Assembly (NCBI RefSeq): GCF_021869535.1
Contig: NW_026262679.1
Coordinates: forward strand, 2,170,001-2,234,000
Direction of reading: 5' to 3'
Origin: Mytilus californianus
Lineage: Eukaryota
Length of the DNA stretch: 64,000 bases
A program made the position numbers and the translations under genes. Every line of letters starts with the position of its first letter. Position 1 is the stretch's first letter. Shown piece by piece: positions 1-64,000 of the stretch. Under the pieces are notes generated by a model. That model was not told the origin of the DNA, searched no databases, and saw nothing but the letters and a program-made list of their open reading frames with translations.

Positions 1-247
1 TCGTTTGTTGATGTGGTTCATAAGTGTTTCTCGTTTCTCGTTTTTTATATAGATTAGACCGTTGGTTTTCCCGTTTGAATGGTTTTACACTAGTAATTTT
101 TTGTGGCCCTTTATAGCTTACTGTTCGGTGTGAGCAAAGGCTCCGTGTTGAAGACCGTACTGTGATCTATAATGGTTTACTTTTATAAATTTTTACTTGG
201 ATGGAGAGTTGTCTCATTGGCACTCATACCACATCTTCTTATATCTA
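1..247 (+). mobile_element. 3' part of a dispersed SINE-like/retroelement-tail repeat (family B, ends ...GTTGTCTCATTGGCACTCATACCACATCTTC); cut by window start
   Basis: Near-identical copies at 11752-11842(+), 26884-27273(-), 36711-36830(-), 47987-48058(-) and 52299-52537(+). Confidence 0.85.
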
Positions 248-490
248 TTAGCAGGAGACATTTGCTCTGTCGACACATCCAGTCTTGCTCCTTAAGGAGT
301 TTATGCGATTTTGTTTTGTTACGTCGATCTGACTTCTTAATTGATGTATTAAATTTGATGACCGGTAAACTATTGTTGCCATAATTCATTGGTATAGTCA
401 TGTTCCTACATTTGAAAATGTTCTGCTCAGCGTGAATTTGAAATTTTGTAAGCATGCACAGCATTAAATACTTAATCTGTAACAACATAT

Positions 491-603
491 CATTTTCTGC
501 ATAAATAGTATGAAATACTTAACTCGTTCACACATCAGATCATTCTCTGCTTGACTAGCATGAAATATTTAACTCATTCACGCACCGGACCTTTCTCTGC
601 TTG
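491..603. repeat. short tandem duplication, ~50-bp period, ~2 copies
   Basis: agtatgaaatacttaactcgttcacacatcagatcattctctgcttg (507-553) recurs as agcatgaaatatttaactcattcacgcaccggacctttctctgcttg (557-603). Confidence 0.75.
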
Positions 604-1500
604 CAGTTTAAACGAAATCAAATCTTTATTTTCATTTTCGTATGTTTTTTCCTGGGTATCATCGTGAGGATCAACTAAACATGATTCTAAAATTTTAACA
701 ACCATTCTTGCTACAGTAAAGGTTGGGCTTTAAAGGTATTTATGTTATGTATACTTTAACAGCGATGTAAATCAGATGTTGATTCTTAACAACTTCAAAG
801 ATCTACAAAATCTTCAAATACTTTCATTACAATTTGACAATTTCCTCAAGACTTTTTTTATTTTTCTCCACCTCATACTACTATTCCTAACGCTCAATCA
901 ATTAAAATGTGGACTTTTTTCTATTTAGATATAATGCAGTTTGTACAAAAATGAGAATCGTAGATACATACTTAGTACTTCTTCTTTAAGGTCATAATAC
1001 TTGTTGACTTGTTTTCGAATTCGTTTACATCAGAATGTGTGCAAAAACTTCCAAGAAACAACAAAAATTACTATGACAAGTATTCAATTTCACATTCAGT
1101 TATGTTAGTTATGTCCTGCCACATTTTAGATTGCATGTATCTTGCATATCACTGTAAACTTGACATTAAGGATACTAACCAAAAAAGAAGCTTTCATGAA
1201 AATGACAAAGGTTGTCGATTTCAAACAAGAACCTATGACAAATCAATTTAGTTTCCACATTTTCAACTCCACATTTCTCAGTAGAAACATACCTTTTGTC
1301 TCATCGTATGGCGTTCACATATCTGAGTTTATACGTGATGCGCGTGCATGTGAAAATGTACAATTTTTGAATTCAACATCACAAGTTGGTGAATAATGTA
1401 ATATTATGTCTGTGCTTTAGATCACTAGAGACATTTTAACGGTTTCAGATCTTATAAAAGGTGTCTGATCTTTAAACTTTGTTACTTTTAATATAATTTT
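600..1500 (+). pseudogene. old, heavily degraded Penelope-like (Naiad-type) reverse transcriptase remnant
   Basis: Broken-frame translations SKILTTILATVKVGL, DVNQMLILNNFKDL, KTF..FST..TTIP, LDIKDT, RTYDK, FSFHIFNSTFLSRNIP..SYGVHISEFIRDARAC parallel, in order, the RT at 8794-10260. Confidence 0.7.
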
Positions 1501-2655
1501 TACGTAATCTATTTTCCTTGAACAGTCTAAAAATTGAAATAGTATGACAAATTATCTCACATATGTTTTTGAATTGCGTTTTTCAAAAATTAAGTAACAT
1601 TTTGAATATTCAGAGATTCCACCTATATGAAAAAGGCGTATACGTGTCATGAAATATATTTAAAAACAACACAACGGATAATGACTATACTTCTAGTGCG
1701 GTACAACGGTGCCATGGTGCGTGCACTGTGTACCGGGCATGCCTCTGGTGCCCAAACGGATCGTTAATAGTGTCAAAATTAAGAACTTTATAAAAATATT
1801 ACAATTTACACAATTAATTTCAAATCTTTTGTAAAATAATACAATGCTGTTACATTTCCTACAAATTTGTTAAAAAAAACTTTATAAAATTTGCAAACGT
1901 TAGTCGAGGGCAGACTGTGATAAATGTATCATGCACAATATATCAGGATGGAAGTGTTGAAGTGTAAATAATAATTTTTAAATAGGGAAACTAGTCAAAT
2001 TCGAGTTCTGCGAAAAAGTATATATCAGTATTTTTGGCTCTAGTATTCCAAAACTGATATAATTTCTGATTACAGGGATTAAACTGAGGCCGTTTCGAAG
2101 CACCTACGCTTTCCCTGGATTTTGATTGGGCCTTAAATTTCCATCTTAGTATTCTATGTAGTGCTGTTCTTCTGTTTATCTTTTTATTGTCATTGTGTTG
2201 TTTGTTTTCCTTTGATTTCAACTTCACTATAAAAGCATAAATAGCTGCAGTGGAATTGTTTTAAACTTACTGTACAACAATGAATAAAGAACAACTTTGC
2301 AAAGAATGTAGATGTCCATAATAATCATAGTACAAGTTTTATGAAAACTTTAATTATAGGTGATTAAATGTATATCTCATTCCTAATCAGTAACATGAAT
2401 ATACAAAAACAATTACTATGTGGTTTACTTGCTACAATGCACACAGTCATATACAGGTTCTTATAATACGTATTTTCACAAAGCATAATAGTGCATCATG
2501 TCTGTGCAATCCCTCTTTGTTTCGATGATTTAGCCATGAGACACAAACAATCAATATTAAAATACGTTGACATGAAAAACCCCGTGAAAAGAAAACGCAT
2601 ACGAATATAAGTGTATCATGAATGTTAAGATTAAAATTTATACTTTAAAAATACT

Positions 2656-5130
2656 TCAAAAGAACCAAAGTCGTAGCTTTTGCCAAGCCATTTGGACTTC
2701 ATTCTGTTCGACTGGCCATTGAATTAAAAGTACATCCTTCCAAATAGTGGAAAATTCAACGGGAATATTATCCAAAAGGATATCTCTTGTAATAACAACT
2801 ATCTTCTGCAGATTTTTTGAAAACTTTTCATACTTTGCTCGCTCGATTTCAAAACGAGTCCATTCATTTTCGATAATAGATGGCGAAACTAGAAATATAA
2901 CGTGTCGGCATCTATGAATGGAAGTAGCTCTTTCGGTAGCTATCGATTCGCCTACAATGAAATCTCTATCTTCTAAGCAAATTTTGAAACCCCATTCGTC
3001 CTCTACTTTCTTTTGTAATTCTTTTACAAAAGAAATGCAGTCATCTGAGTATGAAACGTAAACGTCATAATCAAAAGTTAGCTCAAGACCTTTCTCTGCA
3101 AATCTCCGGATATTTCGGAAGAAAAAGAAAATTATCCTCCATCTCAAATTATACAATATCGTAATACAAATTAAACTTGATAAAACAGAAACTAATAATG
3201 AAATGCCTAACTTGATCCAAACGGCAGTATCACAGTCAACGAAATAATTATGAAAATCGTCAGCGACATTTCTGGTATAATTGATTTTTTTAGTTGAAGA
3301 AACCCAACACGAGTAATTGCCATTTGCATTTAACTTTACTTTAGTTGTAAGAATCCAACGCAAAAATGTTGTTGTACCACACGAACAAATCAACGGGTTA
3401 TTACTGAGATATAATTTAAAAGTTCCAAATTTGGTATGCTGGGTATCAATCCAATTGTGTATTTTCTTCCGAATTGTAGTTAATTGATTGTGTGATAAAT
3501 CGAGTTCGGTAAGGCTATCAAAATTTGTAACTACATCGGGAACATTATCAAACAAGTTATGAGATATATTGAGAGTTGTTAAATGCGGCAATTGCCCAAG
3601 CGAATTTATTTTCCATATATAGTTATATGATATATCTAAATTCTTGATATTCGGACAAAGACTAAGTATCGATGAATTAGTTTGTAAAACGAGGTACAGT
3701 TTTGTTTCCTTCATGATGAGTGTTTTCAAATGGATTAAAAGTGGAATTTTTCCAGCTCCAATAGTAATATCAGAACCTATACCAGACAAATCTAAATGCT
3801 CCAAATTATTAAATCCTTCTGAAGTTATAATCGGGAAAACATCTGTTTCAAAATAAGAAACCTCTAGATGCCGAAGGGAGCTGTTTATTACTTTTATTTC
3901 CTTGATACCATTTCTACCCATTATATGTGTTATTCTCAAAAATTGAATTTGTTTCGGAACCGTAACTATATTCTGTACCTCTAATCTACCTTTGTTTTCG
4001 AGTCTTTGAATTGTCGTATGGTTGTTTTCTCTCTCCACATCAAGGAAGACTGGGTTTTTGAATCTTAGTGGAAAATAGGAAAAATCAATCATTTTGATGT
4101 TGGTCATCCTGAATACAAACAAGAAAAGATTAACTGCCCAAGTTTCTAAACTAAAACTATTAGATGATAACATTATATGTTCAAAGCACTGTGGATGTTT
4201 AAACGAAACTATTGATTTGTTTTTAACTGAAATAATCTCATTGTCCGAAAAGTCTAAGGTCTTTATACAGATAGTTGATATATATTTCATCATCTTCAGT
4301 GTCAGAACAACCGCGTCCAGGTCACGTTCAATATTACCACGAGTTATTCCACGAAAAAGAATCGCATCCATTGATTTATTCTGTAATGGATGTAAAATTC
4401 TGAGAGCCTGGGTTAAGTGAATATTGCTGTTAGTAAGATTCAATACATTTAGATGGGGAAATGGAACTAAAACGCCGATTTCAATAACGACAAAATGTTT
4501 ACAAGTTGTCATGTGGAATTCCTTTATATTTACCGGCATATCGAAAAACGTCTCATTGTACAAAATCTTAACGTGACAATAGTCAAATCTCAACTTGTGT
4601 AAATTGTGCAGACTCTTAAATTTCTGTCCAAACGTTGCGTTCAACACAAGATCAATAGACAGCTCACGCAGGTTAGAGAGTTCACCAACGTGAATTCTAT
4701 ACGGGTTGTATTCTGGTGTTTTCATATTTCTACTTATGTCTAAAACTGATAAAGTCTTTAAGGACTGAAACACTCCAGAGGGGTACGATTCACTTACGTT
4801 CAAATAATTGTTAGAAATAGACAAATATTTCAACAATGATAAGCCAATGAAAGCCTTTTCATGCAACACTCTAATAACATTGTTATCAAGCATTAGATGT
4901 TCTAGATACTTATATCTAAGAAAGACGTTTGCATCAAGTCTGGTCAGTCTATTAAAACTTAAATCCAATTTCTTTAAATCAGGCGGTAAATTGGTCGGAA
5001 CAGATGTTAATCCTTTGTCTTTACAGTGTGCCACCTTATAAACTAACATTTCTGATGTGATATTGCATTCTGAAAACACAGTATTACATAAATAAACAGA
5101 TGTTATGCTCAAAACTATGAAAATGTGCAT
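2656..5130 (-). CDS. Toll-like receptor, single-cysteine-cluster type, intronless CDS, 824 aa (TLR-A, only intact TLR here)
   Basis: Signal peptide; LRRNT (C..HCKDKGLTSVP); many LxxLxLxxN repeats; LRRCT NPLICSC; TM WIKLGISLLVSVLSSLICITILY; TIR YDVYVSYS / RDFIVG. A possible 5'UTR intron acceptor (ctag) lies at 5140-5137. Confidence 0.97.
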   Translation of the reverse strand: MHIFIVLSITSVYLCNTVFSECNITSEMLVYKVAHCKDKGLTSVPTNLPPDLKKLDLSFNRLTRLDANVFLRYKYLEHLMLDNNVIRVLHEKAFIGLSLLKYLSISNNYLNVSESYPSGVFQSLKTLSVLDISRNMKTPEYNPYRIHVGELSNLRELSIDLVLNATFGQKFKSLHNLHKLRFDYCHVKILYNETFFDMPVNIKEFHMTTCKHFVVIEIGVLVPFPHLNVLNLTNSNIHLTQALRILHPLQNKSMDAILFRGITRGNIERDLDAVVLTLKMMKYISTICIKTLDFSDNEIISVKNKSIVSFKHPQCFEHIMLSSNSFSLETWAVNLFLFVFRMTNIKMIDFSYFPLRFKNPVFLDVERENNHTTIQRLENKGRLEVQNIVTVPKQIQFLRITHIMGRNGIKEIKVINSSLRHLEVSYFETDVFPIITSEGFNNLEHLDLSGIGSDITIGAGKIPLLIHLKTLIMKETKLYLVLQTNSSILSLCPNIKNLDISYNYIWKINSLGQLPHLTTLNISHNLFDNVPDVVTNFDSLTELDLSHNQLTTIRKKIHNWIDTQHTKFGTFKLYLSNNPLICSCGTTTFLRWILTTKVKLNANGNYSCWVSSTKKINYTRNVADDFHNYFVDCDTAVWIKLGISLLVSVLSSLICITILYNLRWRIIFFFFRNIRRFAEKGLELTFDYDVYVSYSDDCISFVKELQKKVEDEWGFKICLEDRDFIVGESIATERATSIHRCRHVIFLVSPSIIENEWTRFEIERAKYEKFSKNLQKIVVITRDILLDNIPVEFSTIWKDVLLIQWPVEQNEVQMAWQKLRLWFF

Positions 5131-6718
5131 CTTTTCCTAGTGTAAGTTAACACAAAATTAATCTCAAAGATTAAGTCCTTCCTGCTATAATCAAAAGTTT
5201 TTAGATAAAACTCCATCACGTGATGTAAAGTTGCTACCGCTTAAACAAATGGTTTATGATTTCCTGTTAAATAACTAATCTTTTTTATTTGAGAATGTTT
5301 TGATTATTACTCTCATAAATCAAAGTTAAAAGAATTTTCTTATAAAAACCCACTTGATATATGTTTAATCAATATCTTCAGACATTAATTGTCAACAATT
5401 CGGAATTTTCTAAGTACTAGTTTACAATCAAAATGTAAACAACTGAACTTCCTCTAACTAAGTCGAACAGTATAAGTGACCAATGTTGTATTTATATCGT
5501 GATATTTGAATTGCTCATGGTAATCGTCATACCAAAAATATATGATAAAAAGTATGTTTTCTTTTTGGTTTATTGTCATTTCATTGATGATGATGTTCTG
5601 TTGGCAAATTATTATCTGTTGCACAATTCTCAAGTGACTCGTTATGCGCGCATGTTTCCAATTTCAATCAGTGTGATACTTTCATGACTTAAGTTGAACA
5701 GCAGAGATATCATATAATAAAATAGTAAAACATCCACTGAATTTTATCACACATATATTGGTTGCAGATCATTGATTATATCTCCATGAATTTAATTGAA
5801 AGGGATATATCGCATTCGGATTTTCCCCGTTATATTATTTCTAAAGCATAAGTTTGGAAATGTCCTTCAAATTTTCTTTTTGGCTCAAGAGACGTATGTT
5901 TTAGTGAATCCGGAATAGGACACTATCGGTTAAACGACGATATATTAGTACCTAAAGATAAAATACTGCGAAAGCATGTCTTTAGTGGGTTGAGACACTG
6001 ACAAAGCGTATCTGTCAACCAATACGTTATGGTGACCGTTAAACTTATGTAGTGCCGATTTTAGTCGTTCTTCCTCATAACATAAAACAATACTAGTATT
6101 ACAATTTATTATTTTGAATAAAATTATGGATAATTAATTCTGCACAATTGTTTCTTTCTGTATTGTTAGAATATTGTACACTGTTAATTCGTCTTTGAAT
6201 TATTTTCACCGAAATTATGGCGAAGGACGGTATTATTTCATTACAACAGGTAAAGTCCTTTGAGCTTGCTTTGTGTAATAACTAATAAAATCTTCATAAA
6301 TGTGTTATATAAAGAAGCTCATAAAAACGACCAACGAACAAATTTAGTAAGTATCGGACCTTCTATAATTGGCGATACTTCACAGATCAGAAACAAATTA
6401 TTAAAGTCCTAAGATTTGTGCAACGATACTATCATAAAATCGTATAGACAGATATGTCGGCTCAGCAAATGCAATATTCTGTGTCAATGTTTTATTGGAT
6501 GCATTATCAGTTCGTTCGTACAGGTACATGTTAATATTATGCAATTCATTTAATCTGAAATCCTGCACCTCATAGAACAAAATCAATAAAACTTAATACT
6601 ATATGGACGTGGCTGCGCACTTGTATAATCCAAAAATGTCAAAATGTAGTAGTTCGTGTAAATATAGAACAACTATATAAAACATATATATTTTACAAAG
6701 GTAAAGAAACAGGTAGAA

Positions 6719-6849
6719 AGTAAAATCACAAAAATACTGAACTCCGAGGAAAATTCAATCGGAAAGTCCCTAATCACATGGCAAAATCAAATGACAAAAC
6801 ACATCAAACGAATGGACAACAACTGTCATATTCCTGACTTGGTACAGGC
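6719..6849 (-). mobile_element. 5'-truncated dispersed repeat (family D) inserted in unit 1 only
   Basis: Absent from paralogous sites (35401-35425, 49321-49345). A related copy lies on the + strand at ~43968-44078. Its 5' end is GCCTGTACCAAGTCAGGA (3' half of a twister-like core). Confidence 0.8.
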
Positions 6850-7087
6850 AAGGCTGCGAAGAGCACTTTTATCTTGTCCCGATCCGGGTAGGCTACATAC
6901 CACAATTAATTTCCCGTTTAGTTCAACGTTTGTCAAATCTATTAAAATCGCACCCTGTTGTTTTGTCTAATCTTTTGTGTGTTAAATGTACAGTACATGT
7001 TGAGAATATATCGGAGTTAAAAAATAATTGAACTTTTTTTTGGCAGACAGCATGGTCTGTTTGGCATTTATAGCCGACAATACGGAA

Positions 7088-8320
7088 TGATGTGGATACT
7101 AAAAACTTCCAAAGATCTTTAAGAGTACATACAATCTAAGACACTTTTCTTTTTCAATATTATTAAAACATTTGACTTTTCTACACTTTACACATTATTC
7201 CCAATTCCAAACTAAAACATAAATTGAAAGTGTTGATCCTGCTTTTTTTTTCATAAAAAAAAGGCCAACGTAGATACGAGTATCTTTTCTTAGGGAGAGA
7301 TAAATCCTACTTTGTGAAAAGTCAAACAACAAATTTCATGAAACTGAAATTATCAAGATGCTTGATTTCTTGATTGACAACATATTTGTTACGTTTGTAA
7401 TACGTGTTTTTAACAAACAATCGGCATTCCCATGGGAACAAACTGTACCTTTCTTCTCTCCGAATTGTTGCTTTATTCATATGAGGCTGACTTCATACAG
7501 GAAGACAAAAAGGAAGTTAGCAGTATCCTTTAACTTTACTTAAAGCTATATAGATGATGTTCTCTCACTAAATAATTCAAAATTTTGGTGACTATGTTGA
7601 ACGTATCTATCCAATCGAACTTGAGATAAAGAATACCGCAGATACAGTTAAGTCTGCCTCATATCTTGACTTCCATCAAGTAATTGACAATGAGGATCGA
7701 TTGAAAACAAAACTTTACGAAAAAAAGAGATGATTTCAGCTTCCCAATTGTGAACTTTCCATTTCTATGTAGCAACATTCCAGCAGCACCTGCATACGGA
7801 GTATATATCTCCCAGTAGATACAATATTCCAGGGCTTGTATTTCCTTTAATGATTTCCTTGATATAGGGCTGCTACTCACAAGGAAGCTATTAAACAAAG
7901 AGTTCCAAGTTGTGAAGTTGAAATCATCCCTTCGTATGTTTTACGGACGCCATCACGAGTTGATTCATCGTTATTGAATATCCGTTTCACAGATGAAAAC
8001 GGATATGTTCCTTATGTCGTAACTACAATCCCGTCCCTTTTCCCGAATGTTAGCTACCGAATTAGACTTATTACCGAGTTTGTACATGAGCAACACGACG
8101 GGTGCAACATGTTGAGCAGGATCTGCTTATCCTTCCGGTGCACATGAGATCACCCTTAGCTTTTGGTGGGGTTCGTGTTGCTCGGTCTTTAGTTTTCTAT
8201 GTTGTGTTTTATGTATTATTGTTTGTCTGTTGGTCTTTTTCTTTTTTAGCCATGACGTCGTCAGTTTGTTTTCGACACAAGAGTTTGAATGTCCCTCTGG
8301 TATCTTTCGCATCTCTTTTT
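7088..8320 (+). mobile_element. degenerate, 5'-truncated Penelope-like (Naiad-type) retroelement with 3' UTR
   Basis: Highly similar to 9305-10560 with frameshifts and small deletions. The paralogous empty site (49520-49880) lacks it. Confidence 0.9.
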
Positions 8321-8730
8321 GAAATGTATAACAGTTAATGCTTATGTCGTTAAAACAATGTGATTTCTGAAAATCCGGTCCACATACATTTTTTTCTTAA
8401 TAAAATGCTATCACTGTACACATTTCCGTTTTAATGATCACTAGAATTGTGTTTGCAGCCTTAATCATTAAACTTTTATTGGTGCATAAAAAATACGATA
8501 TTCCAGCGTGACCACAGACACATGTATCTGAAAATAAAATAGCTAAATGTATATACCTTTATTTTGTATAAGGTATATAGTATAACAAAGTCAGAGACTA
8601 GTACATGTTAGCGTGGCTTCAACATGTCGTTACAATTATTTGTTCTTCGACGCTTTTTTGACTACATATCGATACTATAATTGATAATATCTGTAATCGT
8701 TTTTTTTTTACGTACATTCTATACATTTAT

Positions 8731-10560
8731 GCCAGGCAATGGGCTAAACGCGAGAAAGAAGACGTAGATACTCTTTCCGAATGAATTAAGGCTGTGAGGT
8801 CGTTGATACAAATCCGAATTAAGAAACTAAATGGGCATATCAATACCCACGCTACATCAATTTTTAAAGACCCAAATGTAGCAAAACACTTGTCCTACCT
8901 CCATGACAAATATGTTGTTGTCCCCGCAGACAAAGCCCCAAACAACATCGTTTTTGTGTGTAAATATCATTACATAAACTGCTTGATAAATGAATTAGGT
9001 ATTGACAATTCACTTGGAAACTCAACATATACCCTCACGACACTTACCAAAGAGGAAATCCTAGATAATCATAGGTCTGTTCTATGTTCCTTTGGAATTT
9101 CAACCAAAGACGAAGAACTGGATCTTCCATCACTGTATTGGATACCTAAACTACATAAGTGTCCTTACAAACAACGGTATATTGCTGGGTCTTCCAAGTG
9201 CTCCACGAAACCTCTTTCTAAATTATTAACATCTATTTTATCAGCAATCAAAGCCGGGCTCCAAAGTTATTGTGAAACTGCCTATTCTAGAGGTGGCGTG
9301 AATCAGATGTGGATACTAAAAAATTCCAAAGATCTTTTAGAGTACATACAATCTAAGACTCTCTCATCTTGTAATAGTATTAAAACATTTGACTTTTCTA
9401 CACTTTACACTAGTATTCCCCATTCCAAACTAAAAGACAAATTGAAAGAGTTGGTATTACTTTGTTTCATTAAAAAGAATGGCGAACGTAGATACAAGTA
9501 TCTTGTCTTGGGGAGGGATAAATCCTACTTTGTAAAGAATCACTCTGATTCAAACAAAAAATTCTCTGAAACTGACATTATCAAGATGCTTGATTTCTTG
9601 ATTGACAACATATTTGTTACGTTTGGAGGACGTGTTTTTCAACAGACTGTCGGAATTCCAATGGGAACCAATTGTGTCCCTCTTCTTGCCGACTTGTTTC
9701 TTTATTATTATGAGGCTGACTTCATACAGGAGCTTCTTAGGAAGAGAGATAAGAAGTTAGCAATATCCTTTAACTCTACGTTCCGCTATATAGATGATGT
9801 TCTCTCACTAAATAATACAAAATGTGGTGACTATGTTGAACGAATCTATCCCATCGAACTAGAGATAAAGGATACTACAGATACAGTTAAGTCTGCCTCA
9901 TATCTTGACTTACATCTAGAAATCGACAATGAGGGTCGGTTGAAAACAAAACTTTACGACAAAAGAGATGATTTCAGCTTCCCAATTGTGAACTTTCCAT
10001 TTCTATGTAGCAACATTCCTGCAGCGCCTGCATACGGAGTATATATCTCCCAATTGATACGATATTCCCGGGCTTGTGTTTCCTATCATGATTTCCTTGA
10101 TAGAGGATTGCTGCTCACAAGGAAGCTATTAAACCAAGAGTTCCAAATGGTGAAGTTGAAGTCATCCCTTCGTAAATTTTACGGACGCCATCACGAGTTG
10201 GTTGACCGTTACGGAATAACCGTTTCACAGATGATATCGGATATGTTCCTTATGTCGTAACTACAATACCCTTCCCTTTTCACGAATGTGACTTACCGAA
10301 TTAGACTATTTACCGGATTTGTAATAACATAAGCAACTCGACGGGTGCCACATGTGGAGCAGGATCTGCTTACCCTTCCGGAGCACCTGAGATCACCCCC
10401 AGTTTTTGGTGGGGTTCGTGTTGCTTAGTCTTTAGTTTTCTATGTTGTGTCATCTGTACTATTATTTGTCTGATTGTCTTTTTATTTTTGGCCATGACGT
10501 TGTCAGTTTGTTTTCGATCTATGAGTTTGACTGTCCCTCTGGTATCTTTCGTCCCTCTTT
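8731..10560 (+). mobile_element. 5'-truncated Penelope-like retroelement, RT at C-terminus with no C-terminal GIY-YIG (Naiad-like)
   Basis: Contains the RT ORF plus a ~300-nt 3' UTR. The empty paralogous site at ~50255-50270 (atttatagatcc) suggests a TTTAT target duplication. Confidence 0.88.
8794..10260 (+). CDS. Penelope-like reverse transcriptase (5'-truncated, 488 aa open frame)
   Basis: PLE motifs VVPADKA, LYWIPKLHK..R.I, KTFDFSTLYT, QTVGIPMG, FRYIDD, SYLDL, YISQLIRYSRAC. Long insertion between motifs A and B. ORF stops after the thumb. An upstream in-frame TGA lies at 8782-8784. Confidence 0.85.
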   Translation: MRSLIQIRIKKLNGHINTHATSIFKDPNVAKHLSYLHDKYVVVPADKAPNNIVFVCKYHYINCLINELGIDNSLGNSTYTLTTLTKEEILDNHRSVLCSFGISTKDEELDLPSLYWIPKLHKCPYKQRYIAGSSKCSTKPLSKLLTSILSAIKAGLQSYCETAYSRGGVNQMWILKNSKDLLEYIQSKTLSSCNSIKTFDFSTLYTSIPHSKLKDKLKELVLLCFIKKNGERRYKYLVLGRDKSYFVKNHSDSNKKFSETDIIKMLDFLIDNIFVTFGGRVFQQTVGIPMGTNCVPLLADLFLYYYEADFIQELLRKRDKKLAISFNSTFRYIDDVLSLNNTKCGDYVERIYPIELEIKDTTDTVKSASYLDLHLEIDNEGRLKTKLYDKRDDFSFPIVNFPFLCSNIPAAPAYGVYISQLIRYSRACVSYHDFLDRGLLLTRKLLNQEFQMVKLKSSLRKFYGRHHELVDRYGITVSQMISDMFLMS

Positions 10561-10760
10561 TATTGATCCTCTTTCATGAAATTTTGATTAATTGTATCTC
10601 TGAAAAATATAGATGGTACAAATTTTACTTTTTAGATATCAAGATGCAGCTCAAAGAGTTACAAATGGATCGAAAGTTTCTTTAAAAAAAATCTTAATAC
10701 CGCCCAATTACGTATACTACTACTTAATTTTTGAAATAACAACGTTCGCACTCGCTACCA

Positions 10761-11221
10761 ATATAAAAAAGAAGATGTGGTATGATTGCAAATAAGACAA
10801 CTCTCCACAGGAGACCAAATGACACAGAAATTGACATTTATAGGTCACCGTACGGCCTTCAACAATGAGCAAAGCCCATACCGCACAGTCAGCTATAAAA
10901 GGCCCCGAAATGACAATGTCAAACAATTCAAACGAGAAAAACTAACGGCCTAATTTATGTACAAAAAATGAGTGAAAAACAAATATGTAAAACATAAACA
11001 AACGACAACCACTGAATTACAGGCTCCTGACATACATACAGAATGGGGCGGGGTTAAACATGTTAGCTGGACCCCAACCCTCCCCCTAACCTGGGACAGT
11101 GGTGTAACAGTACAACATAAGAACGAACTATAAAAATCAGTTGAAAGAGGCTTTACTCATCAGATGGATAAAAATACAAATACTTCAAATACAAGTGGAC
11201 GTGGCCGGGTACTTGTACATC
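10761..11221 (-). mobile_element. dispersed retroelement-tail repeat (family C) carrying a deleted type-P5 twister motif
   Basis: Absent at the paralogous site (~50450). Its 3' end ...ATCATACCACATCTTCTTTTTT is shared with family B. Twister-like segment at 11020-11093. Confidence 0.8.
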
Positions 11222-11751
11222 AAGTTCTTAATCAAATAAGACCGTTGTCCATAGACATTCAATCGGAAAAGAGTGACCTTGTGGAATCTCATGTCCAAAT
11301 CAGAAAACTAGCTTCATCTTTTCTCAAGCTTTGAGAAAGTGCAGAAGAATCATTCCATAACCTGTTTAAATTCGTGATCATATTGTTATCCTGTTTGCAA
11401 CGACGGTCGTGTAATGAACACTGTTTTATCTGATCTGTACACCGGGTTTAATTGCCTGAACATGAGATTTGCTTACAGGAGAAAAGTACATGAAGGAATA
11501 ATGTAAATGTTCATTGTATAGAATTGAATACCTCTGTTTACCTCGAGCTCGAGCTCTACAGCAATTAGACGCAATTCATCTTTTGTGTGCGACGAGGGGG
11601 GGGGGGGGGGGGGGGGGGGGTTGAGGGGGCATGTTTGTTTAGATTCTGAATTCCTTGAGCAATAAAGTAAAATTGAATTTAAAGTCAATTGAAACGAGTT
11701 TCTTTTAATTTAAATATTTTCAAAATTATTGAACCAATGCATGCATGCCAT

Positions 11752-11842
11752 ACCTTTACCTATAATGGTTTACTTTTATAAATTGTAACTTGGATGGAGA
11801 GTTGTCTCATTGGCACTCATACCACATCTTCCTATATCTATA
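11752..11842 (+). mobile_element. family B repeat, 3' fragment
   Basis: Matches 165-247 and 26884-26980 (reverse complement). Confidence 0.85.
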
Positions 11843-12453
11843 TCTTTATATATAACGTATACAGAATTCAACTTTATAAAAATTACACCATGCCAGACCC
11901 TTTTGTTTTCCACATCATCAATAATACCAATAATTAACAAGAGTTACGGGTCGAATCCGATAGCGAAACCAATAGTATATGTCACATGTAGTTTCCGGTT
12001 TTATGTATTTGCTGCAACTTCCTCCTTAATTAGGAACACCACCATGGGGTATGGTGTAAAGAGGGTCATTTATCACAATGTATTGGTACAGATTTAATGT
12101 TAGTATTTACCTATACCCAGTTTCCCAGCCTGGCCGTGACGGGTCTTACTACAAGAAAGTTAACCTTCCCAAAAACCAATAAGTACGATGCAATAAAACA
12201 TACGAACATACTCTCACCTGATTCGCTCATCTTTAAAATATAAAAATAAATGCAAAATATAAGGGATGAGGTTGTAGTTAGAAAACCAGGACTAGTTCAA
12301 ACAGAAAGATTTTTGAAAGAAGTGAAAACTGTGCACCTTATAATCAGCATGACTTTATCAGATGACAATACCAATACTAAGTATTTAAGCTAAAAATAAG
12401 GCGAAGGTATTTTTATTCAGTCAAGGACCCGCGATGGCGCGGGTGTGTTCTAG
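11843..12453 (+). mobile_element. non-autonomous Helitron (~610 bp)
   Basis: 5' A|TC.. start; GC-rich hairpin ACCCGCG-ATGG-CGCGGGT (12427-12444); 3' CTAG|T end (12450-12453); absent in the paralogous site near 36830. Confidence 0.75.
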
Positions 12454-13127
12454 TATAACAAAATAAGTCCGAAATGCACGTTATTAATATAAATTATGAT
12501 TCTATAACAAACTATCGACAAATAACGTTTTATTCAGTGGTTGTTGATCGCAAACTAATTAACTTTCGAGATTGTTGCCAATGCTTACCGGATCGTGATA
12601 TTGGTAAACAATCAACACAAAGCACGTGGAGTACGTGACAAATAAGTGAATTAATAGAGTCATTATATATATTTTTTTTTTTTATTTTTATGCGTTCCAA
12701 TTTATTATTTTATTTAACTTTTCCTTAACCTTCAAGTGCACGTTTGCATTCATTCATTTATCAGGGTTTTCCCCCTCAAACTTGCGCTGTGCGGTGGCCA
12801 AAGTTCTAACGAGAGATCTCGTAGGTCACTGTATACTGGAAAATATCTGCGGATTAGTGTACGGAAAGACAATAATTCAAAAGCAGTACATTTAGGAAGA
12901 TTTTGATAAGATAGAGGATTTTCTTTAACAAGAATGTTCACGTTCACTTTTATAGTAAAACTTAGCCATTCAAGCATATAACAACATATTATACTTTTTT
13001 TAAGTTTGAAGTTGCATATGACGTTAAAAAATCTTGTTCCTGTATGTTATTTGAAAAAAATTGTTTTACTGTTTTTCTAAAAGTCAAAATTTGTACTTGT
13101 CCCAACCCCTCAATACCATGAGAAAAC

Positions 13128-14305
13128 AATCTGGTTGTCAGAAAAGTCTAAGGTCTTTATATAGATATTTAATATATTTTATCATCTCTTGTGTCAGAAC
13201 AACCGCGTCCAGGTCGTGTTTAATATTTCCATGAGTTATTCCAAGAAAAATAATCGCATCCATTGATTTATGTTGAAATGAGTGCAAAATTTTGAGAGCC
13301 TGAGTTAAATGAATATTGCTGTTAGTAAGATACAGAACTTTAAGATGTGAAAATGGAATTAAAACGCCACTTTCAACAACAACAAAATGTTTACAAGTTG
13401 TCATGTGGAATTCCTTTATATTAACCGGCATATCTAAAAATTTCTGATTGTATAAAATCTTAACGTGGCAATTGTCAAATCTCAACTTTTGTAAAAGAGG
13501 GACGAAAGATACCAGAGGGATAGTCAAACTCATAGATCGAAAACAAACTGACAACGCCATGGCCAAAAATAAAAAGACAAACAGACAAATAATAGTACAG
13601 ATGACACAACATAGAAAACTAAAGACTAAGCAACACGAACCCCACCAATAACTGGGGGTGATCTCAGGTGCTCCGGAAGGGTAAGCAGATCCTGCTCCAC
13701 AAGTGACACCCGTCGTGTTGCTTATGTTATTACAAATCCGGTAAATAGTCTAATTCGGTAAGTATAATTGTAAATTGTGTAGATTCTTAAATTGCTCTCA
13801 CACGTTGCATTCAACACAATATCAATAGACATCTCACGCAAGTTGCAGAGTTCACCGACGGGGATATTATATTTGTCCGAATGCTCTGAAGTGTTCATAT
13901 TTCTACTAACATCTAAAACTGATCAATTCTGTAAAAATACAAACACTCCAGATGGTTACCATGTAGACACATCTAGTTGTTTTTTTTTTACCATAGACAA
14001 CTGTCGTAATAATGATAACCCAATGAAAGCCTTCGCATGCAATGATTTTAAACATTAATATTGAGTATTAGATGTACTAGATACTTATATTTATAAAAAC
14101 TGTTGGCACCCACTCTGGTCAGTCTGTTATAACTTAAATCCCATTTCTTTAAGTCAGTCGGTAAATTTGTCGGAACGGATGTAAATTCTTGGTATGTACA
14201 ATCAGCCTCCTTATCTCCTAATATGTTTAATGTGATATTGCATTTAGAATGTACCGTTGTATATGGATAAGCAAGTATAATCCAAATTGATATGATGATA
14301 AACAT
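13128..14305 (-). pseudogene. TLR-B copy 1, 5' fragment only (signal peptide + N-terminal LRRs)
   Basis: ORF 14048-14305 is MFIIISIWIILAYPY..CNITL..TSVPTNLP. It has frameshifts and a retro-insertion at 13496-13767. Homology to TLR stops at ~13128, so the 3' ~1.6 kb including TM/TIR is deleted. Confidence 0.93.
13496..13767 (-). mobile_element. Naiad-type 3' UTR-only insertion inside TLR-B copy 1
   Basis: Reverse complement of 10290-10560, flanked by a 7-bp direct repeat TTGTAAA (13489-13495 and 13768-13774). Confidence 0.92.
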
Positions 14306-15480
14306 TATTTTGATTAACTCAATTTGTAACTACTTCCTGCGTTATAGACCAATTCGATAAATGACTGCAGTGTGTGCATGTTATTAAATTTCCGACTTTA
14401 AAAGTATAAGAGTTTGTTACTATTGTATACGATGTTCTTTCAACTTAAAGTAGACTAAATAGACCGCCTGACTTATGAATTGAACAAAGGTGATTAATGA
14501 ATCAAAGACTTTCAAATTTCCTTGTTTTTGTCTTTAATAAAAAATAAAATTATATATTTAAATATTAAACGAATCACAAATGAATTTATATACGGAAGGT
14601 AAAAAATAAATAGATTGATTACAACATCACATTTACAAGGGAGGTTACTACTTAACTGATAAGAAAGCTAGCCCGGTTGTAAAGTATACACGCGGTTATC
14701 AGATCAATAGTATTTAAATCGAAGATAATGTCGACGGATGGAAAAAACTTTATCAATCTGAACAATAAGGGTGCGTGATCTTTACTTTTAAGTTTAGCTT
14801 ATAGTCTAATTCGGTAGGTCACATTCGTGAAAAGGGAATGGTAATGTAGTTACTCTTAGGTTCTAATAATATAATGGGTAATTCCTAAACAGATTACAAA
14901 ACTATAAACACCTAAAGGGACTGCAGATAGTCTAAACCAGAAAAAGATTGAAATATTTAATTATTTTTGGCAACGTTTGAGCATTTATCGTCAAAATGAA
15001 TAGATTTAAAATATAACAGCTAATTAAACCAAAATTTTATAAAAAAAAAATATTTTAATATAGTGAAGCTATTGTATGTATTGTATTTCGGATACAGATT
15101 AATTCATTTTGAGTAGCGTCGCCCGCTGATGTAAAAGTCAAAAACATTTTAAAACGGTAGAGCCGATTACCCCTCGATTTATTTCAAACCAGGGCCATTT
15201 ACAAATAGTCTATTAATCTTAAAGTTTACTTAGATCAATAGTACCACATCCCATTGTACACTCTTTAAAAGGTTTTTACAATATAAGTTTAGCTATCGAC
15301 GTCCTTCGATGCAAAATTTGACAAAAACATGTAAAATTTACAAATTTGTATCAATATGTCTTCAACAGCATGCAACATGTAACGCTGAATTTCATTTTGA
15401 GCTTTTGGAAATTTATGTGTATAATTGTTAAAAAAATATTTTAATTATATGATAAACACTTTTTAATATTAAACTTCAAG

Positions 15481-18385
15481 TAACTAACTAACTAACTAAC
15501 TAACGAACTAATTTTATTCAGTATAAAATCCGGTACAAAAGGATCATCGCTGAAATACATGAAAACATAGAAAAACAAAACAAAAATAAAACATAAAGAG
15601 ACAACAATTGTGACACTTATAACAAACAATAGACAAAACAACCACTTCAATATTATAATTCCCACTGATGAATTTCTAATCAAAATACATTTGTCTATAT
15701 ATAAAAGAAATCTGTTGAGAACATCAGTCTCCGAACAGTTCATTAAATATCTAAATTTTTCAAAATTATCTTACTTACAAAAACACGGTATACTAGTAAT
15801 ATTAACAATGTCATCATTAAACTTTTTCCTCTCGTCTTGATAGAGGTTACATTCACATATAAAATGAAACTCATCTTCAATTTTGTTATCAATACAATGT
15901 TTACATATTCTTTGATCCAAAGGCGTATTATTATATCTGCCTTTTTCAATGTGTAAATTGTGGTTAGAAATTCTTAATTTACATAACTGTCTAATATATT
16001 GTTTTGAGATATTCAACTTTGTATAAGTCTCAGGTTTATATTCCTTTTTTAACTTGTAATATGTGCGTAATTTGTTTTGGTGTTCGCCTGACAAACATGT
16101 GAAAAAATATTTTCCATATCTTTCTTGTAATATCTTTTTCACTGCAGAAATGAGTTTTCCTTCTGACAGAGTTCCTTTATTATTCCAGACATGGTCAAAA
16201 CCAATGAATTTTAGAAACTGAAAAATGTGTTTACTGAAGGTACATGGAAAGGTACAATCAACATCTTCGATTGACTTATATGCTAATTTTGAAAAATTCA
16301 AAAGAGGGTCTTTATACAAATATATCCAGTATTTAAGAGATTGCAAAATAACAAATATAGAGATTGGAGAACGACCAAGTTCTGCCATACTGGCAATATT
16401 AGAAGCATATTTAGTTGCACCAAGTACAAATTTACAATATCGAATGTGAACCTTTTTAGGTGCCAAATTAAAAAAACGTTTTTTCTAAATCATCATTTGA
16501 ACCTGGTGTTAATCTTTTGTCCAGGTTAAGAATGTACGGACCCCACAATTCACTTCCATAAAGAAGGACTGGTTTAACACAGGAGTCAAAAAGTTTTTAA
16601 GAGCAAAGGTGTATTATTATGTGTACAGTGAAATTTACGTTTAATCATGAAAATTACTTTAAGAGCTTTCTTACTGAGATCTTCAACTGCAGTACTGAAA
16701 GAACCTGATCCTCTCATTACAATTCCTAGGTATTTATACTCTTGAACACTTTTGATAAGATTTTGCTCAAAATAAAAATTACAGTCTTTCAATAATTTAC
16801 CTGATTTATTAAATACTATTATTTGAGTTTTTTCTATATTCAGTGATAATTGTCTTTTTTGACAATAAAGTTCCAATGAGGAGAAACAGTTTTGTAGCCC
16901 TTCTTTGGTTTGAGACATTAAAATTATGTCATCTGCATACATTAAACAATTTAAGCTTGTATTCCCTATATCTACTGGATCATATTTCTTATCAAGATAT
17001 CCTGGAAAGTCATTCATAAATAAATTGAAAAGAAGGGGACTCAGTAAACACCTTTGTTTTACACCAACATTTGAGAGTATGGAATCAGTTAGTCCGGAGT
17101 CTAGTTTAATTGAATATTTAACACATGTATACATATCTTTGATAAAATGGAAAATCTTGCCACTAATACCTTGCTCAAAAAGTTTAGAAAAGAGAAAATT
17201 CCTCCGAACTGTGTCAAAGGCTTTTCTAAAATCAACAAAACAACAATATAGATATTTTTTTGCCCTAAACATCTTATCCACAATAAATTTTAATGTATAA
17301 ACATGATCAATTGTTCTGTTAGCTTTTCTAAAGCCTATTTGATTTTTACATAGTATGTTGTTTTCAGTTACAAATAAATCTAATCTGTTGCATAAGATCT
17401 TTACAAACAACTTACTTAGACAACTAGATATTGCTATACCTCTGTAGTTACTTGGATCTCTAACGTCTCCTGTTTTAAAAAAAGGTTTAATCATACTTTC
17501 TGTCCAACTACTAGGAAATTGATCTCAAAATGATATTGAAAAGTTTGCAAATACAATTCAACATATTCATACTAGAATGTGTAAGCATCTCATTACTTAT
17601 ACATTCAAAACCTACACTTGTGTTATTCTTTAAACTTTTTATAGCTTTCAACACTTCCTGCATATTTATATCATAATCAAGTAAAACATTATACCTTGAA
17701 GGAAAATCATCCTGTTCATTATTACAATCTACATTTAAAAGTTTATCAAAATAATTATACCATTCATCAGAGGGAATATTGGAGCTCTGATCACTGATGT
17801 CCTTGTCAGAATATTTAAATTTATTAATAATATCCCAATAAGCCTTGGGATTTTTGTTTTCTAATTCCAGTAAGGAATCGAGCATCTTTGCTTTATACTG
17901 TCGTGTTTTTTTTTCGTACTAGTTTTTTGAACTGCTTTTTTAGTCCATAGTAATTCTTCAACTTTTCTTCATTTACAGAACCCTTAGAGAGTGAACGAGA
18001 AGATTGGATTAAATTACGATACATTGATTCGCACTCTCTGTCAAACCCTAAACTAGATTTCTTTCATTTACGTTTTTTAGAATTAAACCTGTTACCCTTG
18101 GGAAGATTTAAATGACTTCTTATCTTATTGAGAATTTTGTGAAAAATATCTGTTAAATCCTCAGCTGCTTCATCCACCCCGTTTCTTTGTAATACTCTTT
18201 ACCTAAGAATAGTTGTACATTAAATTCAACTTCCTTTGATAACATCATATCTGTATAACATTTTTGAACCGCATTGTTCCATTGTAAACCCTTAGGTATT
18301 GGTCGCCCAACTTTTTGTTGTACTTGAGAATAATTTAAAGATAAACATACATTTATAGGACAGTGATCAAGTATGATAAAGATAT
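15481..18385 (-). mobile_element. LINE (APE-RT type, RTEX/CR1-L2-like), 5'-truncated or interrupted, with (TTAG)n tail
   Basis: Minus strand shows DHCPI (end of APE), GFDREC linker, RT, and C-terminal KLRISNHNLHIEKGRY..RICKHC..EDEFHF..C. The 3' AATAAA is followed by (TTAG)n (plus-strand TAAC repeats, 15481-15510). Confidence 0.88.
15771..17885 (-). pseudogene. LINE ORF2 remnant (RT and C-terminal domain), split by stops/frameshifts
   Basis: ORFs 17511-17885, 16586-17494 (DPSNYRGIAISSCLSKLF, NQIGFR, VDFRKAFD, GVKQRCLLSPLLFNLF, YADD) and 15771-16466. Confidence 0.88.
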
Positions 18386-18616
18386 TGTTGTGTATTTATA
18401 ACTGCATTTTGGGTTCTTGTATATATAACATAACTACTAAATAAACGTGACTGCTTCTATAACTACATTTTATTAAACTGAACTATTTCATTGATACATA
18501 AGTACGACAGATAGAAATGTGAGAGCCTCTGCTGTAGATTAAAACTGCGTAGTATTTATAATCCGGTAATTTATAATAGAAGATAAAATAAACAAATAAA
18601 ATGTCAAAACACTATA
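18386..18616 (-). repeat. 3' LTR of Gypsy element (231 bp)
   Basis: Direct repeat of 22693-22959, differing by substitutions and indels. Confidence 0.9.
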
Positions 18617-19008
18617 GTTCCTCCCTGCTAATTCCAGACGTGTGCGCGTGATAAGAATTATGAATGAAAATTGACCTAGCAAATTGAAAACAAAAATAAG
18701 AGTAGATAGAAAGATAGGTCATGCAGTTTACATTATTTTCTCAATATCATGCAAGATCAGACCTTGGTCTGATTATGATTACACGAGGGTTATTATGCCT
18801 CATAATGTGTAACCATAAAATTCCTATTCTTGCACACTGACTATTCCATTTCGGCGATTAATCTTTTTGGTGGATTTCGTTCTCTTATTGGATTTCGTCG
18901 CGGGCTTGTCATTTCATCGCTTTTGTTTTACTCCGGTGATTTTTTGGCCACATGTTGTTGTGTGCGTGTCTCCGTATTGTCAACTATAATATTATCGTTT
19001 TCGATTGA

Positions 19009-22000
19009 TTATTCATACGATTTTGGCATTTGAGTAGACTTTAATTGTTCAGTATGCCTTCTCCATGTGTGTCCGTTGTCGGTTGAAACTTTATACATGA
19101 GTGGTCCTTCACGCTCGCTAATAATTCCTGCTACCCACGGATCTTTTCCTCTATAGTCCTTTGCAATAACTCTTTCGTCTACTTCAAATTGTCTGTCCTT
19201 CTTATTCATTCTAATTTCACAAGATTTTTCCTGGCTCTTTCTAACGGTGTTAGGTAAGTTTGGTTTTAACAAATGAAGTCTAGATCTTAAGTCTCTTCCT
19301 AGAAATAGTTTTGATGGTGTTTCATGGGTGCTTGTGTGTGGTGTCTGGCGATACGTCAACAAGAAGTTTGCAATCTTTTTGTTTACATCACCAGATTCCC
19401 ATTTCATTGCTTTCATTGACTGTTTAAATGTTTGAATAAATCTCTCAGCAAGTCCATTTGTTGCTGGATGATAGGTTGCTGACTTCGTGTGTTTTATTCC
19501 ATTTTGTCTCAAGAATTCTGCGAATTCTGCAGATGCAAAACTTGGTCCATTATCCGATACAATATGAGCAGGTACTCCATTTCTAGCAAATACTTGTCTC
19601 ATAATGTCAATTGTTTTAGTTGCTGTAATCGATTTCATTTCGAAAACCTCGAGACCATTTGCTATGCGCGTCCTCCATTACAAAAAACATTCTGTTGATA
19701 AACGGTCCAGCGTAGTCTATATGGACTCGTTGCCACGGGGTCTCAGGCCACTCCCATGGGTGTAACGGTGTTAGTGCTGGTGCGTGCTGATTTGTCTGGC
19801 ATCCAGTGCAGCTTTTGACTAAATGTTCAATGTCACTGTCTATACCGGGCCACCAGACATGTCCCCTGGCCAACGCCTTTATTTTCACCACTCCCGGGTG
19901 ACTACTATGAAGTAATTCTAGAATTCGGTTCCTGAATTTTTATCGGAATTATGACTCTTATTCCCCACAGAAGGCAACAATGACTAACGGTTAATTCATT
20001 TCTGCGGGTGAAATAATGTTTCATTAACGAATCGTCCGTTATTTCCCATCAATTGGAACAATACTGATGCTAATAGCTTTTCTTTTCGAGTTTTACGTTG
20101 AATTTCGGCGCTTGTAATTGGGAAGTCCTTAATTTGTGACACGCGAAAAAGATCATCTGCGTCTTCACTGTTCATTTTTATGTCACTTTGCAACGGTAGT
20201 CGCGATAATGCGTCTGCATTATTGTGTTTCTTTGTATTTTTATATTCGATGTTGTATGTAAATCCAGAGAGAAAAATAGCATAACGCTGTAACCTAGTGG
20301 CGGTAGTTACAGGAATTGATTTTTCAGGATTAGAAATTGCTGTTAAAGGTTGATGATCAGTAATTAAAGAAAATTTCCTACCGTACAGAAATGTGTTAAA
20401 TTTCTTCACTCCCCACACTATTCCAAGCGCCTCCTTTTGGATTTGTGCATAGTTCTTTTCGGATTTTGTAAGACTCCTCGATGCGAAAGAAATTGGTCTT
20501 TCCGATCCATTCGGCATAACGTGAGATAACACTACCCCAAGTCCGAATGGCGAAGCATCACACGCTAAACGGACTGGTAATTCGGGGTTGTAGTGTGTTA
20601 ACACTTGGTCTGACGCAATAAGCTCCTTTGTCTATTTGAAGGCCTTTTCACAATCGTCTGTCCAGCGCCATATTCGCTCTTTTTCTAGCAGTTGATTCAA
20701 TGGTTTAAGTACAGTTGCTGAATTGGGCATAAATCTGTGATAATAATTTATCAGTCCTAAGAATGCACGTACATCCTTGACATTTTTCGGAGTCGGAGTT
20801 TCCATTACAGCCTGCACTTTGTCTGAAGTTTTCCTCAGTCCATCTGCACTAATTTCATTCCGCAGCATATGACTTTGTCCTTGAGAAAAGAACATTTCTG
20901 CAAGTTTGCCCTTAAACCATAGTTCTGAAGTCTCTGTAACACATTTTTCAAGTTTTGCAGGTGTGTTTCGTCATCAGGGCCCGTTATTATCATGTCGTTC
21001 AACATGCATTGTACACTATCAAGTCCATTTAATACCTGATCCATTGTTCTTTGCCGTATAGCTGGGGCTGACGCAATTACGAATAATATCCTATTATAAC
21101 GATACAGTCCTTTGTGTGTATTGATTGTCATAAATGGTTTTTATTCATCGTCTACCTCCATATGTAAATATGCATTTCGGAGATCAAGTTTCGTGTATTT
21201 CTGTCCTCCTGCGAGAGTAGCGAGTATCTCGCTGTCCGAGGAAGCGGGTACTGATCCACATTAAGCATAGGATTCAAAGGTGGTTTTGAAATCTCCACAT
21301 ATACGAATTGTACCATTTGAATTCATAACGGGGACAATTGGTGATGCCCATTCACCTCTGTCGACCTTTGAAATTATTCCTTCCTTTTCAAGCCTTATGA
21401 GCTCTCGCTTCACTTGCGGTTTGACTGAAAATGGCACCGGTCTAGCTTTAACGAATTTCGGTGAAGCATTTTCTTTTAACGTGAGATGTGCTTTAATATC
21501 TGCAACACACCCTATTCCCTCACGGAATACATTTGAATACTCCTTCAGTAATAAATCGGCCAGCTTTTCATTTGAATTTCTTGACACTGAAATTTTGTTC
21601 ATCCACTTGAGATTTTTCCATTCTAAATTGATTTTTCTTAACCAATCACGCCCAAACAATGCAGGGCCACCTTTTTGCACTACATACAATTTAAAATTTT
21701 CACATTGACCATTATATTTAACTTGCACATTCATATATCCAGTTGGAATTAACAACGCTCATGTCGTTTTCAGGGTGACATTTCCGCTTTCAAGCTTTTC
21801 ATTTTGAAAATACTTTTCGTAATCCAGAGCAGAAATTACTGACACGGCTGAACCTGTATCCAGCTCCATTTTAACTTCTTTTCTTATCACATTTGGCGTA
21901 ATCCAAATTGAATTCTGATTGGAATTTGTAACACTGTAAATTCCTAAGTAATCATCCTGATCACTTGTGTATTCCCGTGATTGATGTTCCGAAGAATTAA

Positions 22001-22599
22001 CATTCTTTTGCGCCGGTTTTTGTTTCGGTTTACCGGATGATCTACACGCTTTACGAATATGTCCTTTCTTATTACAGCTTATAACTCAATTGCATCTTTG
22101 TTTGCAGTCTCTGCGGCTATACCAATTCCGATAGCTTTTACAAAAGTTAAGTCCGGCACTGTTAACAGTTTCTTGTGTGTCTGTTCATCCTTAAGTCCAA
22201 CCACAAACTGGTTTCTTAAAGATTCATTTTTAATTTCCCAAATTCACAATACTCGGCAAACTTTCTAAGTCATGATACATATCTATTCACAGTTTCTCCC
22301 TGTATTTGATAACGTTTATAAAACCGGAATCTCTCTGCGACAATCAATGATTTCGGGTTTAAATGGTCCTTCAATAACTTTACAATATCGTCATACGATT
22401 TAGTTGCGGGTTTATTTGGTAAAGTAAAATTTCTTAGAAGTCCTAAGGTTTTCCCTCCTAACAATGTCAATAAAGCTGGAACCTTCTTTTCATTTTCAAG
22501 TGCGTTCACTGCAAAATATTGTTCCAGTCTTTCAACGTACGAACTCCACGTTTCCGTGCTATCATCAAACGGCTCTATTTTCCCTATATATCCTGCCAT
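19009..22599 (-). pseudogene. Gypsy gag-pol remnant
   Basis: Gag MAGYIGKIEPFD..YVERLEQYF; knuckle CNKKGHIRKAC; protease MELDTGSAVSVI (~21880); RT IRICGDFK; RNaseH LACDAS; integrase HVWWPGID, RVHIDYAGP, IVSDNG, YHPATNGLAER. Multiple frameshifts. Confidence 0.93.
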
Positions 22600-22674
22600 T
22601 GTCTAATTAACCAAGGTAATTTCACAGAAATTTTTTTTTTCGGAAATGTCCTTTGAATTAAAGACGATAAATGG

Positions 22675-22689
22675 CCATCCTCGTCGCCA
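22675..22689 (-). promoter_or_regulatory. primer binding site complementary to the 3' end of tRNA-Ser(GCU)
   Basis: Minus strand TGGCGACGAGGATGG lies 3 nt inside the 5' LTR. It is complementary to CCATCCTCGTCGCCA, which I recall as the metazoan tRNA-Ser(GCU) 3' end. Confidence 0.8.
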
Positions 22690-22692
22690 AAA

Positions 22693-22959
22693 TGTTGTGT
22701 ATTTATAACTGCATTTTGGGTTCTTGTATATATAACACAACTACTAAATAAACTTGACTGCTTCTATAACTACATTTTATTAAACTATTTCATAGATACA
22801 TACATACAAAAGTACGACAGATAGAAACCAGATGAGATTTAATTGCCTTAATTTGTACAATGTCAGACTCTCTGCTGTAGGTTAAAACTGCGTAATATTT
22901 ATAATCCGGTAATTTATAAAAGAAGATAAAATAATCACAAAAAATGTCAAAACACCATA
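22693..22959 (-). repeat. 5' LTR of Gypsy element (267 bp)
   Basis: Direct repeat of 18386-18616, adjacent to the PBS. Confidence 0.9.
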
Positions 22960-25198
22960 GATATGAAAAACAAAGGAGTTGGTTCACTAACTCATAATTT
23001 TGTCCCTAAAAATCTGATTTTTATTCAAAACGAAAATGTGTTGAAAATTTGAGGAAAACAAAGGGCCGATCGGGCCGATGGTTAATGATGATAAAAAAAA
23101 ACATTAATTTCAGCTATGAGAGCATACTATAATGACGTTATGTCAATATTCTTTCATTCTCTTTTCATTTTTCATTATTTCATGACGTCATTTAACAATT
23201 TCTATGACGTTAGGATGATGTCATGTAAATCAGTGTAGTATGAATTCCATAATTATGTCTATCATATTTGACTTTTGTTTATTATGAAGCACGTTAATCA
23301 AGCTGTTTTTGTTTATTTTTTTTTGAGAGGGGGGGGGGGGGGGGGGGTTGATGGTGGGTGTCTGTTGTCTGAAATGTTTCACATTTAGTCATTTTGGGAA
23401 CCTTTATCATATAACCGTATAACTTACTGGACGATGCAGGTTTTGCTCATTGTTGAAGGCCGTGCGGTGTTTACGGTTTCTTTCCACATATTAAATCATG
23501 AGATTAGGTTGAAAAAGTTGAAAATTTCCAAGAAAATGGATGAAAATAGAACCTATTTTAGGCAATATCTATATAAATATGAAGCAGATATACAACCTTT
23601 TCTTCGTTTACTTTCAAATATCAGACATTTAACAATACATACACATTAGATTTACTTTGATATTAAAAGTTTTAAAAAAAGCACCTTTACAGGGCCGTTT
23701 ATTGGGGTTCCTGGCTCTATTCCTTGAAGACCCTGTGAGTTAAAGTAATTGAGAAGTTAGCTCTTACCCTTTGCAATTTAGTATTACAATGCCTTCAACA
23801 TAAACATATAGCACTGAATAGTATTTTGATTTCAGGGGAATATGTAAAACTTTGACACAATATATTATAACCTCATCTTCCATTTTCAATGTCCCGACCA
23901 ATTTTAGATTTTGACCCTACGAGTGAAATAAGTCCAGGAAAAATTGGCCTCGTCGCTTTCAAAAACCCCCTCCTCCCCCCTTTTCTAAAAATGGAAGAAA
24001 GGGTGCATGCACATGTTTCTCAAACGCCTGTGCTTTTGGCTATTTCTGTTGTTGACCAAAAATCCTGCCAACAATTAAGTTTTGATGCTTTGTTGCTTGA
24101 AAAAAACTGGACCAACAAGTTCATGGTTATGAATGATTATTAAAATATCTTTATTGCAATTACGCAAAGTCGAAACCAACAAAACAAACCACCAATTATT
24201 CTCAATTAGTCTCAAAACCTAATAAAGACAAAAATCGTAGCAATCATATCACCTATTTTATATTTGATATAAATTAAGTAAGGCGGGAAGTACAATAATG
24301 TGCCGAGCATCGTGATAAAATTTTAAAGTAAAGATCATGCATCCTTGTTATTGAGATTGATAAAGGCTTTCCCTTCGTCGATTTAAATACTATTGATCTG
24401 ATAACCGCTGTGTAAACTTAAGGACCGGGAGTTTTCTTATCAGTTAAGTAGTAACCTCCCTTGTTAATGTGATGGTGTAATCAATCCATATATTTTTGTC
24501 ATCTTTATATTATATTTCATCGTATAATTCAAATTTGTGATTCATTTAATATTCAAAGATATAATTTTATTTTTTTTATCAAAGATAAAAACAGGGAAAA
24601 TTGAAAGTCTTTGATTCATTAATCACCTTAGTTCAATTCATAAGTCAGGCGGTATTTTTAGTCTACATTAAGTTGAAAGAACATCGGGGTAATTACAGGG
24701 ATGAAAACAAACTACGTTGGAATTATATAATATCGATGGCTTTGAAACAAGAAAGGAAAACATTGTATAATATAAAACGAGATATAATTGGAACAAAATA
24801 CAAAAATTCTTGTTTAGTGAAATCAAAAACGAAAAACGAAAACACTTTTGATTTTCATTTTGGTTTTTGAGAAATAAAAAACGAAAAATGAATACACTTT
24901 CGTTTTTCGTTTTTTGTTTTTGATATCTCAAAACTAAAAAAGAATGGACGCAAATATACACGGACCAAGAAATACTTGTGAAGTAGGACGGGTGTATCTT
25001 TGTCATTTTTGAAATTTCTTGAGAATCATAATATCACAGTAAAACTATGTCTGACACAGTGCAAGAGAACTCTTTTCGCAATATTTAAAACTTGTAAATT
25101 CTATTACATTGCGATGTGAAAAATGCTATAATACATGAAATATGCGTGACAAAATGTAATTAATGTATAAGATTACAACAGTTTTACATGGCATACCA

Positions 25199-25206
25199 TA
25201 TAAAAA
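25199..25206 (+). promoter_or_regulatory. putative TATA box of C1q copy 1
   Basis: TATAAAAA ~60 nt upstream of the ATG, conserved upstream of copies 2 (~43294) and 3 (~60645). A GC-box-like element (ggacggg/gggcggg) is also conserved in all three. Confidence 0.55.
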
Positions 25207-25259
25207 GGACAAACGAAGGAACAAAATTCATAAACTAGCGAAATATCGATACAAGGAAT

Positions 25260-27861
25260 ATGGTTTCGTCAACTCTTGTATTGTTGTTACTGTGTGCAAA
25301 CGTTGGAAAAGCATTGGAGAGTTGTAATCCAGGTAAGAATACAAATATGTAAGATATTAAAGTTTAAAGCACTGTTGTTAACAAGATGTAAGTATTGTGC
25401 GTTATTTCTGTCTTATGATACACCCGCTATAAGTATTCAATATACAAGAATTTGACGATCGGTGGGTGTGAAATATATGCTCACATAAAGCTTGATACAA
25501 AACAACAGTAAGTTCTAATTTTAGTACCAATGAAAAATGCAACGACATTTTTATAGACGAATAAAAGGAATGACAGGCGGACAAACGAACATAGGAAAAC
25601 CATTCTGACCCTTCCTTCGTTGTGATGATATAACAACTATCGTGTGCCAGAATAAAATGTCCATTCATACATCCAAGGTTGATACTGTGTGTTGATAGAG
25701 ATGTCAATGTTTGGCCTGCTCGTTCAAATCAATAAACATTGACTGGAATCCCGTATGACTCGGCTTTTCTCCTGGTATATGTTGAAATCAATCACAGACG
25801 AAATACATGCAGTGATGGTGATAGATTGTGTTGAAATCGATCACACTAGTACTTGTAAATTGTGTTGGTCCTTGCAAAAGTCTATATTGGTCATACAGCT
25901 CTTCATATGATTCGGTTCTTATACGTCCTTTGCTTTCAAATATTCGGCATTAAGCTTTCTTGATGATGGTAAAACCAGAAAAACTCTTCTGGTTAATGAA
26001 ATTTATGTAACGTCGTTTTCATATTTTTTTCAATTACGATAAAAAAAATCAAACTAGACGAGGGACATAGCTTGATATGGATTAGTTACTTGTAATTGTT
26101 TGAGATTGCATGCTTACTCTGGATGTGGACCCGTTTGTTGGCTTGTGTCTCTACTGTTAACACAAATGATGCCTCGCTTGCATATATCGTTATAAAGGGA
26201 CATAGCTCAATAACAGTAAAAGTCAGTTTTGTGGTAATAAGTATTATGTATAAGTTTCATCCGCTACGGCGGGGGCATTAAACTATTTACAGTTTCATGT
26301 TATGAATCCTTGTTATATTAGCACATACTTCATGACATTCTTTTTGTAACAAATCAGTCAAAAAGATAAAAACAAAAATAAAAACAGATGAAACTAATAA
26401 TTCATAAATCGTCGTATGTAGCATGTCAAAATTGTGTTTGTTCTTGCTAGTATGTTTATATTGTTTGTCTGGTTCGTTTAAGTAAAATTATGTGTCTGCC
26501 TATCGTTTGTAAAAAAAATACTTTTGCTGGCGTGTTCATAATCATATTAAGTCGAATATCATTTGTAAAACTGTTCCAAGGCAATAATGTTTGTAAAATG
26601 CTTATGTACATTGTACTTTAGGAAAGACAACATGCGTGACAGAGGACCTTCTGCATATGATTATGAGAGCTGTACCTACTATAAATGATTCCAATTCAAA
26701 GACTGGTAAGTCAAGCTTAAAGTTAACACAATATTCTGATAGAAAAAGTTAAAAAAAAAAGTTATTTTCTAATGACAAGATCAACAATAAATGTTATCAC
26801 ACATATTTTATTAGGACCATTTTGTTTTATTGGAACTGAGCTGTGGTATAAAATGATTATGTTAGACAAACATTTTAACCATATATAGATTTAGGAAGAT
26901 GTGGTATGAGTGCCAATGAGACAACTCTCCATCCAAGTTACAATTTATAAAAGTAAACCATTATAGGTCAAGGTACGGCCTTCAACATGGAGCATTGGCT
27001 CACACCGAACAGCAAGCTATAAAGGGCCCCAAAAAAATTACTAGTGTAAAACCATTCAAACGGAAAAACCAACGGTCTAATCTATATAAAAACGAGAAAC
27101 GAGAAACACGTATGAACTACAGAAACAGACGACTACTACTGTAATCAGATTCTTGACTTAGGACAGGTGCAAACATTTGCAGCGGGATTAAACGTTTTAA
27201 TGGTACCAAACCTTCTCCCTTTTCTGAAACAATAGTATAACCTCACAACATAGAAAAACACACTATAAAATATCTTTGGGTTAAATAAACCATATTAACG
27301 TTTTAACTCATTTTCTTAAATTAGTCATTTTCTACTTTTATCAAAATAAATTAACTCAAACAACAGACGTTCCCCCTAAAATAAATCTCAATGAAACCGA
27401 ATAAAACGAATGTGCATTAATGCAAAAGGATTATGATAGACATTGTTTTTCAATTGTTAGATCTCGAACGAAGACCAACATTTTTTGCATCGTTAAAAGC
27501 ACCTCAGCAAACTCTGTCTGATATTAAGGATATTGTGAAGTTTGATGACGCAAAGATTAATATTGGAGGTGGATACGACTCTACAACTGGAATATTTACT
27601 GCTCCACGAAATGGAATCTACATATTCTCTTGTACTATTGTGAGTGTTGGTGGCGGTGATGTTCAATTCCAGCTTAACAAGAACAACCATTTCTATACAG
27701 GAGGGTATGCCACTAGAACGAATTATGGAGGTCAAACGGTGTACTCTATCGTCGAGCTAAGGACAGGAGATAAAGTGTATATTAAACACAGAACTGGTTC
27801 ATTACAGAAAGTGTCTGGAAATCACCACTCCACATTTTCCGGTTATCTTTTGTCTAAGTAA
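25260..27861 (+). CDS. secreted globular C1q-domain-containing protein, copy 1 (3 exons, ~185 aa, intact)
   Basis: Exons 25260-25332 (MVSSTLVLLLLCANVGKALESCNP, signal peptide), 26622-26705 and 27461-27861, with GT-AG phase-1 introns. gC1q motifs: F.A, VKFD..INIGGGYD..TGIFTAP.NGIYIFS, L..GD.VY, STFSGYLL. Confidence 0.93.
26884..27273 (-). mobile_element. family B repeat in C1q-1 intron 2, includes twister motif
   Basis: Longest family B copy in the window, matching 1-247 and 52299-52537. Confidence 0.88.
27145..27227 (-). ncRNA. type-P5 (circularly permuted) twister ribozyme-like motif
   Basis: UCAGA aaa GGGA GA AGG ... U^AA UCCC GC UGCA-aauguu-UGCA CCUG U CCU AA GU CAAG A a UCUGA. P2, P3, P5, T1 and T2 all pair, with one P4 mismatch. 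Confidence 0.75.
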
Positions 27862-28475
27862 TAACATTTACTGTTCTCAATATAATAGTAACATTTTCAG
27901 TACTAAACATACTATTTTAATTTTGAAATAACACGTACCTAATTATTAAAAATTGATCTATTGATTATCGAATAAAAATTTAACAATGGTTCATGGTTTT
28001 GAATTTTAATCTTATAGGGGTTGAAATCTTTTCTACCTTTTAGTGGCATGGACCAGAACTGCAGTAATCAAGTAATTTTTTAGTACTGATACAAAAAATG
28101 TCTTTACAGGCTTTATAATTAGGCATATTGTGTATGTTGCAGTGTTTTCTTTTGAAATTTGCGATTTGATTACTTTCATACAAGAATTCAAAAGTGTGAG
28201 ATATACATTCCACGAGTGCCCTGTTTGAACGAAACAGTTTTCTTAATTTTATTGAAATATATGTTATCATTATGAATGTGACTGTTCACTAATGTGTCAT
28301 AACAAACAAAATCCACTATCTAAAAATTGAAATTAAGGATACCACTTGCTTTTATTTTGGTCATTTCGTCTGATGTTGTGATGTAAAAGTCGAAAACTCA
28401 AAATTAATGTAGCAAGAACTTATTCTAACAAATTGAATTTACTTTAGAATACTTTGTTTCATATTCTAAGCATTC

Positions 28476-28655
28476 CAGAGCCCCTGAAATTACCCCTGGT
28501 ATTTGGTGGGGTTCTTGTTGATCAATCTTTCTTTTTCTATGTTTTATTTTGTAAAATGTTTGTCTTTTGGTCATTTTTTGTTTTAGCAATGGCATTGTCA
28601 GTTCGTTTTCGAAATCTTAGTTTGATTATCCCTTGGTATCTTCCGCCTTTCTTCT
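28476..28655 (+). mobile_element. degenerate Naiad-type 3' UTR fragment
   Basis: Similar to 10378-10560. Confidence 0.75.
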
Positions 28656-28948
28656 AAGAAAACAGAGCTTTTGACACCAAAACAGGAGATTTAAAGTAAA
28701 ATAATCTGCAATTTTGTTTAAAGAATAATCATAATCAAATTGGTTTCATCCCATACTTCAAACAAGGTTTCAGGACTAAATATTAAAATGTATTAAAAGC
28801 CTCTGGTATGACAATAAAGGATAACTCTTTTCTACAGACATTTACATAACTGCAGATAGTGAAATACCAAAAGGGATCATATTAATGATCTTCTATTTAA
28901 AAACTATTAAAGATAAACAGGCTTATAGTTTTGTACATCTGACACACA

Positions 28949-28975
28949 ATTCGTCTACAAAAGACTCATCAGTGG
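28949..28975 (-). ncRNA. degenerate minimal hammerhead core (PLE-type); paralog at 47000-47026
   Basis: Minus strand CTGATGA GTC ttttgta GAC GAAT. The GAAA is mutated and there is no stem III. Confidence 0.45.
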
Positions 28976-30310
28976 AACTCTTTCAAAAACAAAGTTGAAA
29001 AGCATTGAAAACCTAAATGTTTGAAAAGTTGTACCCTGATTAAAGACATGATAGTTTCTGTATATTGTAAGAAATTCATATCTCAAGGTACCCATTAAGG
29101 TGAGACATTGTATCTTCGACAAAATTTATTAATTAAAGACTTTCTATTGTTGTAAGTGTTTTTTTCAAATAAAGTATGAACATCCTGTGCACAGACATTT
29201 TTTAACGACAAACAAATCATGAGGTCTGTGAAACTTTCTGAAATTTGAGTACTCGTTCGGAAAAACATCTACAAAATGAACAAACAAAATTAAACTCATT
29301 TTACGTATTGTTGGCCGTTGTCTAATCGACGTAAAACCCTCAACATTATTACCTAGGACTAGACTATAGCCAAGGAATTTTATACCATAATAAATAGCTC
29401 ATTTATTACGTGTTCTAATTATGTAAACTGGCAATTAGCTTATCAATTAATTGATAAATTCTATAGAAAAAAGATTACTCAAACTGGGAATCGTAAACAA
29501 ACACATTTTATAATTATCAAAGGGGTGATAATTAGAACTTACAGATGCCTTTAACCATTCTATGAAGGTCGACACAGGGTGCCAAGAACGCATTTGTTCT
29601 TACTTAATTTTATCGTATCAACTTTTTCTGGGAAGAGTCGATTTCTCAACTTTGTTACGAAACTAACAGTCCTGTTGATGAAAATATTTTCTCTGACGAT
29701 ACAGAGATGGTGGAATGACTAAGACACGATTAGCTAAAAGTGGAAGCCTTGGAAAGTTGCTCTTGTTCATAGCTTACCTCTTTTCAAAGGAATTTTAAAT
29801 CACAATTAAACACAAACATTCGAAAAGTATTCTAATTTTGATTAATAGCTAATTTCCTGGGAGGCGCTCTTGATAAAAAAATCTTTAAAAGGCAACATCA
29901 TTCTAACAGGAAACCGATTACTCGAGTATCATTTTGATATTCGATACTCGGTACTACAGAGCAATACTTGAATACTCAAGAACTTGTGACATCTCTAATA
30001 AATATAGAAGGTGTGCAATGTGCAATGTGAAAAATGAAATCCAATCTTTCAAAACTAACTAGATTATTCTTAATTTAAAATTTGATGTGATAGATGCATA
30101 AAATTTTAATGTGATAGTGGAAGGGCATCATACATTTAGTCAGTTGTTAAGCTTCAAGAACAGTTTCCCTGTTATTCACGAGAAGCCCCATCAAGAAGTC
30201 TGCTTCAGAGAATAAGAAATAGATTTCTGTCAAAGTTGGTCATGTGTCAGATGCTGGTTGTACTATAACACTTTTAACCTTTTTATCTCAATGACAATGT
30301 AAACAAATCT

Positions 30311-30712
30311 TCTGACATCAGACTCGGACTTCTCTTGAACTGAATTTTAATGTGCGTATTGTTATGCGTTTACTTTTCTACATTGGCTAGAGGTATAGGG
30401 GGAGGGTTGAGATCTCATAAACATGTTTAACTCCGCCGCATTTTTGCGCCTGTCCCAAGTCAGAAGCCTCTAGCCTTTGTTAGTCTTGTATTATTTTTAA
30501 TTTTAGTTTCTTGTGTACAATTTGGAGTTTAGTATGGCGTTCATTATCACTGAACTAGTATATATATTTGTTTAGGGGCCAGCTGAAGGACGCCTCCGGG
30601 TGCGGGAATTTCTCGCTGCATTGAAGACCTGTTGGTGACCTTCTGCTGTTGTCTGTTCTATGGTCGGGTTGTTGTCTCTTTGACACATCCCCCATTTCCA
30701 TTCTCAATTTTA
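30311..30712 (+). mobile_element. dispersed retroelement-tail repeat (family A) carrying a type-P5 twister motif
   Basis: GC-richer block in an AT-rich background. Shares the CCTGT.C.AAGTCAG core and the 3' GTTGTCTC(T/A)TTG(A/G)CA motif with families B and C. Confidence 0.75.
30385..30475 (+). ncRNA. type-P5 twister ribozyme-like motif (best copy)
   Basis: P5 GGCUAGAGG(U)/(G)CCUCUAGCC; P2 GGGG/CUCC; GA GGG with CCC (T1); U^AA at 30428/30429; GC with GU (T2); P3 CGCA/UGCG; P4 CCUG/CAGA (1 mismatch); L4 UCCCAAGU. Confidence 0.8.
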
Positions 30713-32991
30713 AATATGTCTTAAAAGAAAAACATTTTGAGCTGCTAAAGTGTATGTTGTCTAAATGATGTTTATATATCTATTTGTGTGAAGATGTAAT
30801 CACACATTTACAGCACTCTTCAACATTTTGATGTTAACCAGAATATCACAATGTAAGATCTTTATTACCATCTTTGACAAAAGTGTGCATTCACTGTCAA
30901 CAATTATGTAACAATAAATATAATAGAAATCTATTGGAAAATATTACATATATTTATTATTCTGTAACTTCCATGTAGGAAATCAATTATTTGTTCTTTT
31001 ACTCACAAATAAAAGGATATGTTCTAATTTCCTGACTACAACTGCTCTGGATGTCCAAAAGTTACAATAGCATATGTGCTCATTTCTTTAAATAAACTGT
31101 ACTGACTTTCAAAAATTTGCCTTGGATACAAAGTTAATGCTTTATAAACACTTTATAACAAATTAAAAAAAAAAGATATGCAAGCAAATTAACGATGTTC
31201 ATTTATCTTGATTTCCAGAAGAATTTTCACTTCATTTCTATATTACTGAATATCAATCCTAAATAAAGTATCTAAAATAAAACATTATATCTAAATCATT
31301 AGAACTTCAAACTGTTACCTTCCAATTAGGTTGAACATTTAAACCAGTTAAATTGAGGATAATATGGAGTCCCACTATTACTTCAACCATGCAATGAATG
31401 TAAGTTTAAATGTTAACAAATAATATTACAAACAAAAGTATCAAAAATATAAATCATATCTACAAATATATATGTACACTCAGCAGTTATTCCATACTAT
31501 CATTGCTTAGTAACACGCTTTCTTGTCTACGATTAATTTACACAAAATAGTACTTATATATATTTAACCAACAGTATACAAAAACTTCAATAAATATTGT
31601 TAATCAATATGACAGAAACAAATTCAAAAAGCACAAAAAGATAAAAAAGATATAGTCAGACCTAAATAAATGTAAATGTTTTTAATTAAAAAACATACAT
31701 AACAACATTGTTATAGTCCATCAAAACACCAGCTATGGCCTACTCGCATGTTGGCCAGAAAATAATTAAGAATAATTTGGGTACTTTTATACAAAAAAAA
31801 CAAGAATTATTCTTTTGTTATAGAAAAATTCTATTTGATAGTTTGATTGGATGGAAAACTATTATTAGATAATTGAGGTTGATAGCAAAAGTTTCAAACC
31901 AACCGACATTATTCCGTTGGTTTATTTAGCTACATTCAATTAAATCAAAAATGTATAGATGATAACCCAATAAAAACATTGAAATTAGAATAGTCAGATA
32001 TATATATTTTTATCTTTGTAAAGATTTACAATTTTATCTATCACCTGTAAGTCCTCCCATATCTATGGTTAAACTATACAATATAAATCGTTTATAAATG
32101 CAACCAGGAGATGCCAATATACAATGTTCTGTTAAGAACTATGAGCAAGTTTGACCTTCTAATGGCCTTGTTTTCTGGTGGTTTGCAAACTAATCTGTTA
32201 GTGATGTTATTCAACTTGGTCACTTTTTTCATGCTATTGCATTACTGAAGAGAAAATTGGAGGGAAATTTGAAATTGTACCAATCAGAGAACAAGTAAAT
32301 CAGAAATTGACCATAAAAAACCAGCCAGTTGAGAAATGTTTTTATCAGCTTAAGGTATTTAGAAGTATAGAAGTTCATCTGTATAAAAGTACATGTATAT
32401 GGATTAACAGGCAAGATCACAAATAAACAATCACATACGTTTACTGACAATAGATATACTCTGTAAAATATATCAAGAAACCCTTAGAAATCCTTCTTTT
32501 GCTTTTAGTACAAAAATTGGTGTCAAAAGACATGTGATTGTAATTATTCTGTATACTACTTTAAACATACTACACACTTCAATCACCATTGAAAACACAA
32601 CCTTAGCTAGAGTTAAACATTCGTTAAGTGCTGTTCTAAGGTCAAACTTGCTAATATTTCTGAACAGAATTTGTTAACATCTAAACAAATCACACGGAAA
32701 TTTTGTTATCACAGGGTAGGTTTTTTCGTAGAGGATGTTCTCTGGTAACTTGATTCATTTCTTATGGTTTCTCAAATTATTAAAACTTCTGCATTTGCTG
32801 TTATACATGTTAAAATGTAGAAATTAATATTTGTTTTATGAAATAAAAGTTCCTCCTTGCATATTCTCATCTTAACAAAGTCTTGACAAAATAGTGTATC
32901 AACCCCTTTGTGAAGGTTATAAATTGATTAATTTTCTTGTTGCTAATGAATCAATTCCTAGAATTAAGCTGCATGTATTAAATAAACTGTT

Positions 32992-33457
32992 AACACAGAG
33001 ATATGTCTCGTCTTTTTTGTTATTTTGAGAGTAAAATGCAATTGTTGAAATAAATATAGCAATAAGTTACATGTAAGTTGTGCAAAATGTTTAAAGTCAA
33101 TGAACCATGACTGAAGGTAAAGGGCCAAACAATCTCAATCGAAATGAGATGTGTCAACGCTAATACAACTGCATACTAATATCATTGACCTAGCACTTGT
33201 GGCTCCCCATAAACTGACCTAATCACAAACTAATACATGTAAACTAAGCAAGTTTCAAAGTCAATAGACCATGACTGAGGGGGTTGGACCAAATAATCTG
33301 CATGGAAATTAGTCCTACCAATGATAATACAACTGCATACCAATATAGTTGACCTAATCAAAAACTAATACATTGTTGACGCCGACCCGCCTCCGCCGCT
33401 GTCAGAAACATCATACCTATGTCTCGCTTTTTAACTAGGTAAAGGCTAGACAAAAAA
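32992..33457 (+). mobile_element. Helentron-associated non-autonomous element (HINE-like) with two ~163-bp core repeats
   Basis: ATGTCTCG near both ends; tandem cores start at ~33094 and ~33257; GACGCC/CCG microsatellite; terminal imperfect hairpin gtctcgc..gctagac followed by an A-run. Confidence 0.65.
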
Positions 33458-33939
33458 TGATATATGTGTATATAATCAAAACGAATCAACATAAATTTAT
33501 TACTTTTGAAGTACATTTATTATACATTTAGATTTTTTTAGAAAATTAGTTCTTAATAACAAATATCTAATTGCATTTATAGATAAAATTTAAACCACTT
33601 ATGTAGTACACAAATATAATAAATAATGTTATAATGATACAAGTGACGGTCCTTCATTCTGAAAAATAGATGAGGAGAACTTAAGTTTTAAAGCTGAATG
33701 CCTGAGATTAAATCAGAAAATATATTTTACTTGACCCTGGTGGCATATATCAATCATGTTTCTTAATGTCACTTAGCTCTTTATTTTTATAATTGTTTTA
33801 AACTTTGACCTCAAGTTGAACAATTAAAAGTTTAACGTGAATTAAACACATGTCCAATGTATGATAAGAAAATGACTAATTATAATGTTCTATGATATTG
33901 AATTTTTTTTTTAATTCTTTAAATTCATATGAAACATCA

Positions 33940-34575
33940 AATTAAAAAAAAGTTGAACATGTTTTTATACTTGAATGGCTAAGTTTTACTCTAAACGAAG
34001 TGAACGTAAACTTTTTTTTAACAGAAAATCCTTTATATTATCAAAATCTTCATAACTGTACCGTTATTGAATTATTGATTTCCCAGACACTAATTAGCCG
34101 ATACTTTCCCGTATGCAGTGACCTTAGCAGTGACCTTAACTACGACACCTCTAGTTATAACTTCGGCCACCGCACAGCGCAAGTGCGAGGGGAAAACCGT
34201 GATGAAAGAATGTAAACGCATATGCTCTTGAAAGTAATTAGAAATAACAGATTCATAAAGATAAAATTTGATACAAAAAATCATTTAACAACTGTTAGGG
34301 AAAAGTTTAATTAACAAATGGGAACGCATGAAAAATATAAAAACCAATGTCATGGTTCTTTCAATTCACTTATCTGTCACTCCTTCCACTTGCTCTGTTT
34401 TTATTGTTTATCAGTGTCACGATTCGGAAAACCTCGGCAACAAACTCGGGAGTTAATAAATATATAAAAATATGCATGCAACACTTAGTTTAGTATATAT
34501 GCATGCATTGGTTCAATAATTTCGATAACATTAAAAATTCAAGAAACTCGTTTGATATGACTTTAAATCTCAAAT
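33940..34575 (-). repeat. inverted copy of the 36610-37420 / 11690-13010 block
   Basis: e.g. 34161 cttcggccaccgcacagcgcaagtgcgagggg is the reverse complement of ~12772-12803 and ~37184-37212. Confidence 0.85.
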
Positions 34576-35260
34576 GATCACAGCTTCATGTGTTAACGTT
34601 GAGGATCTACAACATTACAGTGTATTTCTCAATATTTTACCAAATTGTAAATGTCCAAAGATGGGCAATCATATATAGTATTCTGGATACTAAATTTTGC
34701 ATAAAAACGAGTCTTTCTGTTTTATTAGGACATTGTACAGTATTAAGTCGTCTTTAAAATACGGTCACCGAAATTATGGTGAAGGACGGCATGAATTCAT
34801 AACAATAGGTAAAGTACTTTGAACTTGATTTGTGTAATAACTTGATACGATAAAATTTTCGTAAATGTGCTTTTGCTTTGTTATATTTATACATAAAGAA
34901 GTCTAGAAAAACGACGAACCAGCAAATTTAATAAGTGTTGGATCGTCTATACTAGGCCATACTTTACAGATAAGAAACAAATTATTAAAGTCCTAAATTT
35001 TGTGCAACGATATTGCAATAAATCGTATATACAGATATGTCGGCTCAACAAAAGGCCTTATTCAGTGTCAATGTTTTTTAATTGGTGCAATACAGTAAGC
35101 GTTTGTGTGTAAAATTAGCTCGCTCGTACAGGTAACTTTTATGCAATTAATTTAATCTGAAATCCTGCACCCCATAGAACAAAACTAAACTCAATACTAT
35201 ATATGACGTGGCTGCGCACTTATATATCCAAAAATGTCAAAATGTAGTTGCCCGTATAAT

Positions 35261-35263
<3 letters not shown>

Positions 35264-35311
<48 letters not shown>
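35264..35311. repeat. (TA)n microsatellite
   Basis: ~24 TA units, absent at the paralogous positions (~6660, ~49255). Confidence 0.95.
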
Positions 35312-35314
<3 letters not shown>

Positions 35315-36710
35315 ATAACAATTAAGACTTGTATATATAGAATAACTATACATTGTTTTGAAATATAAAAAAAATATATTTGAACAAGGTAAAGAAACAG
35401 GTAGAATGCAAGACTCTGCAGAGCATTTCTATCCTAAACTGAGCCGGGTAGGCCACATACCACAATTAATTTCCCTTTTAAATCTTTACAAGTTTGTCAA
35501 ATTTATTAAAATCGCATCCTGTTATTTTGCCCAATCTTTTGTGTGGGTTAAATGTACAGTACATGTTCAAAAGCTATCGAACATTTAAAAAATAATTGAA
35601 CTTTTTTTTGGCAGAGAGTATGGTCTGTTTGGCCTATAACAGTAGACTGCATGGTATGAGTTTTGCTCATTGCTAAAGGTTGAATTTGTTGGACGGTAAT
35701 CTTATTGGCAAATAAACCAGATCTCTTGGCAAGTATGTTGCAATATCTTATAAACTGATTTCACTTAAGGCTAAGTACATGTTGTTTGATCATATTTCGG
35801 ATTTTTACGAAATTTTAAATGCATTGAACTCATTGAAGCGAATCTGAATATTGACAAAATTGCATATGCAGAATTATCACACTGATTCTAAAGATATAAT
35901 CAATTCAAAATATTTAGAATAGAACATTAAAATGTATAGAAACGAACATTCATGCTGTTAAAAAAAATGTGATTTTTCAAAATCCGGTTCACATAAATTT
36001 TTTTTTAATGATATGTTAATAACTGTACACAGTTCAGTTTTAATGATCACATGATTCGTGTTTGCAGACTTTATCATTAGCGTTTTGGTTTTTTTTGGTG
36101 TAGAAAAATAACGATATTGCAGATTAACCACAGGCACATGTGTCTTAAAAAAACTACATGAATATACCTTTATTTTTTTATAAAACTATATAGATTAAAT
36201 ATTACATGTGAGGGTGACGCCAATATAACATTTTGTTCCTCGACGCTTTTTTGTGCTTACACAAAACGTCGCATACTGTAAACCTGTTTGCAATGATGGT
36301 CGTGTAATGAGCACTGCTTTAACATTAAATTTGTTCTCATCTGTACATCGGTTTTAATTGCCTGTACATTTTATTTGTTTAAACGAGTAAACTACATGAA
36401 GTATTAATGGATATGTTCATTGTATAAAATTGAATTGATCATTTCTCTGTTAACCTCAAGCTCGAGCTCTACAGCACTTAGACGCAATTCATCTTTTCTG
36501 TGAGAGGGAGCATATTTGTTTAAAACGATTTTAGGATTCTAAATTCCTTGAGCAATAAAAATGTTTCAGAGAGGAATTAAAAATAATTTGTTTCTATAAA
36601 AAATAAAAGAGTAAAATTGAGTTTAAAGTCATATGAAACGAGTTTCTTATAATTTTAATGTTATCAAAATTAGTAAACCAATACATGCATATATACTAAA
36701 CCAAGTCTTA

Positions 36711-36830
36711 TATAGATATAGGAAGATGTGGTATGAGTGCCAATGAGACAACTCTCCATCCAAGTTACAATTTATAAAAGTAAACCATTATAGGTCAAGG
36801 TACGGCCTTCAACACGGAGCATTGGCTCAC
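36711..36830 (-). mobile_element. family B repeat, 3' fragment
   Basis: Reverse complement of the family B 3' end, with a probable (C)TTATA target duplication. Confidence 0.85.
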
Positions 36831-37438
36831 TTATATGCACGTTTTTAATATAAATTACGAATCTATAACGTATTATCGACAAATTATATTTTATTCAGTG
36901 ATTGTTGATCGCCAGCAAATTAAATTTCGAGTTACGATGTTAACTAGATCGTGATTTTGGTAAATAATCAACACAGAGCATGTTGAGTACGTGACAAATA
37001 AGTTAAATAATAGAGTCATGATATATTTTGTTTTTTTTATTTTCCATGCGTTCCCATTTTTTAATTAAACTTTTCCTTCACAGTTGTTAAATGATATGTT
37101 GTATTAAATTTGTTCCTTAAGGATTAGTTGTTACTATTTACCTCAATCGAAATCAAGTGAACGTTTGTTTACATCAGGGTTTTCCCCTCGCACTTACGCT
37201 GTGCGGTGGCTTAGGTTCTAACGAGAGGTCTCGTAGTAAATGTCACTGCATACGGGAATATATCGACGAATTAGTGTACGAGAAGACAATAATTCAATAG
37301 CAGTACATTTAGGAACATTTTGATAATATAAAGGATTTTCTGTTATAAGAAAGTTCACGTACACTTGTTTTATAGTAAAACTTAGCCATTCAAGTATATA
37401 AAACATATTTTTTCCACACATCCTATTAAATTGGTTCT

Positions 37439-37692
37439 GCACATGGTTCTGCTGCCATCAATATGTTAACCCAAGTGTTAACTGGGATATAGGAATATGT
37501 TCTTCCCTTGGTCTTCTTTCAGCAGTAAAACCCTTTCCATAGATTGGCGTTCTTTTTATCTGTGCTTGATGTATAAATTAAAAATAACAACCAATCAGAA
37601 ACAGAGTTTAATCCGTTGCCTCGTGTAGAGAGAGTGCCACGCTTTCTGCAGTTTAGAACCCTTGCAACAACTCTTTCAGGGATTTGTAGGTA
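37439..37692. repeat. ~250-bp GC-richer dispersed repeat (possible SINE remnant); paralog at 51302-51554
   Basis: Same sequence at matching positions in units 2 and 3, so it predates that duplication. Family not identified with confidence. Confidence 0.55.
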
Positions 37693-38800
37693 GTCTGTTG
37701 CAAGTCTTAAATTATGTCCATACCACATATATCCTTATTTTACAATAACATTCTAAATCCCCCCTTTCATCAAGGGAGACTCCCTATTGTAGGACCTATT
37801 GTATTAATTGTTAATTTGTTACTGAACATGCATGCAATATTTGCCACTGGGTGTAAAGCAAAGAACAATCAATCAAACAACTATACATGTATTAATGCCC
37901 CAATTTATGAAATAGTCCACTCAATTCGGGAAGACAATGTCAAATGAATGATGTGTATGATGATTACGTCGAGTTCAAAAAGAGGTAAATATAGCTATCT
38001 AATCGTTTTTAATAACTGATCAATATTTTGATTTTTGGACAAATAAATTGGTATATAACTCAATTCATAATATATTTAGAATCATTTTATTTCAAATAGG
38101 TTTCCTCCTTAAATATTCATAAAAAAATTTACTTCTAAATATCTAGTTTTATGTACACTTAACCCACACAAGCCCTTCATTGACCTATATCAATGGGACC
38201 GTAGATGAGTTTAGTTTACGCGTTGATAACACCACACCGAGTTTAGCTCAAAATTATATGAACACAGGTTAATAAAGTAAGTACTGTTACAAATAAGAAC
38301 TTAATTAAGACTTTGACAAGTGTTGGTAAAAAACTAACAATGTACAAATTTCTTTACCAAACTTGAAAAGCCAAATTTTAGAGTGTGAATAATTTGATAT
38401 ACATAATCAAAGTTATCAATTGATATGTAGAGTGCACATTTAATTTTGAGCTTAAACAACATCTGGGGATTAGGCGGCCCACTGGGTCCTTCATATTCTA
38501 ATACCTCCGATTAAACAAGTTCTCATTTACAGCTCTAACCAGCAACATAATACAAACAAAATTTACTATGTGGGTAATTTGATACAATGCACACAGGTAT
38601 ATACAGGTCTTTCTAATACATATTTTCACAAAGCAAGATAGGTTATCATGTCTGTGCAATGCCTTTTATTTCCATGTTTAAGCAATGAAACAAACTGTCT
38701 AGAATAAATACTGTGACATGAATAAAAATGTAAACAGCTATGCACACGCATAAAAGTGTATCATGAATGTTAAGCTGGACATTTTAACCTTAAAGATACT

Positions 38801-41276
38801 TCAAAAGAACCAAAGTCGAAGCTTTTGCCAAGCCATTTGGACTTCCTCCTTCTCGACTGGCCATTGAATTAAAAGTACATCTTTCCAAATGGTCGAAAAT
38901 TCTACGGGAATATTATCCAAAGGGATATCTCTTGTAATAACAACAATCTTCTGCAGATTTTTGGAAAACTTTTCATACTGTGCTCGCTCGATTTCAAAAC
39001 GAGTCCATTCATTTTCGACAATTGATGGCGAGACAAGAAATATAACGTGTCTGCATCTATGAATAGAAGTAGCTCTTTCGGTAGCTATTGATTCACCTAC
39101 AATAAAATCTCTATCTTCGAAGCAAATTTTGAAACCCCATTCATCTTCTACCTTCTTTTGCAATTCTTTCACAAAAGAAATACAGTCATCCGAATATGAA
39201 ACGTAAACGTCATAATCAAAAGTCAGCTCAAGACCTTTCTCTGCAAATCTCCGGATATTCCGGAAGAAAAAGAAAATTATCCTCCGTCTAAAATTGTACA
39301 ATAGCGTTATACAAATCAAAGTTGATAAAACAGAAACCAATAATGAAATGCCTAACTTGATCCAAACGGTAGAATCACAGTCAACGAAATAATGATGAAA
39401 GTCTTCAGCGACATTTCTGGTATAGTTGATTGTTTTAAGTGAAGAAACCCAACAAGAGTAGTTACCATTTTTATCTAACATTACTTTAGTTGTCAGAATC
39501 CAACGCAAAAATATTGTTGTATCACATGAACAAATCAATGGATTATTACTGAGATATAATTTAAAAGATCCAAATTTGGTATGCTGGGTATCAATCCAAC
39601 TAAGTATATTTTCCCGAATTGTAGTTAATTGATTGTGTGATAAATCGAGTTCAGTAAGGCTATCAAACTTTGTAACTACATCAGGCACATCATCAAACAA
39701 GTTATGAGATATATTGAGTTGTGTTAAATGCGGCAATTGCCCAAGCGAATTCATTTTCCACATATAGTTATATGATATATCCAAATTCTTTATATTAGGA
39801 CAAAGACTTAATATTGATGAATTAGTTTGTAAAACGAGGTACAATTTTGTTTCCTTCAAGATGAGTGTTTTCAAATGGATTAAAAGTGGAATTTTCCCAG
39901 CTCCAATTGTAATATCGGAACTTATTCCTGACAAATCCAGATGCTCCAAACTATTAAATCCTTCTACAGTCAAAATTGGGAAAACATCTGTTTCAAAATC
40001 AGAAACTTCAAGATGCCGAAGGAAGCTATCGTTTACTTTTATTTCCCTGAAGCCATTTCTACCCATTACATGTGCTATTCTCACAAATTGTATTTGGTTC
40101 GGAACCGTAACTGTTATATTCTGTGTCTCTAATCTGCCTTTGTATTCAAGTCTTTGGATTGTAGTATGGTTATTTTTCGTCACCACGTCAAGGAAGACTG
40201 GGTTTTTGAACCTTAGCGGAAAATAGGAAAAATCAAACATTTTGATGTTGGTCATCCTGAATACATACAAGAACAGATTAATTGCCCAAGTTTCTATACT
40301 AAAACTATTAGATGATGCCATTATATGTTCAAAGCAATGTGGATGTTTAAACGAAACTATTGAATTGTTTTTAACTGAAATAATCTGATTGTCAAAAAAA
40401 TCTATGGTCGTTATACAGATAGTTGATATATATTTCATCATCTCCTGTGTAAGAACAAACGCGTCAAGGTCGTGTTTAATATTACTATGAGTTATTCCTC
40501 GAAAAAGAATTGCATCCATTGATTTATTTTGAAATGGTTGTAAAATTCTGAGAGCCTGAGTTTAGTGAATATTGCTGTTGCTAAGATTTAGTACTTTTAG
40601 GTGAGGAAACGGTACTAAAACTCCAACTTCAATGACGACAAAATGTTTACAAGTTGTCATGTGGAATTCATTTATATTAACCGGCATATCTTGAAATGTC
40701 TCATTGTATAAAATATCAACGTGGCAATAGTCAAATCTAAACTTTCGTAAATTGTGCAGTTTCCTAAATTGCTGTCCAAACGTTGCGTTCAACACAAGAT
40801 CAATTGACAACTCACGCAGGTTACAAAGTTCACCAACGGGAATTCTATACGGGTTGTATTCTGGTGTTTTCATATTTCTACTGACATCTAAAGCTGATAA
40901 ATTCTGTAAGGATTCAAACACTCCAGGTGGGTAAGATGTACACATGTTTAATTGATTTTTTACCATGGACAACCGTCGTAATAATGACAAACCGGTGAAA
41001 GCCTTCGCATCCAAAAAATTCATAACATTATTATCAAGTATTAGATGTTATAGATACTTATATCTATGAAAACTGTTGTCACCCAGTCTGGTCAGTCTAT
41101 TATAACTTAAATCCAATTTCTTTAAATCAGGCGGTAAATTTGTCGGAACAGATGTATCCTTGGTATGTACAATCAGCCTCCTTATCTTCTAATGTATTTA
41201 ATGTGATATTGCATTGTGCATGTACTGTTGTATATGGATAAACAAGTATAATCCAAATTGCTATCATGATATACAT
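38801..41276 (-). pseudogene. TLR-B copy 2, full length with 3 lesions
   Basis: ATG at 41276 (MYIMIAIWIILVYPY); 2-nt deletion ~41157; TAA at 41048-41050; TAA at 40562-40564 (TTA in TLR-A). The remaining 572 aa (LRR-TM-TIR) are open. Confidence 0.93.
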
Positions 41277-41880
41277 TATTTTGATTAACTTAATTTGTTA
41301 TCTACTTCCAGCGGTATAGACAAATTCGATAAATGACTGCAGTGTGTGCATGTTTTTAAATTTCTGTCTTTAAATGTGTAAGGATTTTTTTCTTTTATTT
41401 TGCCTTGACCGATATGATTTTGATTGCATTTAACAAGTTTAAAAACCAAACAAACAAACATCGTAATAAAACTTTATATCCACATTACGGTTTTACATGC
41501 ACAGATAAATGATAATAAAATATAGATAAACAATGGCAAATATATTTCCCGTCCAAAAAACTTGATCACAGATTGTAATTAAAAAAGTTTGTTATTTCTA
41601 AAAAAATATATTAAATATATACAAAATACAGTAATGACCTATCATTTCTTATTTTTGCGGTATCAAGTACTTTATAATGACGCATTGAAACAATAGACAC
41701 GAAATAGATAAGTTCTGAACAAAAAAAAGAATTAAAAACTATAGGTCATGGGTTTTTCATTGATTTAAGCAACTATTTAGTCAATCAGTTGATGGATGCA
41801 TGTATGAAGCTTTTCTAGAAGTGCAAGTTGTTTTTTTCCTCCCCTTTATTAACTTTGTATAAAGAGTGCATTTATAGCAA

Positions 41881-41995
41881 GGGGCAGGAAATGCCTACCC
41901 GTCCGGAGCACTTGAGTTTTCTTCGTGTTGATTGACTTTATTGTTTCTTTTTGTTTTTTTCCTACGGCCATAATGATGTCGATCTTATTTCGACT
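41881..41995 (+). mobile_element. highly degenerate Naiad-type 3' UTR fragment
   Basis: gcagga..tgcctacccgtccggagcacttgag..ttcgtgttg resembles 10358-10424. Confidence 0.55.
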
Positions 41996-43361
41996 AGCTG
42001 AAGGTTTTGACGGAAACCTATGCAGGACTGACGAAAATTGAATTCGTATTCAAGATCACGAATTAAAAAAAATGTGATCACGGATTAAAATCGTAACGTA
42101 AAATTCAATATTTTGTTCTTAATGTTTAAATTCGTTATAACAAATATGAGGAATTAGTTATCTCAGATTTTTGTTATTCGTGAGTTATTGCATGTGATCT
42201 TTTAATTTTATGCACTCAAAAAGCTTGAAAAAGTAAAAATAAAATCATAAATTTTATAGAAAAGAACGAAAGCCTCATAAATTCATCAGCAGTGTATACA
42301 AAAAGATAAAAAGAAGATATACAATTCGTGACACAAATAGGAAGAAAAACATGCAAATATGCTGCAAAAATTCGCTACCCTAACAAATGTCAATCGTGGG
42401 TATGTTCAAAACTTTTATATTCGTTTAAATGTTATGGGGTTTTATTGATCCCTGCCACATACCAAACGAGCTAAAACTTGTATTTTATTTATTTTTACTT
42501 TATAGACCTTTTCCCCAAAGTATTATTTTTTAGGCTTGGTACAATTTATTTGTCATAATACTCAATCTCTTGACTACATATATATTTTTGAAAGAGTTGT
42601 AAGATTCAGACCTTTTGCCTCGTAGCAGTCTAGTAACATTTTGGTCATATGACCGCTAATGCCAATGAAAGAACAGATTGACCCTTATTTTTTGCTTGTT
42701 CTTTTTTAAAATGAAGACATGTGATTGATAAGAACATTCAGAAGGAATACTCTAACGCAATTGCATTTGAATTATAAAGAATGATATAAAATGTAGAGCA
42801 AAAACTGAAACACACAAATTATATTGTTTATTTGTAAATATACACTGTACCAAGGAGATTGGCAATTTCTAAAATTGAACAACTATATTTAGTTTGAATC
42901 AAATCGCGCATGCATGTACAGTTGAACTATTTTTTGGGGAAACATTCTAATTGATAAAAACGATTACCATCTTTTTCAGCAGAAATAACAAGCTATTTGA
43001 TTCATTCGAATCGTCAGTGGTGACATAAACAACGAAATATTTAAAAACGTTAAAGAGAAATATATATATAAAAAATTACATCAAGAAGGATGACACAGCT
43101 AGCTAAGAAATACTTGTGAATCGGGACGGGGTATCTTTGTCATTTGGAAATTTCTTCCGAATCCTAATATCACAGTTAAAGTATGCCTGACCCAGTGCAA
43201 AAGATATCTTTGTCCCGTTATTTCAAAGCTGTAAATACTATTATACTTCCAAGTGAAAATGCTATAATACATTTTTTTTTTACATGGCATATCATATAAA
43301 AAGGACAAACGAAGGAACAAAATTCGTAGAACAAAACTAGCGACAATTCGTAACAAGTAAA

Positions 43362-46300
43362 ATGGGTTCGTCAACTCTTGTCTTGTTGTTACTGTGTGCA
43401 AACATTGGAAAATCATTGGCGAGTTGTAATCTAGGTAAGAATTCAAATATGTAAGATATTGACATGTATTTAAGTTTTATACACAGTTGTTAACAAGATG
43501 TAAGTGTTGTGAGTTATTTCTCTCTTATGATACACCCGCTATAAGTATTCAATATATAAGAATTTGATGATCGGTGGTGTGAAATATATGCTCACATAAA
43601 GCTTATGACATTTTCATAGACGGACAGAAGGAAAAACACACGGACAAACGATCATAGGAAAACCAATCTATCCCCTCCTTTGGTGTGATGATATAACAAT
43701 TCTCATGAAGCCAACTTCAAATATCTATTCATACATTCGAGGTTGATACTGTCTACTTGGTAGTGTTCTCAACGTTTGTCCTACTAGTTCAAATCAATAA
43801 CTATTGACTGGAGTTCCGTATGACACGGCTTTTCTCCTGGTACATGTTGAAATCATTCACAGAAGAAATGCATGCAGTGTTGGTGATAGATTGTGTTTAA
43901 TTCGATCAGGCAAGTACCTGTGAATTGTGGAGGTGATTGTACAAGTCTAAGTAAGTCATACAGTTGTTCTCCATTCGTTTGATGTGTTTGAGCTTTCGAT
44001 TTTGCTATTTGTTAAGGGACATTCCGTTTTGAATTTTCATTGGTTCGGTATTTGTGTTATTTTACTTTTTGGTCATACAGCTCTTTAATTGTCAATATAA
44101 TACTTCCATGGTTATCTCATTTTATCGGACTTCTCAGTTTATACAGAGACATATAATACAATAATAACAGTATATGTATCTGGATTATATAATAGTCAGT
44201 TTCTGATTTTTATTTTGCCACATGCTTGTTATAAAATATTTGGCGATCACCTCCGTAATACACCCTTGTTTCCACTCATAAATATAAACGGAACATGCCT
44301 ACCATATTGATTCAATTTTATAAACTTTCGGCATGACGAGTCTCAAAGGTGAGTCTCGCATCTTTCTATCTTTGTTTTAGATTGATCACAGTTGATTGCT
44401 TGTAGTGCTTAAAAGATATATGTATCTAGGTGTTTTTCTTTGAACCATCGATATGTTTAATCGTTGTTTTAAAGTATGGATCCCATACCGCACTGGCGTA
44501 TTCTACAATGTGTCGTACAGGTGATTTATAGTCATTATCCTATACTGAAGTTGACCCTCTTAAATTGTCCTGTACCAAGTCAGGAAAATGGCCATTGTTA
44601 TATTATAGTTCGTTTCTGTGTGTGTTACATTTTAATGTTGTGTTTTTGTTGTGTCGTTGTTCTCCTCTTATATTTGATGCGTTTTCCTCAGTTTTAGTTT
44701 GTAACCCGGATTTGTTTTTATCTCTATCGATTTATGAGTTTCGAACAGCGGTATACTACTGTTGCCTTTATTTAGTTAATGTGGTTGTCTGGCTATCGTT
44801 TGTAAAAACAAAATTACTCTTGCTAGCGTGTTCATAACCATATTCAGTCGATAGTTTGTAAAATTGTTCAAAGTCAATAATGTGGTACCTTTTAAATTCA
44901 GGAAAAAGAATGGCTAACGTTTGCTTGATTTCAATGAGTTTGTATAATTCTAATACAACTTTTATCTAGGAAAAACCACATGCGTGACGGAGGACCTTCT
45001 GCATATGATTATGGGAAATGGACCTACTTTAAAAGATGGTGAGTAAAGCTTAAAACTATGACAATATTCAGCGTTGCCTATAATTATGAACTCATGAACA
45101 ATATTCCTATTGGAAACATCGTAATGATAAAATTGTGTTCGTGATTTTTTTATGCTTTTATTCTTCCAAATGCTTAGATTCGAACACAACTGATGAGTCT
45201 TATGAAAAAAAAACTGCGCGGATGATGTACTGAAATTTCAAGCCGTTACCATTTGGTTTATTTTCATACCAAAAACTGTTTTGTATCATAATCATAACTT
45301 CCAAACAATCTTATTCATTTACTGAACAAGAATTATAACGTTGTCCAAATAAACACACCACTGTCCTTTGGTCTTTAATTTGGTGGATAGTTGGTTATCA
45401 TACAACATCTCATTATTTCGCTGTTTGAGAAATGATCATAGCAATAAAACATTTAACCACAAATCTTTATTTCTTGTATTAGTGTTAGAAGTAAACAATT
45501 GCGGTAAATGATCATTGCTAAGTTAAGTAATGAGAGGTACGAACGATTTAATGTAGCACCAATTTAAACGCCTGAACGAACTACCAAACTTTGAGAGGTT
45601 TACCTAGTCGATCTATCTTTATTTCAAATCTAAAATACGTTGTTAACACGTTGTTAGGGAAAAAGTTACTTTATAATAATAGCAAGTAAAACTAAAAAAG
45701 CTTTTACTCATTTTAACATTAACTATAAAATATTTACAGCACAAGATGCAAATTTTTGTCAATTATGTTCTCTTAAGTGATGCTCGAGGTCAAAATTTTT
45801 AAATCCAAAACCTAATTCTAATGTTGAAGAGCTGACGTTAATGAGTAAATAAACCATATGAGCTTCTGAATTTGTGAATCCTGGTCACATTTCATCTGTT
45901 AACAAAGGAATAAACTCAAACAACAGACATACCCCTAAAATATATTTTAACAACATCTCGAAAAAAAAACGAATAAAACGAATGTGCACCAATGAAAAAG
46001 GATTATGATAGACATTATTTTAATTTTTAGATCTCGAACGAAGACCACATTTTTTGCATCATTAAAAACATCTCAGCAAACTCTGTCTAATATTAAGGAT
46101 ATTGTGAAGTTTGATGACGCAAAGATCTATATTGGAGGTGGATACGACTCTACAACTAGAATATTTACTTCTCCACGGAATGGAATCTACATATTCTCCT
46201 GTACTATTATGGGTAATGCTGGATGTGCAGTTCATTTCCAGCTAAATAAGAACGACCAGTTATATACATCAGGGTTTGTCGCTAAATCGAACTATGGAGC

Positions 46301-46430
46301 TCAAACGGTGAACTGTCTCGTCGAGCTAAGGACAGGAGATAAAGTGTATGTTAAACATAGATCTAGTGCATCTGAGAGTGTACGTTGAAGTCACTTCTCT
46401 ACATTTTCTGGTTATCTTTTGTCTAAGTAA
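43362..46430 (+). pseudogene. C1q-domain gene copy 2 (3 exons), disrupted in exon 3
   Basis: Exons 43362-43434, 44970-45038 and 46031-46430. A 1-nt deletion (agaccacat vs agaccaacat) gives an early TAA, and a TGA at 46386-46388 replaces Gly. Confidence 0.9.
44480..44772 (+). mobile_element. dispersed retroelement-tail repeat in C1q-2 intron 1
   Basis: Contains CCTGTACCAAGTCAGGA (44569-44585) and a T/G-rich tail like the other tail families. Absent from C1q-1 and C1q-3 introns. Confidence 0.65.
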
Positions 46431-49400
46431 TAATATTTACTGTTCTCAATATTCTATTCTTTAAATTTTAGAACAAATCATTTTTATTTGATATCTTCTT
46501 GGTAAATCAGTCTCATGATCATCGAATACAAAAATGAACAATGATTAAAAGTTTTGATATTTCATGTTTTAGCGATTGATACCTTTCCAACCGTTTGTTG
46601 GTTCAATAAAGGCATTGACCGGAACTGCAGTTTATATGCAATATGTTAGCCCCTACTACTACATTTTTTGTAATAGCGTCTTAACAGGCTCCATAATTAG
46701 TCACATTTTGTATGTGTCAGAGTGTTATATTGAAGTCTGTGATTTGATAAAAATAATCTGCACTTTGTTTAAAAAAAAAATAATCATATTCGCATTGGTG
46801 TGATTTCATACTTCAAACAACGTTTTCATGATTAATATTAAACTGAATTTGATGTCTCTGGTATAACAATAAAGCCTAACTCTTTTGTACAGACATTTAC
46901 ATCACTGCAGATAATCGAAATGTCAAAGGAGATTATATTAAAGGTCTTCTATTGAATCAAAGATATATCAAAAATAACAGGCTTATAATTTGGTACACAG
47001 TTCGTCTACAAAAGACTCATCAGTGGTCTCGTTCAAAAACATTATTGAAATACATTGAAAACCAAAAAGTTTTAAAAAGATGTGCCAAGTTTTAAGACAT
47101 AATAATGTCTGTAAACTGTAAGAGATTTGTATCTCACAGTACCTACAAAGGTGATTACGTTATATCTTCGAAGAAATTTATCTATTATAGACTATCTACT
47201 GTTGTTGGTGTTTTGACGAATGCATATGGAACACATCCTTGATCATCTTGTGCACAGACATTTCAAACATTAAGTACTTCCCGCTATAATCAAAAGTACT
47301 AAGATAAAAATCCATCATTTGATGAATAGTTGCGACCGATTTAATAAAAGTGTTATCGATTAGCTGTTGAATCAATAATATTTTGTTTTATTTCAGAATG
47401 ATGTACATCTATACTTTCGTAGTTCAAAGTTAAAGGATTTTTTAATAAAACCCTACTTTATAAATGTTTTATCAATAACTGCAGACATTAATTGTCAACA
47501 ATTCAGAATTTTCTAAATACTAGTATCACACTGATTGAAATCGGAAACTATATATATAGTATACAAACGAAATTTTAACAACTGAACTCTCTTCAACTAT
47601 GTCGAACAGTAGTAATGACCAATGTTCTTTTTAGATCGTGATATTTGAATTTCTTATGGTAATCTTCATACCAAAATATATGATAAACGGTATATGTTTT
47701 CTTTTTGGTTAATTTTCCATTCTTTGATGCTGATGTTCCGTTGTCATCTTCTTATCTGTTGCACAATTTCAATTGACTCCTTATATGCGCATGTTTACGA
47801 TTTCAATCAGTGTGATATTTTCATAACTTAAGTTGAACAGAAGAGATATAATATAATAAATTAGTAAAACATCTACTGAATTTTATAACACATATATTGG
47901 TTGTTAAACATTGATTCTTTCTCCACTAATTTGATTTAAAGATGTATATCACATTAAGTTTTCCTCCGTAATTTCTTAATATAAATAAGAATATGCGGTA
48001 TGAGTGCCAATGATACTACTCTCCATCCAAGTCACAATGTATAAAAAGTAAACAATTAAGCATACAGTTTTGGAATTGTCCTTCAAATCTTTCTTTTTTA
48101 GCTGAATAGACGTATTTACTACAGTAATGAATATAGTATTGTTGTTTAACTATTGTCGAGATTTTGAAGGAGGTTTTTTTTTTAGGGTGTGGGGGGGGGG
48201 GGGTTGTGGATGTGTGAGGGGGGGAGGTATTTTATGTTAACATTTATTTACAAAATCATATCTTAAATGAAGGCGACAGTTGTTCAATGATGTATAAATC
48301 TCGTACAAATCTCGTAAATCGAAAGAGAAGACAAATCAAGGTAACAAACAGAAATTGAGGGAATCGAATGAACTGTATAAAGAGCGAGACCGGGTGCGTG
48401 GACAGAGTAATCGTCTCCTGCAATATATGCCTCAACAGCCATGCAAATTCCCACTCAATTAAAATGTCACAATTCGGAATAGGACACAATGGGTAAAATT
48501 ACCAACGACTATACTAGTACCTTAAGATCTTATACTGCGAAAGTATGTCGATAGTGGCTTGAGACACCGACACAGCGTATCGGTCAACCATTTAGTGACT
48601 TAAACTTATGTAGTGACGATTTCATTTAATTTTCCTAAAAAAAAAACAATACTAATTTCAAAGTTCTAGTGTTTTAAATAGAATTCTGGATAATTAATTC
48701 AGCAAGAACATGTCTTTCTGTATTGTTAAAACTTTGTACAGTATTAAGTCGTCTTTAAAATACGGTCACCGAAATTATGGTGAAGGACGGTATGATTTCG
48801 TAACAACAGGTAAAGTACTTAGAGCTTGCTTTGTGTAATTAATTGATAGGATAAAATATTAAATGTGCTTTTATTGTTCTTTGTTATTTAATATATAAAG
48901 AAGTCTATAAAAACGACCAACCAACAAATTTGGTATCGGATCGTCTAGAATAGACAATACTATATAGATAATTTTACGGTAACAGATGTTTGCATCGACT
49001 CTGATATAAGATCTACAGGCAGATATGTCGGCTAAAACAAAGGCCCTATTCAGTGTCAATGTTTTTATTGAATGCAATAAAATAAGCGTTTATGTGTAAA
49101 ATTAGCTCACTCGTTCAGATAGATTTTATACAAATGATTTAATGAGAAATCCTGCACCTCATAAACAAAATAAAACTAAATACTATACGGACGTACGGAC
49201 GTGGCTTCGCACTTTTATAGCCCAAAATATCAAAATGTAGTAGTTCGTGTAAATTCATATATACAGAATAACTATACATTGTTTTGAAATATAAAATATA
49301 TTTGAACATGGTTTAGAAACAGGTAGAATGCGAGGGTTTGTAGAGCATTTCTATCGTATTTCGACCGGATATGCCACATACCACAATTAACTTCCCTTTT

Positions 49401-51556
49401 AGTTCTTAATAACGTTTGTCATATTTAAAAAATCGCATCCTGTTTATTTGCCAGACCTTTTGTGTGTGTAAAATGAACAGTACAACATTTAAAAAGTAAT
49501 AAAACTTTTTTTGGCAGACAGTATGGTCTGTTTGGCCTTTTACAGTCGACTAAATGTTATAAGTTTTGCTCATTGCTGAAGGGTGAACGATGACCTATAG
49601 TTGCGTAAATCCGTTTCATTTTGAGCTTGAGGTTGAATGGTTATCTTATTGGCAATCAAACCACATCTCTCGGCAAGTATGTTGCAACATCTGATAAACT
49701 GATTTCACTTAAGGTGAAGTACATGTTGTTTGATCATATTTCGGATTTTTACAAAATTCTATATATATTTATATATCTCGTTCAACTGCATCTGAATATT
49801 GAAAAAAATTGTATATGCAAAATTAACACATTGATTCTAAAGATATGATTAATTCAAAATCTTTAGAATAGAAGATTAAAATGTAAAGAAACGAATATTC
49901 ATGTTGTTAAACAATTGTGATTTCGCAAAATCCGGTCCACACTATTTGTTTTTTGATGATATGTTAACATTGTACACAATTCCGTTTTAATGATCACTAA
50001 ATTCGTGATTGTAGCCTTAAACATTAGCGTTTTTCTGGTACTTCATCACAGCCACCTGTCTCTGAAAAAATAGCTACATGTATATACCTTTAATTTTTTT
50101 TAACGTATAAAGGTTAAAAAAAATTAGAGACTAGTACATGAGAGCTTGGCGCCAACATGTCATTTCACTTATTTTGTTCCTCGACGCTTTTTCCACTGGA
50201 CATATCGGTACTTTAATTGATAATGTCTTAAATATTTGCTGTTTATGTACATTCCTTATATTTATAGATCCGCGTTTATGAAGTTTTAATTGTTTGTATC
50301 TCTGGAAAATATAAATGGTGCATATTTTACTTAGTAGATATTAAGATGCTGCTCAAGAGTACCAAATGCATCCAAATTTTCTTTTTAATTCTGAATACCG
50401 CCCAATTACGTATACTACTACTTAATTTTTTAAATGACAACGTTCACAGTCATAACCAGGTTTCTAATTAAATAAGACCGTTGTCCATAGATATTCCATC
50501 GGAAAAGAGTTACCCGTGTGGAAGCTCATGTCCAACCAGAACACTAGCTAAATCATTTCACGAGTTACGATAAAATGCAGAGGAAGCATTAAATGACCCG
50601 TTTAAGGTCGTGTTCATGCAAAACGTCGCATACTGTAAGCCTGTTTGAAATGATGGTCATGTAATGGACACTGTTTTAACATTTAATTTGTTCTCATCTG
50701 TACACCGGATTTAATTGCCTGTAGATTAGACTTGTTCACAGGAGTAAACTACATAAAGGATTAATGTAAATGTTCATTATATAGAATATATGAATGGAAA
50801 ACTACTCTTTTAACTTCTACAGCAGTTAGATGCAATCCATCTTTTGTGTGGGAGGGGGCATGTTTGTTTTAAAAAATGTTTTGATTTTAAATTTCCTGAG
50901 AAAAAAAATGTTTTAGAGAGGAAGTGAAACATAATTTGTTTCTATAAAAATGAAAGAGGGAAATTGAGTTTAAAAAATTCTTGTTCCTGTATGTTATTAA
51001 AAATAAATCACTGTTTTATTCTTTTGCTTAGAGTCAAAATTTGTGTTTGTCCAAACCCCTACTTTCCTTTCCCCACGGAAAAATTAATGGTTTGTGACTT
51101 AGGAAAACCGTTCTTCTAATTTGGAGTCTTTTTTTTAGTTTTACGGATGTCATGATAACGTTATAAAACAAAAAGCAACAGCAGTGTAGCATTAGGCAAA
51201 GATGAATTGAAATGTACAGCAACGCAGGATTACTCCGCTTAAAACTTTTTAATCCTCCCATATTTTTCGTTTTTCCTGCATTTACTATGAAATCGATTCT
51301 GCACATGGTTCTGCTGCCATCAATATGTTAACCCCAAGTGTTGACTGGGATATAGGAATATGTTCTTCCGTTGATCGTCTTCCAACAGTAAAATCCTTGC
51401 CATAGATCGGCGTTCTTTTTATCTGTGCGGGATGTATAAATTCACAGTCACGTCCGATCAGAGAGTTTTATCCGTTGCCTTGTGTAGAGGGAGTGTCACG
51501 TTCTCTGTAGTTAAGAACCCTTGCAACAACTCTTTTGTGGCTTTGTAGGTAGCCTA

Positions 51557-53308
51557 CACAGGTAAAATAGCTACGGACGTTTTACGGAAAAATAGTACCA
51601 CGTCTAAAATACGGATCTTACGTATTACGGACGGTCTAAAACATCCGTTTTACGGACGTTTTTCGTCCGTATTACGGCTGTAAAAGCACATGTTTTATTT
51701 TCACTAAAAATACCTTGTATGATATTTATCTTATATATTTCTTTCACTATAACATTAAGAAATTGATACATCAACGTGCAAAAATGGTTTAAAAGAAAAT
51801 ATCATGCCTTGATTTATAATAAAGGTTCATGTTTTTGACACCCCTTCATGAATTAAGGGTATACTGCCCTGCAAATATAGCATGAACTTGTCTTTTTCGT
51901 GTTTGTGTTACTGGTTTGCTGTTTCGTAGTAAAGGTGCCTATATGATGTATCTATGAATGTCAACAAAAGTAAACGTCATATATGCATCGAGCGATGTCC
52001 GTAAATTGCATGACCTTCACAAATGTTTTTCAGAGTATTTTTGTTCGTATATCACAATTGTAAATATTGTACAATCAAGAAATACGCATAAAGTGTGCTT
52101 AGATACTAATTCATATCACATTTATAAGTAAACTGAAAGGCATGTTTTACATATACACATGTAACCTGTATATGGAAAATGTCTACATTTCACACAGAAG
52201 GATATACATCGTTGAGACAGCAACCAAATGACAAAATAAAAACAAACAACATATAAAGGGCAATATAGTTGTCTTCAATCGAGATGAGCTGTCAACAACA
52301 AATGTTTGCACCTGTCCTAAGTCAGGAATCTGATTACAGTAGTTGTCGTCAGTTTATGTAGTTCATACGTGTTTCTCGTTTCTCGTTTTTATATAGATTA
52401 GACCGTTGGTTTTTCCGTTTGAATGGTTTTACACTAGTAATTTTTTGGGGCCCTTTATAGCTTGCTGTTCGGTGTGAGCCAATGCTCCGTGTTGAAGGCC
52501 GTACCTTGACCTATAATGGTTTACTTTTATAAATTGTAATTTTTCTATAAATTCAACCACCAAAAGATATATAAAAAAAATAGATTTGTACTTTTACCTG
52601 CAACTTAACAAAATCATATTTTTTTCCGTTGTAAATTTTGAATAAATATTATGAATAAATATCGTAACTAATATTTTAAATTTCACTCAATTTCATCCCC
52701 TTCTTTTATTAAAAAAACTAATTTTGACATTAGAAACAATTTTGAACAGCATGTGACACCCATATCTCAACTTTTTAAAAGAAAATATTAACGCAAGAAG
52801 ATGCTTCTGAAAGATTGTTTTTCAACAAAAATCAAGTTTTTATCACAATTATTGTCTACATTTCACAAAAAATAGGTTCTTTTCTTTTATAGATATTAAC
52901 ACTGTGCTAAAAGATTTTAAAAATTAGCTGAGACAATCCTGACGTATCGTAAGACATAGATGTGTTGACGAACAAACATTGTGATCAAAATGGGGCACCT
53001 GCAAACTAGTCAACAGGGCCATTGAATTCTTTGGTGTATTAAAAGGTCTTGACATAATGATTAATATATATGGTTTTTAGTGTGGACATATACAAATCAA
53101 TTATAATTTGACATTAACAAAGATAAAAGTCAGAGGTCACCTTCAATAGTAAGCGACACATCATACTTAGGTGCCGCTCTCATGAGGAAATTATTAAAAG
53201 CCTATGGCAAAGGATTTAAAAGTACTGTTACGGACAGAAAATGCGAAAAAATATCAAATATTTTTACATTAAGGTCAGAGGTCAAGGTCAGATGCTATTT
53301 TACCTGTG
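51557..53308. mobile_element. non-autonomous DNA transposon, CMC/EnSpm-like (CACAG termini, TA duplication), composite
   Basis: Perfect 15-bp TIR CACAGGTAAAATAGC / GCTATTTTACCTGTG; TA on both sides; empty site at ~37692-37702; multiple TACGGA subterminal repeats at the left end. Confidence 0.82.
52299..52537 (+). mobile_element. family B repeat fragment nested in the DNA transposon
   Basis: Reverse complement of 26955-27180. Starts in the P3 loop of the twister and retains an intact P4/L4, CCTGTCCTAAGTCAGGA (52311-52327). Confidence 0.85.
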
Positions 53309-54400
53309 TATTGCAAGTCTTAAATTATCGCCATACCAAATATATCCTTATTAGGGAGACTCCCTATTGCAGGACATGTCTATTGTATTAATTGTTGAAT
53401 TGTTCCCGTCCTGAACATGCAGGGAATGTTTGCCACTGGGCGTGAAGCAGACAACCATCAATCAATCAAACAACCATGCATTTATTAATGCCCCAATTTC
53501 TGAATGATTTCACTCAATTTGGGAAGACAATTTCCAATGAAGGATGTGTATGATGATTGCGAGTCCGAACAGAATTTAATAATGCTATTTAATCATTTTT
53601 AATAACTGATCAATATTTTGAGTTTTGGACAAATAAATTGGTATATAACTCAATTCATGATATAATTATAATGATTATATTACATATATGTTTCTTCCTT
53701 AAATATTCATAATTAAATTCACTTCTAAATATTTAGTTTTATGTACACTTAACCCACGCAAGCCCTATATTGACTACTAGTGTCATGTAATCAAAATTTG
53801 TTTTAACAACATGTAAACATTGATATTTACCAATGGGAACGTAGTAGAATAAATTATGTGAACACAACCTAATATAGTAAGAAGAACTAAATTACGACTT
53901 GAAAAGCCAAATTTTAGAATGTGAATAATTTAATATCCATAATAAAAGGTATCAGATAATATGTAGTGTGCACATTTAATTTGGAGCTTTTACAATTCTT
54001 CTCTGGAACCAAGCCGAAATGAGAAGACAAAAGAGCAGGACAAAGGATAAAAACTCTCAACATTTGTGGCCTATGCGTCCTATAAACCCCCGCCTATTAT
54101 AATGTTTCCTATTAAAAAAAATAATTTACGGCTCTGATCAGCAACATGAATTAATTTACTATGTGGGTTACTTGATACCATACGCACAGGTATATACAGG
54201 TCTTTATAATACATATTTTTTCAAAGCAAGATACATGTAGGTTATCATGTCTGTGCAAAGCCTATTGTTTCAAAGTTTAAGCGATGACACAAACTGTTAA
54301 GACTAAAATAAGCTGACATGAATAAAGATGTGAACAGATATGCACATGCATAACAGTGTATCATGTATGTTAAGCTGGACATTTATACCTTCAAAATACT

Positions 54401-56777
54401 TCAAAAGAACCAAAGTAGAAGCTTTTGCCAAGCCATTTGGACTTCCTCCTTCTCGACTGGCCATTGAATTAAAAGTACATCTTTCCAAATGGTGGAAAAT
54501 TCTACGGGAATATTATTCAACGGGACATCTTTTTTAATAACAACTATCTTCTGCAGATTTTTGGAAAACTTTTCATACTTTGCTCGTTCGATTTCAAAAC
54601 GAGTTCATTCATTTTCGACAATTGATGGCGAGACAAGAAATATAAAGTGTCTGCATCTATGAATAAAAGTAGCTCTTCCAGTAGCTTTTGATTCATCTAC
54701 AAAGAAATCTCTATCTTCGAAGCAAATTTTGAAACCTCATTCGTCTTCTACTTTCTTTTGTAACTCTTTCTCAATAGAAATACAGTCGTCCGAATATGAA
54801 ACGTAAACGTCATAATCAAAAGTTAGCTCAAGACCCTCCTCTGCAAATCTCCGGATATTTCGGAAGAAATAGAAAATTATTCTCAACCTAAAACTGTACA
54901 ATAGCGTAATACAAAACAAACTTGATAAAACAGAAACCAATAATGAAATGCCTAACTTGATCCAAACGGTAGAATCACAGTCAATGAAATAATGATGAAA
55001 GTCTTCAGCGACATTTCTTATATAGTTGATAGTTTTAAGTGAAGAAACCCAACAAGAGTAGTTACCATTTAAATCTAACTCTACTTTAGTTGTCAGAATC
55101 CAACGCAGAAATGTTGTTGTATCACATGAACAAATCAATGGGTTATTACTGAGCTATAATTTAAAAGTTCCAAATTTGGTATGTTGGGTATCAATCCAAT
55201 TAAGTATATTCATCCGAACGTAGTTAATTGATTGTGTGATCAATCGAGTTCGGTAAGGCTATCAAACTCTGTAACTACATCAGGAACATCATCATACAAG
55301 TTATGAGATAGATGGAGTTGTGTTAAATGCGGCAGTTGCCAAAGCGAATTCAGTTTCCACATATAGTTATATGATATATCCAAATTCTTTATATTATGAG
55401 AAAGACTTAATATTGATGAATTAGTTTGTAAAACGAAGTGCAATATTGTTTCCTTCAAGATGAGTGTTTTCGAATGGATTGAAAGTGGAATTTCCCCGCT
55501 CCAATTGTAATATCGGAACTTATTCCTGACAAATCTAAATGCTCCAATCTATTAAATCCTTCTACAGTCAAAATCGGGAAAACATCTGTTTCAAAATAAG
55601 AAACTTCGAGATGCCGAAGGGAGCTATTTATTACTTTTATTTCCCTGAAGCCATTTCTACCCATTACATGTGCTATTCTCACAAATTGTATTCGGCTCGG
55701 AACCGTAACTGTTATATTCTGTACCTCTAATCTGCCTTTGTATTCAAGTCTTTGGATTGTTGTATGGTTTTTTTTCGCCCCCACGTCAAGGAAGACTGGA
55801 CTTTTTAACCTTAGCGGAAAATAGGAAAAATCAAACATTTTGAGGTTGGTCATCCTGAATACAAACAAGAAAAGATTAATTGCCCAGGATTCTAAACTAA
55901 AGCTATTAGATGATACCATTATATGTTCAAAGCACTGTGGATGTTTAAACGAAACTATTGAATTGTTTTTAACTGAAATAATCTGATTGTCAGAAAAGTC
56001 TACGGTCGTTATACAAATAGTTGGTATATATTTCATCATCTCCAGTGTCAGAACAACCGCGTCAAGGTGGTGTATAATATTACCATGAGTTATTCCACGA
56101 AAAAGAATTGCATCCATTGAGTTATGTTGAAATGGTTGTAAAATTCTGAGAGCCTGAGTCAAGTGAATATTGCTGTTAGTAAGATTCAGTACTTTTAGAT
56201 GAGGAAATGGTATTAAAACTCGAACTTCAAGTTGTCATATGGAATTCATTTATATTTAACAGCATATCTGAAAATGTCTCATTGTAAAAAATATTAACGT
56301 GGCAATAGTCAAATCTCAACTTGTGTAAATTGTGTAGTTTCCTAAATTGCTGTCCAAAAGTTGCGTTCAACACAAGATCATTAGACAGCTCACGCAAGTT
56401 ACTGAATTTACCAACGGGGATATCATATTTGTCGTAATGGTCCAAAGTCTTCATATTTCTACTAACATCTAAAGTTGATCAATCCTGTAAGGATTCAAAC
56501 ACTCCAGGTTGGTAAGATGTAGACACATTTAATTGATTTCTTACCATAGACAAATGTCGTAATAATAATAAAGCGGTGAAAGCCTTCGCATCAAAAAAAT
56601 TTTTAACATTATTATCAAGTATTATATGTTTTAGATACTTATATCTATGAAAACTGTATGCACCCAGTCTGGTCAGTCTATTATAACTTAAATCCAATTT
56701 CTTTAAGTCAGGCGGTAAATTTGTCGGAAAAGATGTAAATCCTTGATATGTACAGTCAGCCTCCTTATCTCCTAATA
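54401..56777 (-). pseudogene. TLR-B copy 3, multiply disrupted, 5' end (signal peptide) replaced
   Basis: TGA at 56479-56481; ~20-nt deletion ~56230; frameshifts ~55490 and ~55218; TGA ~55240. TLR homology ends at 56777, where unrelated repeat-like DNA starts. Confidence 0.93.
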
Positions 56778-57562
56778 GAGATTTCCAATAAAATGACATT
56801 ACTCTACATAACCAACGCATCTGAACGTATCTCGGCCTATTGCATTGAAGCATGACTGAGGGGGCATAGACTGCTTGATTTTTTTGCTCATTGAATACAT
56901 ATATTATGTTGGAATAGATGTTATTCCAAAATTAACCCAATCTGCTTTTTTAAATCTTTACATATTTTAATTGTTATCAAATTCTGGAAGATTTTATTGA
57001 CAACGACCTTTAAGGGAATAAATAATCCAGTTACAGTAATCAAATGAACCGGTTATTTCATTTGACCCATATGTTTAGTTCTCTAATGAGGAATTTTCAA
57101 AACCATTGCAGTACAAATTAAGTTTGAAATAATAAAAATAATGAAATCTGAAGTGAGATGATATTCTCATTTTTAAGGTGTACACGACTAACTCCTTTTT
57201 TTAGCATAATTTTATAAATTATTTCAAGATACTTTTGCTCGACTCAAAAATACAGATAACAATTGCGTCTATCTGATAGCACTTTGTCATCTTTCCGTAG
57301 AATTTAATAAAATGGGATATGGAATTTATTGGAATGCATCTTCAAGAAATACATAATTACACTTTACTAAATCAGTATATTTTTCCTTTCTTTTTTTTAA
57401 AGATGCATGGGTGTGATTTAACGTCATTGCTCACAAATTGTTTCTGTGAAATGTTTGGAGTGCAACTTAAACAAATACGTCTGCAAAACGGACACAGACA
57501 TGTATGGAACTTTTTATTGTAGTTTTGTTGAGTGGGATTCTTTTATTTTAATTACCAACTTA

Positions 57563-57770
57563 TGTGGAGCAGGGTCTCCTTACCCTTCCGCAGCATCTGA
57601 GATCACCCCCAGTTTTTGGTGGGGTACGTATTGCTCATTCTTTTGTTTTCTATGTTGTGTTTTGTGTACTGTAGTTTGTTTGTTTGTCTTTTTATTTTAG
57701 CCGTGGCGTTGTCAGTTTATTTTCGACTAATGAGTTTGAATGTCCCTTTGGTATCCTTTGTCTCTCTTTT
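57563..57770 (+). mobile_element. Naiad-type 3' UTR fragment
   Basis: Similar to 10351-10560. Confidence 0.8.
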
Positions 57771-57962
57771 GTGATAGCAAGGGATTATTATATTTTCTTG
57801 TCTGTTTGTCCGTCCGTTCATCCATCCCGTTCCAATTTTAAAACTTTTAAAAATTATATACCAAATAAGGGTTTTACCTAAATAAAGTCGTTTTCTGAAC
57901 ATTTAAATGTGAAAATGTCAGGAGGCACACATGCACATGTATGTGTATCTTCAATATTCATA

Positions 57963-58240
57963 ACCACGTCTGTGGTCCAATAGTAGCATGCTTGCCTCGG
58001 GTGCTGGAGGTCCTGAGTTTGATACTCGGCTGGTTCAAATCAAATATTGGCTGCATCAGTGCTATACACGCGATTTATGTTAAGGAGTAAGAGCACAATT
58101 TATGGTCCGGAGTCAGAATAATGTGTCCGGGTAGAGTGTCATGTCATTCTGTGGACCTTATAAACTAGCATGTTAAAAATTTGGACCAGCTTGTAGGTCT
58201 AGTACAAAGTCGGGTTCATATTTATTTTCTCGTCCTGAAT
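57963..58240 (+). mobile_element. degenerate tRNA-head SINE (probably Meta-domain type)
   Basis: A-box-like TGGTCCAATAG and B-box-like GAGTTTGATACT, then a central block ttaaggagtaagagca..gagtcagaataatgtgtccg that I recall from bivalve SINE conserved domains. The domain assignment is from memory. Confidence 0.6.
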
Positions 58241-60710
58241 ATGCATATTCAAACTACATATGCGATGAACACTTATTGTCCAACATCCTGTTGATACTTA
58301 TATTTTTGCGTTGAGCAAAGTCGTGATCTTCTACACTGCATTGTGAATAAAAACACCGAAAAGGAAAATATTAGCGTGCGTTTGGACTGCATTGTGCATC
58401 GAAATCATATCATCTTATTTTCTAATTTCTTTCTATGCTTATGACTTATGACACATGCACTACAATGATTTATGCAGTTTAAAAAATCGGTGCTCTATAA
58501 ATTGTTTATCAATAAATGGATAAAATACTATATGTGAAGGCACTTCGAGGGATATAAAATATTTTGCCTGTAAATGTCTTGTATTTGGACTCGTATAGCA
58601 TTTTAAGCTGTCGTTCCCGTTAAACAAGACAACACAGAACAATCCATAATCGAGGACACCTTCTAAAATACAACCTCTATAGGTAATTTATTCATTTATT
58701 AATTTTATAATAAATGGAAAATACTTTAACTTCGAAATGAATTGGAAGTGATAGTTTTATCTCATTTTTCAACTTTAATCAATCATCGACAAATCCAGAC
58801 AAACAATGATTTCGACATTTCTGAACTTGTCAGCAAAATATCCTTCTAAAACATATTTTCCTCATAAAATATAGATAAATGGATAACGAAAAAAGTTAGC
58901 ATTTTAGATATAGAATAATGGAGCGTTCATCTGCAATGTGTATTGAAAAGTAAATCCCATTATCAAAACCATGAAAGATAACACAAATCGATCGTATAAT
59001 AGGTAAGGGATACATTTCTATACGTGATCTTATGTCAGAGAAAATTCAGGCGGAAATTTTGAGAACCACGTGATATATAAAAAATTCCTGATTTCTTTCT
59101 TTTTATATCCCGTAAAAAATATTTGATATGGACGAAAATTCCAGTGTATTGTTTTTATAGTCTTGGAATACTTGAGCGACGTATTTAACCAAATTCAATG
59201 GTTGGCAATAACCAGTCCCATAAGGTCCATACGTCGATCATGGGTTTGTCATTATTTAAGCAATACTCAATAAGTTGGTGGATGCATGTATGCTGCATTT
59301 CTAGAAGGGCCAGTTGTATTCCACCCCCCCCCTTTTATTAACATTATATAAAGAGTGCAATAAGCGGCGACTGGCTAAAATTATAATTTGTATTCGAGAT
59401 CACGATTTAAAAAAAAAATGTGATCACGGATTATGATCGTAACGAAGAATTCAATATTTTGTTTTCAATGTTTAAATTAGTTTTAACAAATATGAGGAAT
59501 TAATTATATCAGACTTTTGTTATTCATTAGTTATTACAGATGATGTATTTTTTAGCAGTCAAAAGCTTAAATTTTTTAGAAAAGAAAGAAAGGCTCATAA
59601 ATTCATCAGCAGTGTATACAAAAAGATAAAAAGAAGATATAAAATTTATGATACAAATAAGAAAATCATGCAAAAATGCTGCGAAAATTTGCTACCCTCA
59701 CAAATATCTTCGCATTTAAATTCAAGGTATGCCCATCGTGAGTATTTTCAAAACTTTTATATTCGTTTAAAGGTTATAGATAAGTTTTATTGATCACTGC
59801 CACATGCGTTTCTGGAGACATCATATTTCTGTCTGTACCAAACAACCTAAAACTTGTATCTCTGGCGTTTTTTTTGCTACTCAAGAGACGTTTTTCCTAA
59901 AAGCTTCTTTATACTTGGTACAATTTATTTGTCATCATACACTCTTGACCACATACATATTTTTTGAAAAAGTTGTGAGATTTGGACCATTTGCCTCGTG
60001 GCAGCCTGGTATAATTTTGGCTATATGACCCCTTATGCCAAAGAAAGAACAAATTGACCCTTTTTTGCCTTGTATTTCTTTACAATGAAGACATGGGATT
60101 GATAAGAACATTCAGAAGGAATGCGCTAACGCAACTGCATTTGAATTACAAAGAATGAGGTAAATGTAGAGCAAAAAGAGGAGGATGCCAATTTATTTAA
60201 GTTGAAAAAATATATTTAGATTGAATCAAATAGGAATACATGTGCAGTTGAATTGTTTTATTAGGGAACATACTAATTAATTGAATCGATTGCCATCTTT
60301 TTCCTCAGAGCTAATAAGATCTTTGAATCATTCGAATCGTCAGTGGTGACATAAACCAAGAAATATGTTTAAACTTTTAAAAGAAATATATATAAAAATA
60401 AAAGTGCACCAAGAAGGATAACAAAGCAAGCTAGAGAATACTTGTGAATCGGGGCGGGGGTATCTTTGTCATTCGAAAATTTCTTGAAAATCATAATATC
60501 ACAATAAAATTGTCCTGACTCAGTGTTATTTCAACGCTGTAAATACTGTTACACTTCCAAGTGAAAAATGGAATAAAACATGAAACATCCGTGACAAAAT
60601 GTAATTAATGTATCAAGTTACAGCAGTTGTTACATGGAATATCTTATAAAAATGAAAAATGGAGACATAATTCACAGAACAAAAACTAGCGACATTTCAT
60701 GAAAAGTAAA

Positions 60711-63700
60711 ATGGTTTCGACAACTCTTGTCTTGTTGTTACTGTGTGCAAACCTTGGAAAAGCATTGGCAAGTTGTAATCCAGGTAAGAATGCAAATATA
60801 TAAGATATTGACTTGTATCAAATACAGTGTTAACAAGATGTAAGTACTGTGACTTATTTCTCACTTATAATACACCTACTATAAGTAATCAGTATACAAG
60901 AATTTGATGATCGATGGATATCAAATATACGTTCACATAAAGCTGATACAAAATAACAGGAAACTCTGATTCGTAGTTCCTAGGAAAAATGCGACATTTT
61001 CATAGACGGGCAGAATTATACTCAAACTAGACTAGGGACAGAGCTGGATAAGATTTAGTTACTTGATCATCGTTTGAGATCGCATGCTTATTCTGGATAT
61101 CTATATTGGTGGAACCATTTAGTGGCTTGTCTCTTTACTGTTTCCCTTGCATCTGCCTTCAGCTTTTAACCATTACACCATTTTAGTTATATGCAACTTT
61201 TATTTTAGGAAAAACAACATGCGTGACGGAAGACCTTCTGCATATGATTATGAGAGCTGGTCCTACTTTAAAAGATGGTGAGTAAAGTTTAAAACTATGA
61301 CAAAATTCTGAAAGACAACGTTGCCTATAATCGTGAACTAATGAAAAATATTCCTATAGGAAACAACGTAATTGATGAAATAAAAAGTGCAGAATTGAAT
61401 TGTGTTCGTGATTCTTTTTATGCATTTATTCTTCCAACTGTTTAGATTTGAGCACCACTGGTGAATCTTATGAAGACAAACCGCACGGCAGGTGTACTGA
61501 AATAATAAGCCGTTACCATTTGTTTCATTTTTACACGAACAACTGTTTTGTATCATAACTTCCAGATAATCTGAATCATTTACTAAATAAGGATTATAAC
61601 GTTGTCCAAATATTCACACCCTTGTCCTTTGGTCTTTAGTTTGGTGGATTTTTGTTTTATTGGTTATCATACCACATCTCATTATTCTTATGTTTGGGAA
61701 ATTATCATATCAAAAACAATTAACTAAAACTCTATATTGTTTGTCTTAGTGTAAAATGACCCATTTACACGCCTGAACGAAGCAACTTTGTGAGGTTTAA
61801 CTAATCTACATCTTTATTTTAAATCCCAAATAGGTTGTTTACACGTGTGGAAAACAAAACAAAAAACTTATCATACTCATTTTAATGTTAATTGTACCAA
61901 TTTTACTGCACCAGATGCGAACTTTGACCATTAATGTTTCTTCAGTGATGCTCGAGGCAAGAGGGAGATATATTCCTGGATTCAGAATGATTTCCAAATT
62001 TTACTACAGCAAATTTCAATCAAACAAAACTCGTGTTTTCATGCCAGGACTGCCTAATGGGCTGGTGATATTTGGTATATCATCGATGTATAAAACCTTT
62101 ATACATCTATGGGTTTATCGAATACTTCGTCAGTTGCGTTTACATGTAATGACAGTAATTTCATAAAGACAATCTTGGAATCTGTAGTTTTGGAATTCAA
62201 AAGATAAATAAAATGCTTCGCTGAGCGCAGCCTGATACGACCGCAAAGGTCGAACCCTGAACAGTTTGGGCAAATTTGGACACATTATTCGAGCTGAATT
62301 TGGATTGTGATCAAATTTTTGACATAATATAGGTTTCCGACTCAAAATAAATGTGGTCGAAGATCTTACAAATCTATTGCGCAATACGGTGCAATTGAAG
62401 ATTTCTTCTTGCAACTTTTCAAAAATTCGAAATTTGAAAAATTTTGAAAAAAAATATGAATCCCTTAAAAAATTTGGAAAAAAAATCCCTTCCCAACTTT
62501 TTGAAACCCTCCTTGGAGCAATAACCCCAAAACTCAATCCCAGTCTTTCCTTTGTAGTATGGAACATTGTAGTACAATTTCAGAGAGATCCATACACTAA
62601 AACACAAGTTATTGTCTGGAAACTAGAAAAATGCTTGTTTTTGGCCCTTTTTTGGCCCCTAATTCCTACGTGTTTGGGGCAATTAACCCCGAACTCAATC
62701 ACAGCCTTCCCTTTGTTATATGGAACCTTGTGGTACAATGTCAGAGAGATACATACACTTACACACAAGTTATTATCTGGAAACTAGAAAAATGCTTGTT
62801 TTTTGGCCCCTTTATGGCCCTTAATTCCTAAACTGTTGGCCCCATAACCCCTAAAATAAATTCCAACCTTCTACTTGTGGTATTAAACATTGTGGTACAA
62901 TTTCAGAGCAATCGAAATACTTATACACAAGTTATTATCCTGAAACTAGAAAGATGCTTGTTTTGGGCCCATATTCCTAAACGGTTGGGGACCATCATCC
63001 CCAAAATCAATCCCAACCTTCCTTTTGTGGTACTGAACCTTCTTAAAAAATTTCATAGAGATCCATTCACTTAAACTAAAGTTATTGTCCGGAAACCAAT
63101 GTGTCTTCAGACGACGACGCAGACGACGACGACATCATACCATTATATGATCCCAAAAAATTGTTTCCGGTCGTATAAAAAGCGGAGCTAAATAAACTAA
63201 TCATAGATACCAGGATTGAAATTTTGTACTTTCGTCTTTAAAAGACTCATCAGTGACGCTCGGTTTCAAAAAAAGTTAAAAAGGCCAAAGAAAGTACGAA
63301 GTTGAAGAGTATTGAGGACCAAAAATACCTAAAAGTTTTGCCAAATACAGCTAAGGTAGTCTATTCCTGAGGTAGAAAAGCCTCAGTATTTCAAAAATTC
63401 AAAGTTTTGTTAAATATGTGTTGTCCATTTGGATTTAGACAATTAAATTAGAATTGATTTGTCATTAGAAATTATTCTTTTAGACGTCTGTTGGTTAAAG
63501 AAATCATATGAGCTTCTTTATTCTTGTCACATTACTTCTTTTAACAAAGTAATAAACTGAAATAACTGACACACCCCACTTAAATCTATTTCAACAACAC
63601 CTCAAAAACCCGAATAAAACGAATGTGCAATAATGCAAACCAATTCAAAAGGATGATGATAGACTTTTTTTTCAATTTTTAGATCTCGAACGAAGGCCAA

Positions 63701-64000
63701 CATTTTTTGCATCATTAAAAACATCACAAACTCTGTCTAATATTAGGGATATTGTGAAGTTTGATGACGCAAAGATCAATATTGGAGGTGGATATGACTC
63801 TACTACTGGAATATTTACTGCTCCACGGAATGGAATCTACATATTTTCCTGTGCTATTATGGCTAATGGTGGCGGCGAAGTTCATTTCCAGCTAAACAAG
63901 AATGACCAGTTATATACAGCAGGGTATGCTACTAAATCGAACTACGGAGCTCAAACGGTGAACTCTCTCGTCGAGCTGAGGACAGGAGATAAAGTGTATG
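60711..64000 (+). CDS. secreted C1q-domain-containing protein, copy 3 (exon 3 truncated by window end; open so far)
   Basis: Exons 60711-60783 (MVSTTLVLLLLCANLGKALASCNP), 61209-61277 and 63683->64000 (DLERRPTFFASLKTSQTLSNIRDIVKFDD...ELRTGDKVY). No lesions seen. Confidence 0.88.
62210..63180 (+). mobile_element. Helentron-associated element (HINE-like) with ~161-bp tandem core, in C1q-3 intron 2
   Basis: Subterminal ATACGACC (62236) / GGTCGTAT (63168); ~3.6 tandem units (starts ~62521, 62683, 62844, 62994); (GAC)n microsatellite; 3' hairpin; A-run. Confidence 0.75.
63190..63395 (-). mobile_element. PLE-associated repeat with minimal type I hammerhead remnant
   Basis: Minus strand gagcgtca CTGATGA GTC ttttaaa GAC GAAA gtac (63261-63226). 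Core intact but stem III and cleavage triplet missing. Confidence 0.6.

What the first reader, a model, noticed from the sequence alone, without database searches (positions are those of the whole stretch)
30385..30475. Circularly permuted (type-P5) twister ribozyme fold hidden in a mussel-type dispersed repeat
Seen: 5'-GGCUAGAGGU aua GGGG G A GGG uugagaucucauaaacauguu U^AA CUCC GC CGCA-uuuu-UGCG CCUG U CCC AA GU CAGA A GCCUCUAGCC-3'. Established: the twister consensus (e.g. rice Osa-1-4) is P1-UAA-P2(4 bp)-GC-[P3]-P4-U CCC AA GC-P4'-A-[P5]-P2'-GA-GGG-P1', with pseudoknots T1 (CCC/GGG) and T2 (GC/GC). Every core element is present here, opened in P5 (9-10 bp stem). The deviations are one C.A mismatch in P4, a G.U in T2 and a non-standard P1. 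Inference: this repeat family encodes a self-cleaving twister. Twisters are known in non-LTR elements (e.g. Schistosoma RTEs), but I know of no description in these bivalve repeats.
Basis: partly seen in the sequence, partly recalled or inferred. Interest (0 to 1): 0.9.

Follow-up and report, generated by a model that had tools for sequence, protein, structure and literature searches.

The report
Twister ribozyme in Naiad retroelement tail
A 91-base stretch of a mollusc repeat folds like a twister self-cutting RNA. The repeat is the broken-off tail of a Naiad Penelope-like jumping gene, a group reported to carry no ribozyme, and two palindromes replace one stem, which suggests the RNA works in pairs.

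Summary
It lies in a 406-bp 5'-truncated copy (30307-30712, +) of a ~4-kb Naiad-type Penelope-like retroelement. That element has an N-terminal GIY-YIG domain plus RT, four in-frame UGA codons and a SECIS.

The window copy gets no Rfam hit. It carries two weakening variants, U30432 and A30464. That is below the gathering score because the P1 hairpin is missing.

The motif recurs 212-491 nt after the RT stop in all ten contigs that have enough 3' flank; their RTs are 51-77% identical. P2-P5 and both pseudoknots covary: 93.7% of cells pair against 73.5% when shuffled, and 17 of 22 pairs change on both sides. GA and UAA are invariant.

P1 is replaced by two palindromes whose sequences differ between lineages. 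The second ends exactly where the P1 5' strand should. This points to intermolecular pairing, as in the dimeric hammerheads of other Penelope-like elements.

Self-cleavage is inferred, not shown, because the RNA-seq data were contigs only. Three more distant Naiads without selenocysteine showed no motif. No paper in the library links twister to Naiads. The scan reached the same reading twice before on other windows of this genome.

The parts
30307..30712 (+). 5'-truncated copy (406 bp) of a ~4,020-bp Naiad-type Penelope-like retroelement. Only the distal 3' UTR is present; there is no ORF and no SECIS.
   Evidence: 30 other copies share the 3' end and have variable 5' ends. Head-to-tail units of 4,020 bp occur in L048. 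The frame carries GIY-YIG plus RT and four in-frame TGA codons.
30385..30475 (+). Twister-like motif, type-P5 topology (opened in P5).
   Evidence: Sequence; own covariance models at 103 and 100.5 bits; Rfam Twister-P5 hit on sister copies.
30385..30394 (+). P5 5' arm; pairs with 30466-30475.
   Evidence: 10 bp, one of them a U.G pair. All five modelled P5 pairs change on both sides across lineages.
30398..30401 (+). P2 3' strand (GGGG); pairs with 30431-30434 (CUCC, one G.U).
   Evidence: The pair at alignment columns 22-72 occurs as GC, UG, AU, UA and CG.
30402..30403 (+). Conserved G-A. The G sits at the place of the twister general base.
   Evidence: 23 of 23 aligned motifs keep GA. It aligns to GA of Rfam Twister-P5.
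30404..30406 (+). T1 pseudoknot strand GGG; pairs with CCC at 30454-30456.
   Evidence: T1 was not part of the covariance model, yet its outer pair occurs as GC 13, AU 5, UA 2, GU 1 with none unpaired.
30408..30417 (+). Palindrome 1 (UGAGAUCUCA), in the place of the P1 3' strand.
   Evidence: It is perfect, and its sequence differs in nearly every lineage.
30420..30427 (+). Palindrome 2 (AACAUGUU), in the place of the P1 5' strand. It ends directly before U30428.
   Evidence: Variants AACCGGUU, AACUAGUU, AACGUU and AAUGCAUU are all palindromic. Where a perfect second palindrome is found, 0 nt separate it from the U.
30428..30430 (+). UAA. The predicted scissile bond lies between U30428 and A30429.
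   Evidence: 22 of 22 aligned motifs keep UAA, and it aligns to UAA of Twister-P5. Cleavage itself is inferred.
30435..30436 (+). T2 strand GC; pairs with G30459 U30460.
   Evidence: The pair occurs as GU 15, AU 2, CG 2. CC/GG is seen in L074, L077 and L079.
30437..30448 (+). P3 hairpin (CGCA-UUUU-UGCG).
   Evidence: All four pairs change on both sides.
30449..30464 (+). P4 hairpin with loop UCCCAAGU. A30464 makes a C.A mismatch in this copy.
   Evidence: P4 is AUCG/CGAU or ACCG/CGGU in other lineages.

Best explanation
The stretch is a decayed copy of a twister-class RNA module. One lineage of Naiad Penelope-like retroelements, the one that encodes selenocysteine, keeps this module in its 3' UTR between the SECIS element and the 3' tail. 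The RNA forms P2, P3, P4 and P5 and the two pseudoknots T1 and T2 of a type-P5 twister. It keeps the G-A and U-A-A letters that do the chemistry in known twisters. The most likely action is self-cleavage between the U and the first A (U30428/A30429 here), leaving a 2',3'-cyclic phosphate and a 5'-OH. The usual P1 hairpin is missing. Two short palindromes stand in its place, and the second abuts the cleavage-site U. These most likely pair between two copies of the RNA, either two molecules or two units of a tandem transcript. Cutting would then depend on pairing, as in the dimeric hammerheads of other Penelope-like elements. Shown: the fold, its conservation and covariation, and its fixed place in the element. 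Inferred: cleavage, the dimer, and any role in making unit-length or circular RNA. The window copy lacks an ORF and a promoter and has two weakening substitutions, so it is probably a dead relic.
For: The curated Twister-P5 model aligns over all 58 positions to full-length copies (23.1 bits, E 0.0043) and to a second family (21.2 bits, E 0.014); only P1 is skipped. The motif lies 212-491 nt 3' of the RT stop on the coding strand in all ten contigs with enough flank, whose RTs are 51-77% identical. Between lineages only the twister core of the 3' UTR still aligns. On covariation, 93.7% of cells pair against 73.5% when shuffled, 17 of 22 pairs change on both sides, and the score is 0.539 against 0.201 shuffled and at most 0.089 when slid. 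This includes T1 and T2, which the model did not contain. GA is kept in 23 of 23 motifs, UAA in 22 of 22, and the loop U in 23 of 23. Nine of 13 motifs parsed by pattern have two perfect palindromes, against 1-4% of shuffles. Their 4-nt centres are themselves palindromic, and some extend by G.U pairs, which fits RNA rather than DNA pairing. P1 is not strictly needed for twister cleavage, and cleavage lies one nucleotide 3' of P1 (PMC8501958). Hammerheads of Penelope-like elements have palindromic stem III loops and act as dimers (PMC6765202).
Against: No cleavage data exist. The RNA runs were held as contigs only and show no ends. All Rfam scores are below the gathering value of 37.6, and the window copy scores nothing. 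A genome-wide Twister-P5 search returned nothing, though only 79 of about 36,000 candidates were scored. Genomic 5' ends do not pile up at the predicted site. One clade (L071, L077, L078) has a U.U in T1. The L076 copy reads UGA at the site. Three more distant Naiads show no motif. The alignments were fitted to the model's nested helices, which favours those pairs.
Confidence: 0.72

Rival explanations
1. The fold is real and under selection but no longer cuts. It would serve as a structured and dimerising 3' UTR element, for example as a handle for the element's RT or a dimer linkage that favours template switching and tandem copies.
For: P1 is absent in every lineage, and two palindromes suggest that dimerisation is the selected feature. 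Scores are below Rfam's gathering value. There is no 5'-end pile-up at the site.
Against: The unpaired letters that matter for chemistry rather than for helices (GA, UAA, loop U and AA) are essentially invariant, while the helices change freely. P1-poor twisters still cut (PMC8501958).
Confidence: 0.17
2. The palindromes act at the DNA level, for example as protein binding or integration signals, and the twister resemblance around them is incidental.
For: All the palindrome cores are 4- to 10-bp sites that are symmetric in DNA.
Against: Several palindromes extend or exist only through G.U pairs, such as AACUGGUU and the U...G ends in the L071, L077 and L079 lineages. The surrounding helices and pseudoknots covary as RNA on one strand, and T2 is a G.U pair in 15 of 21 rows.
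Confidence: 0.05
3. Chance resemblance in an abundant repeat.
For: The window copy itself has no Rfam hit.
Against: The core pattern is expected 0.00 times by chance. The curated model hits sister copies. The motif is conserved at the same place in diverged elements with compensatory changes.
Confidence: 0.01

Closest known systems
Type-P5 twister ribozyme (Rfam RF02684, clan CL00120)
   Same: It has the same order of elements, the same conserved letters (GA-GGG, UAA, GC, GUCCCAAG), the same P2 and P4 helices and the same T1 and T2 pseudoknots. The full-length model aligns.
   Different: There is no P1 hairpin; 20-24 nt holding two palindromes stand in its place. T2 is a G.U plus a C-G pair. 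Scores of 21-23 bits fall below the gathering score of 37.6. Activity is untested.
Twister variants (T-variants) of Perere-3 RTE retrotransposons in Schistosoma mansoni (PMC8501958)
   Same: These are twister cores inside a retrotransposon with a weak or absent P1. Even the P2 and T1 letters are alike (UAA CUCC GC ... GAGGG UUG).
   Different: Those are type P1, sit at the 5' end of a LINE-like element, and form P1 with the target-site duplication. This one is type P5, sits in the 3' UTR of a Penelope-like element, and has palindromes in place of P1.
Minimal dimeric hammerheads in the terminal repeats of Penelope-like elements (PMC6765202, citing Cervera and de la Pena 2014 and Lunse et al. 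2017)
   Same: The host is the same class of retroelement, with tandem copies. The ribozyme lies in the repeat or 3' region. The helix next to the cleavage site is replaced by a palindrome, which implies action as a dimer.
   Different: The ribozyme class is different: twister, not hammerhead. No hammerhead is found in these elements. Naiads were reported to lack canonical hammerheads (PMC8557442).
Selenoprotein-encoding Naiad elements of clams and spiders (Craig et al. 2021, PMC8557442)
   Same: They share the N-terminal GIY-YIG plus RT layout, in-frame UGA at cysteine positions, a SECIS just 3' of the stop, tandem copies and 5' truncation.
   Different: That paper reports no ribozyme in Naiads. 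Here a twister-like module follows the SECIS.

Membership tests
Twister ribozyme (Rfam CL00120) | P2 and P4 helices flanking the conserved core | tested here: met
   Both are present and covary. P2 pairs in 96.4% of cells and P4 in 91.7%, with changes on both sides in 2 and 3 pairs respectively.
Twister ribozyme (Rfam CL00120) | Double pseudoknot: T1 (GGG with loop CCC) and T2 (GC with loop GY) | tested here: met
   T1 occurs as GGG/CCC, AGG/CCU, UGG/CCA and AGA/UCU. T2 occurs as GC/GU, CC/GG and AC/GU. One clade has a U.U in T1.
Twister ribozyme (Rfam CL00120) | Conserved catalytic letters: the G of G-A before T1, and the A 3' of the scissile U-A | tested here: met
   GA is kept in 23 of 23 motifs and UAA in 22 of 22. 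The L076 copy reads UGA.
Twister ribozyme (Rfam CL00120) | P1 helix closing the cleavage-site loop | tested here: not met
   No cis helix can form. Rfam's 20 P1 positions are skipped, and two palindromes take their place.
Twister ribozyme (Rfam CL00120) | Score at or above Rfam's gathering value (37.6 bits for RF02684) | tested here: not met
   Scores are 23.1 and 21.2 bits for the best copies. The window copy gives none.
Twister ribozyme (Rfam CL00120) | Site-specific self-cleavage | not testable with these tools
   RNA runs were available only as contigs, so no ends can be read.
Naiad Penelope-like element | GIY-YIG endonuclease N-terminal to a Penelope-type RT in one frame | tested here: met
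   The frame of the L048 unit shows the IIY...YVGET motifs upstream of the PADK, LPKLHK and YLDD motifs. Pfam finds GIY-YIG in distant homologues. Pfam itself gives no hit on the pieces of this element.
Naiad Penelope-like element | Tandem or partial tandem copies, 5' truncation, and no canonical hammerhead | tested here: met
   Head-to-tail units of 4,020 bp; variable 5' ends; no hammerhead at E<=10.
Selenoprotein-encoding Naiads | In-frame UGA at cysteine positions plus a SECIS in the 3' UTR | tested here: met
   There are four in-frame TGA codons and a TAA stop. SECIS_1 scores 31.7 bits in L048 and 39 bits in L071, the latter above the gathering value of 35.

The most novel reading that the evidence does not exclude
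Naiad retroelements, thought to be the ribozyme-free branch of Penelope-like elements, carry a twister that cuts only when two copies pair through palindromes. Two unrelated ribozyme classes (hammerhead and twister) would then have been recruited by one retroelement class in the same dimer-dependent form. That would point to a shared need to process tandem transcripts into unit-length, possibly circular, RNA templates.
Probability: 0.4. Interest if true: 0.85.

Novelty: new variant of a known kind. Interest (0 to 1): 0.78.

Why it matters
Craig et al. 2021 found no canonical hammerhead in Naiads and asked whether ribozymes matter at all for Penelope-like elements. A conserved twister at the equivalent place would answer that for one large lineage. 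The intact 35-nt core alone occurs more than 7,000 times in this genome. The finding would add a natural twister form that has palindromes in place of P1. It would also make the role of dimer-dependent cleavage in Penelope-type retrotransposition testable with two different ribozymes. Separately, a short non-autonomous derivative spreads SECIS-plus-twister cassettes through the genome, which bears on how new selenoprotein 3' UTRs might arise.

Tried and rejected
1. Rfam on the window at the gathering score, and at E<=10 on 30300-30560, found nothing.

2. Rfam Twister-P5 over the whole genome found nothing, but only 79 of about 36,000 candidates were scored, so this says little.

3. RNA evidence for the cut could not be obtained. 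Every run was held as Logan contigs. The element is present in RNA libraries of four studies, and at least one contig spans the site, but ends cannot be read and DNA carry-over cannot be excluded.

4. I looked for a genomic footprint of cleavage by counting copies whose 5' end sits exactly at the site. There were 11 at the site, 8 at -4 (mostly internal deletions), 1 at +4 and 43 at +10. This shows no clear enrichment and is inconclusive.

5. P1 as a cis hairpin is rejected. The palindromes leave loops of 0-2 nt at full pairing, and the 4-nt centres are themselves palindromic in every lineage, which a hairpin loop need not be.

6. RNAcofold favours dimers by 7.6-14 kcal/mol. It cannot model the pseudoknots, so I give this little weight.

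7. No hammerhead was found in the element or its relatives. The family-2 element has no tRNA head.

8. Three more distant Naiad-like elements (34-47% RT identity, uninterrupted ORFs) gave no hit with my model, with Rfam or with a loose descriptor. The descriptor itself is unspecific, at about 2.5 hits per shuffled window.

Family 3 and the more distant families therefore rest on a few decayed copies.

11. The original twister paper could not be read.

Full report
**Observation.** All the listed elements are in place:
- P5 arms at 30385-30394 and 30466-30475.
- P2' GGGG at 30398-30401, then G30402 A30403 and T1 GGG at 30404-30406.
- A 21-nt stretch that cannot form a P1 helix.
- U30428 A30429 A30430, then P2 CUCC at 30431-30434 and T2 GC.
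- A 4-bp P3 hairpin.
- P4 CCUG/CAGA around the loop UCCCAAGU.

A pattern made of the fixed letters matches once in the window, with 0.00 matches expected from shuffles. The strand folds better than shuffles (z -2.45) and better than its complement (z -1.30). Rfam reports nothing for this copy, either at gathering scores or at E<=10 on a 261-nt slice.

**What the repeat is.** The motif lies in a 406-bp element copy, 30307-30712. Thirty other copies in the same 1.65-Gb genome are 95-100% identical over this stretch. They share its 3' end and reach variable distances further 5'. Longer copies form head-to-tail arrays with a 4,020-bp unit.

One reading frame of the unit carries GIY-YIG motifs followed by Penelope-type RT motifs (PADK, LPKLHK, YLDD). 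It is interrupted only by four TGA codons at cysteine-like positions and ends in TAA (stops were viewed as asterisks and not read through in any tool). A SECIS_1 match follows about 50 nt after the stop (31.7 bits). This matches the selenoprotein-encoding Naiad Penelope-like elements described by Craig et al. 2021 (PMC8557442). The window copy is a 5'-truncated tail without ORF or SECIS.

**The family form is a better twister.** Among copies, two positions are polymorphic: 30432 (U or C) and 30464 (A or G). The intact 35-nt core occurs 7,092 times in the genome, and nearly all of the first 100 listed have CCCC. On such a copy Rfam Twister-P5 (RF02684) aligns over its whole length at 23.1 bits, E 0.0043 for the slice searched. 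It matches GAGGG, UAA, P2, GC and the P4 loop GUCCCAAG and skips only the 20 positions of P1. The score is below the gathering value of 37.6.

**Other families in the genome.** A second family is an older, roughly 790-bp non-autonomous element made of a SECIS-like element, the motif and a related tail. It keeps the same layout with different helices. Its P3 is CACAU/AUGUG and its P5 is CCACUG-UCC-CAGG / CCUG-UAAUU-CAGUGG. It hits Twister-P5 at 21.2 bits. The window holds a copy of it at about 10760-11219 (-) with a 13-nt deletion through P4.

A covariance model built from the two families finds a third family in the window at 27137-27235 (-). That family has P2' GGGA / P2 UCCC, T1 AGG with loop CCU, P3 UGCA/UGCA and P5 CAGA/UCUG. 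The model also finds many more decayed relatives in the flanks of fetched loci.

**Other assemblies.** The 435-aa RT piece has 4,416 homologues at E<=1e-10. I fetched contigs for ten homologues of 51-77% identity from at least seven other samples or assemblies. All ten contigs with enough 3' flank carry the motif on the coding strand, 212-491 nt after the RT stop. The hit in L076 is weak (20.4 bits). Several contigs also have a SECIS between the stop and the motif; L071 scores 39 bits, above the gathering value. When the 3' UTRs of different lineages are compared by BLAST, the twister core is the only part that still aligns in most pairs; only the two closest (the window's family and L069) align throughout.

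**Covariation.** The test used 21 distinct motifs aligned to the second model, with the two pseudoknots added by hand (they were not in the model).

| Measure | Observed | Shuffled | Slid partners |
|---|---|---|---|
| Cells forming a standard pair | 93.7% | 73.5% | 31-43% |
| Pairs with changes on both sides | 17 of 22 | 11.8 (0 of 500 shuffles reach 17) | 2-8 |
| Covariation score | 0.539 | 0.201 | at most 0.089 |

All figures are; an earlier set gave the same picture.
- The outer T1 pair occurs as GC 13, AU 5, UA 2, GU 1.
- The first T2 pair occurs as GU 15, AU 2, CG 2.
- P4 occurs as CCUG/CAGG, AUCG/CGAU and ACCG/CGGU.
- The unpaired core letters do not vary: GA 23/23, UAA 22/22, loop U 23/23, loop AA 21/23 each.

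Two caveats apply. The nested helices were aligned by a model that contains them. Also, cells count sequences rather than events.

**The P1 region.** No lineage has a P1 hairpin. Instead there are two palindromes.
- Palindrome 1 lies one or two nucleotides after T1. Its forms include UGAGAUCUCA, UGGGAUCCCA, UUGGAUCCAA, GGGCCC, AGGUACCU, AUGGCCAU, UGGUACCA, GGCGCC, CGGGCCCG and AGGAUCCU.
- Palindrome 2 is AACAUGUU, AACCGGUU, AACUAGUU, AACGUU or AAUGCAUU. It ends directly before the U of UAA.

Nine of 13 motifs parsed by pattern have both palindromes perfect, against 1-4% of composition-matched shuffles. The imperfect ones are one step away: AACUGGUU pairs with G.U, and AACCAGGUU has a central A. 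Palindrome 2 sits exactly where the 5' strand of P1 sits in known twisters, which cut one nucleotide 3' of P1 (PMC8501958).

As hairpins these sequences would have loops of 0-2 nt at full pairing. If read as short stems with 4-nt loops, the loops (GAUC, GGCC, GUAC, GCGC) are all palindromic, which a loop has no reason to be. Several palindromes extend by U...G ends, which pair in RNA but not in DNA. The simplest reading is pairing between two copies of the RNA.

**How it most likely works.** By analogy with solved twisters (my own knowledge plus PMC8501958), the conserved G of GA and the A 3' of the scissile bond catalyse cleavage between U and A. P1 is not strictly required.

Canonical Penelope-like elements carry minimal hammerheads whose stem III has a palindromic loop. 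These act as dimers, and the tandem layout of the elements is thought to help (PMC6765202). I infer the same logic here. Two motifs, from two molecules or from neighbouring units of a tandem transcript, would pair through the palindromes and cut. This would release unit-length RNA with ends that can be ligated. Cleavage, the dimer and this role are inferences.

**Attempts to see cleavage.** RNA-seq libraries from four studies contain the element, but all are held as contigs, which show no ends. Copies whose 5' end lies exactly at the predicted site are not clearly enriched: 11, against 8, 1 and 43 at nearby control positions.

**Limits.** Three more distant Naiad-like elements (34-47% RT identity, uninterrupted ORFs of about 900-1,000 aa, no SECIS hit) show no motif with my model, with Rfam or with a loose descriptor. 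As far as I can detect, the motif belongs to the selenocysteine lineage. One clade has a U.U in T1, and one copy reads UGA at the site. The species behind the other assemblies are unknown to me.

**Comparison and novelty.** Twisters are known in retrotransposons only at the 5' end of Perere-3 and other RTE elements (PMC8501958; PMC7761336). Craig et al. state that Naiads lack canonical hammerheads. Full-text searches for twister together with Penelope-like, Naiad, Mytilus or bivalve terms found no description of this motif. The library does not hold most subscription journals.

Two earlier notes of this scan, on other windows of the same genome, reached the same reading. They are not independent evidence, and I re-derived each step here.

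**Verdict.** This is a real, selectively maintained twister-type fold in a new host and a new P1-less palindromic form. Catalysis is probable but untested, and the window copy is a weakened relic.

Noticed in passing
window 10760-11219 (-); motif remnant 11010-11102: A copy of a second family, about 790 bp and non-autonomous, made of a SECIS-like element, the twister motif and a tail. This copy has a 13-nt deletion that removes the P4 5' strand and the T1 loop. The family's exact 35-mer occurs 3,374 times in the genome.
   Followed up: yes
window 27137-27235 (-) and 52272-52341 (+): A third, more diverged family of the motif, with T1 AGG/CCU, P2 GGGA/UCCC and palindromes UGGUACCA and AACGUU. 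The second place is a partial copy starting near T2.
   Followed up: partly
window 6833-6848 (-) and 44569-44584 (+); L060 2522-2624, L046 118-219, L006 2916-3014: P4-type hairpins CCUG-UACCAAGU-CAGG belong to still more distant repeat families. In L060 the partner of the loop ACC would be GGU. Other core letters look decayed or different. Whether these are twisters is open.
   Followed up: partly
L048 1257-1321 (-); L071 4674-4741; L076 3899-3961; L069 2563-2630: SECIS elements lie just 3' of the RT stop, and the frame has four in-frame TGA codons. The element is a selenoprotein-encoding transposon of the kind reported for clams and spiders.
   Followed up: yes
L071 4674-5068 and 5519-5913; L077 3934-4948: The SECIS-plus-twister cassette is repeated in tandem downstream of one ORF (845-bp period in L071, three motifs in L077). 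The copies differ in palindrome 1 (AGGUACCU, AUGGCCAU, AGGAUCCU).
   Followed up: partly
L072 3674-3777: A long hairpin about 180 nt after the motif matches plant and animal miRNA precursor models on both strands (MIR6445 at 49 bits, below gathering). It is probably just a long inverted repeat.
   Followed up: no
window about 11150-11165 (-): The second family has CUGAUGAG, the first half of a hammerhead core, upstream of the motif. No GAAA partner was seen and Rfam finds no hammerhead. Craig et al. mention such half cores in Naiad 3' UTRs.
   Followed up: partly
L048 973 (equivalent to window 30472): In RNA-library contigs of four studies nearly all depth shows G instead of A in the P5 3' arm. 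This turns a U-A pair into a U.G pair, so the stem stays paired.
   Followed up: no
literature: PMC4758252: Bivalve and gastropod SINE superfamilies share conserved central domains of unknown function, such as MESC. Whether any of them corresponds to this motif could not be checked, because no sequences are in the text.
   Followed up: no
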